A DNA stretch of 64,000 nucleotides, taken from assembly GCA_965237995.1 (NCBI GenBank), contig CBDEGO010000006.1, positions 363,208 to 427,207 on the forward strand, given 5' to 3'. Source of the DNA: Candidatus Poriferihabitaceae bacterium (GTDB lineage Bacteria > Pseudomonadota > Gammaproteobacteria > Arenicellales > Poriferihabitantaceae). The notes under the pieces were generated by a model. It was not told the DNA's origin, ran no database searches, and was given only the letters and a program-made list of their open reading frames with translations. Both the position numbers and the translations under genes were made by a program. Positions 1 through 64,000 of the stretch are shown one piece after another. How positions within the stretch are numbered: the first letter of the stretch is position 1; every line of letters starts with the position of its first letter.

Positions 1-1
1 T

Positions 2-361
2 ACCAGTTTGAACAACGAACGCTTTGTGTTGCGTGAAAGTGGCTCTGGTACCAGAGGTGCGATGGAAACGATGTTTAATGAATATGATATTCACCCCAAT
101 GTCAGCACTCAGTTATCAGGTAACGAAGCGATCAAACAAGCGGTGGAAGCCGGTTTAGGGCTTGCGTTAGTTTCATTTCATACCGTTGATTTAGAATTGA
201 AGGCGGGCAGGTTGGTCACCCTTGATGTGGAACACTTTCCCATTGCTAAAAAATGGCATATTGGGCACCGTAGTGGCAAAAAGCTATCTGCTACAGCACA
301 AGCTTTCTGGGACTTTGTGCTCGCTGAATCGCAATCGCAAAGCGCGTCAATAAAACATTAG
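2..361 (+). CDS. LysR-family regulator, C-terminal substrate-binding domain (5'-partial; CbbR/CysL-like)
   Basis: Frame is open from the window start. Motifs FVLRESGSGTR, NEAIKQAVEAGLGLA and LDVEHFPI..W...HR.GKKLS..AQAF are typical of the CbbR-like LysR effector domain. Confidence 0.85.
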   Translation, partial: TSLNNERFVLRESGSGTRGAMETMFNEYDIHPNVSTQLSGNEAIKQAVEAGLGLALVSFHTVDLELKAGRLVTLDVEHFPIAKKWHIGHRSGKKLSATAQAFWDFVLAESQSQSASIKH

Positions 362-377
362 CAATGAATGGCCAGCT

Positions 378-1142
378 TTAGCGCTCTGTTATAGCCGCGA
401 GCATTGCTTCATCCATTGCTGAATCGGCAACCAAAATATCAGGAAAGTACTCGTCGAGAGCCAATTTAACGCGCTCACTCGGCACGATCACTTTCGCTGT
501 ATTGGGCAGACTTTCCTTTGTGTATGTCAGGCGCGTAGCCAAACCTTGGCCGGACTGCACACTCGTGCATAAGACGGCTAACTGTTTAGCCGACCTGAGT
601 TTCTCCAGTTTTTTAGCTTCTATTGAGGTACAAATACTGCGTCGCTGATAGGCCTCGACATACGTGACGGTGGCCCCTCTGCGTTGTAACTGCTGTTTTA
701 AGGTTTCCCTTCCTGATTGACCGCGATATATGATGACATGTTTATTCGCCAAATTTTGTAGTGCAGATAATTTCAACACACCTTCACTGGTATATTCACC
801 GTCACTCGGGATGGTTACTTCACTGATTCCCTCCAGTCGAGAAGCAGTGCTTTGCCCGACGGCGATTAACTCACCTGTAGCCCCAATCTGCTGTTGGTAC
901 CATTGCATGCTGATTTCTTTGGCAGCATGTTGGCTAACAAAGATGTGAAAGTCAGCACATAGGTTACGCTTAACTTCCGCTGCAAATCGTGCTTGGTTTT
1001 TAGCAGGTAAAATGTCCAAAACTGGAATAGCAAGGCCTTCACCACCGGCTTTGCGGACTAAATCGTATATCACAGACGATTGGTTACTCGGCCTTGTAAT
1101 GACCACCGTCCAGCCTGTTAAGCTGAGTTTAGTCTCCAGCAA
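378..1142 (-). CDS. hemD: uroporphyrinogen-III synthase
   Basis: VVITRP, HIFVSQHA, AVGQSTA, RGQSGRETL, VEAYQR motifs; overlaps the 3' end of hemC. Confidence 0.9.
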   Translation of the reverse strand: MLETKLSLTGWTVVITRPSNQSSVIYDLVRKAGGEGLAIPVLDILPAKNQARFAAEVKRNLCADFHIFVSQHAAKEISMQWYQQQIGATGELIAVGQSTASRLEGISEVTIPSDGEYTSEGVLKLSALQNLANKHVIIYRGQSGRETLKQQLQRRGATVTYVEAYQRRSICTSIEAKKLEKLRSAKQLAVLCTSVQSGQGLATRLTYTKESLPNTAKVIVPSERVKLALDEYFPDILVADSAMDEAMLAAITER

Positions 1143-2067
1143 ATTCTTGATAAACGCTTTGCAATATGCCGTCTGCGCCTTGTTGAATTAGGTCGTGCGC
1201 GAGCTGTTCGCCTAATTCCTGTGCCTGCGTCGTAGCGGCTTCACCTGAACTAATCAATATCGTTGAGCCATCTACAGTACCGACTTTGGCGCGCATACTT
1301 AATTGGCCATGTTGTAACTCAGCAAACGCTGCCACTGGAACATGGCATCCGCCACCTAACATTTTATTAGCGGCGCGTTCGGCTGTGACACGAATGAATG
1401 TAGCCTCGCAGTTGAGCGGCGCAATGAGTTGATTAACGCGCGTGTCGGCGGCTCTACATTCAATGCCTACGGCACCTTGCCCCACAGCAGGCAAAATTTC
1501 GTCAACGCTAATGCGCTGCCTAATGCGTTGGTCAAACCCCAGTCGTATTAAGCCTGCAGAAGCTAGAATGATGGCGTCGAAATCACCATCATCTAAGCGT
1601 TGTAGGCGCGTGTTGACATTGCCACGTAAATCAATCAATTGTAAGGTCGGGTAACGAGCCGCAATTTGTGATTTTCGGCGCAAACTGCACGTGCCGACTT
1701 TAGCATTTTCAGGTAAGTTCGCTAAGCTGTCATAATGGTTTGAGACGAATGCATCGCTTGGGTCTTCTCGTTTACAGATGGCAGGAATATGCAAACCCTC
1801 TGGTAGCTCAACGGTCACGTCCTTCATCGAGTGCACAGCTATATCTACACTGCGATCTAATAAGCCATTCTCAAGCTCTTTTAAGAACAAGCCTTTACCG
1901 CCAACCTTGGCTAAAGCGGTTTTAAGGTGTTTATCGCCCGACGATACAATCTCCACTAATTCAATGTCTAATCCTGCATGCAGAGCCAATAAGCGGTCTT
2001 TCACATAATGGGCTTGCCATAATGCTAGCGGGCTTTTGCGCGTGCCGATCTTTAAGACATTGTTCAT
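1129..2067 (-). CDS. hemC: hydroxymethylbilane synthase (porphobilinogen deaminase)
   Basis: IGTRKSPLALWQA, GGKGLFLKELE, DIAVHSMKD, LRGNVNTRL, GGCHVP. Start moved to the ATG at 2067, which overlaps the upstream stop (ATGA). Confidence 0.97.
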   Translation of the reverse strand: MNNVLKIGTRKSPLALWQAHYVKDRLLALHAGLDIELVEIVSSGDKHLKTALAKVGGKGLFLKELENGLLDRSVDIAVHSMKDVTVELPEGLHIPAICKREDPSDAFVSNHYDSLANLPENAKVGTCSLRRKSQIAARYPTLQLIDLRGNVNTRLQRLDDGDFDAIILASAGLIRLGFDQRIRQRISVDEILPAVGQGAVGIECRAADTRVNQLIAPLNCEATFIRVTAERAANKMLGGGCHVPVAAFAELQHGQLSMRAKVGTVDGSTILISSGEAATTQAQELGEQLAHDLIQQGADGILQSVYQEFAGD

Positions 2068-2603
2068 TTCTCTATGCTTTTTTGCCGCCATTTCATCAGC
2101 AGTAATATGGGGAGCAAGATAATAAGTTCTAGCACCATAGCACCCAAGTTGTGCATCGAGAAAATCGAATTTAGCGCTTGTAGTAAGGTATCTGAACGCG
2201 CCCCGTGGTGAATATTAGTAAAGAACGTCACGGGGGCAATGTAATACTCATCGCTAAAAGGCCATAGCAATTGCATACCTCTAGGCGCCGAACTGTCAAT
2301 GGTAATGGCATCTAGCAACAAGTGTGACAGATAGGCCAAACCGCCGACCAGCGCTATTTTACTCGCTTGATTTGAATAAAGCTTAGAGACAATATAACAA
2401 GCGCCGGCGAAGATGATAGCCGCCATAATGGAATGGCTAGCCATATGATGAAAGCGATTGAACTGACCGACCAAAGCACCTGCGACAAAATCTAAATCAG
2501 CCGCGTTAGCGGCAAAAATTATATACAGTAACCACGGCCAACTAAACGTTTGGCGTTGGTTGCTGATTAAACCGCCTAAGGTATGGCCAACTGGGGATGT
2601 CAT
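2064..2603 (-). CDS. membrane-bound metal-dependent hydrolase (YdjM/DUF457-like)
   Basis: GH near the N-terminus, DLD, HHMASHS, SHLLLD and G.QLLWPFS motifs; several hydrophobic segments. Confidence 0.8.
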   Translation of the reverse strand: MTSPVGHTLGGLISNQRQTFSWPWLLYIIFAANAADLDFVAGALVGQFNRFHHMASHSIMAAIIFAGACYIVSKLYSNQASKIALVGGLAYLSHLLLDAITIDSSAPRGMQLLWPFSDEYYIAPVTFFTNIHHGARSDTLLQALNSIFSMHNLGAMVLELIILLPILLLMKWRQKSIEK

Positions 2604-2613
2604 CGTGAGCAGT

Positions 2614-3267
2614 TTAGCCTTGTGAAACGCGTAAACGCAGGGCCTTAAACCCCATTGTCGATAAGCGATTGTCGTCAGAAGTCATCGCGTCGTAACTAGC
2701 ATAAGGGCCTATTCTTACTCTATAGTATTGCTTTTTATCGATGCTGACGTTCTGAATAGCTGCTCGCAAACCACTCAGCGCTAATTTCGCCTTAAGCTGT
2801 TCGGCATCTGCCTGTCGTTGATACGAGGCAACTTGTAGAAAGTAACTATTACTTGCGTCTTGCTTAGTCGCTTCTTTTTTAGGTGACGCATTGCTTGCCT
2901 GCGCGTTAGCGTCTTCAGTAGGTGAATTCTTCGGCAATACCTCTTCAATGGCTGGTAACACCGTATAAAAGTCATAATCTGCGGTCTCGCGAGGTGTTTG
3001 ATCAACGATGATGGGTTCTGGCGCAACATGGTTTGCTTTTTGTCTTTCTGCGCTCAAACGAGACTTATCTATCATGTCTTTTAGTCCACTACCGATATCG
3101 CCCTCATGGCTAGTTTGATAACCTTGCCAAAATAAGGTGGACAGTACACCGATAACTATACCGGCAAATAAAAAGCTAAAGGATTGGCTTAATAAACCAA
3201 AACCTATTGGCTTATCGGCTTTACGCTTGGGCGATTTAGCGGGTTTTTTTCTCTTGGCCTGCACCAT
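2614..3267 (-). CDS. SPOR-domain cell division protein (FtsN-like)
   Basis: Basic N-terminus, one TM helix, YDFYTVLP motif, C-terminal SPOR domain (YFLQVASY...YYRVRIGPY); usual position downstream of argS. Confidence 0.85.
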   Translation of the reverse strand: MVQAKRKKPAKSPKRKADKPIGFGLLSQSFSFLFAGIVIGVLSTLFWQGYQTSHEGDIGSGLKDMIDKSRLSAERQKANHVAPEPIIVDQTPRETADYDFYTVLPAIEEVLPKNSPTEDANAQASNASPKKEATKQDASNSYFLQVASYQRQADAEQLKAKLALSGLRAAIQNVSIDKKQYYRVRIGPYASYDAMTSDDNRLSTMGFKALRLRVSQG

Positions 3268-3268
3268 G

Positions 3269-5002
3269 CTACATGGTTTCCGGCGCGCTTACGCCTAGTA
3301 GGGTTAAGCCATTTGCAATCACCACGCGCACGGCATCAATTAATGCTAGCCGCGCATTACGCAAGTGTTCTTCCGATGAAATAAACGGGTGTGCATTGTA
3401 GTAAGTATGAAAGGCCGTCGCTAAGTCTCGAACATAATACGCAACTTGGTGCGGCGCGTAATCACGGGCGGCTTTTTCTAACACTTCAGGATAACGTGCC
3501 AATTCCATCATTAAATCGTGCTCATGCGCTTCTTCTAGCAAACTGTAATCGGCCTTAACTCCTGGCTGTAAACCCTTCTCTTGTAACTGCCTAAATACGC
3601 TACATACTCGGGCGTGCGCATATTGAACATAGTAAACAGGGTTATCTGACGATTGTGACTTAGCGAGTTCTAAGTCGAAATCCATATGTTGTTCCGGCTT
3701 ACGCATCGCGTAGAAAAAACGCGCTGCATCTTTGCCTACTTCCTCGCGCAATTCACGCAGGGTGACAAAATCACCTCCACGAGTTGACATCGATACTTTT
3801 TCATCGCCCCGATACAATACTGCAAACTGCACCAATAAAACGTGTAAGCGTTCTGCATCTTGACCCATGGCCTCGAACGCTGCTTTAACACGTGGAACAT
3901 AGCCATGATGATCAGCGCCCCAGATATTTATCAGCTTATCGTACCCGCGCTGGCGTTTATTCAGGTGATAGGCAATATCTGCAGCAAAGTAGGTATGTAC
4001 CCCGTTTGCGCGCAATACGACTCGGTCTTTTTCGTCACCATAGTCAATCGACCTGAACCACCAAGCGCTATCTTTCTCATAGAGCTTATCGTTACTCTTT
4101 AGGATTTCCACCGCTTGATTGATCATACCGTCATCAAGCAGCAATTTTTCTGAAAACCACGTTTCAAAATCAACACCAAACTGACTCAAATCTAGTCGGA
4201 TATTATCAACTAAAGCGTGTAAGCCTGCGTTAAACACAGTGGCATAACCTTGTTCACCCAAACCACTACGAATGCGTTCAATCAACCCATCAATGCTTTC
4301 TTCGGCATCTTCCGGCAAGTCGGCAAATAAAGCCGCTGAGTCTAATATCAGCGCATTTGCATGTTCTCGATGCAGCGTAGCCGCTATGTCCCAAACATAA
4401 TCTCCTTTGTAACCGTTATCAGGCAAACTCACGGTTTCACCGGCTAGATCTAAATACCGCACATAGACACTCGCAGCCAAAATTTGCATTTGCCGACCAG
4501 CATCATTAACGTAGTACTCAGAGTCAACTTGGTAACCACATGCACACAGTAAACGCTTAAGCGCGTCTCCGTAAGCAGCGCCTCGTCCATGGCCTACATG
4601 TAAAGGGCCTGTAGGGTTTGCCGAAACAAACTCTATCATCACTTTTTCGTTTGCACCAATTTGGGAACGTCCGTACTGCGTGCCTTGCTCGCGAATCAAA
4701 TCGATAATGGCTGATTGGGCATTCTTGGCTAGGCTAAAGTTGATAAATCCAGGCCCGGCAATATCGCACTTTTCGATGCCTTCACTTGCGGGCATCGCTT
4801 CAATTAATTTGGCAGCCAAATCTCGCGGATTCATCTTCGCCAATTTAGCCAACACCATTGCGATGTTGCTCGCGAAATCTCCGTGCTGTTTATCGCGTGC
4901 ACGTTCTACCTGAATACGGTCGCGCGCCTCGATGGGCAGGATATTTTCGCTAACGAGATGTTCAACCGCTTTGGCGAGCGACTGTTCGACGAGCTTTTTC
5001 AT
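3269..5002 (-). CDS. argS: arginine--tRNA ligase
   Basis: HGDFASNIAM, IAGPGFINF, EFVSANPTGPLHVGHGRGAA (HIGH), WGADHHGY, MSTRGG, NPVYYVQYAHAR, GVSAPETM. Confidence 0.98.
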   Translation of the reverse strand: MKKLVEQSLAKAVEHLVSENILPIEARDRIQVERARDKQHGDFASNIAMVLAKLAKMNPRDLAAKLIEAMPASEGIEKCDIAGPGFINFSLAKNAQSAIIDLIREQGTQYGRSQIGANEKVMIEFVSANPTGPLHVGHGRGAAYGDALKRLLCACGYQVDSEYYVNDAGRQMQILAASVYVRYLDLAGETVSLPDNGYKGDYVWDIAATLHREHANALILDSAALFADLPEDAEESIDGLIERIRSGLGEQGYATVFNAGLHALVDNIRLDLSQFGVDFETWFSEKLLLDDGMINQAVEILKSNDKLYEKDSAWWFRSIDYGDEKDRVVLRANGVHTYFAADIAYHLNKRQRGYDKLINIWGADHHGYVPRVKAAFEAMGQDAERLHVLLVQFAVLYRGDEKVSMSTRGGDFVTLRELREEVGKDAARFFYAMRKPEQHMDFDLELAKSQSSDNPVYYVQYAHARVCSVFRQLQEKGLQPGVKADYSLLEEAHEHDLMMELARYPEVLEKAARDYAPHQVAYYVRDLATAFHTYYNAHPFISSEEHLRNARLALIDAVRVVIANGLTLLGVSAPETM

Positions 5003-5051
5003 GATTTGTTACGCAGGTAAATCACTTAATCTAGTACCGACCAAATAAGAT

Positions 5052-5075
5052 AAAAAGCCCGCTAATAGGCGGGCT
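5052..5075 (-). terminator. rho-independent terminator after trxA
   Basis: Stem AGCCCGC/GCGGGCT with a 6-nt loop; A-tract at 5052-5056 reads as a U-tract on the minus strand. Confidence 0.7.
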
Positions 5076-5106
5076 GCTAGCTGATGTAGATACGAATAAA
5101 CGAAGA

Positions 5107-5436
5107 TTAGGCGATATTGCTATCGATAAAACTGGCTAAGTCAGACTTAGAAGAGCCACCTACTTTAGTGCCTTCAACATTGCCGTTTTTAAATAACATG
5201 AGTGTTGGAATGCTACGAATTCCATACTGCGGCGGAGTTTGCGCATTATCATCGACGTTAATCTTGGCAATTTTAACCTTGCCTTTGTAATCACCCGCTA
5301 ACTCTTCAAGGATAGGGGCAATCATTTTGCACGGCCCGCACCATTCCGCCCAGTAATCTAATAGTACTGGCACGTCGGAGTTAAGCACTTCCTGTTCAAA
5401 ATTATCATCGGTAATTTCTACAATTTGATCTGACAT
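5107..5436 (-). CDS. trxA: thioredoxin
   Basis: WAEWCGPCKMIAP active site, YGIRSIPTL; divergent from rhlB as in many gammaproteobacteria. Confidence 0.97.
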   Translation of the reverse strand: MSDQIVEITDDNFEQEVLNSDVPVLLDYWAEWCGPCKMIAPILEELAGDYKGKVKIAKINVDDNAQTPPQYGIRSIPTLMLFKNGNVEGTKVGGSSKSDLASFIDSNIA

Positions 5437-5472
5437 AATTTAACTTTTACTAAATCAACTAACGTTGTTGGA

Positions 5473-5500
5473 ATATGGGTATAATGTAGGGTTCATCAAG
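5473..5500 (-). promoter_or_regulatory. putative sigma-32 (RpoH) promoter of trxA
   Basis: Minus strand reads CTTGATG-N13-ACCCATAT, close to the CTTGAAA-N13/14-CCCCATNT consensus. Confidence 0.55.
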
Positions 5501-5597
5501 CATCCGCTTGAGCCTAAATTCCCACTGTGAATTTCCGCCTCTATAGGCGTTGGACACCTTGAGACTGGCCATTTAAATATTGAGCTAATTATACAGC

Positions 5598-7238
5598 ATG
5601 CAGGACAAACATCTAAGCGAACAACGCTTTAAAGATTTACCCTTACATCCTTTACTAAAGGAAGGCGTTTCCAATACGGGATTCGAATTTTGTACACCGA
5701 TTCAAGCGCTTGCGCTACCTATTGCCTTACAAGGCAAGGATGTGGCTGGACAAGCCCAGACGGGTACTGGCAAAACCGCTGCTTTTTTGCTGGCGACATT
5801 TCATCATATCTTAACTCAACAAGAGGCGGCTAGTTCAAAGGACAAGGCCGAAAGCACTGCGGTAGAGAGCAGCGCACAATCTGAAACTAACGCAGGCGAC
5901 GACGGTGAAGCTCTGCAGATAGCGGGTAAAGATGCAAGTGAAACACCCGAAGCAGATGGAGAGATAGAGCCGGAAGAACAGCATGCAGAGCAAAAGGCTG
6001 ACAGCGGTGAAAGTGATAAGGCGACTAAAGCCAAGAGCAACCCTAAGCCAGCAAAAGAAGACAAGGGCGCGATTAAGGCCTTAATTTTGGCTCCGACTCG
6101 GGAATTAGCTATACAGATTCATAAAGACGCAGTGGAGTTGGCAAAGAGTACCGACATTCGGCTTGCGCTTGCTTATGGCGGCACCGGTTACGAGGAACAA
6201 AAACAAACCATCGAAGCCGGCGTTGATGTGCTGATCGGCACGCCTGGCCGTGTTATTGACTATTACAAACAAAAGGTATTCCATCTTAACGCTATTCAAG
6301 TGGCGGTTATGGACGAAGCTGATCGCATGTTTGATTTAGGCTTTATAACTGATATTCGCTACTTACTGCGGCGGATGCCAGAAGGTTCAAAACGCCTTAA
6401 TTTACTTTTTTCTGCTACCTTGTCGTTTCGAGTGGATGAACTTGCCTACGAGCACATGAATGGCCCAGAGAAAGTAAAGGTTGAATCTGAAATGGTGGTG
6501 CAGCGCATCGAAGAGATAGCCTACTATCCCGCGCAAAACGAAAAAATCACCCTACTCATTAACTTATTGAAAGAGGGTGAAGAAGACAAGCGCACCTTAG
6601 TGTTCATCAACACCAAACACGAAGGCAATAAAGTCGCCGCGTGGCTAGAGGCCAATGAACTTCCCTGTGCTATTTTATCGGGCGATGTGCCACAAGTTAA
6701 ACGTGAACGATTGTTGAAGAAGTTCCACGATGGCAAAGTCGATATCTTAGTGGCGACTGATGTTGCAGCTCGCGGCCTACATATTCCCGATGTCAGTCAT
6801 GTGATAAATTATGATCTACCACAAGACGCCGAAGACTATGTACACCGCTCAGGAAGAACCGCTCGAGCAGGCGCTAGTGGCCACGCCATTAGCCTTGCCT
6901 GTGAGAAATATGCTTATTCGATGATGGACATTGAAGAGTATATTGGCCATCGCATCCCCATTGGTCAGATCACCAACGAGTTATTAGTTGAACCAACAAA
7001 CAAACCTGATTTAAGCAAACTAGATTCAGCGGATTCTAAGCGCAGAGGGTCTAGTGGCAGAGATGCGAAAGCACGTTCTTCAAGTACGACTAGAAGCCAA
7101 GTCGATGGTGAACGGCCAGACCGTCCAAACGTTAAGTATGTTAATCCTCTTGAAGCGAAACCCGATAGAGAGTCCAAGTTCGTAGCGCCTCCTAGTAAGT
7201 TTTCCAGCCGATTTGGTGAAGTGCCAGCATTGGGATAA
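5598..7238 (+). CDS. rhlB: ATP-dependent DEAD-box RNA helicase RhlB with a long acidic insertion
   Basis: FCTPIQALALP, GQAQTGTGKT, APTRELA, DEAD, LFSAT, LSGDVPQ.KR, HRSGRTARAG; divergent from trxA. Confidence 0.92.
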   Translation: MQDKHLSEQRFKDLPLHPLLKEGVSNTGFEFCTPIQALALPIALQGKDVAGQAQTGTGKTAAFLLATFHHILTQQEAASSKDKAESTAVESSAQSETNAGDDGEALQIAGKDASETPEADGEIEPEEQHAEQKADSGESDKATKAKSNPKPAKEDKGAIKALILAPTRELAIQIHKDAVELAKSTDIRLALAYGGTGYEEQKQTIEAGVDVLIGTPGRVIDYYKQKVFHLNAIQVAVMDEADRMFDLGFITDIRYLLRRMPEGSKRLNLLFSATLSFRVDELAYEHMNGPEKVKVESEMVVQRIEEIAYYPAQNEKITLLINLLKEGEEDKRTLVFINTKHEGNKVAAWLEANELPCAILSGDVPQVKRERLLKKFHDGKVDILVATDVAARGLHIPDVSHVINYDLPQDAEDYVHRSGRTARAGASGHAISLACEKYAYSMMDIEEYIGHRIPIGQITNELLVEPTNKPDLSKLDSADSKRRGSSGRDAKARSSSTTRSQVDGERPDRPNVKYVNPLEAKPDRESKFVAPPSKFSSRFGEVPALG

Positions 7239-7300
7239 CGCTCTTTGTGCTTAGCTTAACCAATAAGAGCTTTTCGCAAGCCAACAAATAAATAGGCAAT

Positions 7301-7328
7301 AAAAAAGGCCGCTAGTTGCGGCCTTTTT
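7301..7328. terminator. bidirectional rho-independent terminator
   Basis: AAAAAAGGCCGC-TAGTT-GCGGCCTTTTT between convergent genes. Confidence 0.85.
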
Positions 7329-7344
7329 AGCAAACACAGTTCGA

Positions 7345-7926
7345 CTAAGTGTTAGGGTTGTCCTCTCCGACTTCACCTTTATCATAGCGAGAAGCAAACT
7401 CTGTTTGCGCCCCTTTGGCTAAATCACTGGCCTGCGAAACCCATTGTTCGCGCTGAATACGACCAGGAAAAGAGATAAAGTTATCGACCCATTTGATGTT
7501 ATCTTCGGAAAAATCGGCGACCTGAGTAAAGTGATAAACACCTAAGCCGTTTAGTGTTTCCTCAATAACTGGCCCTACCCCCTTAATTCGCTTTAAATCA
7601 TCTGCCTCACCATTCGGTGCACTTAAGCCTTTAGGCCGCATATCTTCTGAAACGACAATTTCGTCTGCCGCAGCAGGAGCTGGTTTGGCCTTAGCTGGCT
7701 TAGTAGCAGTTTTCTTATCAACTGCTTCTTTGTCAATACTTGCTACTGCTTCACCCGCAGCAACGCTTGTTGCAACTGAGCTAGCGCTTGCCGAATCAAT
7801 CGTCGATGAATCGTCTTCTTTGCAATCCCGACCACAAATAACGCCGCGCAAAAGCCAGCCAAGCAATAGGCCGAGCAAGAAAGCTAAAATGATCCAGAAT
7901 AATGTTTGAATAAATAGATAGCCCAT
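7345..7926 (-). CDS. membrane-anchored protein with C-terminal helix-hairpin-helix-like domain (COG3743-like)
   Basis: N-terminal TM helix, Ala/Lys/Pro linker, then DDLKRIKGVGP...LGVYHFTQVA...FPGRIQREQWVSQA. Confidence 0.75.
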   Translation of the reverse strand: MGYLFIQTLFWIILAFLLGLLLGWLLRGVICGRDCKEDDSSTIDSASASSVATSVAAGEAVASIDKEAVDKKTATKPAKAKPAPAAADEIVVSEDMRPKGLSAPNGEADDLKRIKGVGPVIEETLNGLGVYHFTQVADFSEDNIKWVDNFISFPGRIQREQWVSQASDLAKGAQTEFASRYDKGEVGEDNPNT

Positions 7927-7936
7927 AATAATACCC

Positions 7937-9364
7937 TTATTGTTTTATATCGAATTGAATACGGCGATTTTGAGCCCGCCCTTCTGCTGTTGAATTATCA
8001 GCTAGAGGCGCAAGTTCTCCGTACCCTTTTGCACTAAGTAAGGTGCTGGATACCCCTTGTTTAACGAGGTAATCTCGCACCGCATTTGCTCTAGTATTGC
8101 TCAAAGTCAAATTCATATCTTCGTCACCGGTCGCATCGGTGTGACCTGCTACCTCTATGGACCCACCTTGTAGGCCAATCGCGTCTCTACATTCAGCAAT
8201 CAATCCAGCAATTTGGTTAAGCAACGGATAACTTGAACTGTCTACCACGGCACTGCCAGATGCAAAGTTGATGTTTTGCGTGTGCATGGTGTTATTTAGA
8301 CGGGTCTGGCAACCAGTAATGATCGCTTTTCTATCTGCTTCTATTTTAGCAAGTCGGGCTGCCTCGGCCTTGGCTTGTTCTGCTGCTTTAGCCTGCTCAG
8401 CGGCCAGTTTCTTGGCTTGTTCCACGGCTTCGGCTTGCTCAGCGGCTAATTTCTTGGCTTGTTCTGCTGCTTTGGCCTGCTCAGCAGCTAATCTCTTAGC
8501 TTGCTCTGCTGCTTTGGCCTGCTCGGCGGCTAATCTATCAGCTTGTTCTGTCCTAGCTTTCTCTGCTTCGTAGGCTTTGGTTTGTTCCGTAGCAATGCGT
8601 TCAGCGTCTGCCTTTGCTCGTTCAGCGGCGAGCGCAGCCGCCTTGTCTGCTGCAGCTTGGGCAAGTTCTTCTGCGGAAGGCCCGCTAGGTTGAACAGTGA
8701 TAGAGCTGCTCACGCCGCTGTTAAACAGCCCGTTTACACCAGCTAATAAACTCGTTTTAGTACCAGCGTCTTCGACCAAACCACCAAAGCTTCTAGTTTC
8801 ATCGTTTATTTGAATATTGGCTTCGCGCAACTTAGCCATACTAGGCATTAGTATGTTCATACCCTCTAACCAGTCTGGCTGACGAACGCCTTGGTCGATA
8901 TTCATACGGTTTATTAGGTTTTGCGAACCAAAAGCGCGAGCTGCGGCTGTCATGGTTGCATCGATATCATCTTGCGTAGGCATTGCTCCCGACAGGACTA
9001 TTTTCTCGCCTTGATGCCTTAAATTAAAAGAGGGTGAAGCCAATTCAAGTATTGTTGTTTGGTCTTCGACGATGCGTACACCATACACTTCTTCAGCCAA
9101 TGCAATAGCGCTTAGACGCGCTTCATCAGACGGAGCCGCCCCTTTAAGCAATACATCTCGACCGCGTCGATTTAAATCCACGTCTGCCCAATCATGACCG
9201 GCGCTATGTAAGGCTTGCGTAGTGCGTTGCTGAATGTCTTGTTCGATCGGTTCCCTCTTGTTAAACCACATCAACGCATATAATACCAATAAGCCTAACA
9301 AGGCCCACAACATCCACTTTGCGCACGACATTCCAGCCCCTAAGCCACATAGACCTCTAGCCAT
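7937..9364 (-). CDS. BON-domain / OmpA-like peptidoglycan-binding protein with Ala-rich coiled-coil repeat (ArfA-like architecture)
   Basis: TM anchor, BON-like GRDVLLKG...GVRIVED, AEQAK repeats, OmpA C-domain (INFASGS, IEVAGHTD, LSNTRANAVRDYL, GRAQNRRI). Confidence 0.85.
   Translation of the reverse strand: MARGLCGLGAGMSCAKWMLWALLGLLVLYALMWFNKREPIEQDIQQRTTQALHSAGHDWADVDLNRRGRDVLLKGAAPSDEARLSAIALAEEVYGVRIVEDQTTILELASPSFNLRHQGEKIVLSGAMPTQDDIDATMTAAARAFGSQNLINRMNIDQGVRQPDWLEGMNILMPSMAKLREANIQINDETRSFGGLVEDAGTKTSLLAGVNGLFNSGVSSSITVQPSGPSAEELAQAAADKAAALAAERAKADAERIATEQTKAYEAEKARTEQADRLAAEQAKAAEQAKRLAAEQAKAAEQAKKLAAEQAEAVEQAKKLAAEQAKAAEQAKAEAARLAKIEADRKAIITGCQTRLNNTMHTQNINFASGSAVVDSSSYPLLNQIAGLIAECRDAIGLQGGSIEVAGHTDATGDEDMNLTLSNTRANAVRDYLVKQGVSSTLLSAKGYGELAPLADNSTAEGRAQNRRIQFDIKQ
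8369..8536. repeat. intragenic tandem repeat, 4 x 42 bp (14-aa unit ~KLAAEQAKAAEQAK)
   Basis: Units start at 8369, 8411, 8453 and 8495 (cttggcttgttctgctgctttggcctgctcagcggctaat..) with a few substitutions. Confidence 0.9.
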
Positions 9365-9566
9365 AATTGATTACCTAATTTAGTTATGTTTGAGTTGTCG
9401 TTCCATCGGTGGCGTATATAAACCACCTATACGACCAATTATACCTTTAATCTACCCTATAAATCAATTAGTTGCGAACTGCCGCCTGTATAAAGCCTAT
9501 TTCTACCTATAGTGATTCTGTATACTCGCCCAATGTTCATTCAGTCGTCTTACTTGCCAAATTAGC

Positions 9567-10847
9567 ATGACAGCAAACAGTGTTACCCAAAGCGATCTGC
9601 ATCGTTATTTCCAATCGATTGGCCAACAAGCACGTTGTGCCAGCCGAGTTATTGCGGCGGCTGATACCGGTGTTAAAAATAAAGCGCTGATACACATCGC
9701 CAAGCAACTAACGGACAATAGCGCTCAATTATTGGCACAAAACGCGCAAGACTTAGAAGATGGCGAAACCAAACAGTTAAGCGCTGCGCTACTTGACCGA
9801 TTAGCACTTGATACTGACCGGATAGAAGCGATGTCTGAGGGCTTACGTCAAATCGCAGCCTTACCTGATCCAGTAGGCGAGTTAACTGACATGAGCTATA
9901 GGCCGAGTGGTATACAGGTTGGCAAAATGCGGGTGCCGCTTGGGGTCATCGGGATAATTTATGAATCTCGTCCCAACGTAACAGCAGATGCTGCAGCGCT
10001 TTGTTTAAAGTCTGGCAATGCTGCCATTTTACGTGGGGGCTCTGAGGCGGTTCACTCGAATTCCGCCATTGCACAATGCATCACCGCAGGCTTAGAAGCA
10101 GCTGGCTTACCCAGCCATAGCATTCAAGTGTTGAACAACACGGATCGAACCTTAGTTGACCAGATGATTACGGCAGAGGACTATGTTGACATCATCATCC
10201 CACGAGGGGGAAAGGGTTTAATCGAACGTATTAGCAAACAGGCTAGCGTCCCAGTGATAAAGCACCTCGACGGCATTTGCCATGTGTATATTGATAACGA
10301 CGCAGATATCGAAAAGGCAAGTAAAGTAGCCTATAACGCCAAGGCGAGACGTTATGGGGTCTGCGGAGCAATGGAAACACTGTTAATCCATACCGATGTC
10401 ACAGCACAAACATTACAAACATTAGAACCTCTGTTCCAAGATAAAGGCATTGAATTACGTGCTTGTGAACGTTCCATAGGGCATCTTAGCAACGCTAAAC
10501 ACGCCTGCGAAGCAGATTGGTCGATCGAGTATTTAGATAGTATCTTATCCATTAAAGTTGTGGATGATATCGGAGCCGCTATCACGCATATCAATCAGTA
10601 CGGTTCGGGGCATACCGACTCAATCCTGACTGAGAGCCTGGGCAAAGCAAACCAGTTTTTACGCGAAGTTGATTCAAGCTCCGTCATGGTGAACGCATCA
10701 ACGCAGTTTGCAGATGGCTTTGAATATGGTTTAGGTGCTGAAATCGGAATCAGCACAAATAAGCTGCACGTGCGTGGTCCAGTTGGTCTTGAAGGGCTAA
10801 CTTGTCAAAAATATATTGTGATCGGCGATGGCCATATTCGACCTTAA
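9567..10847 (+). CDS. proA: gamma-glutamyl phosphate reductase
   Basis: [71 protein letters not shown]. Confidence 0.97.
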
Positions 10848-10871
10848 TTTAAATTAGACGGCAATAGCCAT

Positions 10872-12281
10872 TCAAACGCTCTGCTGATCTGTCTCTATTA
10901 AGCGAGTTGAAATGCCTGCGGCTAGCAGCGAGGCCTTAAATGTGGCCGATTTTTTTGCAGTAGACTGTACGTCCTCCCAATAGTCGCAGTCATCTAACTT
11001 AGGCAAGCGGTGTAGTTTAATCCCAAGTGCACTTGCATTGTTTAGCAGCCGTGCAAAAACTGTATGCGAACCCCATTCTATGCGATGAAATAGATCTTTA
11101 CTAACCTTCGGCACGCCTAAAAAGTAGAACCCGCCATCATGAGTTGGGCCGACTACACTTTTGCCGACGGACATAAGTGCATAGGCTTGCTGTAACACGG
11201 CCTCGCTGATTTCTGGTATATCTGCACCTACGACAGCTGCCATCGAAGAGGTCTGCAACCCTTGTTCGATGGCATTCCACATACGTTCGCCTAAGTCATC
11301 GCCATCTTGCAAAATGGTTGCAAAATCATATTGTCGTAAAAGCGTTTGAAATGAGGGGTGTGAGTCATCAGGGGTGATTGCAAGGCAAGTTTTGCCAGGC
11401 CAACTGGCCGCTAGTTCTGTGCAAACGCGTTGCAGCAAAATGTCTGCAATTTGTGCGGCTTGGGTAGGGTCTAACGGAGGGCAAAGACGGCTTTTTACTT
11501 GACCCGCCACGGGCGCCTTAGCGAATACAAACACCGATATCGGTCTGTCAGTGGTTTGTTGAACCAGCCCACCTTGTTGGTAAGACAGCGCCAACTCCTT
11601 CGGCGATGCGCCAACAAAGTATCTAAATCGTAACCACCACATAGTTAAAATGGTGCTTCCTATTCCATTTTGTTGCCAACGTCTAGCAGAGGTAATCACG
11701 GGCAACGGGACGGCACATATCGGACCTAGGCGCTTTAACTTTTTAGACATTGCCACGTCTTCCATTAGCTCAATTTGGTCGAAGCCGTCAACGATATCGT
11801 AAGCCTCCCTAGTCATGAACATGGCTTGGTCTCCCGTCGCAATATGAGTGATTGCTGAGCGCTTGTTCATCAACCATTCGATTACCCTAAATGGTAAGCG
11901 TTGATCGTTCAGGCGAACATCAAATCGCCCCCAGTGATATCCAGCTTCTCGTGCATTCATCACGGTTTCAATCGCTGCGTCGGGTAACTGCGTATCGGCA
12001 TGTAGAAACAATAATATGACACCATGGGCTTGTTGCGCGCCGATGTTCATTTGCTGGCCGCGACCCTTCACTTGAGAATACAGAGCGATTACATTCTCTT
12101 GTTGCGCAAATGAACTAATCGCTAAGCGACAGTCATCATTATCACTTGAATCGACTATGATGACTTCGGCAACACCGGCAGTTTGGGCTAATCCAGATAA
12201 ACCCCTGATTACATTAGGGGGTTCATTATAAGTTGGGATAATGATAGACACCCCATTTGGAACAGCCAACGACTCAGACAT
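10872..12281 (-). CDS. fused glycosyltransferase: N-terminal GT2 (TIGR04283-like) plus C-terminal DUF2064/TIGR04282-like domain
   Basis: N-half: SIIIPTYNE, GRGQQMNIGA, LFLHADT, ATGDQAMF, LMEDV, TSARRW. C-half: VFAKAPVAGQVKSRL, QDGDDLGERM, VGADIP, VVGPTHDGGFYFLG, LDDCD. Confidence 0.85.
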   Translation of the reverse strand: MSESLAVPNGVSIIIPTYNEPPNVIRGLSGLAQTAGVAEVIIVDSSDNDDCRLAISSFAQQENVIALYSQVKGRGQQMNIGAQQAHGVILLFLHADTQLPDAAIETVMNAREAGYHWGRFDVRLNDQRLPFRVIEWLMNKRSAITHIATGDQAMFMTREAYDIVDGFDQIELMEDVAMSKKLKRLGPICAVPLPVITSARRWQQNGIGSTILTMWWLRFRYFVGASPKELALSYQQGGLVQQTTDRPISVFVFAKAPVAGQVKSRLCPPLDPTQAAQIADILLQRVCTELAASWPGKTCLAITPDDSHPSFQTLLRQYDFATILQDGDDLGERMWNAIEQGLQTSSMAAVVGADIPEISEAVLQQAYALMSVGKSVVGPTHDGGFYFLGVPKVSKDLFHRIEWGSHTVFARLLNNASALGIKLHRLPKLDDCDYWEDVQSTAKKSATFKASLLAAGISTRLIETDQQSV

Positions 12282-12894
12282 TATGCTCAGGTTGGGCGGG
12301 GTCTGCTTTACGCCATATCAACAATCGATTGTTGGCGGGCATCGCTTTGTCCTCAATTAACATTAGACCTCCTGCATTGGCTATGCTATCCACAGCCTCA
12401 AAGGGTCGAATTGCACTGTCGGGGTTTTGCTGCTTTAACCATTTGTCAAAGTCTGCATTACTTTGAGAGGTATATTGACCGCCATAGTTGAATGGGCCGT
12501 AGAGCATTAAATAACCGCCTTGGTGAATTGCGCTAGCCGCGCCTGCGATAAATTGATTAGCCGCCTGCCAGCTCATTATATGGAGCGCATTCGCGCTATA
12601 AATAGCTGACACTTGTTTTCGTTCCCAGTCAAATGTTTCTACGTTTAATGCTATGGGGTGTTTAACATTAGGTAGCTGGCTATGCTCGATCCACGCTGAA
12701 ATACCCTGGTGATTCATCACTAAATCACTGGTTTGCCAGTACAAATGTGACAGAGACTTCGCAAAGTGTACAGCATGCTGGCCGGTACCACTGCCAACTT
12801 CTAGTACTTCTTCTACGTCTAGGAGGTAGGGTGTTATCCCGGTTAATATCGCCTCCTTATTGTTCTCACAAGCCTGAGAAAAGGGCAACTGCAT
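12274..12894 (-). CDS. DUF938-family SAM-dependent methyltransferase
   Basis: FSQACENNK, VLEVGSGTGQHA, ANALHIMSW, YGPF...G.YTSQSNADFD.WLK, MPANN. Confidence 0.9.
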   Translation of the reverse strand: MQLPFSQACENNKEAILTGITPYLLDVEEVLEVGSGTGQHAVHFAKSLSHLYWQTSDLVMNHQGISAWIEHSQLPNVKHPIALNVETFDWERKQVSAIYSANALHIMSWQAANQFIAGAASAIHQGGYLMLYGPFNYGGQYTSQSNADFDKWLKQQNPDSAIRPFEAVDSIANAGGLMLIEDKAMPANNRLLIWRKADPAQPEHNV

Positions 12895-12898
12895 CTTG

Positions 12899-13762
12899 CT
12901 AAGCGCTCTTTAGCGGCAAATATTTCAAGGGGTTAACCGGTCTTCCATCTTTACGAATTTCAAAGTGCAGCTTGGTCGTGTTAGTCCCGGTGCTACCCAC
13001 TTCAGCGATCTTTTGGCCCTGGCGAATGGTTTCACCTTCTTTAACTAACATGGTTTTATTGTGTGCATAGGCACTTAAAAACTCGTTAGAGTGTTGAATA
13101 ATGATCAATTGACCGTAACCGCGGATGCCGTTGCCAGCATAGACCACTTGTCCCTCTGCGGCTGCGGCGACGGGCGATGCATTGGCCGCTGCTATTTGAA
13201 TGCCATTAATTCCCTTCTTCAAAGAAAAGGTTTGAATTAGCTTCCCCTTGGTTGGCCATATCCACCCGCCTACTTTAGGTGGTAGTGCAACTTTAGGTAG
13301 AGGCGAAGAGGCAGCTTGCTTAGGTTTTGACACCTCAGTTTGTTGCTCGATATTTTGTGGTTCGGGGGATAATGTCGGCTCATTAGGAAAATCTGGATCA
13401 CTATACTCCGTTGGCTTTGGCCGTAATCTGAGCTTCGTACCGACATAGATAGTGTAAGGCGCTTTTAGGTCATTCCATCTGGCTAAATCATTCACATCAA
13501 CGCCTGAGCGAAACGCGATGGCAAAGAGCGTATCTCCACTGAGTACTGAATAAGAGGCTTGGTTTTTCGAAACAGGAGATAAATCCATCACCGGCGCCGT
13601 CGGGTGAGTACCGCAAGCCGCGATACTATATATAACAACTAAGATGCTTAGCTTCTTAAGCGAATGAAATGTCTTTTTGAGAGATGCGATCAAGGGTAAG
13701 TGAGTTAGGCCGTGTTTAAGTAGACGTATTTTATGCGAAAGACGCAATTTTGTACTAACCAT
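12899..13762 (-). CDS. nlpD: LysM/M23 lipoprotein (NlpD-like); true start may be downstream
   Basis: Lipobox IAAC, LysM (YSVLSGDTLFAIA), WIWPTKG, VVYAGNGIRGYG, YAHN, LHFEIR. Confidence 0.8.
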   Translation of the reverse strand: MVSTKLRLSHKIRLLKHGLTHLPLIASLKKTFHSLKKLSILVVIYSIAACGTHPTAPVMDLSPVSKNQASYSVLSGDTLFAIAFRSGVDVNDLARWNDLKAPYTIYVGTKLRLRPKPTEYSDPDFPNEPTLSPEPQNIEQQTEVSKPKQAASSPLPKVALPPKVGGWIWPTKGKLIQTFSLKKGINGIQIAAANASPVAAAAEGQVVYAGNGIRGYGQLIIIQHSNEFLSAYAHNKTMLVKEGETIRQGQKIAEVGSTGTNTTKLHFEIRKDGRPVNPLKYLPLKSA

Positions 13763-13796
13763 TCGCTAATTTTAAAGGGATTGATCACGCAGTGAA

Positions 13797-13825
13797 CTTG
13801 AAATTTAACCAATTTAGCCTTATCT
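13797..13825 (+). promoter_or_regulatory. possible sigma-32 promoter
   Basis: CTTGAAA-N14-CCTTATCT upstream of the DUF4389 gene; the -10 box has two mismatches to consensus. Confidence 0.35.
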
Positions 13826-13904
13826 TTAGGTAGTTATCACTCCCAGCTCAATACAGATTCTTATTGGCTAGGAGCGTTCCTTTTCGAATTAATTGAGAAA
13901 ACCA

Positions 13905-14183
13905 ATGAGCGATCTTAAAACTAAATTACTTAACCCAAGTCACTGGCTGCGACTATTGATCATGATATTAATGTGCTTTATCCTTGCCATTGCAGTCTGT
14001 TACTTGGTCCCCATTATTTTCATAGTCCAATGGGTGTTATCTCTTTTCACGGGTGAGCAAAATGCGCGACTTAAAAGCTTTTCATCGAGCTTAAATACCT
14101 ACCTACATCAAATCTTACAGTATTTAAGTTTCCATTCAGACGAAGCCCCTTTCCCAATGTCTGATTGGCCAAGCGCTAGCTAG
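13905..14183 (+). CDS. DUF4389-family small membrane protein
   Basis: WLRLLIMIL...VQWVLSLFTGEQNARLKSFSSSL..YL.QILQYLSF.SDEAPFPMSDWP. Confidence 0.85.
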   Translation: MSDLKTKLLNPSHWLRLLIMILMCFILAIAVCYLVPIIFIVQWVLSLFTGEQNARLKSFSSSLNTYLHQILQYLSFHSDEAPFPMSDWPSAS

Positions 14184-14343
14184 TTTACTACTGTATTTTT
14201 GTAATAGAGCGCCTTGCTGTTGCGGGCGCCTAAATCAGCCTATCACCGATAGCTGTAAGGGAATAGCGATATTTAAACTTGCAGTGTTCACCGCTTCGTG
14301 TTCGCGTTAAAATTGTCAAAACGAAATCGCGAGCTGAACTCAG

Positions 14344-15393
14344 ATGAATATTGCTTTTCAAACACTGCACCTCAAAAAACGCTTCCCGCTAGCCATTAGT
14401 CGGGGGGTGCGCACTGGGTCTGATAACCTCTTTATTTCTATCACTCAAGACGGTATTACCGGAATTGGAGAAATGGCGCCGGGGTCTACCGAAGGAGCCA
14501 ACACGCCTGAGTTGGGCCAGCAAGCACTCGAAGTGTTTTTACGAACATCCATTGATGGATTAAGCCCGGCGCAAGTGTATGACCGCGCTCGAGAACAAGA
14601 CGTACCCGCCTGCGCTTTAGCAGCCCTTGATATCGCATTATGGGACTTGCAAGCTAAAACAGTCAATCGTCCCTTATTCGAACATCTTAATTTGGGTAAA
14701 CCAACCGTACCCACCTCAGTAACCATCGGGATTAATCCACCTGAAGTGGTTAAAGAACGCGTTCCTTTATTGCTAGATGGCAGCAGTGTAAAGTCACTCA
14801 AGATAAAACTAGGGTCACCAGAGGGTATCGAAGCGGATAAGGCCATGTACGCTCAAGTGGTTGAAAGTACACGCGGGCGCAACGTTCAATTAAGGGTGGA
14901 TGCCAATGGAGGTTGGGATGTAAGCGAAGCGCAAGTCATGATGAAGTGGATTGCTGAGCGCGGAGCGGATTACATCGAGCAACCACTTAAAGAAGGCGCG
15001 GAAGAGGGTCTGCCGACATTGTATAAAAACCGCGCTTTACCCATCTATTTAGATGAGTCCTGTCGTTACTCAGAAGATGTTGGCAAATGGGCGCACTGCG
15101 TGGATGGCGTCAACATGAAGCTGATGAAATGCGGCGGTATTACCGAAGCCTTACGCATTATTGAACAAGCTAAACAACATGGATTAAAGACAATGATCGG
15201 TTGTATGGGCGAATCCTCCATTTCCATTTCCGCTGCAGCAGCGCTCACCGGGGCCATTGATCATATCGACCTTGATTCCCATTTGAATTTAGCGCCTGAC
15301 CCGTGTACTGGTGCGACGTTGCAAGAGGGCATTATGATGCCAAATGACTTACCTGGCCATGGCGGCGCTATCAAGCCTGAATTTTCAGCCTAA
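14344..15393 (+). CDS. enolase-superfamily dipeptide epimerase / N-acetyl-D-Glu racemase (DgcA/YcjG-like)
   Basis: AISRG, KIKLG, RVDANGGW, IEQP, DES, NMKLMKCGG, GCMGE, DLD; adjacent to a DUF1611 gene. Confidence 0.9.
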   Translation: MNIAFQTLHLKKRFPLAISRGVRTGSDNLFISITQDGITGIGEMAPGSTEGANTPELGQQALEVFLRTSIDGLSPAQVYDRAREQDVPACALAALDIALWDLQAKTVNRPLFEHLNLGKPTVPTSVTIGINPPEVVKERVPLLLDGSSVKSLKIKLGSPEGIEADKAMYAQVVESTRGRNVQLRVDANGGWDVSEAQVMMKWIAERGADYIEQPLKEGAEEGLPTLYKNRALPIYLDESCRYSEDVGKWAHCVDGVNMKLMKCGGITEALRIIEQAKQHGLKTMIGCMGESSISISAAAALTGAIDHIDLDSHLNLAPDPCTGATLQEGIMMPNDLPGHGGAIKPEFSA

Positions 15394-15423
15394 AATAGAC
15401 CTGCAAAAACACAGACGAAGTAC

Positions 15424-16461
15424 ATGTTAAATAAAAATCAAAAAATCGCGTTATACATGGAAGGCAGCCTAGGTAGCGACTATGGCAAAATGGGTTATGG
15501 GGTGATGCGTTACATCACTAACCCAATTGTTTGCGTCATTGATTCAAGCCACCACGGCAAGAGGGTTAAAGACGTCTGTGCGGTGCCTGCGGATATTCCC
15601 GTGATCTCTAGCATCAGCGAAGCCCATCAATTAGGGGCTGAAGTCTTGGTGTTGGGAACAGCGCCTTCAGGCGGCAAGGTCCCAGAAGAGTGGTATCCTC
15701 CCATCGAACATGCCTTGAGTCTTGGAATGAGTTTAGTCAATGGTTTGCATGACCCTTTAAGTGAACTATTTGCTGACAAAGTACAAAACGATGCGCAGTG
15801 GATATGGGACACCCGAACACCGAGCTTTATTCCAGCCATCGCCACCGCTAAAGCCGCAGCGCTAAATAATAAGAGAGTGTTATTCGTCGGCACGGATATG
15901 GCCATCGGCAAGATGACCGCGGGCCTTGAAATATATGACTGGGTAAAGCAAAAAAAACCATCCAGTGCCTTTATTGCGACCGGGCAAATTGGTATTACGG
16001 TGACTGGGCGGGGCATTCCTCTCGATGCGTTTAAAGTTGACCATGCTTGTGGCGCCGTAGAGTCAGCCGTTATGGATGCAGCGGATAACGACTATATCTT
16101 TGTTGAAGGCCAAGGCTCGCTGCTACATCCCGGTAGCAGCGCTACTTTGTCGTTAATGCGTGGCAGTTGCGCTAATCGTTTGGTTATGTGCCATCGCGGC
16201 GGTATGAATACGCTACGAAAACCCGAGCATATTAAGATACCTCCAATGAAGGAATTCATTCAATTAAATGAGCACCTCGCCAGTGTTTGCGGCTCCCTGA
16301 CTACACCTAAAACCATTGGCATAGCGTTGAATAGCGTGATGTTAACGCCCCAAGAAACAGAGACAGAAATCAAGCGGCTTGAAGATGAAACAGGCTTGCC
16401 CGTAGACGATGTGGTTAGAAACGGGGCAGAGAAATTAGGTTCGGCTTTATTAAACTCGTAA
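15424..16461 (+). CDS. DUF1611 protein (DgcN-like D-glutamate N-acetyltransferase)
   Basis: GKMGYG..RY, GTAPSGG, NGLH, VGTDMAIGKMT, ATGQIGI, VEGQGSLLHP. Confidence 0.9.
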   Translation: MLNKNQKIALYMEGSLGSDYGKMGYGVMRYITNPIVCVIDSSHHGKRVKDVCAVPADIPVISSISEAHQLGAEVLVLGTAPSGGKVPEEWYPPIEHALSLGMSLVNGLHDPLSELFADKVQNDAQWIWDTRTPSFIPAIATAKAAALNNKRVLFVGTDMAIGKMTAGLEIYDWVKQKKPSSAFIATGQIGITVTGRGIPLDAFKVDHACGAVESAVMDAADNDYIFVEGQGSLLHPGSSATLSLMRGSCANRLVMCHRGGMNTLRKPEHIKIPPMKEFIQLNEHLASVCGSLTTPKTIGIALNSVMLTPQETETEIKRLEDETGLPVDDVVRNGAEKLGSALLNS

Positions 16462-16479
16462 CTGAAAAGAGATGAGCCA

Positions 16480-16746
16480 CTAATGCTCGACTTGTTTTAA
16501 CGGCTGTATCAATCCAGTTAAGCCATGAATATGCAGCTCCAAAGCTAATTGCATTAAGTCACCTAATTGGCCTTTAGGAAAGGCCTCTTTTTTAACAAAC
16601 CAAAGCAAGTAGGCTTCAGGTAAATCAATCACCATTCGCCCTTGGTATTTGCCAAATGGCATCTTTGTTGTGGCTAGCTTTTTTAAATTGTTAGGGTTAA
16701 GAATATCCGACGTAAACGGTGCCAATTCAGCAGCTTCATCAACCAT
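16480..16746 (-). CDS. DUF3820-family protein
   Basis: MPFGKYQGR..IDLPEAYLLWF...FPKGQLG.LM. Confidence 0.9.
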   Translation of the reverse strand: MVDEAAELAPFTSDILNPNNLKKLATTKMPFGKYQGRMVIDLPEAYLLWFVKKEAFPKGQLGDLMQLALELHIHGLTGLIQPLKQVEH

Positions 16747-16761
16747 ATTAACAACGAACGG

Positions 16762-17148
16762 TTAGTCTAACGCGTCTACTAAGCTTTTCAAGTAAGCGAT
16801 GCGGGTGTTCATCTCTTCTTCAAGCCGATTAATTTCATCAGTGATAATTTCTTTGCTTTCAGATCGAGAATGCTTGCTTTTCACAATGCGTGACAATTCA
16901 TCCGTCACCTTATTTAGAAACGGTGAAATTTCATGTACCGTGGCGGTTTCGTTACGCCCACTATCCACCACGACCATTTTTTGTGCCCGCCCAAACTTAA
17001 ATTTCTTACTTACCGGCAACAAAGAACCTTTGGTGCGTTTATAAACAATGCGGAGAATATCAACGTTATTTATTGTCTGTAAAGAATATCTAGAAATCTG
17101 TGAAGGGTTTGTTATTCCCATCTCAGTCAAAGCGGGGTAATCGGCCAT
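16762..17148 (-). CDS. DUF3461 (YaeH-like) protein
   Basis: YPAL.EMGI..P.QI.RYSL......DILRI.YKR.KGSLL..SKKFKF.R. Confidence 0.85.
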   Translation of the reverse strand: MADYPALTEMGITNPSQISRYSLQTINNVDILRIVYKRTKGSLLPVSKKFKFGRAQKMVVVDSGRNETATVHEISPFLNKVTDELSRIVKSKHSRSESKEIITDEINRLEEEMNTRIAYLKSLVDALD

Positions 17149-17271
17149 AATGCGGTATAAGTTCAGGTTAACTAAGTAGTCACACTATAGGCGAAGTAAC
17201 AGGGTATCGCAATTGGATAATTTGACACCTTAAATATACTTAGACGGTGTATTGGGCGTTCAAACAAACAT

Positions 17272-18138
17272 TTAGTCTGGTTCACTTTGATGGGATGCTT
17301 TTGTCATCGTAATGATGGCCACACCGACTAAGGCCAGCAAACCACCCAACGCTATTTTATGGGTGAGTGATTCGCCTAAAAAGAACACGCCACCTAATAC
17401 AGAAGTGACGGGTAGTAACAGCAAAAACGGCATCACCTTATTGATTGGATATAAACCAAGTAGGCGATACCAGATTGCATAGGCCAATGTCGTCATCATT
17501 ATGCCCAGATAAGCAACAGCAGCCCACGCTTCAAGCGGTGCGGTTTGAATTTGGGTGAGTAGACCTTCTTCAAGCAAAGCGGAAGCGACAAAAAGTTGCG
17601 GCGCTGCGAGTACGGCAATGCCACTGATCAAATTAAAGCCACCCAGGTCGCCCAGTTTTTTGATCATGACTTGGCCAACAGCCCAAGTCAAAGCCCCTGC
17701 AATAACTAAAAACACATACTTCAAATCGTTCGAAAGCTTGGGCTCACCAATGATTAATACCGCACCAATAAATGCGACGGCTACTCCAATAACTTGATGA
17801 AGGCTCAACTTTTCGCCCAATAATAACCAAGCGGCTAGTAAACCAAATGGGACTTCTAGCTGCACTAATAAAGCCGAGGTTGACGCGGCAACACCCGCAA
17901 CGCCAGAGAACGTTAGGCTGTATTGTAGTGTTGCGCTAATCAGCGCGACTACAAACAATTGTTTTAATAGCTTACGTGATGGCGGGAAAAACCAAACTAA
18001 GCACAAAGCCGTTACACTAAAACGAAGCGCCATTAATAATATGGGTGTGAAATGGTCCATTCCTGCCTTGGCGACGATGAAACCCATCCCCCACAAAACA
18101 GCGACCGTGATGGCGCCGAAAACATCAATTAATTTCAT
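17272..18138 (-). CDS. EamA/DMT-family exporter
   Basis: About 10 TM segments; WG..F..AK, P.LL.ALRF, AY.IWY.LL..YP...V.PF.LL.P. Confidence 0.9.
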   Translation of the reverse strand: MKLIDVFGAITVAVLWGMGFIVAKAGMDHFTPILLMALRFSVTALCLVWFFPPSRKLLKQLFVVALISATLQYSLTFSGVAGVAASTSALLVQLEVPFGLLAAWLLLGEKLSLHQVIGVAVAFIGAVLIIGEPKLSNDLKYVFLVIAGALTWAVGQVMIKKLGDLGGFNLISGIAVLAAPQLFVASALLEEGLLTQIQTAPLEAWAAVAYLGIMMTTLAYAIWYRLLGLYPINKVMPFLLLLPVTSVLGGVFFLGESLTHKIALGGLLALVGVAIITMTKASHQSEPD

Positions 18139-18405
18139 TTTGGCAGGTGCATTGACAAGAAAGTTGTTCTAGCAAAGCGTAAGCCGCAGCGTACTCAATG
18201 TCTATTTAAATTAACGCAATATTGACTTGAGGTTTGCCGTTGTAAACGGATTTCCTTTATTAAAAATCAGACAGGAGCCTGAAAAAGCAACGTACTAAAT
18301 TTTTATGACCATTCATAATTCACTTCGGTTGCAAACGATTACATGCTTATCAAACCGCTAGTTTCTGGCATACTCGACAACAATAAAACCTAGCGACTTA
18401 TAGAC

Positions 18406-19902
18406 ATAGCAACCATTGCCGTAGCCGGTTGGCAGCACGAAACCAACACCTTTGCCACGATAAAAGCTGACTTAGCAGCCTTTGAGCGAGCCGATGAATG
18501 GCCTCCGTTAGCCTGTGCTAATGAGATGCTTGACGCAGTTAAAGGCGTACATTTGCCTATCAACGGGGCCATCGATTACTTACGCGCTCACCACCATACC
18601 GTCGTCCCGGTGCTGTGGTGTTCAGCGACGCCCTGTGCACATGTCACTGAGCAAGCATTTGAAACCATTATCCAACGCTTGCTTGACCAACTTCAAGCTG
18701 TAATGCCGATTGATGGTCTTTATCTTGACTTGCATGGGGCAATGGTCTGTGAGCACCTGCAAGATGGTGAAGGTGAAATATTGGCACGTATTCGAGGCCT
18801 TGTTGGTGACCAGTTACCGATATCTGTTAGCTTAGATTTGCACGCGAATGTCACGCCCAAAATGGTTGAACACGCCAGCATAATCGATATTTTTAGAACG
18901 TACCCGCATATCGATATGGGGGAAACGGGTACTCGCGCAGCACGACACCTTGAACGGCTAATCTCTGATAGCAGGCCATTGTATAAAGCCTTCAGACAAG
19001 CCCAGTTCATTATCCCGCTCAATTGGGGCTGCACCGTTATCGAGCCAGCAAAAACGTTATACAACACGCTAGAAACTCTACCCAATGAGCATACACCCTG
19101 CGTCGCATTTGCTTGCGGTTTTCATTTATCTGATATTTACGATGTTGGGCCTTCGGTATTGGCTTACAGTTACACGCAAGAGGCGGCTGACCAGTCAGCC
19201 GAGCACCTACTGCAACAAATACATGAAAGTGAGCCGCTGTTCGGCGGGAAGATTTGGGCTACTGATGCAGGTGTGGCCCATGCGATTAAACATGCTGATA
19301 AGCAACAAGGCCCTGTCATTATTGCAGACACCCAGGACAACCCAGGCGGCGGCGGGCCAGGAGACACCACGGGTTTGTTGCAATCACTCCTTAAACTAGG
19401 CGCTCAAGACACGTTGCTCGGCGTGATTAGTGACCCCGCTACCGCGGCGAAAGCTCATAAGCTTGGTATAGGAAAACGCTTCGACACGCTACTAGGTGAA
19501 CAAGCAGGCTTACCAGACCACACGCCTTTCGCCACATCAGTTAAGGTGCTTAATTTGAGTGATGGACACTTTACCGCAACCGGCCCCATGTACAAGGGTG
19601 CGCGAATTGAGATTGGTCTTTGCGCCTTGTTACAAATTGAAGGCATTACTGTACTGGTTTCTTCAAACGCAGTCCAAGTCGCTGATCAAGAAATTTTCAA
19701 ACACATTGGAGTAGACCCTAGTCAACAATCTATTGTCGCCCTAAAAAGTTCTGTGCACTTTCGTAACGATTTTACCGAGATGGCCAGTGACATATTAATC
19801 GTAGCGGCTCCTGGCCCAGTGTACGCAGACCCCGCTGCCCTATCCTTCGACAACATTCGATCTGATATCCGCCTAGCACCTAACGGAAGAGCATACGCTT
19901 AG
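18406..19902 (+). CDS. M81-family metallopeptidase (MlrC-like); conserved N-terminus begins at a non-ATG (ATA) codon
   Basis: In-frame IATIAVAGWQHETNTF lies upstream of the first ATG (18526); LDLHGAM, LDLHANVT, RTYPHIDM, ADTQDNPGGG, LKSSVHFR. Confidence 0.88.
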   Translation: MATIAVAGWQHETNTFATIKADLAAFERADEWPPLACANEMLDAVKGVHLPINGAIDYLRAHHHTVVPVLWCSATPCAHVTEQAFETIIQRLLDQLQAVMPIDGLYLDLHGAMVCEHLQDGEGEILARIRGLVGDQLPISVSLDLHANVTPKMVEHASIIDIFRTYPHIDMGETGTRAARHLERLISDSRPLYKAFRQAQFIIPLNWGCTVIEPAKTLYNTLETLPNEHTPCVAFACGFHLSDIYDVGPSVLAYSYTQEAADQSAEHLLQQIHESEPLFGGKIWATDAGVAHAIKHADKQQGPVIIADTQDNPGGGGPGDTTGLLQSLLKLGAQDTLLGVISDPATAAKAHKLGIGKRFDTLLGEQAGLPDHTPFATSVKVLNLSDGHFTATGPMYKGARIEIGLCALLQIEGITVLVSSNAVQVADQEIFKHIGVDPSQQSIVALKSSVHFRNDFTEMASDILIVAAPGPVYADPAALSFDNIRSDIRLAPNGRAYA

Positions 19903-19924
19903 CTAAGGCAATAAGCCAACTTGT

Positions 19925-20416
19925 TTAAGTATCACTTACCATTTTTTGATAGCTTGCTTTTAAGGCCTCTACCCTCTTACGATTGGCGCCGAAATCACTG
20001 TGCCCTAATCTGGAAGCACTTCGAAAATGAATGCGCTTTTGTTCGGCATCAACGCGTATTTGAACATCGTCAACATACCCCATCCATCGGGTGGTAAATC
20101 GCGCCGCTAAACCATGTGCATTTACAGCATCTATCTTTCCACCGGACTGTTTTATCAGTGTGGTAAAGGCTGACAATACGCTATTGGTATCGAGCGCAGT
20201 AAACATTAACGATTCAACGTAATGACTTTTGTCAGTGGGAAACTCACTGCAAATGCAGTTTGGTTTATCAGGGCAGCGCAATAAGCCACTGTCCATCGGG
20301 CTTTGTGCCAACGCTAAGCCTTGATAAAACGTGTAAAGGCGCGCCAATGCAAATAGCACTAAAATACTGGTTAACGAAATAGTAAGCATTTTTCCACTAC
20401 GTTTTCTTAAACTCAA
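19925..20416 (-). CDS. DUF1499-family protein
   Basis: N-terminal TM helix, CPDKPNCICS, MGYVDDV, IHFRSASRLGHSDFGANRKRVE. Confidence 0.9.
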   Translation of the reverse strand: MSLRKRSGKMLTISLTSILVLFALARLYTFYQGLALAQSPMDSGLLRCPDKPNCICSEFPTDKSHYVESLMFTALDTNSVLSAFTTLIKQSGGKIDAVNAHGLAARFTTRWMGYVDDVQIRVDAEQKRIHFRSASRLGHSDFGANRKRVEALKASYQKMVSDT

Positions 20417-20500
20417 TTTAATTTACTCAGGGTACAAGTTAGGCATACAATGAATGTAGTTTAAGCGATTCACCTGTAGATAAACCATTCTTCTCACATC

Positions 20501-22237
20501 ATGTCACTAGCACCATTCTTTACAAACATTGCCCGGCGCCTACTTGCACTAATGCTGATGCTATCTCTTGGCTCGGCACTTGCAGATACCAACGCTATTT
20601 TAGAAGGGCAGCGTAGCCACCCTGTAGAAGCCGCTAACGGTATGGTTGCCACCAGCCACGCTATCGCCACTGATGTTGCCTTAGAAGTACTTAAAAATGG
20701 TGGCAATGCCATCGATGCAGCAGTGACAGCTGGCTTTGCATTAGCCGTAACACAGCCGCGTTCTGGCAATATTGGCGGCGGTGGCTTTATGCTTGTGTCG
20801 TCAGAAGACAACAACGAAGTCGTTGCAATTGATTACCGCGAGAAAGCACCAAAGGCCGCGTTTGAAGCCTTATTTCAAGATGAAAATGGAGAGGTGGTTA
20901 AACAACGAAGTCGCTACAGTCACTTATCTGCCGGTGTCCCTGGGACGGTAGCCGGCTTATTACTGGCCCTTGAGCAATACGGCAGCATCTCCATCAAACA
21001 AGCACTGGCGCCCGCCATTGAGTTAGCGTCCGAAGGGTTTGTTGTCCCTGCGCGCTTTAGCAAAGGACTGAAGGCTCGCCATTCATTGCTTTCCCAGTGG
21101 GATTACGGACGCGCGCTGTTCTATAAAGCAGATGGCAGTTTTTACGAAGCAGGGGATATTTTCGTACAGAAAGATTTAGCCGCGACATTACAAAGAATCG
21201 CCGATCAAGGTAGCGCAGGGTTTTATAGCGGCAAAACGGCGCAATTAATCGTAGCGGACATGCAAGCAAACGGAGGGCTAATAACCTTAGAAGATTTAAG
21301 CCGTTACTCCGCACAAATACGTGAGCCGGTACAAGGGAGCTACAGAGGGTATGACATTTATTCAATGTCCCCGCCAAGCTCAGGAGGCGCGCACGTTGTT
21401 GAAATACTGAACATACTGGAAGGTTATCCTATCTCACAATACGGGCCTAATTCAGCGCAAACTATCCATTTAATGAGCGAAGCGATGAAACGCGCCTATG
21501 CCGACCGCGCGGAGTACCTAGGAGACAGTGATTTCGTACAAGTGCCACTTACGGGGTTGACTAGCAAAGAGTACGCTAAACAATTACGTAGCAATATTGA
21601 TGTTGATAAAGCCACGCCCAGCGTCACCATCAAACCCGGTAGTCCTGCACCCTATGAGAGCAATGAAACCACGCATTTTTCTATAGCCGACCAATTCGGT
21701 AACGTGGTGTCTAATACCTACACTATCAACTTTAGCTACGGGTCGGGTATCGCCGTTCCGGGTGCGGGTTTTTTACTAAATAATGAAATGGATGATTTCA
21801 GTGCAAAGCCTGGCGTTGCTAACGCTTACGGCCTATTAGGCGGGGAGGCAAATAAAATAGAACCTGAAAAAAGAATGTTAAGCTCAATGTCGCCCACGGT
21901 TGTAAAAAAAGACGGGAAGAATTTTTTGGTCACTGGCACGCCAGGTGGCTCGCGCATCATTACCACCACGTTGCAGGTGATAATGAATGTGATTGACCAC
22001 CGAATGAACGTGCAAGCAGCCGTTAATGCGCCACGTATTCATCATCAATGGCTGCCTGATGAAATCCGCATAGAAGCGGGGATTAGCCCTGATACGATGT
22101 CTTTACTAGAAGCCAAAGGGCATAAGGTGGTGCAAAAGCGCGCCATGGGCGCTAGCCAAAGCATACTCATCCAAGACGGACGTTTTTATGGCGCGGCTGA
22201 CCCTAGACGCAGCACTTCGTCCGCTAAAGGGTTTTAA
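20501..22237 (+). CDS. ggt: gamma-glutamyltransferase
   Basis: Signal peptide, GGNAIDAAV, GNIGGGGF, DYRE.AP, autocleavage ETTHFS, NNEMDDF, RMLSSMSP, GTPGGSRI. Confidence 0.97.
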   Translation: MSLAPFFTNIARRLLALMLMLSLGSALADTNAILEGQRSHPVEAANGMVATSHAIATDVALEVLKNGGNAIDAAVTAGFALAVTQPRSGNIGGGGFMLVSSEDNNEVVAIDYREKAPKAAFEALFQDENGEVVKQRSRYSHLSAGVPGTVAGLLLALEQYGSISIKQALAPAIELASEGFVVPARFSKGLKARHSLLSQWDYGRALFYKADGSFYEAGDIFVQKDLAATLQRIADQGSAGFYSGKTAQLIVADMQANGGLITLEDLSRYSAQIREPVQGSYRGYDIYSMSPPSSGGAHVVEILNILEGYPISQYGPNSAQTIHLMSEAMKRAYADRAEYLGDSDFVQVPLTGLTSKEYAKQLRSNIDVDKATPSVTIKPGSPAPYESNETTHFSIADQFGNVVSNTYTINFSYGSGIAVPGAGFLLNNEMDDFSAKPGVANAYGLLGGEANKIEPEKRMLSSMSPTVVKKDGKNFLVTGTPGGSRIITTTLQVIMNVIDHRMNVQAAVNAPRIHHQWLPDEIRIEAGISPDTMSLLEAKGHKVVQKRAMGASQSILIQDGRFYGAADPRRSTSSAKGF

Positions 22238-22240
22238 CTT

Positions 22241-22278
22241 GGAGTAGGCAGGGGACTAGTAAATTATCCTACGCTAAG
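22241..22278 (+). repeat. Tn3-type terminal inverted repeat (left)
   Basis: 38 bp, G-rich outer end, inner end TACGCTAAG as in Tn21/Tn501-type IRs. Confidence 0.9.
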
Positions 22279-22387
22279 GTAGAGGTTACCTGTTGCTATT
22301 GGTTTGAGTTAAGCAATAGGTTTCTGCAACGATGATAGTCGGTATTTGTTGCTTAAAGGTTCCTTTTGGTAAAGGCTGTTGTATACT

Positions 22388-22548
22388 CAGACTGCGTAAA
22401 ACTTTAGCTTTTAGTAGTGTGTTGGGACAGCACTGATTCCCACTCCGAAATAAGGCAGTAATAGGTTTTTTGTACCCCACTTTGCTGTGTCTAATAGTGG
22501 AGAGTATTTACCACTACCTTTTCTAATTTCGAGTTTTCACACAGTCTG
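22388..22548. mobile_element. possible MITE / internally deleted IS remnant (IS1182-like ends)
   Basis: CAGACTGCGT-AAAACT at 22388 versus the reverse complement of 22531-22548, CAGACTGTGTGAAAACTC; 161 bp; no clear target duplication. Confidence 0.4.
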
Positions 22549-22676
22549 CACTCAAAACAGACATTCAGTAAAATCGAGAGTGCGGCTTGGTTCTATTCTT
22601 TATCATGACCAAAATTAGGAGTTCAGCTATAATTCAGTACCTAATTGATCAGAAATCGCGAGCTTAGTATTTTTGT

Positions 22677-24155
22677 ATGAAGCATTTAACTACGTTTAAA
22701 ATCGTTACATCTCTTCTATGTGTTAGCCTAAATGCTGTTGCGAACAAGGTGGACCTTGCTTTACCCAACAATAGCCACTACGCACTACTGAACTCAATTG
22801 AAGTGGCACGTGACGAAGGGGAGATTGATACGACAACTAGTTATGCGGTTTATTTAGATGAGACGGTTGATGTAGAGAAAGATGATGTGCTTGTTGTTAG
22901 GGCTGTCATAGAAGGTACTCATCAACCCCTTACTTCGGGAGATGCTTCAGTTGCAGATTTTAGAGCTTATCTGTCATGTGACAATCGGCGTATTTCACCA
23001 TATCGAGTAAAGTCTCTTAAGAGATATTACGGAAACCATCATGGTTCTATGGTTGCTAGTGGCTTTTGCCATTACACTGAATCGGTACCTGGACAGATAA
23101 ATGTTAATTTGAAAGCAAAGTCGACTCGAGCTAATGGACTCATACATTTCAAGCAACAGACTAAAATGTATATCGATCATTTCCGTGCAGTGAACCCAAA
23201 TGTGACAAATCTTGATAGTTATTATTTTGCGACAGAAAAGAAGAAAGCCGATATTCCTATGGAAGATCGGACGATTAGGAATCTATCGGACTCACCCTCT
23301 CCCTCCACATATTATGACTGGCAAACTTTGGATATGGATTTATCCAATGAGAACTGGACATTTATAAATGCACAGGGCACCGTTGATGACCCCAATATCG
23401 AAATTCCGCTGTCTGGCTTCAGCATAGTGAGTGAAGTCGAGAAAACAACTCAGGTTGATCCAGTGGTCAACCAACTAAGCCTTGCTACTGAAAACCCAAC
23501 ACGCTCACAGCTTTATCGGATTTCTCAATACGGATACGGTGTTTATAAATCAGAAAACTATCAAGCTAGCAATGTGTTAAACGTTAAGATAAAAACCCGA
23601 ATGCATGGAAAAGATGATGGGCATCAACTGGATGTCAATATGCAGGCGAGAAGATTTCACGCACGTTTAGAGGGATTGGTATTTAGAAAAGGAGTTGGTT
23701 TAGGAAGTTATTTTTTGACAAAAATATTTTTGGAATATCCTCCAACGGACGTGAATGTATACCCAAATAACACTCCGGTTAGTGTTGGACGTGATCATAA
23801 CGGACAGGACCTAGCTGTTACCTTCAATGGAAACTCTGGTCTCATGAGGATAAAACTACATTCTACTTTAGAGTATGTAGGAACAGATGTGCGGAGTTGC
23901 TACGCACGGATAGTGATTCATAAGGGTTACACGCCCATTGGAGACTACATTGAACCATCGTACTCTACTGTATCTGGACGCTATCTTAAATCGCCCTACA
24001 AAAACCATAATTTAAGTGCGGAATATATTTTTGAAGTGGACAGTGCTGGCACATATCAAGTTAAACCGTATGTGTATTGTGGGAATAGAAATAACCAGGT
24101 TCCTGTTAAGGTAGAAAATACAGGGACATGGACATTTATTGAGAAATTTGAGTAG
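22677..24155 (+). CDS. orphan secreted beta-rich protein (passenger of the Tn3 cassette)
   Basis: 492-aa ORF with a Sec-type signal (MKHLTTFKIVTSLLCVSLNAVA); Tyr/Val/Thr/Asn-rich; visibly more AT-rich than flanking genes; no family recognised. Confidence 0.8.
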   Translation: MKHLTTFKIVTSLLCVSLNAVANKVDLALPNNSHYALLNSIEVARDEGEIDTTTSYAVYLDETVDVEKDDVLVVRAVIEGTHQPLTSGDASVADFRAYLSCDNRRISPYRVKSLKRYYGNHHGSMVASGFCHYTESVPGQINVNLKAKSTRANGLIHFKQQTKMYIDHFRAVNPNVTNLDSYYFATEKKKADIPMEDRTIRNLSDSPSPSTYYDWQTLDMDLSNENWTFINAQGTVDDPNIEIPLSGFSIVSEVEKTTQVDPVVNQLSLATENPTRSQLYRISQYGYGVYKSENYQASNVLNVKIKTRMHGKDDGHQLDVNMQARRFHARLEGLVFRKGVGLGSYFLTKIFLEYPPTDVNVYPNNTPVSVGRDHNGQDLAVTFNGNSGLMRIKLHSTLEYVGTDVRSCYARIVIHKGYTPIGDYIEPSYSTVSGRYLKSPYKNHNLSAEYIFEVDSAGTYQVKPYVYCGNRNNQVPVKVENTGTWTFIEKFE

Positions 24156-24264
24156 TTCTCAATTATTATCTCTATCTATTCGATTACCATTTGAAACCAG
24201 ACGAAGCTATTTCAGATCAAGCACAACTGACTCTTAAGGGTAACTTTCTGCCGTTCACATAGTC

Positions 24265-24302
24265 CTTAGCGTAGGATAATTTACTAATTCTCTGCCTAAC
24301 CC
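24265..24302 (-). repeat. Tn3-type terminal inverted repeat (right)
   Basis: Reverse complement GGGTTAGGCAGAGAATTAGTAAATTATCCTACGCTAAG, followed by the AACTT duplication. Confidence 0.9.
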
Positions 24303-24309
24303 AACTTGC

Positions 24310-24702
24310 TTAAGTAGTTAGATCTATCCACTCTACGTCAAGATGTGCAAAACTCTTATCTGTACTCGCGACGGCCACCTTGTTCTCTTTCGCGACTTCT
24401 GCGATCAATGCGCTGGTGACAGGCACTTCAATTCCGTTACTGCGCAGCTGTTGCATTTTGATGCCTGCTTTAAGCATGAGTGTTTCATCCATCGGTAAGG
24501 TGTTTATGTGATCAAACAGCTGTTCAAGCTTGATTTGCGTGGCAGTGTCTTGGGCTGTTTGTAGAAGCTCCGTTTTAATCACGCCACATAGTAAAGCTTG
24601 TTCACGCGCGATAAGGCCTGCAACCCAATCGCTTTGCGCTGAAGTCTCTATGCCTAAAAACGCCACCCAAGCACCTGTATCGATTATAAGCTTTGTACTC
24701 AC
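24310..24702 (-). CDS. vapC: PIN-domain toxin (VapC family)
   Basis: LIIDTGAW, VIKTELL, ALIA..A......VASTDKSF; overlaps the antitoxin stop by 4 bp. Confidence 0.85.
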   Translation of the reverse strand: MSTKLIIDTGAWVAFLGIETSAQSDWVAGLIAREQALLCGVIKTELLQTAQDTATQIKLEQLFDHINTLPMDETLMLKAGIKMQQLRSNGIEVPVTSALIAEVAKENKVAVASTDKSFAHLDVEWIDLTT

Positions 24703-24905
24703 TGGTTAATCTCAAATAGCTTACGCTGCGCTTTCCAGTTGTCTTCAAGTTCAAGTGAATTTTGCAGAGCCAGTATGGCCCGTTTTTGTTCACTTTTGAT
24801 ATAAGCCTGCAAACCTAACCGCACCGCTTCAGACCGATTGCTCTGCCCTGTCAAGGACATCACTTGTTCGACTATTTGTTCGTCTAAATTAAGAGTTGTA
24901 CGCAT
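24699..24905 (-). CDS. vapB: VapB-type antitoxin (DUF2191/RHH-like)
   Basis: MRTTLNLDEQIVEQVMSLTGQSNRSEAVRLGLQAYI; real start is the ATG at 24905 inside the longer tracked ORF. Confidence 0.85.
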   Translation of the reverse strand: MRTTLNLDEQIVEQVMSLTGQSNRSEAVRLGLQAYIKSEQKRAILALQNSLELEDNWKAQRKLFEINQ

Positions 24906-24922
24906 TTTTCTAGTTCTGATGA

Positions 24923-24965
24923 AATTTATGTCATACCATATATATAATATTGTATGACATAAATT
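24923..24965. promoter_or_regulatory. inverted-repeat operator of vapBC
   Basis: Perfect 14-bp arms AATTTATGTCATAC / GTATGACATAAATT with a 15-bp spacer, immediately upstream of vapB. Confidence 0.7.
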
Positions 24966-25050
24966 ACTAAAATGTATGATTAATATGTATAATAATCGCA
25001 TATCCTTAGCAAAAGTGCTAAGTCGTTTTAACTGAAAGAGACACAATATT

Positions 25051-25548
25051 ATGACAAACTTAAATTTAACAAGCCCGCAACGCCGAACTATTCTTAAATC
25101 TGCTGCGATTGGTAGTGCAGTGATTGCCAGTAGTTTACCCAGCCTTAGCTTTGCTAAGTCACTAACCAGTCCAGCTGTTAAGAAAGCCAAGGCGTTGCCT
25201 GCTATCGGCATGCTGTCGATAAAGCAAAACCAAACTCAAGCAGCAAAGACGATCGTATTAAAAAACAATACCGGTGATGTTGTTCGCTTACATTCCATCA
25301 AGCCCGAAGGTTTTGCCAAGCCTCAAGGTTCGCTAAAAGTAGAAGTAAGATTCCCTAAAGAGCAGACAGTACTAAAGCCTAACGAAGAGTTGGTGATTAA
25401 CTTGAAAGCCACTACCGCAAACGCGGGCATGAACACCCACGGCGACGCTATTTCAAACGTGGTTAACGCACGTCTACATTTTGATAGCGATAATACTGCG
25501 TTCACGGGCATGATTCCTGTCACCGTAATCGATGCTATGCCGGTGTAG
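25051..25548 (+). CDS. hypothetical Tat-exported protein
   Basis: QRRTILK twin-arginine motif, hydrophobic stretch, SFA cleavage site; beta-rich mature part. Confidence 0.7.
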   Translation: MTNLNLTSPQRRTILKSAAIGSAVIASSLPSLSFAKSLTSPAVKKAKALPAIGMLSIKQNQTQAAKTIVLKNNTGDVVRLHSIKPEGFAKPQGSLKVEVRFPKEQTVLKPNEELVINLKATTANAGMNTHGDAISNVVNARLHFDSDNTAFTGMIPVTVIDAMPV

Positions 25549-25569
25549 CGTATCTGAACGCGTCACCAC

Positions 25570-25593
25570 AAAGCGCCTATACGGCGCTTTTTT
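25570..25593 (+). terminator. rho-independent terminator
   Basis: AAAGCGCC-TATAC-GGCGCTTTTTT. Confidence 0.8.
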
Positions 25594-25753
25594 ATTTTCT
25601 TTAGTTATAGCGAAATTCGCCTTAAGCTCCAAAAGAGGTGATAGATAGTTATCTTTGAAAATTCGCGGAATACAATATTTGTGTTTATTATCACTTTATC
25701 CATTTACTTGTAGCATTATAGTTTCTGCATCAAGTTTATTTAGAGATAGCAAC

Positions 25754-26032
25754 ATGGAAATTGTATATATGGATCACACGGAATTACTTGGATTGGCTGG
25801 CGTTAGCTTTTATGTATTAAGCTATTTTTTGCTGCAGTTAGGCAAAATCGAAGGGCGAGGCATTGTTTATGTATTAATGAATTTAGCTGCAGCGAGTTTA
25901 GTATTGATAAGCCTGACAAAAGACTTCAACCTTGCATCTGCGTTGATTCAAACGTTTTGGATTGTGATCAGTCTCATTGGTATTTTACGTATCGCATTTT
26001 TGAGTAAGCTTAAATATCAGCAATCAGTGTAA
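25754..26032 (+). CDS. small membrane protein (CBU_0592-like)
   Basis: LGLAGV.FYVLSYFLLQ.GKI.G....Y...NL.AASLVLISL...FNLASALIQ.FWI.IS; start at 25754 or 25769. Confidence 0.8.
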   Translation: MEIVYMDHTELLGLAGVSFYVLSYFLLQLGKIEGRGIVYVLMNLAAASLVLISLTKDFNLASALIQTFWIVISLIGILRIAFLSKLKYQQSV

Positions 26033-26273
26033 TGTACTTGTTGCATGACCAAACGACAGCTTACTAATTTATTCTAAGTTGTTAACACCAAGCATTCATA
26101 ACTTTCTATGGCGGCATTCTTGCTGCCATTTTTTCTTGTGTTTAGCGAGTGTAAAAAATAGCAACCTATTCATAGACCAAATTTATACCGCAAACTTGAT
26201 TCCTGAATAGCACGCCCTCTATAATGGCAAGCCCATACGCCGCAGAGCGTTCACAAAGAGGAGAGGAAACATA

Positions 26274-27782
26274 ATGAAAAAAACAATTTGGTTAGGCGGA
26301 CTCGTGCTGCTGTTTTCTACAATGCGTGCTCACGCCGGTATAGACGAGACCGTCGATGCGTTTTTTAACGATTATCTAGGCTGGTTTGCTAGCTTAATTT
26401 TTACGTCGGTACCGGTTGGTGGAGCGAATTTCCCCATCATTGCTGGCTGGCTGTTAGTTGCCGCTATCGTATTCACGCTATATTTTGGATTCATCCAATT
26501 CCGTCGATTCAAGCTTGCAACTGATATTGTCAGTGGCAAATATACCGACCCAGATAGCAAAGAAGAAGGGGAGATCTCTCACTTTCAAGCTTTAACAACC
26601 GCACTTTCTGGTACCGTTGGTTTAGGTAACATCGCAGGTGTTGGCGCTGCGCTAGCAATTGGTGGTCCGGGTGCTACCTTTTGGATGATCTTAGTCGGCC
26701 TATGCGGCATGGCCTCTAAATTTGTAGAATGTACGCTAGGTGTTAAATACCGAACCATTCTACCTTCTGGTGCGGTCTCTGGCGGACCAATGTATTATTT
26801 AAGCAAAGGCTTAGAAGAACGCGGACTCGCTGGCGTGGGTAAATTTCTTGCGGTTGCGTTTGCCATCATGACAATACTTGGTGCCTTAGGTGGCGGTAAC
26901 ATGTTCCAAGGCAATCAGGCTAACGCTATGCTGGTGTCTACCTTTGGTTTACCCGAAGGTTATGGCTGGGTAGTCGGCGTTATCTTAGCGGCCTTCGTAT
27001 TCGCCGTTATCGTAGGCGGTATGCCTTCCATTGCGAGCGTGACGTCTAAGTTAGTGCCTATAATGGCGGCTATGTATATCGCAATGGCACTAATCGTTAT
27101 TGTGACTAACCTTGGAAAAGTAGGGCCGGCTTTTGGCGCTATCATAGACGGTGCTTTTAGCGCAGAAGGGGTCACGGGCGGCTTTATTGGCGCCTTGATA
27201 CAAGGGCTTAAACGGGCTACCTTCTCTAACGAAGCGGGTGTAGGCTCGGCGGCGATAGCCCACTCAGCGGTTAAGACCAAAGAACCCATTACTGAAGGGT
27301 TGGTGTCTTTGCTAGAGCCTTTTATCGATACCGTTATCATTTGCACCATGACTGCCTTAGTCATCACAATTTCAGGTATTAATGCTGGCCCTTATACTGG
27401 CGCAGGCCTCACGGGGGTTAACCTAACTTCTGCTGCTTTCCAAGAAACCGCGGATTGGTTTAAGTATCCACTTGCTATTGCAGTGGTTATGTTTGCCATA
27501 TCGACTATGATCTCGTGGTCTTATTACGGCTTAAAAGCATGGACATACCTATTTGGTGAAAGTGATACTAATGAATTGGTATATAAAATTATGTTTTGTG
27601 TCTTCATCGTAATTGGTGCTTCAATTGGCTTTGGCGCAGTTATCGATTTCTCAGACGCAGCGATCTTTGCAATGAGTATCTTCAACATTATCGGTTTGTA
27701 CTATCTAATGCCGGTAGTGAAAAAAGAACTACAGTCGTTCTTAGCGAGGGTTGATTCTGGAGAAATTAAAAAATTCAGATGA
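26274..27782 (+). CDS. alanine/glycine:cation symporter (AGCS family)
   Basis: SHFQAL.TALSGTVGLGNIAGV, GGPGATFWM, GGPMYY, RATFSNEAGVGSA, EPFIDT, SWSYYG. Confidence 0.95.
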   Translation: MKKTIWLGGLVLLFSTMRAHAGIDETVDAFFNDYLGWFASLIFTSVPVGGANFPIIAGWLLVAAIVFTLYFGFIQFRRFKLATDIVSGKYTDPDSKEEGEISHFQALTTALSGTVGLGNIAGVGAALAIGGPGATFWMILVGLCGMASKFVECTLGVKYRTILPSGAVSGGPMYYLSKGLEERGLAGVGKFLAVAFAIMTILGALGGGNMFQGNQANAMLVSTFGLPEGYGWVVGVILAAFVFAVIVGGMPSIASVTSKLVPIMAAMYIAMALIVIVTNLGKVGPAFGAIIDGAFSAEGVTGGFIGALIQGLKRATFSNEAGVGSAAIAHSAVKTKEPITEGLVSLLEPFIDTVIICTMTALVITISGINAGPYTGAGLTGVNLTSAAFQETADWFKYPLAIAVVMFAISTMISWSYYGLKAWTYLFGESDTNELVYKIMFCVFIVIGASIGFGAVIDFSDAAIFAMSIFNIIGLYYLMPVVKKELQSFLARVDSGEIKKFR

Positions 27783-27807
27783 GCTGCACCTAATGTAAAC
27801 GTGTTTT

Positions 27808-27833
27808 AGGCCCGCCTTGAGCGGGCCTTTCTT
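27808..27833 (+). terminator. rho-independent terminator
   Basis: AGGCCCGC-CTTGA-GCGGGCCT followed by TTCTT. Confidence 0.75.
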
Positions 27834-28049
27834 ATGCCTGCGTGTTTCGTTTGAGAACTATTGGATGCAATCTCCGACTATGCATGATTCATTTAACTCA
27901 CTGATAAGTCCTATTATATGTGAGGTTTTTCACTGACTTTAAAACATCATAGGCTCAAAATAGCCGTTGCAGTCTACTCCTTGCATGGAGGGCTGTTTAT
28001 GTTTAGTGATGGACACTAATTAACAATTTGATACTTATGGAGGATTTTC

Positions 28050-29573
28050 ATGTCACACGCAAACGGCTTAAATTTTAGTATTCTTGCCCCTAGGTCACCA
28101 TTTTACCAAGGTCCTTTTGGGCGTATTTTTGGTGATTTACCACCATGGTCACCACCAGGTTTAGATCCAAATAAGGACGACACCAAGATAGAAGCGCACT
28201 TTTTAGATATCGCTAACAACGATATGACCGAAGTCCCAGGTATTTCGCCAACAGAGATTGCCAATGACAATGCGCTAATTGATCAACTAGAAACGCAGTT
28301 TAGTTCTAATATTCCAGCTGGATACACTTACTTTGGTCAGTTTATTGACCACGATATTACGTTCGATCCTGCCTCTTCACTGATGCGGCAAAATGACCCG
28401 AGTGGTTTGTTAAATCATCGTACACCATGCCTAGATTTAGATAACGTGTACGGTAAAGGGCCGCATCAAAGCCCCTACCTATACGATGGCACGGATACTG
28501 CCAAAATGTTAATTGGTCAAGTTGCCGGAACTAACTTACGTGACCTACCACGCAATAGCCAAGGCAGAGCCTTAATTGGAGACATGCGCAACGATGAGAA
28601 CAGCATGGTGTCTCAGTTACAGTTAGCTTTTTTATTGGCACACAATGAATTGGTCGATCGTGCAAGAGCACAAAATATGTCTGACCCTTTTGAGGCTGCT
28701 CGTAAGACACTACGCTGGCTTTATCAGTACATCGTATGGAATGACTTTATTGTAAAAGTAGCAAATGACGAAATTCACAAATGCGCTTTAAGTTTGAAAA
28801 AAGCATGTGGTGGTCGTTCGCGCTGGGAGTTGGGTTTGGCTGATGTTTTTAAGTGGAAACATCAACCTTACATGCCTATTGAATTTGCTGTCGCAGCGTA
28901 TCGCTTTGGGCATTCAATGGTACGTAATAGCTACCAGACTAATTCGCCGCATCGTGGCTTTCAACAATTTGCGCCTATCTTTGACAACAGTGGTACTGCT
29001 AACCCAGACGACCTACGCGGATTCAAAGCAATGACAGCTGCAAACACGATTCAATGGGATTGGTTTTTAGATATGAACACATCTGGCAGCCCATTTCCAC
29101 AACGAGCAAGAAAAATAGATACTAAGTTATGCAATGCCTTGGCGGCACTGCCTATCGCTGGGCCTGGTTCAAGCATGAACATTCTGGCTTTTCGTAACCT
29201 AGTGCGTGGTTGGCGTTTCGAATTACCCTCTGGCACAGACGTTGCAAACCAGCTTTGCGTAAAGCCGACCAATATAGACCCTGCCAAAGATTCTCTTTGG
29301 TATTACATTTTGCAAGAAGCAGAAAATTTGCCAGGTGCCAATAAAGGGCAAATGTTGGGGCGCGTCGGGTCGATTATCGTTTGTGCAACATTTGCGGGCT
29401 TATTGAAAGGTGATCCGCGTTCTTGGATGAATGTAGCCCCCTGTTGGACACCAGATGATGACCCCTTGCTTGAAGCCCAGGACAAAATTGACGGTAATGG
29501 TTGGTCTTTGGCATCAATTATCAGGCTATCAGGTTTACCCGTTGACGCTGGAGATGTTAGTAACCAATCTTAG
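28050..29573 (+). CDS. heme peroxidase of the peroxidase-cyclooxygenase (animal heme peroxidase) superfamily
   Basis: Distal YFGQFIDHDIT, LDLDNVYG, GDMRNDEN, proximal EFAVAAYRFGHSMVR, LWYYILQEA, LGRVGS.IV. Confidence 0.88.
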   Translation: MSHANGLNFSILAPRSPFYQGPFGRIFGDLPPWSPPGLDPNKDDTKIEAHFLDIANNDMTEVPGISPTEIANDNALIDQLETQFSSNIPAGYTYFGQFIDHDITFDPASSLMRQNDPSGLLNHRTPCLDLDNVYGKGPHQSPYLYDGTDTAKMLIGQVAGTNLRDLPRNSQGRALIGDMRNDENSMVSQLQLAFLLAHNELVDRARAQNMSDPFEAARKTLRWLYQYIVWNDFIVKVANDEIHKCALSLKKACGGRSRWELGLADVFKWKHQPYMPIEFAVAAYRFGHSMVRNSYQTNSPHRGFQQFAPIFDNSGTANPDDLRGFKAMTAANTIQWDWFLDMNTSGSPFPQRARKIDTKLCNALAALPIAGPGSSMNILAFRNLVRGWRFELPSGTDVANQLCVKPTNIDPAKDSLWYYILQEAENLPGANKGQMLGRVGSIIVCATFAGLLKGDPRSWMNVAPCWTPDDDPLLEAQDKIDGNGWSLASIIRLSGLPVDAGDVSNQS

Positions 29574-29597
29574 GCTTGAAAGGTAGCTAGGACTATG

Positions 29598-30293
29598 TTA
29601 CTCACTCGATTTATCCACTTTATCAAATTGCTTCGCAGTAGCCGCTTGCTGCGAAGTAGTTTGTTTTTGCACCTTAGTGGTGATGACGCGTATTTTCTTT
29701 AAGGTTAATTCGTCTAGCTTTGCTATCCAAGCACGTATTCCTCGGCTAGATTGACCTACCGTAGTTGCCGTTTTGAAAATAGCTGTTTCCTGCGTTTTTT
29801 GAACCATGGTCTTTCTGGTTAAATTAAAGCTTAAACCCAGCAAGAACAACAGCAAACCAACTGGGAAGAAGGCGATTAAGATTACCCACTGTTGCCATCG
29901 TTCATAGCCAGACCAAAACTTGGTTACTGCACGAAAAAAAAGCTTTCCTTTACGCAAAAATACGACCTTCGCGTGGCGTATCCACCGCCATCTGTATTGC
30001 GAAAAAAATATACCGTATCGAATACCTAAGGTCTTAAATAATTTGAGCAAGAATAGCTTAAATAAATTACTAAATAAGATACCCAAAGATTTCAAAAAGA
30101 CCAATAACTTTAGTGCAAGTAAGCGACTGAAATTGGTTTTAATGAACGGAATAACCACAACCCAAACGTTGTGCGATAACCACGCTGCAACCGCGTCGAA
30201 GTTAAGCACCAATGCGATGAACTCGACCGAGATAATGAGGCAGGACAGAGCGAAAACAAATCGATTGTTTAGCAGCGAATTAGGAGTAGACAA
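29598..30293 (-). CDS. hypothetical basic membrane protein
   Basis: 231-aa ORF (TTG start) with several hydrophobic segments and Lys/Arg/Trp-rich amphipathic stretches. Confidence 0.6.
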   Translation of the reverse strand: MSTPNSLLNNRFVFALSCLIISVEFIALVLNFDAVAAWLSHNVWVVVIPFIKTNFSRLLALKLLVFLKSLGILFSNLFKLFLLKLFKTLGIRYGIFFSQYRWRWIRHAKVVFLRKGKLFFRAVTKFWSGYERWQQWVILIAFFPVGLLLFLLGLSFNLTRKTMVQKTQETAIFKTATTVGQSSRGIRAWIAKLDELTLKKIRVITTKVQKQTTSQQAATAKQFDKVDKSSE

Positions 30294-30392
30294 AGGTAGG
30301 CTGATTTCTAGTTGAGTGACTTTAGAGGGCTATTTTTAAGAACGCAGTGTTTGTCGGTGTTCACGTTCACCAACTGCATGGCATAACGCGCA

Positions 30393-30836
30393 CTAGTTAT
30401 TTTGTCTGTCGGTATCAGTATCTTCTGCTGGAATATGTAGATCTAGCACTTTTAAACTTAGAGGCTCAGCATCAGTTACTGGGTCTGCAACGGCCGATTC
30501 TGTAATGACTCCGGTCACATCCTGCAACGGCACATCGTGTTGAGGAGCGAGTGCTGATATGACTTTTGGCGCCCCTGAGTTGAGGTCAATAACCGATGTA
30601 CTTTGATCAGGCTTTATGCGCTCCACAAGATCTGAATTAACTTGTGTCCCTGTAAAGAGACCAAGCAGTACACTCGATAGGATCAGCGCACAGCCTAATG
30701 CTAATAAAAATACTTTGCTTTTCTTATCAGTAAATTGCTTGGTGTGTTGGCAAACATTACGCTTGTATACGTTCAATATTTTAGAGAAAACACGTAGTTT
30801 TCCGGCTCCGCTATGCTTCATACGAACTACGTCCAT
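30393..30836 (-). CDS. hypothetical single-TM protein
   Basis: 147-aa ORF with a basic N-terminus, one TM helix and an acidic low-complexity tail. Confidence 0.5.
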   Translation of the reverse strand: MDVVRMKHSGAGKLRVFSKILNVYKRNVCQHTKQFTDKKSKVFLLALGCALILSSVLLGLFTGTQVNSDLVERIKPDQSTSVIDLNSGAPKVISALAPQHDVPLQDVTGVITESAVADPVTDAEPLSLKVLDLHIPAEDTDTDRQNN

Positions 30837-31101
30837 AAATGGTGGCTAGCGTTAAAGTAACACTGTAGTCAACTTTATCCTTCATGTGGAAATTAAATAA
30901 CGAATTTTGATTGATAGGGCAACGACTGCTGACTAATTTACACACTTGATGTTCTCATCATATATTAGCTTTAAGTGTTTTACCAAACTATCTTGAACTT
31001 TGCTGGTATTTCGTTCTTAATCAACAAATAAAGCAATAGCTGCATTATGATTATTGCTTAACAAAAATCGACTTTCTTTAAATTTAAAATAGGGCACACA
31101 A

Positions 31102-31980
31102 ATGAGTGATCAAGCTACTTACGTCCCGCCTAGAGTGTGGAAACCAGACACTGAAAGCGGCGGCACATGGGCGAGTATAAACCGACCTGTTGCAGGTGCC
31201 ACACACGACCAAACACTCGCAGTGGGTCAACATCCATTGCAACTATATTCGCTCGCCACCCCTAATGGACAGAAGGTCACTATTTTGTTGGAAGAGCTTC
31301 TTTCACTCGGTCACGATGGCGCAGAATATGACGCACATTTGATTAACATAGGGGAGGGAGATCAGTTTGGGAGTGATTTTGTAAAAATAAACCCGAATTC
31401 AAAAATCCCAGCGTTAATGGACCACAGTACAGAACCACCCATCCGTTTGTTTGAGTCTGGGTCAATACTGTTGTATCTAGCTGAAAAATTTGATGCATTT
31501 ATTCCCTCAGACCCAGCAAAACGCAGTGAATGCTTGTCGTGGCTGTTCTGGCAAATGGGTAGCGCTCCTTACCTCGGTGGTGGCTTTGGCCACTTTTACT
31601 CTTACGCGCCCGTTAAAATAGAATACTGTATTGATCGTTTTGCAATGGAAACCAAGCGCCAACTTGACGTACTTGATCAACATTTAGCGCAAAACCAATT
31701 CTTTGCCGGCAGTGAGTATACTATTGCTGATATCGCTATTTGGCCATGGTACGGCAACTTAGTTATCCATAACCAATACGACGCCGCAGAGTTTTTAGAT
31801 GTGGGATCTTATATACACGTCAATCGCTGGGCGCAGGAAATCTTCGATAGGCCCGCTGTAAAACGGGGTCGAATAGTCAACCGTACCTCGGGCGAACTCA
31901 ACGAGCAATTACATGAACGTCATGACCGCAGCGATTTCGATTTGAAAACACAGGATAAGCTAACAGCTGAAAGCAAATAA
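31102..31980 (+). CDS. yghU: glutathione-dependent disulfide-bond oxidoreductase (GST Nu class)
   Basis: YVPPRVW, INRPVAGATH, QLYSLATPNGQKV, NPNSKIPAL, FESGSIL, WQMGSAPYLGGGFGHFY. Confidence 0.95.
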   Translation: MSDQATYVPPRVWKPDTESGGTWASINRPVAGATHDQTLAVGQHPLQLYSLATPNGQKVTILLEELLSLGHDGAEYDAHLINIGEGDQFGSDFVKINPNSKIPALMDHSTEPPIRLFESGSILLYLAEKFDAFIPSDPAKRSECLSWLFWQMGSAPYLGGGFGHFYSYAPVKIEYCIDRFAMETKRQLDVLDQHLAQNQFFAGSEYTIADIAIWPWYGNLVIHNQYDAAEFLDVGSYIHVNRWAQEIFDRPAVKRGRIVNRTSGELNEQLHERHDRSDFDLKTQDKLTAESK

Positions 31981-32086
31981 CGACAAAGTACTTTAGCGGT
32001 GTTTCCAGCGCTTAGCTTATTCTGCTAACGCGTAGAGTTATGCCGTGAACAAATCCTACGATGATGCCAATAGCACTTTCAAAGGA

Positions 32087-33121
32087 TCAGGATTCAGCTA
32101 CTACTTTTCTTTCGAGTAATGCCTGTACGGCTCGGCGCGGGTCGCGCTGTTCATATAATACTGCGTAGACCTGTTCCGTAATAGGCATATTAATTTGTAA
32201 CTGCTGCGCTTTGTGATACAGCTCTTTGGTGGTATTAAAGCCTTCCACTTCCTGGCCGATTTCCTGCATCACTTCTTCAGCATTTCTGCCAGCTCCAACC
32301 CCTAAACCAAGACGACGATTGCGTGATTGGTTATCGGTACAAGTCAAGATTAAGTCGCCCATGCCTGATAAACCCATAAAGCTTTCCATCTTGCCGCCAA
32401 GAGCGGAGCCAAACCGAGTGAGCTCTGCTAAACCGCGAGTTATCAGTGCTGTACGTGCGTTGGCGCCAAAGCCGAGGCCATCGCTAATGCCAGCGGCTAC
32501 GGCGATGACATTCTTCACCGCCCCGCCTAACTGGGCACCTACTAGGTCGGTGCTGGTGTAAACCCGTGTGCTAGCGGTTTTAAACAAGCCCGCCAGCCTG
32601 TTAGCATCGTGCTGTGTTTCGCTCGCTAACACCAAGGCAGTGGGTAACCCACCTGCGGTTTCTTTGGCAAAACTAGGCCCAGTAATGACACCTAAAACTG
32701 GCTCCGCCCCTAAACCTTGCCTCGCAATTTCACTCAATAAGTGGCCCGATTGAGGGTCAAACCCTTTGCTGCCCCAAATTACGGTGATGGTTGAAAAATC
32801 CCGTCCTTTAGCTTGTAAGGAGGTTGCTAACGAAATAATCGTTTCCTGAAATGCGTGACTAGGTACAACAATTAAGAACGTTGCACTTTGCAAGGAACAT
32901 TCTTCAATATCTATGGATGCGCAAAGCGATAGGTTTGAGGGGAACTCAATATCAGGAAGATACGCTTGATTACACCGGTCTTGCTGCATAGCCTGACGGT
33001 GTTGTTTATTTCTGGTCCAGAGAAAAACGTCCGTTTGATTTGCCTTCGCTAATAAGATCGCCAAGGCCGTTCCCCATGAACCTCCACCCAAAACCGTGAT
33101 GGGTTTTTTGCTTAAATTCAT
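32087..33121 (-). CDS. gpsA: NAD(P)H-dependent glycerol-3-phosphate dehydrogenase
   Basis: GGGSWGTALA, SKGF, GPSFAKE, GGAVKNVIA, GDLILTCTDNQSRN. Confidence 0.97.
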   Translation of the reverse strand: MNLSKKPITVLGGGSWGTALAILLAKANQTDVFLWTRNKQHRQAMQQDRCNQAYLPDIEFPSNLSLCASIDIEECSLQSATFLIVVPSHAFQETIISLATSLQAKGRDFSTITVIWGSKGFDPQSGHLLSEIARQGLGAEPVLGVITGPSFAKETAGGLPTALVLASETQHDANRLAGLFKTASTRVYTSTDLVGAQLGGAVKNVIAVAAGISDGLGFGANARTALITRGLAELTRFGSALGGKMESFMGLSGMGDLILTCTDNQSRNRRLGLGVGAGRNAEEVMQEIGQEVEGFNTTKELYHKAQQLQINMPITEQVYAVLYEQRDPRRAVQALLERKVVAES

Positions 33122-33140
33122 GAGCGAAACTTAGCTTCGC

Positions 33141-33623
33141 TTAATTGATACTTTCAGAACTAGGAACGTATTTGTTCTCGGCTTGCTTCTTCATTTTTTG
33201 AGTATACAAAGCCTCAAAATTAATGGGGTTAAGTAACAACTGAGGAAAGCCGCCTTTTGCGACTAAGTCAGCAATCGTTTCGCGCGCAAATGGCAACAGT
33301 ATATTGGCACAAGCCACTTCTTTTATCATTTCTAATTGCTGCACATCGTCACAAGCGATGTCAAAAATACCCGCTTGATGCACTTCAATTAAAAACAAAG
33401 TGTCTTCTCCAGACTTTGAAGTGGCCGTTATTTGTAGCACCACTTCACTATAGGTTTTATCCAATTGCTTGTGGTGTAGCGTTAGCTGGACGTCAATGGC
33501 CGGTTTTACCTCACCCTTGGAAAATATTTCCGGTGACATCGGTGACTCAAACGAGACATCTTTTAAGTAAATTTTCCTGGGTTCTAGTCGTACTTCTTTA
33601 ACTTTTGCTTTTTCTTCAGTCAT
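33141..33623 (-). CDS. secB: protein-export chaperone SecB
   Basis: IYLKDVSFESP, EVHQAGIF, CANILLPFARE, GGFPQLLLNPINFEALY. Confidence 0.97.
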   Translation of the reverse strand: MTEEKAKVKEVRLEPRKIYLKDVSFESPMSPEIFSKGEVKPAIDVQLTLHHKQLDKTYSEVVLQITATSKSGEDTLFLIEVHQAGIFDIACDDVQQLEMIKEVACANILLPFARETIADLVAKGGFPQLLLNPINFEALYTQKMKKQAENKYVPSSESIN

Positions 33624-33634
33624 CGTAATGTTGT

Positions 33635-34054
33635 TTAAGCCTTACTAACAGGCAAATTCTCTTTTTGCCAAGCAGCTAGACCGCCGCTTAGCACGTATAT
33701 ATCTTCAAAACCTTGCTTGGACAATTTCCCAGCTGCCTTATTGGCGCGTGAACCTGTTCGACAAGACAGGATAATGGGCTTATCTTTTACCTTTTTAAGT
33801 TTTTCGCTCGCTTCTGCGATTTCAGATAAAGGCAGGTTAATTGCATCTGGGATGTGACCGGCGGCATATTCGTCCGGTTTACACACGTCAACAACCGTTG
33901 CTGACTCATGATTAACGATTTGTGGAACTCGAAGTGCACTAATCATTTTAATGCCCATCGACTTTTGGCGCATTGGCTCGATAACGATCAATATCAAGAT
34001 TAGCGCCAAGGCTAAGAAGAGTATCCAGTTTTGTGAAATAAATTCAAAATCCAT
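33635..34054 (-). CDS. membrane-anchored rhodanese-domain protein (YibN-like)
   Basis: TM helix plus GHIPDAINLP, CRTGSR, LSGGLAAWQKENLPV; usual position upstream of secB. Confidence 0.9.
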   Translation of the reverse strand: MDFEFISQNWILFLALALILILIVIEPMRQKSMGIKMISALRVPQIVNHESATVVDVCKPDEYAAGHIPDAINLPLSEIAEASEKLKKVKDKPIILSCRTGSRANKAAGKLSKQGFEDIYVLSGGLAAWQKENLPVSKA

Positions 34055-34178
34055 CAGGGATCAAAGTGGTAGTATGAATGGCGGCGATTATACTCAATAA
34101 GCTGTTTCCAACTGTAGCTATTGAACGCTGAAAACGGTTATTTTGTTAGCTTAAACGCGATATTGGCAGAGGTTAACC

Positions 34179-34517
34179 TTAGTGACCGGCACAAAATGCC
34201 TGTTTCATTGAATCCATTAACGACACAATTCGGTCACTGGCAATATAGTAGTACACTTTATTGGCTTCTTTGCGCGAATCCAGCACCCCCTTTTCTCGCA
34301 ATATCGACAAATGCTGCGAGATATTGCTTTGAGATGTGCCAACAAAATCGACTAAATCCTGTACACTTGCTTCTTTGTGGCTGGCTAAAATGCAGAGTAT
34401 CTTAAGCCTTAAGGGGTGGCCCATTGCCTTAAGCGCGCGGGAGGCGAGCTTGATGTCTTCTTCATTATCGATAAACAAGTTCGACTCGGCGTACTTAATG
34501 TTTGCGGAACTATTCAT
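34179..34517 (-). CDS. ArsR/SmtB-family regulator (BigR/SqrR-like)
   Basis: LKAMGHPLRLKILC.L, SQSNISQHLSILR, C-terminal FC. Confidence 0.9.
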   Translation of the reverse strand: MNSSANIKYAESNLFIDNEEDIKLASRALKAMGHPLRLKILCILASHKEASVQDLVDFVGTSQSNISQHLSILREKGVLDSRKEANKVYYYIASDRIVSLMDSMKQAFCAGH

Positions 34518-34612
34518 TTGAGGTTATTTCAATTAAGGCTAAACTCGCCGGCTAGCGCTCGACCTATTTCGAATGCTTATATTCTTTTACAATTATACAC
34601 TGATGAACAAGA

Positions 34613-35833
34613 ATGTCACTTCGCCTAAACCTTAGCACAGGGTTAGTTAAGTCGTTTTATCTTGCTTGCTTTTTGGTGATTAGCTCTGGGCTTGTATTTG
34701 CCGACGAGAACCAAGAACTACAGCAAGTTAAGAAGCAACTTAAGCAAGTAAATAAAAAGCTAAAGGGCGCAAAATCTAAGCGTAATAAGACCCAATCTAG
34801 TTTAGAAGCGATAGAGCGAGATATCGCAGAGCGCACACTTAGACAAACGCGTACCCGCACTAAACTCGCCGAGATAGAGCTAGAGTCAGCAAAACTAATA
34901 GTGAAGCAAGACGCGCTCCATGTAGAACACACAGCGGCTATGCAGGCTGTGGAGAAACTACTGGTTGCAACCTATATGATGGGCCGGCAAAGCGGTCTCA
35001 AAAGATTGCTCTCTCAAGAAGACCCAGCTCAAATTAGCCGGTTGACCCGATACGCCAATTACATAGCTAACTCGCAAAAAGCCTTGATAGATAAAACTAA
35101 AACCCTCACCGCCGAGCTCAGTGCTTTGGAAGCAAATTTAGCTGGGAGAGAACGGCAACTGAGTAAGTTAAATACGGTCTTAGAAAAAGATCAGGTCTAC
35201 CTCAATCAACTCAAAAATAATCGCATTAGTAAAATAGAGGAGTTGGAAACTCATATTGCTGGGCACGCCGAAAAGGCAAGTGCTTTAAAGGAGCGTGAAC
35301 AACGGCTTGCTTCCGTATTGAACGAGCTGGCAAAACGACGTGCTAACCAGTTGAAGCAAGCAAAAAAACAGGTAAAGGCTAACCCCAAGCCTAAGAAAGG
35401 GGCAGTAGTCTCATCTAAACCTAAAAAGCAGTCCACAAAGCTTTATACTGCCACTAGATCTCTACCCTTGCCCGCTAAGGCTAAGTTGGCGGCGCGGTTT
35501 GGGCAAAAACGAGCAGAATCTGGTTTGCCATGGCGCGGCGTATTGTTACGCGGTTCTGCGGGTAGCGATGTGCGCGCAATCGCTGCCGGAGAAGTCGTCT
35601 ACGCAGATTGGTTGACCGGCTACGGTCAGTTAATTATTGTTGATCATGGAAACGAATTAATGAGCTTATACGGCCACAATAGCTCGTTAAACAAAGTGGT
35701 TGGAGATCAAGTTCAGCAAAACGATTTACTTGCAAATATGGGTGATACGGCGGGTTTACGTTCCGCAGCTTTATATTTTGAAATTCGCCACCGCGGTGAA
35801 CCGCAAGATCCGCTAAAATGGTGCAAAGCCTAG
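34613..35833 (+). CDS. envC: murein hydrolase activator EnvC
   Basis: Signal peptide, long coiled coil, degenerate M23 domain (WRGV, VVYADWLTGYG, LYGHN, LYFEIR). Confidence 0.9.
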   Translation: MSLRLNLSTGLVKSFYLACFLVISSGLVFADENQELQQVKKQLKQVNKKLKGAKSKRNKTQSSLEAIERDIAERTLRQTRTRTKLAEIELESAKLIVKQDALHVEHTAAMQAVEKLLVATYMMGRQSGLKRLLSQEDPAQISRLTRYANYIANSQKALIDKTKTLTAELSALEANLAGRERQLSKLNTVLEKDQVYLNQLKNNRISKIEELETHIAGHAEKASALKEREQRLASVLNELAKRRANQLKQAKKQVKANPKPKKGAVVSSKPKKQSTKLYTATRSLPLPAKAKLAARFGQKRAESGLPWRGVLLRGSAGSDVRAIAAGEVVYADWLTGYGQLIIVDHGNELMSLYGHNSSLNKVVGDQVQQNDLLANMGDTAGLRSAALYFEIRHRGEPQDPLKWCKA

Positions 35834-35854
35834 GCCTTAGTTAATGTAACGAAA

Positions 35855-37177
35855 ATGATGATTAAACCAAACTTTAAACAATGCATTAGTTCACTCGCAG
35901 TTGCGGTAATTACTGCGTCTTCGCTGAACGTAAATGCCCAAGACGAAGCAGCCAGCAAAAGCAAACTGCCGCTAGAAGAAATTCAGATGTTTGCGCAAGT
36001 ATTTAGCAAAATAAAAAGTGATTATGTCGATGCGGTAGACGAAAAAAAGATGCTACGCGATGCTATTAACGGCATGCTCGCCGGCTTAGACCCGCACTCC
36101 GCTTTCTTAGAGAAAAGTGCCTTCAAGGAAATGCGAATTGATACCAATGGGGAGTTTGGCGGTGTCGGCATTGAAGTTTCAACTGAAAAAGGTGTGGTGC
36201 GCGTAGTCTCACCCATTGAAGATACGCCTGCTGATAGGGCCGGTGTAGAAGCAGGTGACTTCATTTTAAAAATAGATGGTAAATCGATTTCTGGGCTTAG
36301 TTTGAGCGAGTCTATTGAAAAAATGCGCGGCGAGGTAGGCAGCCCGATTACGCTGACAATTAGCCGCGAAGGAGTGGATAAACCGTTTGATATTGAAATT
36401 GTACGAGATCTGATTCAGTTAACGAGTGTCAAAACCCGCGATCTTGGTTCTCCTGGCTATGCATATATGCGTGTAACCGCATTTCAAGGTACCAGCGCCC
36501 AAATATTGCACAAAAAAATACAAGCGTTTAAAGATAAACAAACGGTGAAAGGTTTGATCCTAGACTTACGCAATAATCCGGGAGGGGTATTAACCGGGGC
36601 AGTTGATGTTAGCGATTTATTTTTACAAAGTGGAGTAGATATCGTCGCAACGCATGGTCGAACCGAAGACAGTGAGACTAATTTTAAAGCGGATTCGGGC
36701 GATATTATTGATGGGGCACCCATGGTGGTTTTAGTCAACAATGGTTCTGCATCCGCCTCCGAGATCGTTGCTGGGGCGCTGCAAGACCATGGCAGGGCGA
36801 TTATTTTAGGCACCACCTCTTTTGGCAAAGGCTCGGTTCAAACGATTTCTCCGTTGCCTAGTGGTTCCGGCTTAAAGCTCACTACCGCGAGATATTACAC
36901 GCCAGATGGCCGCTCTATTCAAGAAACGGGTATCGAGCCAGATATTATTTCACAGCGCTCAGAGCTAATTCATAATGAAGCTCAGCGCTTACGGGAAGTT
37001 GATTTAGACCGACACTTAGTTAACGAACAAAACGACGTTGAAAAGGAGGTCACAGCGCAAGAGGACGTAAACCCAACAGCAGAATGGCTGGCTAAGGATT
37101 CGCAATTGCGCGAAGCACTAAATCTGCTTAAAGGCATTAATTTAACAACCCTAAACAACCATAAAAAAGCCGGCTAA
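35855..37177 (+). CDS. ctpA: S41A carboxy-terminal processing protease
   Basis: LDPHS, PDZ (FGGVGIE), LDLRNNPGG, SASASEIVAGALQD, FGKGSVQ. Confidence 0.93.
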   Translation: MMIKPNFKQCISSLAVAVITASSLNVNAQDEAASKSKLPLEEIQMFAQVFSKIKSDYVDAVDEKKMLRDAINGMLAGLDPHSAFLEKSAFKEMRIDTNGEFGGVGIEVSTEKGVVRVVSPIEDTPADRAGVEAGDFILKIDGKSISGLSLSESIEKMRGEVGSPITLTISREGVDKPFDIEIVRDLIQLTSVKTRDLGSPGYAYMRVTAFQGTSAQILHKKIQAFKDKQTVKGLILDLRNNPGGVLTGAVDVSDLFLQSGVDIVATHGRTEDSETNFKADSGDIIDGAPMVVLVNNGSASASEIVAGALQDHGRAIILGTTSFGKGSVQTISPLPSGSGLKLTTARYYTPDGRSIQETGIEPDIISQRSELIHNEAQRLREVDLDRHLVNEQNDVEKEVTAQEDVNPTAEWLAKDSQLREALNLLKGINLTTLNNHKKAG

Positions 37178-37187
37178 TGCCGGCTTT
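37163..37187. terminator. terminator hairpin between convergent ctpA and gltA
   Basis: AAAAAAGCCGGC-TAAT-GCCGGCTTT, overlapping the ctpA stop codon. Confidence 0.7.
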
Positions 37188-37223
37188 AAAAAGACCTGAG
37201 TACTTTAAGGCGATCAACTCAAA

Positions 37224-38603
37224 CTAGGCCTTTTTATTCGACCAAAAACGCGACCAACTTACGCTGTTTTTTTGGTGTCCACGGGTATCTTCAGCGGTGT
37301 AATCACGTTGTGTATGACCAACGTACAATTGCCGAGGGCGACCAATCTTTTGATCTGGGTCAATCAGCATTTCTTTCCAGTGAGACAGCCACCCTACCGT
37401 ACGCCCAATGGCGAACATCGCGGTAAACATATTAGTCGGTAGACCAATCGCATTAAGAATGATGCCAGAGTAAAAATCGACATTCGGGTATAAGTTCTTC
37501 TCAATAAAGTAAGGGTCTTTAAGTGCTATCTCCTCGAGCTTCATCGCAAGCTCCATACGTGGGTCATTGACCCCTAGCGAGTCGAGAATTTCGTGCGCTG
37601 ACTCACGCATGACTTGCGCGCGCGGGTCAAAGTTTTTGTATACACGGTGACCAAAGCCCATCAGGCGAAAGTCATCTTTTTTATCTTTAGCCTTAGCAAC
37701 ATACTTATCTATGTTTTTTACGCTGCCGATTTCGTCTAACATTTTCAATACGGCTTCATTTGCGCCACCATGTGCTGGACCCCATAAAGAAGCAATGCCA
37801 GAAGCGATGCATGCAAACGGATTAGCACCAGAAGAACCTGCAAGTCGCACGGTTGAAGTCGATGCATTTTGCTCGTGATCGGCATGTAAAATCAGAAACC
37901 GATCAATCGCTTTGGAGATAACGGGATTGATTTCGTAATCCTGGTTCGGCATGGAGAACATCATGTTCATCAAGTTTTCCGAATAGCTCAGTTCAGCGCG
38001 AGGAGACGGAAAGGGCAGACCCAAAGAGTAGCGATACGCATAGGCCGCGATAGTGGGCATTTTCGCGATCATACGATGTGCGGCTAAGCGACGTTGCTCG
38101 ATATCGTTTATATCGGTGCTGTCATGGTAAAACGCAGACAAAGCGCCTACGACACCAACCATAATGGCCATCGGGTGCGCACTGCGCATAAAGCCACGGT
38201 AAAACGTAGTTAACTGCTCATGCAACATGGAATGAGAGTCAATGTCCGCAATAAACTGCGCTTTTTCTTCTGGCTTAGGCAGCTCACCGTAAAGTAACAA
38301 ATAGCAGGTTTCCATATAATCTGATTTTTCTGCCAATTGCTCGATCGGGTACCCTCGATACAATAACTGACCTTTACCACCATCGATGTAGGTAATGGTC
38401 GATGTACAAGAAGCGGTTGAGGTGAAACCTGGGTCATAGGTGAACATTTTGGATTCACCATAAAATTTACGAATGTCCACGACATCGGGGCCGATTGAAG
38501 CTTGGCGGATATCCATATCCCACTGCCCGTCAGTGCCTTTACGGTCGATGTTTACACTATCAATGATCTCTGATTCTAAATTTGGACTATCGTTTTTCGT
38601 CAT
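37224..38603 (-). CDS. gltA: citrate synthase (type II)
   Basis: [55 protein letters not shown]; start moved to the ATG at 38603. Confidence 0.97.
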
Positions 38604-38893
38604 AATATTTCTCTTTTTGTAACTTTTTATTTCATTAATCCTATGAATTTTCACAGCGGTGAATTTCCTTTTTTACGCAGTAAAAGCTAGAACTAATCGA
38701 CACTTTAACTCTTAAAGTTTGCTGGTACATATCATCTTGATATCGGTATATAGTAATGCGCTGGTAGCCCAATATCTATTTTTTAGACCGCAATTGATTT
38801 AATCCGTTTATTTGAATTTTACACTAGTTTAAACTTATCAAATTCATTCATATCATAAGCGTTACTTATAAAAAATGCAGTTAGGACTAAACG

Positions 38894-39757
38894 ATGTATA
38901 GCAAATTTAATTTGAGCACCAAGATAGGCGATTTGAACGCCTTGCGCAATCAGACTTTAGATAGCTCGCATAATGTACTCGCTGTTCATGGTTGGTTAGA
39001 TAATTGTGCAAGCTTTATTCCACTTATGCCGCATTTGCAAGCGTTCAACTTGGTGGCGGTTGATCTTCCTGGTCACGGACTGAGTGAATGGAGTATCGAT
39101 CACCGCTTTGGTTACTTTACGGATTTTGTAAACAATTTAGACCATATTTTAGATGCGCTTGAGTGGCAAGAGTGTCACTTAATTGGCCACTCAATGGGGG
39201 CAGGGGTAAGTTGCCTTTATACCGCTTGCAAGCCTAAGCGCGTTAAGTCGCTAAGTATGATTGATTTGCTGGGCCCCTTAAGTAGCCCAGCTAAAGACGC
39301 ACATAAAAAATTAACGACCGCTTTAAACGACTATGCAAGCTGGGACCCAAACCGTGGCCGATTCTTTGATGACATTGATACTGCGACAAAAGCTAGAATG
39401 AAGGGCAGCGCTTTTGCGTTAAGTTATGAACACTCTAAACTCATCATGCAACATGCGTTAAAAGAAACTGAGCAAGGCTTGCGACTTATGAGCGACCCGC
39501 GTTTGAAATTTGCCTCACCGTTTTCATTCACCGAACAACAAGTGCTATCTTTCATAAAGCAAATTAAACAACCGGCGTTGGTGGCTTATGCCAGTGATGG
39601 TATTTTGAATAATTTAACAACAACGCAAAAACGACTCGCGAGCTATCATAACTTGACTAGGGTTGACTTAAAAGGGGGTCACTACGTACATATGGAGCAA
39701 GCTGATGCGGTAGGTCAAGCCATCACCCAGTTAATTAACTCAACCGACAAGCCTTAA
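38894..39757 (+). CDS. alpha/beta hydrolase
   Basis: HGWLDNCASF, DLPGHG, GHSMG nucleophile, GGHYVHME. Confidence 0.9.
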   Translation: MYSKFNLSTKIGDLNALRNQTLDSSHNVLAVHGWLDNCASFIPLMPHLQAFNLVAVDLPGHGLSEWSIDHRFGYFTDFVNNLDHILDALEWQECHLIGHSMGAGVSCLYTACKPKRVKSLSMIDLLGPLSSPAKDAHKKLTTALNDYASWDPNRGRFFDDIDTATKARMKGSAFALSYEHSKLIMQHALKETEQGLRLMSDPRLKFASPFSFTEQQVLSFIKQIKQPALVAYASDGILNNLTTTQKRLASYHNLTRVDLKGGHYVHMEQADAVGQAITQLINSTDKP

Positions 39758-40753
39758 CTACGGCGTTTTAATGTCACTCATTCTTGTGCCTGAACTATCT
39801 GGGTCGTTATAACGCCGGCTAAGAAACACCACGCCACCTAGTACGCCTTGCGCCAATATCATACCGAAGGAGATAAAAGAAAAGGCTAGAGCTTGTTCGC
39901 TCGGAACCGAAAATAGTCCAAAAAAGAACACGAATATGGATTCGCGCAGGCCAACTCCGTTAATCGAGATAGGTAATACCATAATCAAGAAAGAGAGCGG
40001 AATAATAATAAACATCGCCAAGGTAGGAATATCGATATTTAACGCCTTGGCGATCAAGATACAATGGATAACGACATTCGCCTGTAACAACAAAGACAAC
40101 CCTACTGCCTTTAACAATACATCACGTCGGCCTTTAAATAAACTAAACCCGTCGTAAACTTTATCGAGCACCTTGTAAGCAATTTTAAATAGTGGGTTTG
40201 GTCGATCAAAAAACTTTAGCAATACAGCACCGCCGTTACCGAAGATAATCCAAGTGAGTAAACCCATGCCTAGACAGGTGCCAAGTAAGAACAACCGAAG
40301 TAAAGGGATTTGATCAGCGACTTGCTTAGCAAAGACAGACACAATTAAACATAGCAATAACAGAGCTGAAAGCCCTATCACTCTATCAATGAACACCACG
40401 GCAATCGCTCTAGACTTACCTGCTCCTAGGCGATAGCTGTCGTACATACGATAAGCATCACCACCAATGGTAGAAGGAAGAAAATTGTTAAAAAAGATTG
40501 AGATCGAAAACGACTGTATGAGTACTTTCAAGGAGGCCGGTACTTCTAAAGCACCCAAAAGTAATTGCCATCGCTTTGCCGTAATGAAATAGCCCACAAA
40601 AAAGATTAAAAACGCAACGACCAACAATGGAACGTCAGCTTGTTTAATCGTAAGCCAGATTTTGGCTAAATCTGCTTGGGCTAATAGCCAAGTGATTAAA
40701 CCTAAAGAGATGGCTATTTTCGCAATAACCAGTAGCGTGTTTTTGAGCTTCAT
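39758..40753 (-). CDS. lysylphosphatidylglycerol-synthase TM-domain / flippase-like protein (UPF0104)
   Basis: RWQLLL, FFNNFLPSTIGGD..R, DRVIGL, LPISINGVGLRE. Confidence 0.88.
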   Translation of the reverse strand: MKLKNTLLVIAKIAISLGLITWLLAQADLAKIWLTIKQADVPLLVVAFLIFFVGYFITAKRWQLLLGALEVPASLKVLIQSFSISIFFNNFLPSTIGGDAYRMYDSYRLGAGKSRAIAVVFIDRVIGLSALLLLCLIVSVFAKQVADQIPLLRLFLLGTCLGMGLLTWIIFGNGGAVLLKFFDRPNPLFKIAYKVLDKVYDGFSLFKGRRDVLLKAVGLSLLLQANVVIHCILIAKALNIDIPTLAMFIIIPLSFLIMVLPISINGVGLRESIFVFFFGLFSVPSEQALAFSFISFGMILAQGVLGGVVFLSRRYNDPDSSGTRMSDIKTP

Positions 40754-41499
40754 GCCTCGCGACTTTTAATTACTTTGGCTGGCACGCCACCTACAATTTG
40801 CTTGGTTAGCACCGCTTTGTTCACTACAGCACCTGCCGCAGCAATTGAGCCTTCACCCATCAGCACATCACCTAACACGGTAACATGACCGCCTAACCAG
40901 ACGTTGTTGCCTAAATGACACCCCGTATCTGCCCGAATGCCTTGCTCCATAATAGGCACATCAAGTTGATCGATATTGTAAGTTCCGCCGCCCACTAAAT
41001 AACAGGCTGGCCCAATAATGCACTGATCTCCAATAGTGGTTGGGCAGGCATTAGTCGACTGAACAACCGTTTGCGCGCCTAAGCCCGTTTTAGCCCCTAT
41101 CGTGATCGTGCCTCCTTTGGCTGACAGCGAAACGCTATTCGCTAGCATGACGTCGTTGCCAATGGTAATCGCTTCGTCAACGGCATCGTTTCTGGCATCT
41201 AATATGCACCCTTCGCTAACAACCACATTGTCGCCCAGTACAATACGGCCTGGATGGCGCAATGTGATGCCCCGCCCAAACTGAACCCCTTTACCGCATT
41301 GTTTAAACATACGCGGCCAGAATATTTTACGCAGCACCAAACCTACCGCACCCGGCACCACGGCAAACCATGCACAAATCTCATAATAAAGCATGTCGAG
41401 CCACGAGCTAGACCCTACCATTACTGCTTGATACTTTTTAAGAGCAGATCCATCACCCGTTATCGCTTTTTGTGTTTTTTGATTGGGTTCAGTACTCAT
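40750..41499 (-). CDS. hexapeptide-repeat (LbH) acyltransferase
   Basis: Repeated (I/L)G.. hexapeptides, LGNNVWLG, AAGAVV, VGGVPAKVIK.R. Confidence 0.88.
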   Translation of the reverse strand: MSTEPNQKTQKAITGDGSALKKYQAVMVGSSSWLDMLYYEICAWFAVVPGAVGLVLRKIFWPRMFKQCGKGVQFGRGITLRHPGRIVLGDNVVVSEGCILDARNDAVDEAITIGNDVMLANSVSLSAKGGTITIGAKTGLGAQTVVQSTNACPTTIGDQCIIGPACYLVGGGTYNIDQLDVPIMEQGIRADTGCHLGNNVWLGGHVTVLGDVLMGEGSIAAAGAVVNKAVLTKQIVGGVPAKVIKSREA

Positions 41500-43430
41500 G
41501 CGCGCATTAGTCTTTCGGTGAGTGATTGCATGTCTTCGATACTTTGTTCTTCAAAATACTGACGATACCACAGCTCTAAATTGAGCAAAATCCATAACCT
41601 AAAATTGTGATCAGACTGTCCGCTCAAGTGTTCTTCCAAATAACGGTCAATGGTTTCTTTACGAAAAATGCCCAGCTCGACAAAGCGAGATTCAGCAAAC
41701 AAATTACGTAAAAATTTATTTAAGTCCGTACGCATCCAACGCGCAATCGGAAAGCCAAATCCTTGTTTTTCTCGGTAGATCAGCTCTTTAGGCAAATATC
41801 GCGAAGCCGTTTTCTTGAGCACGTGTTTTAAGTCACGGCCCTTTAATTTCATATTCGCGGGAATACTCGCCGCGAATTCAACCAACTTAGCGTCGACCAG
41901 TGGCGCCCTGCTTTCTAATGAATGGGCCATGGTCATACGGTCAGCTATCATCAGTAGATGGTCTGGCATGCGTGTCATTAAATCGCTATAGAGCATCTTG
42001 TCGACTAAATCATTAACGTTATCAGCGTTAAAAAACTGCAGCACTTTGTCGGGCGAATCTCTATCAGTTATTTGCGAGAGCGCTTCTGTGGTGAATAAAT
42101 CTTCTTTGGCTTCCTGCGTGAAACGCAAGAACGTCATGCTCTGCACATAGCGCTCACCACTTTGATAGAACGACATATCTTGCAACCAGCGCACTTTTTG
42201 CGCGATAGACTTATACCCAAAGTTATCAGGTACCATATTGATCATTCTGCCAAACACTTGCTTGCGCAACCATGCTGGCATCATGGAATAATATTCGGCT
42301 AATTGCTGACCAGCAAAGCGATCGTAGCCTGCGAAATTTTCATCGCCGCCATCACCTGTCATCACCACTTTTACGTGCTGGCTGGCGAGCTTTGACACCA
42401 AGTAAACGCCCACTCCAAAGGGGTCGGATGGTTCATCCATATGGTGAATCATCTTAGGGATAAGGTGGATTAAATCCGCGCTAACCACTTTTTCGTGACC
42501 TTCCATACCATATTTATCAACCACCATACGCGCCCAAGGTAGCTCATTAAAACCGGCTTCTTTCACGCCGATAGAAAACACCGGCACCTTTTGCTCGCCT
42601 AACTCGGCCATCATCGCCGAAATGGTGCTAGAGTCAATGCCCCCACTTAAGAATGCACCAACCTGCACATCGCTTAATAAGTGAGATTTAACGGTATCTA
42701 GCAACACGCTGTTAAGCTCTTCTTCTACGTCGTCTACACTGCCCGAGTGCTTTTGGGTGAAGTCGATATCCCAATAGCGCTCTATTTGTAACTCACCTTG
42801 CTTCCAGTAGGCATGATGTCCGGCCTGTAGTTTGTGGATGCCTTTGAAAAAAGTATAATCATCAGGCACAAATCGCATCGAGATATAGTGCCAAAAGCAA
42901 GTCATATCTATTTCACGTTTGGCAGACTGCACTTCAAGCAACGCTTTAACTTCTGATGCCAAATAAATGCCGCCATCTTGGGGCATGAAAAAAATCGGCT
43001 TTTGGCCCATATGATCACGGGCAAAAAATAATGAATTATCGCGCTTGTCCCATATGGCGAATGCAAACATCCCGCGTAGATGCTTTACGCAATCACGGCC
43101 GTATTTTTGATACAGCGGCAGAATGACTTCGATATCGGTATGTGTTTTAAATGGGTAGCCTTCGCGTTCTAGCTCAGTGCGTAATTCAGGGCTATTATAA
43201 ATCTCCCCATTACAAGTCATCACCAAGTTGCCGCTGTCATCAAGAATAGGCTGATGACCACCATCAATGTCGTTAATACTTAAGCGCCGTTGCCCTAAGG
43301 AAGCGAGATCATCATGCCAAAAACCTTCATCATCTGGTCCACGGTGGGTCAGTGTTCGGGTCATGGTTTCTATTTGCGCCGCGCGGTCACGCGTTGCCTC
43401 AGTGGCGATAATGCCAGTAATACCGCACAT
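41496..43430 (-). CDS. asnB: asparagine synthase (glutamine-hydrolysing)-family amidotransferase
   Basis: MCGI (Ntn Cys), HRGPD, NGEIYN, RDHMGQKP, FLSGGIDSS, TGDGGDE.FAGY, DRMTMAHSLESR.P, KQGF. Confidence 0.9.
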   Translation of the reverse strand: MCGITGIIATEATRDRAAQIETMTRTLTHRGPDDEGFWHDDLASLGQRRLSINDIDGGHQPILDDSGNLVMTCNGEIYNSPELRTELEREGYPFKTHTDIEVILPLYQKYGRDCVKHLRGMFAFAIWDKRDNSLFFARDHMGQKPIFFMPQDGGIYLASEVKALLEVQSAKREIDMTCFWHYISMRFVPDDYTFFKGIHKLQAGHHAYWKQGELQIERYWDIDFTQKHSGSVDDVEEELNSVLLDTVKSHLLSDVQVGAFLSGGIDSSTISAMMAELGEQKVPVFSIGVKEAGFNELPWARMVVDKYGMEGHEKVVSADLIHLIPKMIHHMDEPSDPFGVGVYLVSKLASQHVKVVMTGDGGDENFAGYDRFAGQQLAEYYSMMPAWLRKQVFGRMINMVPDNFGYKSIAQKVRWLQDMSFYQSGERYVQSMTFLRFTQEAKEDLFTTEALSQITDRDSPDKVLQFFNADNVNDLVDKMLYSDLMTRMPDHLLMIADRMTMAHSLESRAPLVDAKLVEFAASIPANMKLKGRDLKHVLKKTASRYLPKELIYREKQGFGFPIARWMRTDLNKFLRNLFAESRFVELGIFRKETIDRYLEEHLSGQSDHNFRLWILLNLELWYRQYFEEQSIEDMQSLTERLMRA

Positions 43431-43514
43431 AAGAATGCTAAAGGATTAAGATGCTACGTATTTTAAGGGATTGGCGATAATGCCGCTGGCTTTCTTCACT
43501 CTGCAAAGTACAGC

Positions 43515-44183
43515 CTAAAATGCAGGCAGCCCAAAATTTTCGGGTTTAAAATCTAACAAACTATCCAATATCAACGTCGCTTCGCTATAACGTGATTTAT
43601 CCATATTGGAATCAGGCACTGCCACGACAGGCATATTGGCAGCAAGACCCGCGGCTAAACCTGAAGGGGCGTCTTCAAAAACTAAACTAGAGCTTGCCTC
43701 TGCGCCAATTAGGCTGGCGGCAACATTAAATAAGTCTGGTGCGGGTTTACCTTTCTCCACCTGTGGGTGATCACTGGTTACTACAGCGTCAAAAAGATCG
43801 AACCAAGCCGCATGCTTCGTTCGTTTTAACTGAAACATTAACTCACTCGAACTCGTCGCAATCGCTATGGGTATCTTATGTTGATGTAAGTGTCGGATTA
43901 GCCGCTCAGCGCCTGGCAAGGCTTTGGCATTAGGAAACGCTTGTGCTAGCAGCCCATTGCGCTTTTCCAAGTATTCTTGCGGTTGGATCGGTAAATCCAG
44001 CGCGCCAACCAAATAGGTGGCTGCATCTAGTTCTGGGCGACCAATCATATTGCCCTTTACCGACCAATCGAACACTTTACCAAATTCACCGACAATCGTC
44101 TGAGTAACCTGCGTGTAGATAATTTCAGTATCAAGCAACAAGCCGTCCATATCGAACAGCGCACTTTTTATTGTCGGGTACAT
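43515..44183 (-). CDS. HAD-superfamily phosphatase (subfamily IA, HDHD1-like)
   Basis: LFDMDGLLLDTE, ATSS, GKPAPD, VFEDAPSG, C-terminal FKPENFGLPAF. Confidence 0.9.
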   Translation of the reverse strand: MYPTIKSALFDMDGLLLDTEIIYTQVTQTIVGEFGKVFDWSVKGNMIGRPELDAATYLVGALDLPIQPQEYLEKRNGLLAQAFPNAKALPGAERLIRHLHQHKIPIAIATSSSELMFQLKRTKHAAWFDLFDAVVTSDHPQVEKGKPAPDLFNVAASLIGAEASSSLVFEDAPSGLAAGLAANMPVVAVPDSNMDKSRYSEATLILDSLLDFKPENFGLPAF

Positions 44184-44206
44184 CTTATCGGTGCTACTTA
44201 AATGGC

Positions 44207-45679
44207 TTATTGAAACAAGTACCCAACAATCGTCAAAACAACGGTGTAGGGCAGTGCCATTTTAACCATCGTGACATAGCCCAATCGAATGGCTGGAGCA
44301 AGCGCTGAAGTCAGCAAAAACAAGAAGGCGGCTTGACCGTTGGGTGTCGCGACAGAAGGTAAATTAGTACCCGTGTTTATCGAAACAGCCAGGGCTTCAA
44401 AGTGCTCGCGACTGATTGCTCCAGAATCAAAAGCGGCTTTTACTTCGTTAATATACACCGTAGCGACGAATACATTATCAGAGATAGCCGAGAGCAAGCC
44501 ATTGGCTAAAAAGAACGCACCAGGTTGGGCTTCAATAGGCATTTGCAATACCCAGTTAATGACTGGACTGAACAGGTGCAAGTCATGAATCATGCCGACT
44601 ACGACGAAGAAAATACACAGCAGTGAAACAAAGGGCAGTGATTCTTCAAAAGCGTGGCCAATTTGCGCCTCTTCTTTTATGCCAGTTAACGCGGTTACAA
44701 ACACCAACAGACATAGACCAATCAGGCCAACTTCCATTACATGAAACGCTAAGCCAAAAATCAGTAATACACCGGAAATACCTTGCACCCACAAGCTGTA
44801 AATATCATTTTCTGTTCGCTCTTCGTCTTGCTTTTCTAGATAGCTAAATAGAATGTCACGCACCTCCGGATTTAATTTGGTGCCGAATCCAAATTTACCG
44901 ACCATTTCAAGCACGACACATGTCGCAAAACCAGCTAATACAGCAGGGAATGTAACGTGTGACATCGCAGCAGCGAAGTCGACAAAATTCCAACCTAGCT
45001 TCTCTCCAATCAAGAGATTTTGCGGCTCACCTACCAGAGTGCACACCCCGCCCAATGCAGTGCCGACTGCACCATGCATTACTAGGCTGCGCAAAAATGC
45101 GCGGAACTCTTCCAGCATTTCACCACCCATTTTGGGGCCATCGGCTTCACCATCCTCGGTGTAATCAACGTCTTGCGAAGAATGCACCTTTTCATACACT
45201 CCATATAGGGCAACAAAAACGGTGATCAAGACCGCAGTCACGGTTAACGCATCGAGAAAGGCCGAAAGAAAGGCGGCTGATATTGAGAACAATAGTGAAA
45301 GCATCCACTTGCTTTTAACCTTCATTATCAATTTGGCGAAAATAAACACCAACAAAGGCTGCATGAAATAGATAAAGCTAACCATAAAGATCAGCAAAGC
45401 AAGAACGCCTAAATTATTTTGAATCTCATGCCAGACCGTTTCGGGTGAAGTAAGCCCTAGCAACAAGATAGCCAAACCTAATATCCCGCCGCTCTGCAAC
45501 GGATAGCATTTTAGCGCCATCGCCAAGGTCAGAATAAACATCGCAATAAATAACCAACCAATGACGGTCGTACCAAGAATAAGTTTCACTGGCCAAGCAA
45601 TGACCAAAAAGCCCAATATCGCTAATTTGAACCACTCTGGGCTATTGCCTAAAAAATTACTATACGCTGTCTTTAACAT
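44207..45679 (-). CDS. nhaB: Na+/H+ antiporter NhaB
   Basis: NFLGNSPEWFK, MALKCYPLQ, AFLDALTV.AV, VGEPQNL, ISDNVFVATVYI, INTGTNLPSVATPNGQAAFLFLLTS. Confidence 0.96.
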   Translation of the reverse strand: MLKTAYSNFLGNSPEWFKLAILGFLVIAWPVKLILGTTVIGWLFIAMFILTLAMALKCYPLQSGGILGLAILLLGLTSPETVWHEIQNNLGVLALLIFMVSFIYFMQPLLVFIFAKLIMKVKSKWMLSLLFSISAAFLSAFLDALTVTAVLITVFVALYGVYEKVHSSQDVDYTEDGEADGPKMGGEMLEEFRAFLRSLVMHGAVGTALGGVCTLVGEPQNLLIGEKLGWNFVDFAAAMSHVTFPAVLAGFATCVVLEMVGKFGFGTKLNPEVRDILFSYLEKQDEERTENDIYSLWVQGISGVLLIFGLAFHVMEVGLIGLCLLVFVTALTGIKEEAQIGHAFEESLPFVSLLCIFFVVVGMIHDLHLFSPVINWVLQMPIEAQPGAFFLANGLLSAISDNVFVATVYINEVKAAFDSGAISREHFEALAVSINTGTNLPSVATPNGQAAFLFLLTSALAPAIRLGYVTMVKMALPYTVVLTIVGYLFQ

Positions 45680-45840
45680 AATCTAATTGTGGATTTACGG
45701 TTTGCAAAGTTAAGAAAAAGGGGAGCTTAAATTTACCACTATTTGTGTAAGTAGGGCTAAGCGAAAATAGAGTTCAGAGTTAATTTTTCTGAAACGTATG
45801 GGTAAAGCCCGATATAAACGATGGATTAGGATGCTTTAGG

Positions 45841-45868
45841 CTTGAAATTTTCGCAAACCACCGCAAAT
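45841..45868 (+). promoter_or_regulatory. sigma-32 promoter of ibpA
   Basis: CTTGAAA-N13-CCGCAAAT upstream of a small heat-shock gene. Confidence 0.6.
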
Positions 45869-45876
45869 TAGATTTC

Positions 45877-45981
45877 GAAAGCAGGGTCTCTAGAAGAACT
45901 GCCTTCACTTAACCGAGTGTCGCTCGCGCCTTGCGGAGTAACACTTAAACATTATTGCTTCTTTAGGAGAATATGATTATG
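45877..45981 (+). ncRNA. ROSE-like RNA thermometer in the ibpA 5' UTR
   Basis: Last hairpin TATT-G-CTTC-TTTA-GGAG-AATA pairs UUGCU against the SD with a bulged G; two upstream hairpins (approx. 45877-45906 and 45916-45945). Confidence 0.65.
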
Positions 45982-46443
45982 AATACAATTGATTTATCCC
46001 CACTTTATCGCAGCAGTGTCGGCTATGACCACTTTGGACGTTTAGTAAACGCCGCCATGCGATCAGATAAGGCGTCAGCTGGTTACCCACCCTATAATAT
46101 AGTAGACCTGCAAGATGACAAATATGCCATCACGGTTGCGGTTGCTGGTTTTAAAGAAAACGAGCTTAGTCTCGAAGTTGAAAAAGGGGTGTTAACGGTG
46201 AGCGGCAAGAAAGAAAAGACCGAAGATGAGGTTAACTACCTCCACCAAGGCATTGCTACCCGGTCTTTTGAGCGCAAATTTAACTTAGCAGAACACATTG
46301 AAGTGGTGAACGCTGATTTACGCGACGGTATGCTAACTATTAGCTTACTAAGGGAAGTGCCAGAGAAAATGAAGCCTCGCAGCATTGCAATCGGCAGCGG
46401 ATCAGCTGAAGTATTGGAACACAAAGCGAAGCAAGCTGCATAA
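45979..46443 (+). CDS. ibpA: small heat-shock protein (Hsp20)
   Basis: DLSPLYRSSVGYD, YPPYNI, AVAGF, YLHQGIA.R.FERKF.LA, GML.I.L.REVPE..KPR.I.I; second ATG chosen by SD spacing. Confidence 0.93.
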   Translation: MNTIDLSPLYRSSVGYDHFGRLVNAAMRSDKASAGYPPYNIVDLQDDKYAITVAVAGFKENELSLEVEKGVLTVSGKKEKTEDEVNYLHQGIATRSFERKFNLAEHIEVVNADLRDGMLTISLLREVPEKMKPRSIAIGSGSAEVLEHKAKQAA

Positions 46444-46463
46444 TTTGTAGCACAACACAGACT

Positions 46464-46488
46464 AAGGCGGCCATTGGCCGCCTTTTTT
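46464..46488 (+). terminator. rho-independent terminator
   Basis: AAGGCGGCC-ATT-GGCCGCCTTTTTT. Confidence 0.8.
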
Positions 46489-46656
46489 AATACTAGCACT
46501 GCTGATGAGTTTAAAATTTGCTACGTTAGTTTTTTGAATATTTGTGGTAATTATCACTTCAATGATGATGGCAAGCATTTAAACTTATTGCCTCTCTCCT
46601 CGAAGCCGGGTAACGCTTTTAGCTTACTCGGTTTTTTTTGACTTACGCATCAACCA

Positions 46657-46923
46657 TTATCTTAACTGACTGTCTTTGCTGCCTTTACGGTTATATCCAA
46701 CCAAATTGCTTTGCGTTTTATCAATAGTCGATTGACAAGTAACGCACAAACGCACGCCTTGTAGTGCATCACGCCTAACCTGTGGGATTTTTGTATCACA
46801 CTCCTCACAATGTTTAAGGCTTTCCCCTTTAGGTATACGACTGCGCACCATTTCCACCGCATCCTTAACGCTTGCATCAATTTGATCTTGTACCGCGCCA
46901 TCACGCGCCCAACCACCTGCCAT
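46657..46923 (-). CDS. ybiI: DksA/TraR-family C4 zinc-finger protein (YbiI-like)
   Basis: MAGGWARDGAVQDQID, CEEC...CVTC, NRKGSKDSQLR. Confidence 0.9.
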   Translation of the reverse strand: MAGGWARDGAVQDQIDASVKDAVEMVRSRIPKGESLKHCEECDTKIPQVRRDALQGVRLCVTCQSTIDKTQSNLVGYNRKGSKDSQLR

Positions 46924-47014
46924 TAATCATTCACCGCTTTGAGATAAAGTATTACTGAGTATAGCAACAAGTGACTAAGCCCTGATGGATGTAATCCTCG
47001 GCTACAGCATCAGT

Positions 47015-47893
47015 CTAACCGTTAGCGGTGCTTTGAAGAATAAACTCAGCGCAAGCTTCAGCCGCCGGCGACAGGGTTCTTCCTTTTGGGGTAACAATAC
47101 CCAAGGTTCTGATCAGGTTTAAATTGTCTATTTCCTTAAATACCACATCATCTCGATCAGCCGGAACGGCTCGTTCTGGCAACGTGGTAACACCGACTTT
47201 GGCAGCGACTAACGCCAATATTGAAGTGGTGTTTTGCACGGTGATCTCTGCTTTAGCGAGAATTTTTTCGAACTCCTTTGCCTTAATTAAGTGGCAGGTT
47301 CCGTTGGCTATTAGCACTTCTTTTTCTAAATCGGACCAACTGATGGGCGAGGATGATTTAGCTAAGTGGTGTTCGGTACTGCACACTAAGCCAATTGAGT
47401 CTGTCACTAACGGTCTGAATATTTCATCTTCCCTTTCTTCGCCCTCACTCGCGATACCAAAGTCTATCTCTCCTCTAAGCAACATTTCATGTATCTGGAA
47501 CGAGCTATTATCACTAATACTCAGCGTAATTTTAGGGTGCTTTTCAATGAAGCTTGCCAGTAAATTCGGTAAATATTGTGCCGCATAAGAAGGTACTGCA
47601 GCAATATCAACACGTCCAATATCGTTATTGGCGTAGGCAGTGATGCCGGCCATTGCATTGTCAAACCGGATGAGCTGTTCTTTAGCTACCTCATACACAT
47701 ACTGACCAAATGGCGTTAGCTTGGACTTACCTTCTCGCTCAAATAATGCCAACCCTATTTGATCTTCCAGATTACTTACCGTCATAGACACGGCGGATGC
47801 GGAACGGTGTAACCTTTTGGCGGCACCGGTCACACTCCCTACATCTGCAACGGCAACAAAGCTGCGTAAATAAGTTAATTTCAGTGTTCGCAT
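47015..47893 (-). CDS. LysR-family transcriptional regulator
   Basis: HTH LRSFVAVA..GS...AA..LHRS.SAVS; divergent from the BCCT gene; start moved to the ATG at 47893. Confidence 0.92.
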   Translation of the reverse strand: MRTLKLTYLRSFVAVADVGSVTGAAKRLHRSASAVSMTVSNLEDQIGLALFEREGKSKLTPFGQYVYEVAKEQLIRFDNAMAGITAYANNDIGRVDIAAVPSYAAQYLPNLLASFIEKHPKITLSISDNSSFQIHEMLLRGEIDFGIASEGEEREDEIFRPLVTDSIGLVCSTEHHLAKSSSPISWSDLEKEVLIANGTCHLIKAKEFEKILAKAEITVQNTTSILALVAAKVGVTTLPERAVPADRDDVVFKEIDNLNLIRTLGIVTPKGRTLSPAAEACAEFILQSTANG

Positions 47894-47894
47894 A

Positions 47895-47927
47895 GGTATA
47901 TTATTCAGATAATCTGAATAATATACC
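47895..47927. promoter_or_regulatory. perfect 33-bp palindrome, probable LysR operator
   Basis: GGTATATTATTCAGAT-A-ATCTGAATAATATACC, one base from the LysR start codon. Confidence 0.7.
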
Positions 47928-48245
47928 ATATAATTCTAATTGCCTTAATAGTATTTTCGGTTAACAATGATGACTCATACAAATTACAACGTGATAAATA
48001 GGTAAAAATTTGTCATAAATGGCACTTATTACTAAAGCAGAGTAATGGTATGATTTATAAATCTATTCATCTGAGATTAATCTTTCTCAAGACATATAGA
48101 AATAATAAACTTAAGTTTGGAGGAGAGGAAGCACAGTAATCGCATCGCATAATCAGTACAGCTGATTGTGAAACTCGTGATCATTGGCCCCACTACATTA
48201 ATTTAGGTTTCCGTTTATTAGCTAAACTAACTTAGGAAATAACTT

Positions 48246-49973
48246 ATGGCAATTCCAAAGCCCTTATCCGATCTCAATATCGAGATGGAAAATTCCGGAT
48301 TTTATGACGGATTTAATAAAACAGTAGCGATGCTATCTAAAGTGTTGATCGCGTTGGTCGTAATTTGGTGTCTGATTGACCCCAAAGGCGCCGGAGACGC
48401 GTTGAGCGCCGCTAAAAGTTGGTCATTTAATCATCTTAATGCCTACTACATCCTTGCTGTCGCCTTATTTATCGTTACTTGTATCATCATCGCCATCGTG
48501 CCCAGTTTTGGACGAGTTAAATTAGGTACGGGAGATGACAAGCCCGAGTTCTCGACCTTTTCTTGGTTCTCTATGATGTTCGGCGCAGGTATTGGTATCG
48601 GCATGTTGGGCTATGCAGCAGGCGAGCCACTGTATCACTTTGCTAACAACCCTGAGATTATCAAAAGTAAAGAAGCGATTATGGCGGCCTTTGCCGCTAG
48701 CGGATATGCGTTGGCTGAAGGGGCAGACTTATTTGCCAGCTATCACGAACAAGTAGGGGCGGGTTCTATCGCAGCAATAGATGGAATTATTACTCCTAAG
48801 ACACAATCAGCGCTTGAATCAGCCTACCGCTACACATTTCTCCACTGGGGTGTTGGTGCATGGGCAAGTTATGCCTTGATCGGTATCACGATTTCGTTCT
48901 TTGCCTATAATCGCGGATTACCACTTACTGTACGATCTGGCCTAGCGTCTTTGTTTGGTCGTTCATTAGAAGGTAACTTAGGTCACATCATTGATATTTC
49001 AGCCATCATTGCCACTATCTTAGGTATTGCGCAAACTATCGGCTTAGGTCTAAGTGCTTTTGCTTCTGGTCTACATGCAATCACTGGCATGGAATGGTTA
49101 ATGACCGATGGACGCGGCTCTGAACCTACAACAGGCGCATTAATGGTGGCATTGTTTGTCGTTATGCTCGCGTCTACTGCATCTGCATTGTCAGGTGTTG
49201 GTAAAGGCATCAAGTGGCTAAGTAATATCAATATGGTCTTGTCTTATAGCTTGTTAGCGTTCTTCTTAATCTTTGGTGCAACTGGATTAATGTTTGAGCT
49301 ACTAGGTAAAGGTATCATTAGCTACGTGATTCATTTACCTGCTTTGACTTTTACAATTTGGGATCCAAGCACTGAACTAGGTGGGTGGCAAACAGGTTGG
49401 TCGGTGTTCTACTGGGCGTGGTGGATTGCTTTCGCTCCTTTCGTAGGCATCTTCTTGGCACGTATTTCTAAAAATAGAACTATCCGAGAGTTTGTAATAG
49501 GCGCTATCGTACTTCCTTCATTCATGTGCTTTGTATGGTTCACTTTCGTTGGAGGAACCGCGATTGATCTAGAGCTAAATGGCGACGCTAATGGCGCTAT
49601 TATGGGTTCAAACCTTACATACCAAATCTTTGAAATAGTAAATATCATGCTAAGTGGTGGAATAGCTTCATTCATGTCTATCATGGTGGTGGTGCTACTG
49701 CTAACTTACTTGGTCACCTCAGGCGACTCGGCGATTCTCGTTGTTAACACAATCAATGCGGGTGGTAGCCAAGCGGCTACTGGGGCCAAGCATATTATTG
49801 TTTGGGCTCTAGTGCTCACAGCGATAGTCGCCTCGCTCATCGTCGCCGGTGGGTTAGGTGCGATACAGTCTGCTATGATTATCGCTGCGATTCCGTTTAC
49901 TCTTATCATGATATTGATGTGCTTCTCATTGCTAAAAGCTCTTTATCGAGATAGTAAGCGGGCGCAACAATAG
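48246..49973 (+). CDS. BCCT-family (betaine/choline/carnitine/DMSP) transporter
   Basis: PEFSTFSWFSMMFGAGIGIG, FLHWG..AWASY, GVGKGIKWLSNIN, WSVFYWAWWIAFAPFVGIFLARISK.RT.REF. Confidence 0.95.
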   Translation: MAIPKPLSDLNIEMENSGFYDGFNKTVAMLSKVLIALVVIWCLIDPKGAGDALSAAKSWSFNHLNAYYILAVALFIVTCIIIAIVPSFGRVKLGTGDDKPEFSTFSWFSMMFGAGIGIGMLGYAAGEPLYHFANNPEIIKSKEAIMAAFAASGYALAEGADLFASYHEQVGAGSIAAIDGIITPKTQSALESAYRYTFLHWGVGAWASYALIGITISFFAYNRGLPLTVRSGLASLFGRSLEGNLGHIIDISAIIATILGIAQTIGLGLSAFASGLHAITGMEWLMTDGRGSEPTTGALMVALFVVMLASTASALSGVGKGIKWLSNINMVLSYSLLAFFLIFGATGLMFELLGKGIISYVIHLPALTFTIWDPSTELGGWQTGWSVFYWAWWIAFAPFVGIFLARISKNRTIREFVIGAIVLPSFMCFVWFTFVGGTAIDLELNGDANGAIMGSNLTYQIFEIVNIMLSGGIASFMSIMVVVLLLTYLVTSGDSAILVVNTINAGGSQAATGAKHIIVWALVLTAIVASLIVAGGLGAIQSAMIIAAIPFTLIMILMCFSLLKALYRDSKRAQQ

Positions 49974-50066
49974 CCTACATTTGATCAGGTGGGGCTATCC
50001 AATTAATGTTGTAAATAGCTTCACCACATATCAAAAAAGTTACAGCGCCTTGTGCGCTTGATTATC

Positions 50067-50092
50067 AAAGCCCGCTATTAGCGGGCTTTTTT
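50067..50092 (+). terminator. rho-independent terminator
   Basis: AAAGCCCGCT-ATT-AGCGGGCTTTTTT. Confidence 0.8.
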
Positions 50093-50223
50093 ATTGGAAC
50101 ATTGATTCCCCATAGTAAGGCATCAGTACAGTGGTAAGAATATGGCGTCTTGAAGTCGCCCGATTCTTTGTCTTTATTAAGATTGAGGTATAATCGCGCG
50201 CTTCAAAATACTAGGTAGTTACC

Positions 50224-50967
50224 TTGAAAAACTTAACTCCAGTTGTAAAAGTGAGTGCTACGAAACAAATAGCGGAACAAATTCGCCAAGCCATCCTAGA
50301 TGGTACGCTCAAAAAAGACGAACAACTGCCTACAGAGCACGATCTATCTGCCCATTTTGGTGTTTCTCGTCCCACTATCCGAGAAGCGTTAAAACGACTA
50401 GCGGCTCAAAATATGATTCGGTCACGTCGTGGTCCGAGTGGCGGTACTTTTGTCAATAACTATCAAGTTGAGGATGCAGCAGAGGCCATTACCTCATCAA
50501 CCATGCTGATGCTCAGTTTAGGCTCACTGAAAATAAGCGAAGTAATCGACACTCGCCGCTTTATGGAGTTTCATTGCTGTCAAGAAGCCATGAAACATTG
50601 GACTCCTGCAGTCGCTGAGAAAATCGATGCGGCATTCACCGCAATCCAAAGCAAGACGTTAACGGACGAGCAATTCTGTGACGCTGATGTGCATTTTCAC
50701 CGCTCTATTATCGAAGCAGCAGAAAACCCCATGCTTAAGTTTTTAATGTATGGCGTTATAGAAGCACTGGTTCCAGTGATGAATATGATGATTGTATATG
50801 TACGAGACCGCAGCGTGATATTGGGTTACTACCAAGAACTTCGAGATGGCTTATTTAACCAGTCACAAGATGAAGTTCGCTCGGCGCTTGATAAGTTAAT
50901 GGCTTACCTAGCAGAAAAATCTCGTGAAGCACGACAAATACACGAAGCCAAGCAAGCAAGTGCTTAA
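50224..50967 (+). CDS. GntR/FadR-family regulator (DmdR-like)
   Basis: LPTE..LS..FGVSRPTIREALKRLAAQNMIRSRRGPSGG.FV and FCD domain LTDEQFC..DV.FHR.I...A.NP.L; TTG start. The DmdR resemblance is from memory. Confidence 0.88.
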   Translation: MKNLTPVVKVSATKQIAEQIRQAILDGTLKKDEQLPTEHDLSAHFGVSRPTIREALKRLAAQNMIRSRRGPSGGTFVNNYQVEDAAEAITSSTMLMLSLGSLKISEVIDTRRFMEFHCCQEAMKHWTPAVAEKIDAAFTAIQSKTLTDEQFCDADVHFHRSIIEAAENPMLKFLMYGVIEALVPVMNMMIVYVRDRSVILGYYQELRDGLFNQSQDEVRSALDKLMAYLAEKSREARQIHEAKQASA

Positions 50968-51021
50968 ATAACTCTTCGCAAATACACTGTATTTTCAGTC
51001 TTATTCTCGTTAATACTAATA

Positions 51022-52038
51022 CTAATAGCCTAAAGACGGGCGAATCGGGTTAAGCAGCGGCTTATTCTGCATAAACAACTCCATGTTTTGAAAGAATAGA
51101 TTCAAAGTCATGGGTACATAGGCATCGCCATCGTCCGCGGAAATATGCGGCGTGACTATTAAGTTTTTGGTATGCCATAAGCGCGAATCGGCTTCGATAG
51201 GTTCTGGGTCAAATACGTCGAGGATGGCTCCAGCTAAACTGCCTTCGTCTAATTTGTCACACAACGCTTCGTAGTCCATGACGGCTTCACGGCCAATATT
51301 GATAATGCCTGCGCTGGGTTTAAGCAAATCTAAACGGCGTTTATCTAACAAGCCGCGTGTTTCGGGCGTATCCGGTGTTGCCACAAAAACATAGTCGGCT
51401 TTTGGTAGCACAGTGTCTAACTGTTCAGTCGTAACCACCTCATTGCAGCCATCTACTGCTTGCCCGCTGCGATTGACCCCAATGACGTGTACGCCTAATG
51501 CTTGCACTTGTTTCGCTGCGGACCCACCTAAACTACCTGTTCCCAAAACGACCAAAGTTTTGCCGGCGATCGGTGAGGCGTAGAGAGAATCGTAAACCCT
51601 GTTTTTTTGGTTTGTTACCACGGCGGGTATATGAGAGTGCAACATCAATACACTCATTAAACCAAACTCCCCCGCTTTGGCGGCGTGTACGCCTTTGTTG
51701 TTGGTGAGCACCACTCCTTCAGGAATCCAATCCATCGGTAGCATGTGTTCGACACCCGCGCCTATGCAATGAATCCACTTTAGGTTTGGTGCAATCTTAG
51801 CCAAGTTTTGCATCGGGAGATTCCACGTTAGTAGCACCTCGGCATTGGCCATTGATTGCTCCCAATGATCGGTATCCCAATCTACGAAGGTATTTAGGTT
51901 GCCTTGTACCGATGGAAAATTGGCTAATTCATCATCAAAACGCTGTTGCGTAATGGTGAACACTTCTTCGCCTTCGGGTGTATTAGGGAAAGAACCTTCC
52001 GCCCAACGGTTATTCTTTATATGTACGTTGATTGTCAT
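51022..52038 (-). CDS. D-2-hydroxyacid dehydrogenase family protein
   Basis: WIHCIGAGVE, LTNNKGVH, Rossmann VLGTGSLG, P.TPETRGLL, INIGR, LDVFDPEP, VTPHIS. Confidence 0.92.
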   Translation of the reverse strand: MTINVHIKNNRWAEGSFPNTPEGEEVFTITQQRFDDELANFPSVQGNLNTFVDWDTDHWEQSMANAEVLLTWNLPMQNLAKIAPNLKWIHCIGAGVEHMLPMDWIPEGVVLTNNKGVHAAKAGEFGLMSVLMLHSHIPAVVTNQKNRVYDSLYASPIAGKTLVVLGTGSLGGSAAKQVQALGVHVIGVNRSGQAVDGCNEVVTTEQLDTVLPKADYVFVATPDTPETRGLLDKRRLDLLKPSAGIINIGREAVMDYEALCDKLDEGSLAGAILDVFDPEPIEADSRLWHTKNLIVTPHISADDGDAYVPMTLNLFFQNMELFMQNKPLLNPIRPSLGY

Positions 52039-52061
52039 TACTTTTTCAATATTTGAATCGA

Positions 52062-53408
52062 CTATTTAGCTTGAGATAACGCGGACATTTGCGCAATGAT
52101 AGCCTTATCTCGCTCTTCACCTTTCAGTGCATCACCAGCAAATATTACCTCCATAACAGCGTCATTGGTTTGTTTTAAAGTGGCACTTTCATTGCCAGTG
52201 TTGGGGATAGCTAACACGGTATCGCTGCCGTGGGTTGGAATGACGCCTTCTGATAACTCAGTGGGTTGAGGTGGGCGCTTACCTTTTTGTAATTTACGGA
52301 TGAATTTACGCATTTGGTTACGGTAAATAGCCACACCCTGATCGCCCGCTACCAAATATTCTTTATCATGATCAGAAATTGTGCCCATACCTTCAACTGC
52401 TTCTACATCACCCGGACTGGCTTGTTTTTGCTCGTAGGTTCGATCGATTAATTCGCCTTGCTCAATTAATTGCATTCCCTCGTCAGTATTGTATTCGTGC
52501 GGATCACCTCGTTCGCCGAAGTTACCCCAAGCAAACGCGATACAATTTTCGTCGTCAACAGGCACGACCCAACGAGTGAAGGCACTGCGCCCGAAAAAAC
52601 ACTGTTTGGTGCCGTCAGTGGCAAAAGCCGCGCCGGACTGAGTAAAGTTTGGCAATATCAATTCGTTCACACGTACCCAAATATTTTCGCCCACTCGTCT
52701 TGATGCAGTACCCAATATGCGTTGAGTTTGCCGTTGGTAAAACTTAATTTCACCCATCATCCCAAAACCATCCGAGAACTGAGATTGATGCAAAAACGCG
52801 GTGTGGACCGGGTCTACAATCGCGTCTAATACTTGAATCCAATTGCAAGCAAACGGTGCAGCATAGGGTGTCATGGTTATCCCTGGTGTATCAAATGCGT
52901 CGTATAGCGGGAATGTTGGCAATTCCTCCTGAGGGCCTAAATACGCGAACAATAAGCCCTTAAATTCTTTAACTGGGTAGGCGCCTAGACGCACTTCATT
53001 TTTTACGTTGATGGCGGAGATTGAGTCTTCAGGTTCTCCGGGGATTTCAAGCACGGTGCCATCTACATCAAATAACCAACCGTGATAGCAACAACGAATA
53101 CCCCTATCTTCACAGCGGCCATATTCTAATGAAGCGCGGCGATGTGGGCAGCGCTTATGCACCAGGCCATATTGCCCCATCTTATCTCGAAACAGCACCA
53201 ATTCCTCACCCAATATTTTGATGAGTTTCGGGCGCTGCTCAAGGTCTTTTGTCATGCCTACCGGATGCCAATAACGTCGAAGGTAATCACCACAGGGCGT
53301 TCCGGGGCCAGTTTGTGTTAGCTCATCAATTGAGCCACCTTGCCAGTTCTGATGGTAGCCACAGAATGCGTCGAAATTATTTTTATCAGGAGTTTGTACT
53401 TCGCTCAT
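52062..53408 (-). CDS. Rieske non-heme iron oxygenase, alpha subunit (phthalate 4,5-dioxygenase/PobA-like)
   Basis: GPGTP.G.YLRRYWHPV, Rieske CPH...CCYH, mononuclear iron NW.Q......DPVHTAFLH, later D (PGDVEA). Confidence 0.92.
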   Translation of the reverse strand: MSEVQTPDKNNFDAFCGYHQNWQGGSIDELTQTGPGTPCGDYLRRYWHPVGMTKDLEQRPKLIKILGEELVLFRDKMGQYGLVHKRCPHRRASLEYGRCEDRGIRCCYHGWLFDVDGTVLEIPGEPEDSISAINVKNEVRLGAYPVKEFKGLLFAYLGPQEELPTFPLYDAFDTPGITMTPYAAPFACNWIQVLDAIVDPVHTAFLHQSQFSDGFGMMGEIKFYQRQTQRILGTASRRVGENIWVRVNELILPNFTQSGAAFATDGTKQCFFGRSAFTRWVVPVDDENCIAFAWGNFGERGDPHEYNTDEGMQLIEQGELIDRTYEQKQASPGDVEAVEGMGTISDHDKEYLVAGDQGVAIYRNQMRKFIRKLQKGKRPPQPTELSEGVIPTHGSDTVLAIPNTGNESATLKQTNDAVMEVIFAGDALKGEERDKAIIAQMSALSQAK

Positions 53409-53431
53409 CTTCTATTTTCAAATTTAAAGGT

Positions 53432-54439
53432 TTAAGCAATTAATTCATTAATCGTATTGTCTAGGTAATCGGCAAACGCAGTGCCATTCCTCGGAGAGGC
53501 CACACAATGCCCCCAAGGTGATTCAAACACGCGTAGTTCTCCATGTGTTAACCACTGTGCTTCCAGTTCGTTGTCAGCAGGCTGAAAATACAAATCATTA
53601 TCACAGGCAATCACGATGGTATTAGCGCTAATCGCTTGCAACGCTTGCTCAAAGTTGCCGTTATAGAGCGCGTTATCACTAATGTCTCCCGCTTGCCAAG
53701 TGGCAAGTTTGGCTAACAAATTATTGGCGTCCCACTCTAAATGCCCTTGTTCCCAATCGGCTAACAGGTCTTCTGCGGCTTCAAAACCAAGGTCTCGATG
53801 GTGCTTTTCTCGATAAAAAGTTTGCGAAAACGCCCAGCCCGCATACACTCGTCCAAATGCCATCAAGCCTTTACGAGGTGGTTGGGTGTAGCATCCATCT
53901 TTAAAGTCGCCGTCTGCTAACAGCGCTGCTTTAACTCCTTCCAGAAACACAATATTGTGTGGCGAGGTTTTGGCTGAAGCGCAAAATGGGATACAGTTTT
54001 TAACTCGGTCAGGAAACTGCGCCGCCCATTGGTAAGCTTGACAGCCTGCCATAGACCAACCGGCAACCAACAGTAGTTGTTCTATGCCCAAGGCTTCGCT
54101 CAATAAACGTTGTTGGCAGGCGACGTTATCCCATAAAGTCACCAAGGGGAATTTGCTTCTGTCAGCGGGGGCCACTGTATTACTCGGTGAAGAAGAATAG
54201 CCATTTCCAAACAAGTTGACCGACACAATAAAGTGTTTGTTAGGGTCTATCGCTCGGTCTTTTCCAAAAAAACCTTCGTTGCGGTCATGCCAACCCGTGT
54301 AGAACGTCGGCAACAACACCGCATTGTCACGCGCGGCGTTAAGCGTGCCATAAGTTTTATAGGCTAACTGCGCATCGGGCAGTACGTTGCCCGATTGCAA
54401 TTCAACATCGCCTAAGCGAAAGGTTAGATAGTCCGCCAT
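53432..54439 (-). CDS. alpha/beta hydrolase of the homoserine-acetyltransferase-like fold
   Basis: LAYKTYGTLN..RDNA, GNGYSSSPSN, GWSMAG nucleophile, DLYF, SPWGH. Confidence 0.85.
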   Translation of the reverse strand: MADYLTFRLGDVELQSGNVLPDAQLAYKTYGTLNAARDNAVLLPTFYTGWHDRNEGFFGKDRAIDPNKHFIVSVNLFGNGYSSSPSNTVAPADRSKFPLVTLWDNVACQQRLLSEALGIEQLLLVAGWSMAGCQAYQWAAQFPDRVKNCIPFCASAKTSPHNIVFLEGVKAALLADGDFKDGCYTQPPRKGLMAFGRVYAGWAFSQTFYREKHHRDLGFEAAEDLLADWEQGHLEWDANNLLAKLATWQAGDISDNALYNGNFEQALQAISANTIVIACDNDLYFQPADNELEAQWLTHGELRVFESPWGHCVASPRNGTAFADYLDNTINELIA

Positions 54440-54454
54440 TGCTATTGAGAAATT

Positions 54455-55879
54455 CTAGTAAAGGCGCAGGTATTCTTGCACTTCCCAATCGGTGACCGTT
54501 TGATGATAGCGCTCCCACTCATCAACTTTATATTGTAAGAACGAGTTAAGTAAAACGGGCCCTAACACGCTTTTAGCTAACTCACTTTGCGACAAATATT
54601 CAGTTGCCTCTAACAAATTGCGAGGTAAGGGGGTTAGTTCGCGCTGTTGTTTCTCTTCATCGTCCATTACGTATAAGTCTTCGTCTAACGACTTACCGGG
54701 GTCGACTTGGTTGACAATGCCATCTACCGACGCAGCCAACATCATGCCCAAGCCTAAATAAAAGTTCATGCACATATCCGCGGCGCGGTTTTCAATCGCA
54801 AACCGACTTTGTGGTAAGCGTAACATGGCGCTTCGGTTGTTACGTCCATAAGCCATATGTGTCGGCGCCCAAGTATAGGTGCCACCTTCAAAGCCGCCTA
54901 CTTTCGGCACCAAGCCGTTGTATGAATTTACGGTACAACAGGCTACAGCAGTGATTGCGCCGCCGTGTTTTAGTATGCCGCCAACCGCGTTGAGTGCCTG
55001 TTTAGTCCAGTCACCTTCTCCATTGTCATAAATATTTTCGCCCGGCTTATCGATTAACTGCATCGATGTATTCATGTGCGCGCCAGAACGCCAATCACCT
55101 GTTGTTGGCTTGGGCATATAAGTGACAAAAATACCGTGCTTTTTTGCGACTTCTTTGAGCAACACCCGCAAGAAAGTCATGCGATCAGCCATAGTCAGTA
55201 GGTCAGCGTAATGAAAATCTAATTCAAACTGAGAATAGGCGCCTTCGGCCACTACATCATGCACGTTCCAACCTAAGTCTTCCAGAATATCAATCAACTC
55301 ACCCAAAAACGCCATTGAATCAAGTGAGTACTCAACATCGTAACCAAAAGCTTGGCGACGCGGGCGCAGCCCTTCGCCTGGCATTGGGTCATCATCAAAC
55401 GCTTTTACTGGTTGGTTGTTTTCATCCCAGCGCATGGTAATAAACTCAGGCTCTACTCCTGCGTACATGGCATAACCTTGTTTAGCCGCTTCATGAATCT
55501 GGCGCTTCATTGCCTGTCGCGGACATAGGTTATAAGGCTTATCTTCCCACCATAAATCAGAAAACACCCAAGCGATGGTTTTGTCCCAAGGGCAAATAAC
55601 AATGGTGTCGATGTCAGGCAGTGGCACTTGGTCAGAATCAGCGGGGCCAAGTTCAGGCACAAATGAAATGGAGTGCACTGCAAACTGCGGGCCTTTACCC
55701 ATGCACAGCAATTCAAAGTCACTGATCGGTACGGGCTTGGTTTTCGGCACACCAAACATATCTATCCAGCAAGATAGAATATATTTCACACCAGCGTCTT
55801 GCAGCTTTTTCTTTTCTTCTTTTAGGCGTTTTGGGTTTGGCAGGGCATCTTTAAAATGTTCGTAATAAGTATTGCTCAT
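54455..55879 (-). CDS. glutamine synthetase-like gamma-glutamyl-amide ligase (GlnT/GmaS/PuuA-type)
   Basis: VEPEF, E....QFE, SGAH, NNRSAMLR, IENR; the flap motif reads TWAP rather than YEAP; start ATG 55879 with an AGGAG SD. Confidence 0.88.
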   Translation of the reverse strand: MSNTYYEHFKDALPNPKRLKEEKKKLQDAGVKYILSCWIDMFGVPKTKPVPISDFELLCMGKGPQFAVHSISFVPELGPADSDQVPLPDIDTIVICPWDKTIAWVFSDLWWEDKPYNLCPRQAMKRQIHEAAKQGYAMYAGVEPEFITMRWDENNQPVKAFDDDPMPGEGLRPRRQAFGYDVEYSLDSMAFLGELIDILEDLGWNVHDVVAEGAYSQFELDFHYADLLTMADRMTFLRVLLKEVAKKHGIFVTYMPKPTTGDWRSGAHMNTSMQLIDKPGENIYDNGEGDWTKQALNAVGGILKHGGAITAVACCTVNSYNGLVPKVGGFEGGTYTWAPTHMAYGRNNRSAMLRLPQSRFAIENRAADMCMNFYLGLGMMLAASVDGIVNQVDPGKSLDEDLYVMDDEEKQQRELTPLPRNLLEATEYLSQSELAKSVLGPVLLNSFLQYKVDEWERYHQTVTDWEVQEYLRLY

Positions 55880-55955
55880 TATTCTCTCCTCTAGTTTTTC
55901 TAAATGGGTTTCTTGAAGCCTCAACGTAAGGTTGCGTAGGGCCTACTATGCGGTT

Positions 55956-56480
55956 TCATACCGATTGACGTTTAAGCAAAAATTGGTTTTTAAACATCTC
56001 AATCGCTGTCATTATTTCAAATTGATCAATATCTTCTTGGTTAAAGCAGTGGTGTTCTAAAAAAGTTTGAAAGGCTTCACCAGACTCACAAACGACTTCA
56101 ATCATTAAGTCAAAGCGGCCTGACACCCACACTACATAAACCACTTCACTAAATTGCGACAGGCGCTCGGCCACCATTTTTGGGCTGGCTACATTGGATA
56201 TTTTAATGCCGATCATGGCGTCAGCTTGGTAGCGAATCGCCATTGGGTCAGCTAGTGCAACAATTTTTAGCACGCCGGCTTCCTTCATCCATTGCACGCG
56301 ATTGCGAATAGTGCCTTCTGATACGTCTAGCGCCTTAGCAATATCCTTAAATGGCATGCGGCCATCATCTTGCAAGAAGCCAATGATTTGCTTGTTTAGG
56401 CCATCATAGGCAGATGACTTGCCAATGGGTTTCTCGGCTACGGATTGCGTGCTAGTAGGCACAGGTTTTAATTCGGCCAA
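55956..56480 (-). CDS. Lrp/AsnC-family regulator
   Basis: LQDDGRMPF..IA..L.VSEGTIRNRV..M...G, V.YV..VSGRFDL; TTG start. Confidence 0.9.
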   Translation of the reverse strand: MAELKPVPTSTQSVAEKPIGKSSAYDGLNKQIIGFLQDDGRMPFKDIAKALDVSEGTIRNRVQWMKEAGVLKIVALADPMAIRYQADAMIGIKISNVASPKMVAERLSQFSEVVYVVWVSGRFDLMIEVVCESGEAFQTFLEHHCFNQEDIDQFEIMTAIEMFKNQFLLKRQSV

Positions 56481-56507
56481 CGGGTTTCTCTATTTATGCA
56501 TATCGCA

Positions 56508-56547
56508 AATTATTTTGACAGTAGTTGCCTTTATTGTCAAAATAATT
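56508..56547. promoter_or_regulatory. inverted repeat with TTGACA on both strands (symmetric divergent promoter/operator)
   Basis: AATTATTTTGACA-N14-TGTCAAAATAATT between the Lrp gene and the desaturase. Confidence 0.6.
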
Positions 56548-56802
56548 ATAAAAAAATACGTATTATGTAATTATTATATGATTTGGTGCGAATTAAGTAT
56601 ATTTTCGACTCTTAATATTAGATTCGCTGCCGCTTCAACTAATGTATAGCTACTGGCCCGCTCAAGTAGGCTTAGCACAAAGGTAGCTTTAGATTAAAGC
56701 CAGCAGATGGCAACGTCACCTAAGTAACTGAAATTAGCTCCTGTCAAATACTAGCTTGTAATGATAAATTGCGCTCATCAACGAATTGGATGAATTTTAA
56801 AC

Positions 56803-57858
56803 ATGCCAACCGAACCCAGTCATACCGCATCGTCAGATGCCCCTACCAATGCCGCGTCTTCCGGCGTAACGATAGATCGCAAACTTTATAAGTCACTGGC
56901 CAAGCGTTCCGATAAACCTGGGCTAATCTGGTTGGCGCAATGGGCGGTGTTGCTGCTAATAACCGGTAGTTTGCTGTCTTGGTCTTTAGGCGCTTGGTGG
57001 GTAGTGCCTGCCATGCTAGCCTATTCCATTGCCTTAATCGTACCCACCTATTCGATTAGTCATGAAACCGCGCACGGCACGGCTTTTCGCACTCGTAAGT
57101 TGAATGAAGTCGTGTTGTTTATCAGCTCAATAATCTATTTCGAAGAAGGCTTGCATCGTCGTTACGCGCACACCTCGCATCACACCCATACTTACCATAT
57201 TGGTAAAGATGCCCAAATTCCCTATGCCTTGCCGATGACCTTTAAAGAATGGCTGTTGGAATTCACCAACGTGGGGTATTACGGTTATTATTTTAAGTTG
57301 TTAATCAATAATGCCTTGGGCCGATTCTCGCCTAAAGTGCTTGAATACACCCCCGAAAGCCAATTAGGCCAGCTGAAGTGGAGGGCACGCGCTTATCTGG
57401 CTATTTATGCATTTTTAATTAGCTTGGTGGTATTCGGCACACTTTGGCCGCTTATCTTTTTGTTTATCCCAAGGTTAATCGGCGGCCCTGCCATGGTGTA
57501 CTTCACTATTTTGCAACACGCAGAGCTGCAAGAGAACTCGCCTTCGATACTGCAATCTACCCGCTCATTTGCCACCACCAACAGATTGGCACAGTTTTTG
57601 TATATGAACATGAATAACCACGTAGAGCATCACCTGTACCCACAGATTCCGTTCTATTCATTGCCCAAACTGAGGGAAGCAATAAAAGACCAGTTGCCGC
57701 AACCCGACCCAGGGCTATGGCGAACTAACCGAGAATTGCTATCAGTTGTAATTCGACGTTCGTTAGGGCGAAATACTCAAGCAACAAGCATTCGCCAAGC
57801 ACCGCATATGATCACAGAGGGTAAATTTACCCCCATCGCTCAAGCGAATATGCGTTAG
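56803..57858 (+). CDS. fatty-acid-desaturase-superfamily di-iron membrane enzyme (MocD-like)
   Basis: RSD.PG, His boxes HETAH, HTSHH and NNHVEHH, QHA.L, P.IPFY.LP.L. Confidence 0.88.
   Translation: MPTEPSHTASSDAPTNAASSGVTIDRKLYKSLAKRSDKPGLIWLAQWAVLLLITGSLLSWSLGAWWVVPAMLAYSIALIVPTYSISHETAHGTAFRTRKLNEVVLFISSIIYFEEGLHRRYAHTSHHTHTYHIGKDAQIPYALPMTFKEWLLEFTNVGYYGYYFKLLINNALGRFSPKVLEYTPESQLGQLKWRARAYLAIYAFLISLVVFGTLWPLIFLFIPRLIGGPAMVYFTILQHAELQENSPSILQSTRSFATTNRLAQFLYMNMNNHVEHHLYPQIPFYSLPKLREAIKDQLPQPDPGLWRTNRELLSVVIRRSLGRNTQATSIRQAPHMITEGKFTPIAQANMR
56919..56997 (+). repeat. 79-bp direct repeat, copy 1 (inside the desaturase CDS)
   Basis: 77/79 identical to 60761-60839. Confidence 0.95.
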
Positions 57859-58095
57859 GGGGAATACAAATATTGGAGCGTATGCCTACCCCCTGAAGCT
57901 GCTGTGTTGCTCGAAATGAGTAGAAGCGATTTGGTTAATTGTGACTACTAATCACGCTTCGATTCAATCGTAAAAAGCTGAAATATCGAAGATAAGCCCT
58001 CATAAACCGCTATTTAGTGGGGCAGAATAGTTTTTATGTAAAGTAAATGAGCGCGAATTCATAGGGAGCTATATTTTTCTAGATTAGAATTCAAT

Positions 58096-60495
58096 TCATG
58101 GTATCAACGATCGTTCAGCAACACCGATACTGCGTGATAGCGCATTAAATTGCTCTGGATCTTTTTCGAATATTTTATCTAATACATAGTTAGCTAACGT
58201 CGGGATCTCAGGCACTTCGATTGGCTTCATACTTCGATCGAATATACTTCCTAGATGGGAAAGCTCATTTGAGATTCTCCCTGATACCACTCCTGCCTGA
58301 GTGTCAGAACCAAAGAACATTTTAAGTCGTTCCTTATCGCTTTCGTCAGATGGATATTTATAAAATAAATAAGCTTCTAAGAACTTTCGTAAGTTGTTAC
58401 CAAAGTTATAGAATATTTCATGTGGATCTGATTGCGAAGCATTCGCACATTTTACGATCTGTTCAAACAGATAATTGAACTCCGTTGAATATTTCCGTAA
58501 GTAATCAGGTAACCTTTTAATCACACTTTTTTTATCAGATTCTCTCTCAATAAGAAACTGCTCGCGTTGATTTTTTGGGCTTTCGAGTTGTTTAAGGTAT
58601 TTTAGAAAATCTAAGTTGTGTGTAGAGATGAAAATTTGATCGTGAGGAAATATTCTTTTACCAGAGGCGTCTTTGCCCGTAGAGCTTACAATTTGACTTG
58701 CGATTAAGCTGTAAATAAAGAAAACATGATTGCTATCTAAACTGGAAATTGGATCATCGATATAGATAATGAGTTTTTTGCCCTGAGTTTCCGGTTCTTC
58801 CAACTTTGCCATAAAATAGCAAAAGGCGATGATACTGCACTCCCCTTCACTTAAGTTGTGCGCTAAAACGCCATCACGTTTGATACTAAATTTGAAAATC
58901 TTAGTATCATCATCAATTTGTTCTGCATCAAGGCGAATTCCACCATGTCCAAAATGGTGACTTAGGTACTCGTTTACTTTCTCCGCACCTTTGGTTTCAT
59001 CTTTTAATAAAACTTTGAGTGCTTCTAAACGTTGCTGTGCTTGGCCTACCGTATTTAGGGTTTGGACAGTTTCACTAGCAGCAGCTATTAAAGCTGTTTT
59101 CTTAACAGTAACACCAATAACACTCGCCTTATAATCAATATCACGATGGAAGGCTGCTACTTCATTGAGGGTTAACGCTCGCTTTGCTTCCTTTTTCGAT
59201 TGATCGATAGAATCGGTATGAGTGTTGTTAGTTTTTATAACCTTGTTTAGAGACGTGATTAGCGCCGTCAAGTCGGCACCTTCTATGGCTGGATCTATAA
59301 ACTCAAGCGGGTCAAAAATAGATTGTTTACGTGCCTCTAGTTGTGTAACTAAGCCGTCAACTTTAGCGTTATAGGAAGTTACCGATTCTTTGATTTGTTT
59401 GAGCGTTGAGTTAAAGTCAGATTTTTGTAACTCATAAAACTCACCTTCCTCTGGTAAATTAAAGTTGTCGATAGAAAGCTTAAGCGCCTTAAGTGAAGAG
59501 ACTTCTGCGAGTAACTGTTTTTCAAGCTCTTGTGATTCTTTGTTAAAATGTGCGTCTAGATTAGACCACAGTTCTTTGGATAACTCGTTTTTGCAAAAAG
59601 CACATTTTTCCCGTTTGCCTTCATGTAACTCACGGCCGCGTTTTACCCAGGCTTGCAACAGAGAATCTTCGAGCAGTTCTTGTATCGGCTGACTGGTTTG
59701 TATTTTCTTTTCAGCTAACTCTTTAACTATTTCAGATCTTTCTTCAAGAGAGGGAATCGAGACTTCCAATTCATCTATTTCTTCCAATGGCGTTTCTTGT
59801 GCTATCTTTGAGAGTTCAATCACCTTTTCTTCATCAAGCTGATACTCATCTAAGGCACTCTCTACTTGTTCTAAATCTTTAGTGATCTTAATAATATTAT
59901 AGTTTGGATCACCGTAGATGCTGTTGTATTTAATGCCATGATTAGTATCTAGGGCCTTGGTTTTTAGTTTAGTGTCAAGGGCCTTGCTCTCAGCTAAGTG
60001 TTCTTGCTTAGCGGTTCTTTCAGCATTTTGTGCAATGAAGAGCTTTCCCAATAATGTATCAGCCTTATCTTCATTTCCTAAGTTTTCTTCGGCTGTTTCG
60101 ATCTGAGTAGTCACCTCAACGTTCACACCTCCAACTATTGCGAACGGAGTCACATCGTTATTTTGATCACGTAGAAACCCTAAGTGCGTATCAACAAAGT
60201 CTTTGTTATAAACGCGTACATCTAAATTTGATGTTGCTAAATTTACCGCATCATAGGTATCACTTCCAACCTGCACTTGATAGTCATGATGGTCAAATTT
60301 TTCTGGAGGCTGCTTGGTTTCAAGCGAACGGACAATCTTGGAAATCGTCGTCTTGCCAGAGTAGTTTCTACCATAAATGATATTCAGGTATTTGAATTCA
60401 GTTGGATTCCCTTTTTCATCACTATCGAGCGACGTCCAATCAAAGCCGTCGAAGCATCCCATGTTACCAATATTGATTGACTTTATTTTGGTCAC
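58096..60495 (-). CDS. rloC: RloC-like anticodon nuclease (AAA_13 ABC-ATPase with zinc hook plus HEPN)
   Basis: Walker A YGRNYSGKTT, coiled coil with central CAFC, signature LSEGE, Walker B IYIDDPISSLD, ISTHN, HEPN-like RKFLEAYL and RISNELSH; GTG start with a GAGG SD; AT-richer than the backbone. Confidence 0.85.
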   Translation of the reverse strand: MTKIKSINIGNMGCFDGFDWTSLDSDEKGNPTEFKYLNIIYGRNYSGKTTISKIVRSLETKQPPEKFDHHDYQVQVGSDTYDAVNLATSNLDVRVYNKDFVDTHLGFLRDQNNDVTPFAIVGGVNVEVTTQIETAEENLGNEDKADTLLGKLFIAQNAERTAKQEHLAESKALDTKLKTKALDTNHGIKYNSIYGDPNYNIIKITKDLEQVESALDEYQLDEEKVIELSKIAQETPLEEIDELEVSIPSLEERSEIVKELAEKKIQTSQPIQELLEDSLLQAWVKRGRELHEGKREKCAFCKNELSKELWSNLDAHFNKESQELEKQLLAEVSSLKALKLSIDNFNLPEEGEFYELQKSDFNSTLKQIKESVTSYNAKVDGLVTQLEARKQSIFDPLEFIDPAIEGADLTALITSLNKVIKTNNTHTDSIDQSKKEAKRALTLNEVAAFHRDIDYKASVIGVTVKKTALIAAASETVQTLNTVGQAQQRLEALKVLLKDETKGAEKVNEYLSHHFGHGGIRLDAEQIDDDTKIFKFSIKRDGVLAHNLSEGECSIIAFCYFMAKLEEPETQGKKLIIYIDDPISSLDSNHVFFIYSLIASQIVSSTGKDASGKRIFPHDQIFISTHNLDFLKYLKQLESPKNQREQFLIERESDKKSVIKRLPDYLRKYSTEFNYLFEQIVKCANASQSDPHEIFYNFGNNLRKFLEAYLFYKYPSDESDKERLKMFFGSDTQAGVVSGRISNELSHLGSIFDRSMKPIEVPEIPTLANYVLDKIFEKDPEQFNALSRSIGVAERSLIP

Positions 60496-60732
60496 CTAAG
60501 ACCTCACTACTCTAGGTTGAATTAATTGCATACAATTATAAGACACATACTCCTTTAAACTTAGATAGTTTAATAACATTCGATTATCTACTTTTTATAT
60601 AAATTCCCAACGTTTGATTTAAGTATGCTGGTTAACCTGATTGAAATACAGAGTCTGACGCCTACAGCTTGCTTTTATTTATTTTCTACCTACCCAACTT
60701 TTGCCTTATCGGTATCTTCCAAGTAACAGAGT

Positions 60733-60757
60733 AATCAAGGGGTCAGCCAACTTGATT
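60733..60757. repeat. REP-like hairpin
   Basis: AATCAAG-GGGTCAGCCAA-CTTGATT. A related degenerate motif in opposite orientation (GAGTCTGACGCCTACAGC) lies at 60651-60668. Confidence 0.45.
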
Positions 60758-60760
60758 GTG

Positions 60761-60839
60761 TGGGCTAATCTGGTTGGCGCAATGGTCGGTGTTGCTGCTA
60801 ATAACCGGTAGTTTGCTGTCTTGGTCTTTAGGCACTTGG
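60761..60839 (+). repeat. 79-bp direct repeat, copy 2 (intergenic desaturase fragment)
   Basis: 77/79 identical to 56919-56997; not followed by the rest of the gene. Confidence 0.95.
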
Positions 60840-61033
60840 GGGGAAGGTCAAGTCCAGCATCGATATGGGGCTTCATAAATTTTATGATGTCTCAATACAG
60901 AGTTATTCTTCTCATTCTCATCAATACTTAATTTTAATAGTTACTGACTACAATTAAACTAAATCTCAAAACACAAGGATGGACCAGTTTTAATGATACT
61001 ATATAAATTGGAAAAACTGAGGATTAGAAGCAG

Positions 61034-62902
61034 ATGAGTACCAACAGCGATCATTCGGGCGTCGGCGGCTATAATGCGCTACGTGTTCTCCTACCTTACG
61101 TAAAGAAAAAACTAACTGAACAGGTTAAAGGCGTTTGGTTTATCGTTTTTTATCTGTTTGTTTTTCAGCTGCTAGTGCTCGGCTTGCCCATTGTATACGC
61201 AACCATGATCACGGTTGGGTTGGTGATGGTCATCGTGGGGCTGATGTTTTTTATGGAAGGGCTGCGACTCGGGCTGATGCCTTTGGGGGAAATAATAGGC
61301 TCGCAACTGCCTGTGAAAGCTCCTATGGCGGTCATACTGGGTATTGCATTTGTTTTAGGCATTGGTGCGACCTTCGCCGAACCCGCGATAGCGGTATTGA
61401 AAGCCGCAGGAAGCGGTGTCACACCCGATAAGGCACCATTGTTGTACAGTTTGTTGAATGATTTTTCCGGTTCATTAGTTTTATGCGTCGGTGTCGGAGT
61501 TGGTTTTGCTGTGGTGCTCGGAATTCTTCGCTTTTTCTATCAATGGTCTCTTAAGTTATTAGTCATTCCGTTTATTGTTGTGTTGACATCGATCACCTGG
61601 TGGATGAGCGGCAATGAGATACTGCAACCCATTTTGGGTTTGGCTTGGGATTGTGGCGCAGTAACCACTGGCCCTGTTACCGTGCCCTTGGTGCTCGCAT
61701 TGGGCATTGGAGTATGTCGTATAGTGGGAAATGGAGATTCTGCTGAATCTGGGTTTGGTATTGTTACTTTAGCCTCCTTATTTCCCATTCTTGCAGTGAT
61801 GCTGCTTGGGATATTTCACTATCAAGCTGAAGACTACTATGGAGGGGCTAATTACCAAGGCGAGCTGATTGAGCAGTCAGCTAGTGCAAACACCTCTAGT
61901 GAATCTTTCTCAGCAGCAGATAAGAGTGAAACCATTAAAGACTATACGGTAGTCGAGTTACTGCATTATCGACAAACTCAAGAAATACCGGCAGATGCTG
62001 AAATCAGTTATCGGGCGGGTAACCCTAAAATTGTGGATGGACAAATCGTTCTGCAAGACCCTGAAGTGGTCATTAGTCGAGGTCGTGCGATCAGCGTAAT
62101 TGAAGGCATTGATCAATGGGATGAGAAGAGCAACTTATGGGTAGAAATTCGCAATGCAACGCTTGCCGCCCTACAAGCTATTCTGCCCTTATGTTTGTTT
62201 TTGTATTGCGTCTTGCGATTTGTACTACGTGAGAACCCGCGGCAATCAGAAGATTTGGCAGTTGGAATTGGGATGGCGGTAATTGGTATGGCCTGCTTTA
62301 GTTTAGGCATCACCTTAGGGCTGACCCCACTGGGTAGCCAAGTGGGTCACAATGTTCCTTCAACTTTTGCTGAAATCATTCCTTGGGGCCATACGGCCTT
62401 TCAAGGGCCGACTATTGGAAGTGGAGAAGCTGGCAAGCTTGTAGCGATTGCTTTCGCCTTTTTTCTTGGCTATGGCGCAACTTTAGCCGAGCCCGCGCTT
62501 AACGCATTAGGAGAGACAGTGGAACGAATTACGGTAGGTGCGTTTAAAAAGAAATTACTGATGCAGGCAGTTGCCCTTGGTGTAGGCATCGGTATTGCCA
62601 CCGGAATTACCAAGATGGTTTACGATATTCCGTTGCATTGGTTGTTGATACCGCCCTATCTATTCTTGATCTTTTTAACCTTAATCAGCTCCGAAGAGTT
62701 TGTTAACTTCGGTTGGGACAGTGCGGGCGTAACCACTGGGCCAATTACCGTTCCGCTGGTGTTGGCAATGGGCCTTGGTGTAGGTGGTGTGGTGCCTAAC
62801 GTGCTTGATGGTTTTGGAATTTTGGCGTTGGCTTCAGTAGGCCCGATTCTGACGGTGCTTACCGTTGGGCTGATTGTTAAACACACAACAGATAACGGGT
62901 AG
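61034..62902 (+). CDS. DUF1538 membrane protein with two DUF1538 halves fused
   Basis: Duplicated motifs G..AT.AEPA and WD.(G/A).VTTGP.TVPLVLA.G.GV...GFGI..LAS in both halves, joined by a hydrophilic loop. Confidence 0.88.
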   Translation: MSTNSDHSGVGGYNALRVLLPYVKKKLTEQVKGVWFIVFYLFVFQLLVLGLPIVYATMITVGLVMVIVGLMFFMEGLRLGLMPLGEIIGSQLPVKAPMAVILGIAFVLGIGATFAEPAIAVLKAAGSGVTPDKAPLLYSLLNDFSGSLVLCVGVGVGFAVVLGILRFFYQWSLKLLVIPFIVVLTSITWWMSGNEILQPILGLAWDCGAVTTGPVTVPLVLALGIGVCRIVGNGDSAESGFGIVTLASLFPILAVMLLGIFHYQAEDYYGGANYQGELIEQSASANTSSESFSAADKSETIKDYTVVELLHYRQTQEIPADAEISYRAGNPKIVDGQIVLQDPEVVISRGRAISVIEGIDQWDEKSNLWVEIRNATLAALQAILPLCLFLYCVLRFVLRENPRQSEDLAVGIGMAVIGMACFSLGITLGLTPLGSQVGHNVPSTFAEIIPWGHTAFQGPTIGSGEAGKLVAIAFAFFLGYGATLAEPALNALGETVERITVGAFKKKLLMQAVALGVGIGIATGITKMVYDIPLHWLLIPPYLFLIFLTLISSEEFVNFGWDSAGVTTGPITVPLVLAMGLGVGGVVPNVLDGFGILALASVGPILTVLTVGLIVKHTTDNG

Positions 62903-62909
62903 CGCTGAA

Positions 62910-64000
62910 ATGAAAAAATTAAATAATATGTCGCGTTTGGTCGCAATCTTACCTAGGAACAATACAGCAGAAGTTGTGGAAGCAGTTTTTACTGAAACCA
63001 ATAGCCACGCCATGATTTTCCCCGCTAGGGGCACCTTGGTACGAGAGCGTTGGTACCAGAAATTTCTGCCTGTTATCAGCCCAGAGCAAGAACACATGGT
63101 GATGCTATTGCCAAACGACAAACTAGAGGAGGTGATTTACCGCATCATTGAAGTCAGTAAACTCCGAAAAAATGGCGCTGGCGCGATTATGGCGACCCCT
63201 TGTACCCACTTTAGCTGTGGCGATGGATACGCCTTATGGCCCAGTGATCTCGCAGACGATGCTCCACAAGAACCAGCAACGGAGGAAGCCAACCTTTGGG
63301 CAATTAATTATATTGCCCAGCCCGAACAGTCTGATCAAATCTGCAAAGCGGCTATTGACGCAGGTGCGCACGGCCCAAGTATCAATTTTTGTGAAGGAAA
63401 GGGCCAGCGTAGCCAGATCAGCTTGCTGCGCGTAACCAGTGAAAAAACCAAAGAAGCGATGACGGTCATCGCTGATTCAATAGACGTAGACGGCATTTAT
63501 GAGTCAATGGCAGAAGCGGCGCAGCCAACTTTGCCGGGGCGGGGAATTATGTATAAGGAGCCCGTCAGTAAAGGCTTGGTGAACCTTCCTGGTATTTTTC
63601 ATCATGCGAAGAATGCGGCTAGTATGCAACAAATAGTGCGGGCGATTGATTCTCTAACCGGCAGTAAAGAGTGGCGAGATCAAAGCGTTGTAGACTTTAG
63701 TCTGGATGGAAAGTCAGCCGGTTTGAACATGATTCGCCGCTTAGAACATCAGTTAACTGATGATGAAGAATCGCGGTCATCCTTTCATATCGCGATAGAT
63801 CGCAATCAAGAAGACAAGCTAAAAGACTTTTTATTGAAAGAGGTCGGTATCCAAGGGATGACTGTCACCCAATCGATGTACGTTGGTCAGGAATATATGA
63901 ACCACTCAGGCTTAACTCATAATCACCAAGAGCGATCGATCATCAAAACCATTGTCAAAGACAGTGACGTAACTTCGATAAGAGACTCGGTTGATGCCTA
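62910..64000 (+). CDS. multi-domain P-II-like (GlnB-fold) protein, 3'-partial
   Basis: Open frame from ATG 62910 to the window end (absent from the ORF track). Repeated P-II-like units: ARGT...PEQE...GAGAIMATP and AAIDAGAHGPSI..CEGKG...KE...PGRGIMYKEPV, plus a probable third unit (GIQGMTV). Confidence 0.8.
   Translation, partial: MKKLNNMSRLVAILPRNNTAEVVEAVFTETNSHAMIFPARGTLVRERWYQKFLPVISPEQEHMVMLLPNDKLEEVIYRIIEVSKLRKNGAGAIMATPCTHFSCGDGYALWPSDLADDAPQEPATEEANLWAINYIAQPEQSDQICKAAIDAGAHGPSINFCEGKGQRSQISLLRVTSEKTKEAMTVIADSIDVDGIYESMAEAAQPTLPGRGIMYKEPVSKGLVNLPGIFHHAKNAASMQQIVRAIDSLTGSKEWRDQSVVDFSLDGKSAGLNMIRRLEHQLTDDEESRSSFHIAIDRNQEDKLKDFLLKEVGIQGMTVTQSMYVGQEYMNHSGLTHNHQERSIIKTIVKDSDVTSIRDSVDA

Follow-up and report, generated by a model that had tools for sequence, protein, structure and literature searches.

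A ligase, hydrolase and Rieske oxygenase gene set with a probable place in the methylated-amine metabolism of marine bacteria

Organization of the gene cluster

The window analysed here is a 64,000-nt stretch of gammaproteobacterial DNA, in which the operon region spans positions 51022-57858 (Table 1). Open reading frames and coordinates give the minus-strand order Lrp/AsnC regulator, glutamine-synthetase-like ligase (hereafter GS*), MetX-type hydrolase, Rieske oxygenase and D-2-hydroxyacid-family dehydrogenase. Every family assignment is upheld by Pfam and NCBIfam profile searches. Gaps of 15, 23 and 23 bp separate the four enzyme genes, a spacing that implies co-transcription, and 76 bp lie between the Lrp gene and the ligase ATG. 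This layout agrees with the initial annotation, which had described four closely packed genes behind an Lrp regulator and a divergent desaturase-fold gene. The ligase probably begins at the ATG at 55879 rather than at TTG 55924, since its database relatives are 474 aa long. No reductase gene for the Rieske enzyme occurs within the operon.

Table 1. Genes of the operon region and its neighbourhood, with supporting profile matches
Feature	Coordinates	Strand	Profile match
Lrp/AsnC-family transcriptional regulator, opens the unit	55956..56480	-	PF13404 + PF01037
GS*: GS-fold ATP-dependent ligase, GmaS-related, distinct family	54455..55879 (extendable to TTG 55924)	-	PF00120, 275.8 bits
MetX-fold alpha/beta serine hydrolase, PRK07581 subfamily	53432..54439	-	NF005757, 430.7 bits
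Rieske non-haem iron oxygenase, alpha subunit alone, phthalate/LigXa-type	52062..53408	-	PF00355 + PF19301
NAD-dependent dehydrogenase, D-isomer 2-hydroxyacid dehydrogenase family	51022..52038	-	PF02826, 155.7 bits
Fatty-acid-desaturase-fold ('MocD-like') gene, divergent	56803..57858	+	PF00487
BCCT-family transporter, tentative partner only	48246..49973	+	PF02028

Active sites of the encoded enzymes

The best solved relatives of GS* are the GmaS structures 9QUR and 7CQL. It scores 358.4 bits on TIGR03105, the equivalog for GmaS/type III glutamate-ammonia ligase (cut-off 469.6), and 277.5 bits on TIGR00653, that for true GlnA (cut-off 429.15), and is about 30% identical to the GmaS of its own genome. 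In the alignment GS* reads GGTYTWAPTH and GmaS 9QUR likewise carries TWAP, where archaeal GS reads GYE...AP. The metal and ATP residues align with both GmaS and GS: EPEF, both Glu of AEGAYSQFE, the His of SGAH, RNNRS and ENR. Profiles and alignment bear out the earlier description of a ligase that keeps these residues together with TWAP, and they place it with GmaS and not with the true GS enzymes.

The glutamate-binding Arg of NSYKRL is replaced by Gly in GS* (NSYNGL), and the loop of GDNGSGMH type has gained an Arg (GDWRSGAH). Of 120 database relatives, 118 contain both of these motifs, with NSYNGL present in all 120 and GDWRSGAH unmatched in two; among full-length copies at the surveyed loci, 43 of 45 carry the pair and the remaining two read NSYKGL. 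The initial annotation does not mention this exchange. The RhGmaS study lists Glu124, Glu179, Gly231, His235, Arg288 and Arg327 as contacts of the glutamate site, defined with MetSox (PMC7948447). By alignment to that list, four of the six are kept in GS*, which has Arg at the position of Gly231 and Gly at that of Arg288.

For the amine pocket, the same study names Tyr147, Gln175, Asp177, Glu179, Glu186, Asn188 and Lys30' (PMC7948447). Our own mapping of these residues on the alignment finds Tyr147, Glu179, Glu186 and Lys30' retained (four of seven), with Gln175 replaced by Asp, Asp177 by Val and Asn188 by Asp, so that the GS* pocket would remain acidic and acquire a hydrophobic face. The GmaS of this genome retains the GmaS residues at five of the seven positions, those lying in the motif read. 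The study also proposes Asp177 as the methylamine-deprotonating residue and gives turnover of RhGmaS with dimethylamine (DMA) at a Km of 16 mM (PMC7948447); a GS-fold enzyme can therefore accept DMA.

These residues mark GS* as an intact ligase of the GS fold whose acid pocket has been rebuilt and whose acidic amine pocket appears to resemble that of GmaS. The exchange of two glutamate contacts puts glutamate in doubt as its acid, and the acid joined may be a different one. Two identities were rejected. A true glutamine synthetase conflicts with the sub-threshold TIGR00653 score, with TWAP in place of the Glu-flap and with NSYNGL in place of NSYKRL; an ordinary GmaS conflicts with the missed TIGR03105 cut-off and with the exchange of two glutamate contacts throughout the family.

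The hydrolase exceeds the 332-bit cut-off of NF005757 (PRK07581, 'hypothetical protein') and reaches only 158.7 bits on the MetX equivalog TIGR01392 (cut-off 500), which rules against homoserine O-acetyltransferase MetX. Its solved relatives, aligned over nearly full length, are 5D6O (E 1.8e-62) and 5E4Y (E 6.5e-52), deposited as 'homoserine O-acetyltransferase' and which we take to be the acetyl esterases CgHle and MekB. It shares their fold and catalytic triad, Ser (GWSMAG), Asp (DNDLYF) and His (WGHC), and differs in genomic context and in a GXSXG motif that reads GWSMA. MetX-fold proteins perform O-ester/O-acyl and thioester chemistry and are not known to act as amidases. A 'deglutamylase' role is accordingly an assumption, as the nearest solved relatives are MetX-fold proteins acting on O-esters or thioesters.

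The Rieske enzyme carries the motifs CPH-x16-CCYH (cluster) and DPVH-x4-H (iron). Like the phthalate-family Rieske N-/O-demethylases (LigXa, NdmA/B, DdmC), it combines a Rieske domain with a LigXa_C-type catalytic domain and matches 7FJL (phthalate dioxygenase) and NdmA 6ICP, besides 7FHR and 9INA. Unlike them, it reaches no curated NCBIfam equivalog, and its match to any solved structure stays at or below 145 bits and lies largely in the N-terminal part. PdmAB is a Rieske demethylase for N,N-dimethylureas. The dehydrogenase shows the motifs GTGSLG, IGREA, DPEP and TPHIS, in which we assume the Arg/Glu/His triad of its family; it reaches no NCBIfam equivalog, and its profile matches place it in a family that includes glyoxylate, hydroxypyruvate and D-lactate reductases.

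Conservation and genomic context

The gene set recurs more often than chance would give among 57 homologous loci in other genomes. An Lrp homologue adjoins GS* in 42 of them, and the hydrolase is found in 40, or in 38 of the 44 with downstream room. The Rieske gene is present at 17 loci, accompanied at 16 by the dehydrogenase. In a sample of 91 genomes from the same order, 23 of the 28 that carry GS* have a Rieske orthologue, compared with 3 of the 63 that do not carry it. Those three are 79-91% complete, and related genomes are not independent. Adjacency and co-occurrence together sustain the earlier view that the Rieske and dehydrogenase genes belong with the ligase.

Several arrangements depart from the one seen here. 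At 14 loci, mostly of SUP05/Thioglobus type, a second, GmaS-like GS gene stands between GS* and the hydrolase (651.5 bits on TIGR03105 in the SUP05 locus L026), and at seven of these 14 loci the three mgsABC-like genes stand there as well. Elsewhere the partners of GS* include a GbcA-like Rieske oxygenase (33/57; NF058607 131.5 bits, under cut-off), glyoxalase I (20/57; TIGR00068 150.4 bits, above the cut-off of 120) and a EutQ cupin (18/57). The present genome lacks both an orthologue of that GbcA-like oxygenase (best match 28% identity) and any EutQ-cupin match, and its sole glyoxalase I match, about 40% identical, lies outside the cluster. In G480, of the same genus, GS*, cupin, GbcA-like Rieske and GloA genes share one contig, and hydrolase, Rieske, dehydrogenase, BCCT and LysR genes another. 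In G487, 1.36 Mb separate GS* from the Rieske-dehydrogenase pair, which adjoins a GMC (choline-dehydrogenase-type) oxidoreductase gene.

The outer neighbours fare differently. A BCCT homologue (61%) accompanies the hydrolase, Rieske and dehydrogenase genes of G480, and a BCCT gene stands beside Lrp-GS*-hydrolase at locus L031, the other 56 of 57 loci having none; the initial suggestion of the BCCT as importer therefore keeps only a weak linkage. The desaturase and GntR genes are linked to GS* at none of the 57 loci. The best desaturase homologues in five relatives lie elsewhere, among them a 52% match on another contig of G480 and, in G487, a copy that is interrupted by in-frame stops and lies at a distance of 28 kb. 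Both genes are outside the system, and the MocD-like enzyme has to be removed from the set first proposed.

Nearly all GS* genomes encode the TMAO demethylase Tdm together with GmaS-MgsABC. A Tdm-like frame of at least 650 aa occurs in at least 43 of 50 GS* genomes, which were picked by GS* itself; of 400 genomes sampled across the phylum, 23 have such a frame. Within the order, 25 of 44 Tdm genomes carry GS*, as do 3 of 47 without Tdm. GmaS above its cut-off is present in 45 of the 50. In this genome Tdm lies between two gene sets for OpuAC-type ABC transporters, and an FMO-type Tmm candidate and gmaS-mgsABC are also encoded. This co-occurrence, together with the SUP05 operons that have mgsABC-gmaS between GS* and the hydrolase, supports the link to methylamine metabolism that had been one of two initial alternatives.

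The Dmm marker PF11927 is found in 4 of the 50 GS* genomes, whereas 22 of the 23 genomes with Tdm in the phylum sample have it, and it is absent from this genome, which is 100% complete; one hit sits in a DmmA-like/GcvT operon. GS* and PF11927 nevertheless occur together in at least five genomes (G029, G037, G048, G086 and the closest relative, G046, at 95% identity) and in G480. Only 1 of 91 genomes of the order has PF11927, and the 19 Tdm genomes without GS* lack it too. Since Dmm is nearly absent from the whole order, even from Tdm genomes without GS*, the inverse pattern is largely a lineage effect and no clean replacement. According to one study, neither SAR11 nor abundant marine Gamma- and Deltaproteobacteria possess dmmDABC (PMC5520151).

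Possible pathways and relation to known systems

The five genes probably represent one form of a catabolic module, conserved, widespread and so far uncharacterised, in the methylated-amine metabolism of marine bacteria. The module probably degrades a small methylated nitrogen compound, which may be DMA. A literature search found no described pathway or paper with this gene set, as the initial annotation had stated. Tentatively, and with less than even confidence, the module may be a route that begins with the ligase and acts on a small methylated amine connected with the TMAO pathway. DMA, made by Tdm from TMAO, is the best single guess for that amine, though a doubtful one.

In such a route, GS* would spend ATP on joining a small, cationic amine either to glutamate or to an acid that resembles it. 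The Rieske oxygenase, served by a reductase encoded elsewhere, would hydroxylate an N-methyl group of the resulting amide, and the dehydrogenase and serine hydrolase would process the N-hydroxymethyl or N-formyl intermediate or free the carrier. The product, gamma-glutamylmethylamide or methylamine, would enter the GmaS-Mgs pathway, whose genes lie at another site in the genome, and Lrp would regulate the unit.

Many ocean bacteria have no known enzyme for DMA breakdown. Conceivably, if with low confidence, the module supplies the missing DMA step where Tmm, Tdm and GmaS are present but DmmDABC is absent (SAR11, SUP05, SAR324, sponge symbionts and this gammaproteobacterium), GS* forming gamma-glutamyl-dimethylamide and Rieske N-demethylation yielding gamma-glutamylmethylamide for the N-methylglutamate pathway. 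If true, the proposed oceanic 'DMA bottleneck' would be smaller than thought. The presence of Tdm and GmaS and the scarcity of Dmm in carriers fit a DMA route without proving it.

Several observations speak against DMA. The rebuilding of the acid pocket (Arg288 to Gly, Gly231 to Arg) would not be predicted from a change of amine alone, and the proposed methylamine deprotonator, Asp177, aligns with Val. The relatives of the hydrolase have no known amidase chemistry, GS* and PF11927 coexist in several genomes, and the operon has no reductase. The partners found elsewhere (GbcA-like Rieske, glyoxalase I and EutQ cupin) point to a 2-oxoaldehyde product, which DMA chemistry would not yield. Here, as in G480 and L031, a BCCT gene is also close by, and the known substrates of that family are quaternary compounds.

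These last features fit a different route, itself unlikely overall, in which the BCCT carrier brings in a compound resembling betaine, choline or carnitine and the Rieske oxygenase cleaves or demethylates it. The dehydrogenase, whose family includes glyoxylate, hydroxypyruvate and D-lactate reductases, would handle the 2-oxo or 2-hydroxy product, a task taken elsewhere by glyoxalase I with the hydrolase as thioesterase; GS* would capture the freed amine or activate the acid product. Formation of trimethylamine or a lower methylamine would account for Tmm, Tdm and GmaS in carriers, explaining the Tdm/GmaS association equally well, and the GMC gene of G487 and the GbcA-like partner, albeit below its cut-off, add to the case. 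Against it, BCCT is missing at nearly all loci, this genome (G000) and G480 are of one genus, and the GbcA-like, cupin and clustered glyoxalase I genes are lacking here. The route also leaves the role of an ATP-dependent ligase unexplained and has no nameable substrate.

Less probable still is an Ipu/Puu-like protect-oxidise-deprotect route, of the kind that the initial annotation gave as its first alternative. Here an amino-alcohol or a primary alkylamine (ethylamine, propylamine, isopropylamine, 1-aminopropan-2-ol or aminoacetone) would be glutamylated by the ligase and then hydroxylated on its alkyl chain by the Rieske enzyme; oxidation of the alcohol would fall to the dehydrogenase, and the hydrolase would set free an amino acid and glutamate. 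The gene order of ligase, hydrolase, oxygenase and dehydrogenase offers one enzyme for each step, and glyoxalase I in sister clusters would suit methylglyoxal derived from aminoacetone. GmaS-type enzymes do accept ethylamine and propylamine (PMC7948447, Table 1). The tight nesting within Tdm/GmaS genomes and the SUP05 fusion with mgsABC-gmaS would nevertheless go unexplained, the rebuilt acid pocket would be unpredicted, and the hydrolase is not of the expected type. Finally, a mosaic of two pathways, Lrp-GS* and hydrolase-Rieske-dehydrogenase, merely adjacent in this genome, is very improbable: G480 and G487 do separate the two groups and six loci with downstream room lack the hydrolase, but genome-wide co-occurrence is strong regardless of adjacency, the hydrolase usually follows GS* where there is room, and the short gaps imply co-transcription.

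Among known systems, the nearest is the N-methylglutamate pathway (gmaS-mgsABC-mgdABCD). GS* resembles GmaS in being a GS-fold ATP-dependent ligase with TWAP, all metal/ATP residues and four of the seven amine-pocket residues, shares an operon with mgsABC-gmaS in SUP05 and accompanies GmaS in most carriers. It differs in its low identity, sub-threshold TIGR03105 score and exchanged residues 177, 231 and 288, and it is an extra gene besides the true GmaS, coupled to a hydrolase and Rieske oxygenases absent from that pathway.

The Puu (putrescine), Ipu (isopropylamine) and aniline/1-naphthylamine systems (AtdA1/TdnQ, NpaA1) likewise combine a GS-like ligase with an oxidising enzyme and a hydrolase. 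In known gamma-glutamylation pathways a class I glutamine-amidotransferase-type hydrolase removes the glutamyl group; here a MetX-fold hydrolase and a rebuilt glutamate pocket are found instead. The aniline and naphthylamine systems are reported to couple their ligase with a Rieske dioxygenase (PMC11335346). The present oxygenase, by contrast, is a single alpha subunit of phthalate/LigXa type in an operon without beta subunit or reductase, and the carriers are marine bacteria with methylated-amine genes rather than aromatic-amine degraders.

DmmDABC, a haem-dependent oxidative N-demethylase, would under the DMA reading share the conversion of DMA to a C1 unit and a methylamine-level product, and also the Tdm/GmaS neighbourhood. 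The two systems have no homology, PF11927 being absent here and from 46 of the 50 GS* genomes, and the route proposed here would spend ATP, pass through an amide and employ a Rieske oxygenase.

A conserved operon around a GmaS-related ligase

The unit formed by GS* (a glutamine-synthetase-like ligase related to GmaS, the glutamate-methylamine ligase), Hyd (a MetX-type serine hydrolase), a Rieske protein and DH (a D-2-hydroxyacid-family dehydrogenase) is a real, conserved operon. It seems to represent an undescribed form of amine catabolism that begins with a ligase, probably within methylated-amine metabolism. ORF coordinates and Pfam/NCBIfam families bear out the initial annotation's four-gene unit with 15-23 bp gaps behind an Lrp regulator, the gaps between successive ORFs being 15, 23 and 23 bp. 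The likely GS* start is the ATG at 55879, because database relatives measure 474 aa.

Features of the operon and the rest of the window
Feature	Coordinates	Strand	Basis or remark
Lrp/AsnC regulator	56480..55956	-	Pfam, NCBIfam
GS*, glutamine-synthetase catalytic domain	55924..54455	-	PF00120, 275.8 bits
Hyd, MetX-fold alpha/beta hydrolase	54439..53432	-	NF005757/PRK07581, 430.7 bits vs cut-off 332
Rieske protein, LigXa-type C-terminal domain	53408..52062	-	Pfam, NCBIfam
DH, D-isomer 2-hydroxyacid-dehydrogenase family	52038..51022	-	Pfam, NCBIfam
Fatty-acid-desaturase-fold protein, divergent gene	56803..57858	+	Pfam, NCBIfam
GntR/FCD	50224..50967		outlying gene
BCCT	48246..49973		outlying gene
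LysR	47929..47015		outlying gene
Palindromic promoter-like site	56512-56543	both	TTGACA-17-CAAAAT
AAA_13 ATPase, 799 aa	58096-60495	-	PF13166
Animal-haem-peroxidase-domain protein, 507 aa	28050-29573	+	PF03098

The remaining window holds housekeeping genes and no methylamine island. A window scan counted promoter-like sites below the number seen in shuffles, and terminator-like sites about as often as chance predicts; the palindromic site lies directly upstream of the Lrp start, and the scan total of such sites is not above chance. On the far side of the operon, the AAA_13 gene adjoins the desaturase gene in a stretch with a GC content of 0.37-0.39, versus 0.43-0.49 elsewhere in the profiled 44-64 kb, and looks like a horizontally acquired gene of defence or abortive-infection type. 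The haem-peroxidase domain is unusual among bacteria.

Two glutamate-methylamine ligases, 9QUR (240.8 bits) and 7CQL (219.2 bits), head the solved relatives of GS*, ranking above true glutamine synthetases. Against TIGR03105 it scores 358.4 bits, under the cut-off of 469.6, and ESM Atlas yields nothing more specific than 'glutamine synthetase' and 'type III ligase' clusters. Alignment with solved relatives upholds both the TWAP at the flap position, which 9QUR also has, and the retention of metal and ATP ligands; it also reveals an arginine exchange beyond those first observations. Residues named in the available text on the RhGmaS structure (PMC7948447) were placed on the GS* alignment, with the 20-residue tag of chain 7CQL taken into account. 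Of six contacts to methionine sulfoximine, a glutamate analogue, two are swapped: Arg288 of NSYKRL becomes Gly (NSYNGL), and Gly231 becomes Arg (GDWRSGAH). The amine pocket retains Tyr147, Glu179, Glu186 and Lys30', with Gln175 replaced by Asp, Asp177 by Val and Asn188 by Asp. The window genome's own GmaS (C2:166135-167442) has the GmaS versions, as read in a motif covering five of the seven amine-pocket positions.

Both GDWRSGAH and NSYNGL are found in 118 of the 120 database relatives, which are 73-100% identical, and likewise in 43 of the 45 full-length copies taken from fetched loci, where the remaining two read NSYKGL. With these motifs near-invariant across relatives and locus copies yet different from those of GmaS, GS* is an intact family of its own under strong constraint. 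It has a GmaS-like catalytic core, a predicted GmaS-like acidic amine pocket and a rebuilt acid pocket. Elsewhere in the 3.3-Mb window genome, which carries at least seven GS-fold paralogues, C2:499361-504024 holds another GS-like gene beside three GltB-like ones, at 28-50% identity to gmaS-mgsABC (GmaS and its N-methylglutamate pathway partners); together these suggest several amine-ligase pathways.

Hyd scores only 158.7 bits against the MetX equivalog, whose cut-off is 500. It aligns over nearly its full length with MetX-fold 5D6O and 5E4Y and keeps the nucleophile Ser (GWSMAG), Asp and His. Both structures are named homoserine O-acetyltransferase in the PDB, and we take them to be acetyl esterases. 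Since the known chemistry of the fold is O-acyl and thioester, a 'deglutamylase' role for Hyd is an assumption. The Rieske protein has, in translation, the cluster motif CPH-x16-CCYH and the iron motif DPVH-x4-H, and resembles phthalate dioxygenase and NdmA-type demethylases to only a moderate degree. The operon contains no reductase gene.

Recurring neighbours of the ligase

A scan of one genome per species yielded 57 GS* loci at 65-95% identity, mostly from uncultured marine Gammaproteobacteria (SUP05/Thioglobus, Arenicellales and sponge-associated lineages) and some from Alphaproteobacteria, and the gene set recurs across them. When the window's proteins were used as tblastn queries, Lrp was found beside GS* in 42 of the 57 loci, Hyd in 40 (38 of the 44 where at least 1.5 kb lies downstream), Rieske in 17 and DH in 16. 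The desaturase, GntR and LysR genes each scored 0/57. The divergent MocD-like desaturase, initially counted as a member of the system, is thus dropped; its best homologue in G480, a genome of the window's genus, lies on a third contig. In another genome, G487, the best desaturase-fold homologue (C1:367503-368485) contains in-frame stop codons and lies about 28 kb from GS*.

Clustering all ORFs of the 57 loci uncovered further partners: a 376-aa GbcA-like Rieske oxygenase (33 loci), glyoxalase I over its curated cut-off (20) and an EutQ-type cupin (18). A second GS gene sits between GS* and Hyd in 14 loci, mostly of SUP05/Thioglobus type, joined there by an mgsABC-like trio in seven of the 14; among the second genes one, at 651.5 bits, is a bona fide GmaS. 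The window genome has neither a GbcA-like orthologue (best match 28% identity) nor a cupin match, and its gmaS-mgsABC lies elsewhere. In the closest relative (L053, 9779-11880), the DH gene is followed by a DUF599 protein and an Amt-family ammonium transporter, and ORFs of similar size occupy the corresponding place after DH in L007 (4385-6751); the Amt carrier could import methylammonium-type substrates.

Candidate substrates in methylated-amine genomes

The window genome (completeness 100%) encodes a 787-aa protein like the TMAO demethylase Tdm, between two OpuAC-type ABC transporter gene sets, and an FMO-type Tmm candidate for TMA oxidation. It lacks PF11927, the haem N-demethylase alpha subunit. 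This family is a fair marker of the dimethylamine monooxygenase Dmm, one inspected match being flanked by DmmA-like_N/Fer2 and GcvT proteins. PF11982 (DUF3483) was rejected as a marker, its matches being frames of about 650 aa versus the 24, 36 and 42 kDa given for Dmm subunits in the available text of PMC5520151.

GS* was found in all 50 GS* genomes and in 1 of 400 other genomes forming a phylum sample, and Tdm-like genes in at least 43 of the 50 among the matches listed (frames of at least 650 aa) versus 23/400. GmaS exceeds its cut-off in 45 of the 50, and PF11927 occurs in four, versus 22 of the 23 Tdm genomes of the phylum sample. Within the order, 25 of 44 Tdm genomes carry GS*, versus 3 of 47 without Tdm. 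GS* is therefore nested almost entirely in TMAO-demethylating, methylamine-consuming genomes, mostly without Dmm. As a side observation, a short DUF1989 protein (about 280-325 aa; C3:72671-73516) adjoins the Tmm candidate in the window genome. Many GS* genomes have frames of comparable length (about 288-324 aa), and both G036 and G050 carry one at 3-4 kb from a GS* paralogue of 57% identity.

Dimethylamine (DMA) is no more than our best guess at the operon's substrate. The exchanges give the amine pocket a hydrophobic face and leave its negative charge in place, and PdmAB offers a precedent for a Rieske enzyme N-demethylating N,N-dimethyl amide-like groups. DH would oxidise an N-hydroxymethyl amide to the N-formyl amide, with deformylation by Hyd or carbinolamide cleavage to follow; these DH and Hyd roles are ones we infer. 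The available text of PMC7948447 reports RhGmaS turnover with DMA (Km 16 mM) and also with trimethylamine (Table 1), which cannot form an amide, so that what the assay registers may be ATP hydrolysis and not ligation, and the figure for DMA is to be read accordingly. Lidbury et al. (PMC5520151), in the text available, describe dmmDABC as missing from SAR11 and abundant marine Gamma- and Deltaproteobacteria, a bottleneck in their term, with many abundant marine bacteria possessing the enzymes before and after DMA but not DmmDABC.

Against DMA, PF11927 occurs in only 1 of 91 order genomes and is also missing from 19 Tdm genomes without GS*, so lineage largely explains the inverse GS*/Dmm pattern. 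GS* and PF11927 occur together in at least five GS* genomes, including the closest relative (95% identity), and in G480 too. Nor does DMA chemistry predict the rebuilt acid pocket, the ester-type Hyd, BCCT, or the glyoxalase I and cupin found in sister clusters. A quaternary-amine route, in which the Rieske protein cleaves the BCCT substrate and a methylamine is one product, is unlikely but worth weighing; BCCT lies beside GS* in 1 of 57 loci. An Ipu/Puu-like route for a primary alkylamine is improbable. Three further ideas would account for some partner genes and were set aside: Hyd as a glyoxalase-II-like thioesterase, and GS* either producing a gamma-glutamyl thiol or esterifying choline.

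Cohesion of the module and its place among known pathways

Across 91 order genomes, including the window's (GS* called at E <=1e-100, Rieske orthologues at >=54% identity), GS* occurs in 28 and the Rieske orthologue in 26. Both are present in 23 genomes and neither in 60; five have GS* alone, and the three with Rieske alone are 79-91% complete. The two genes co-occur in G487 though 1.36 Mb apart. In G480 the module is split, with Hyd-Rieske-DH-BCCT-(transposase)-LysR on one contig and cupin, GbcA-like Rieske, GloA and GS* on another. The Mutator-family transposase between BCCT and LysR (L073 15337-16143, G480:C4) fits a rearrangement separating GS* from Hyd-Rieske-DH. Module parts thus shuffle yet stay together within genomes, and such co-occurrence, even when parts are far apart or split, argues against a chance mosaic of unrelated units, which is very improbable. 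Seemingly shared genes beside Rieske-DH in G480 and G487 (389, 277-290 and about 945 aa) proved coincidental, being cyanophycin genes in one and succinyl-CoA ligase and helicase in the other.

A literature search, with supplementary tables such as Table S3 of PMC5520151 outside its reach, found no paper on the gene set or on gamma-glutamyl-dimethylamide, in agreement with the initial view that no such pathway is described. Matches to 'dimethylglutamine' concern C-methylated residues of sponge peptides. This work newly maps GS* residue by residue on a published GmaS structure, shows genome-wide coupling between GS* and a LigXa-type Rieske gene, documents with counts on both sides that GS* is nested in Tdm/GmaS genomes, and excludes the desaturase and GntR genes from the module.

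Methylated amines form a large pool of dissolved nitrogen in the sea and are aerosol precursors. Because GS* is tightly conserved (65-95% identity, Gamma- and Alphaproteobacteria) and found almost only in Tdm genomes, it is a concrete, testable candidate for the DMA gap; if it does not fill that gap, it marks another unrecognised route feeding the methylated-amine pathway. Either outcome would give a function to a gene set of some of the most abundant ocean bacteria and add to known enzymology a GS-fold ligase whose substrate-binding arginine is exchanged.
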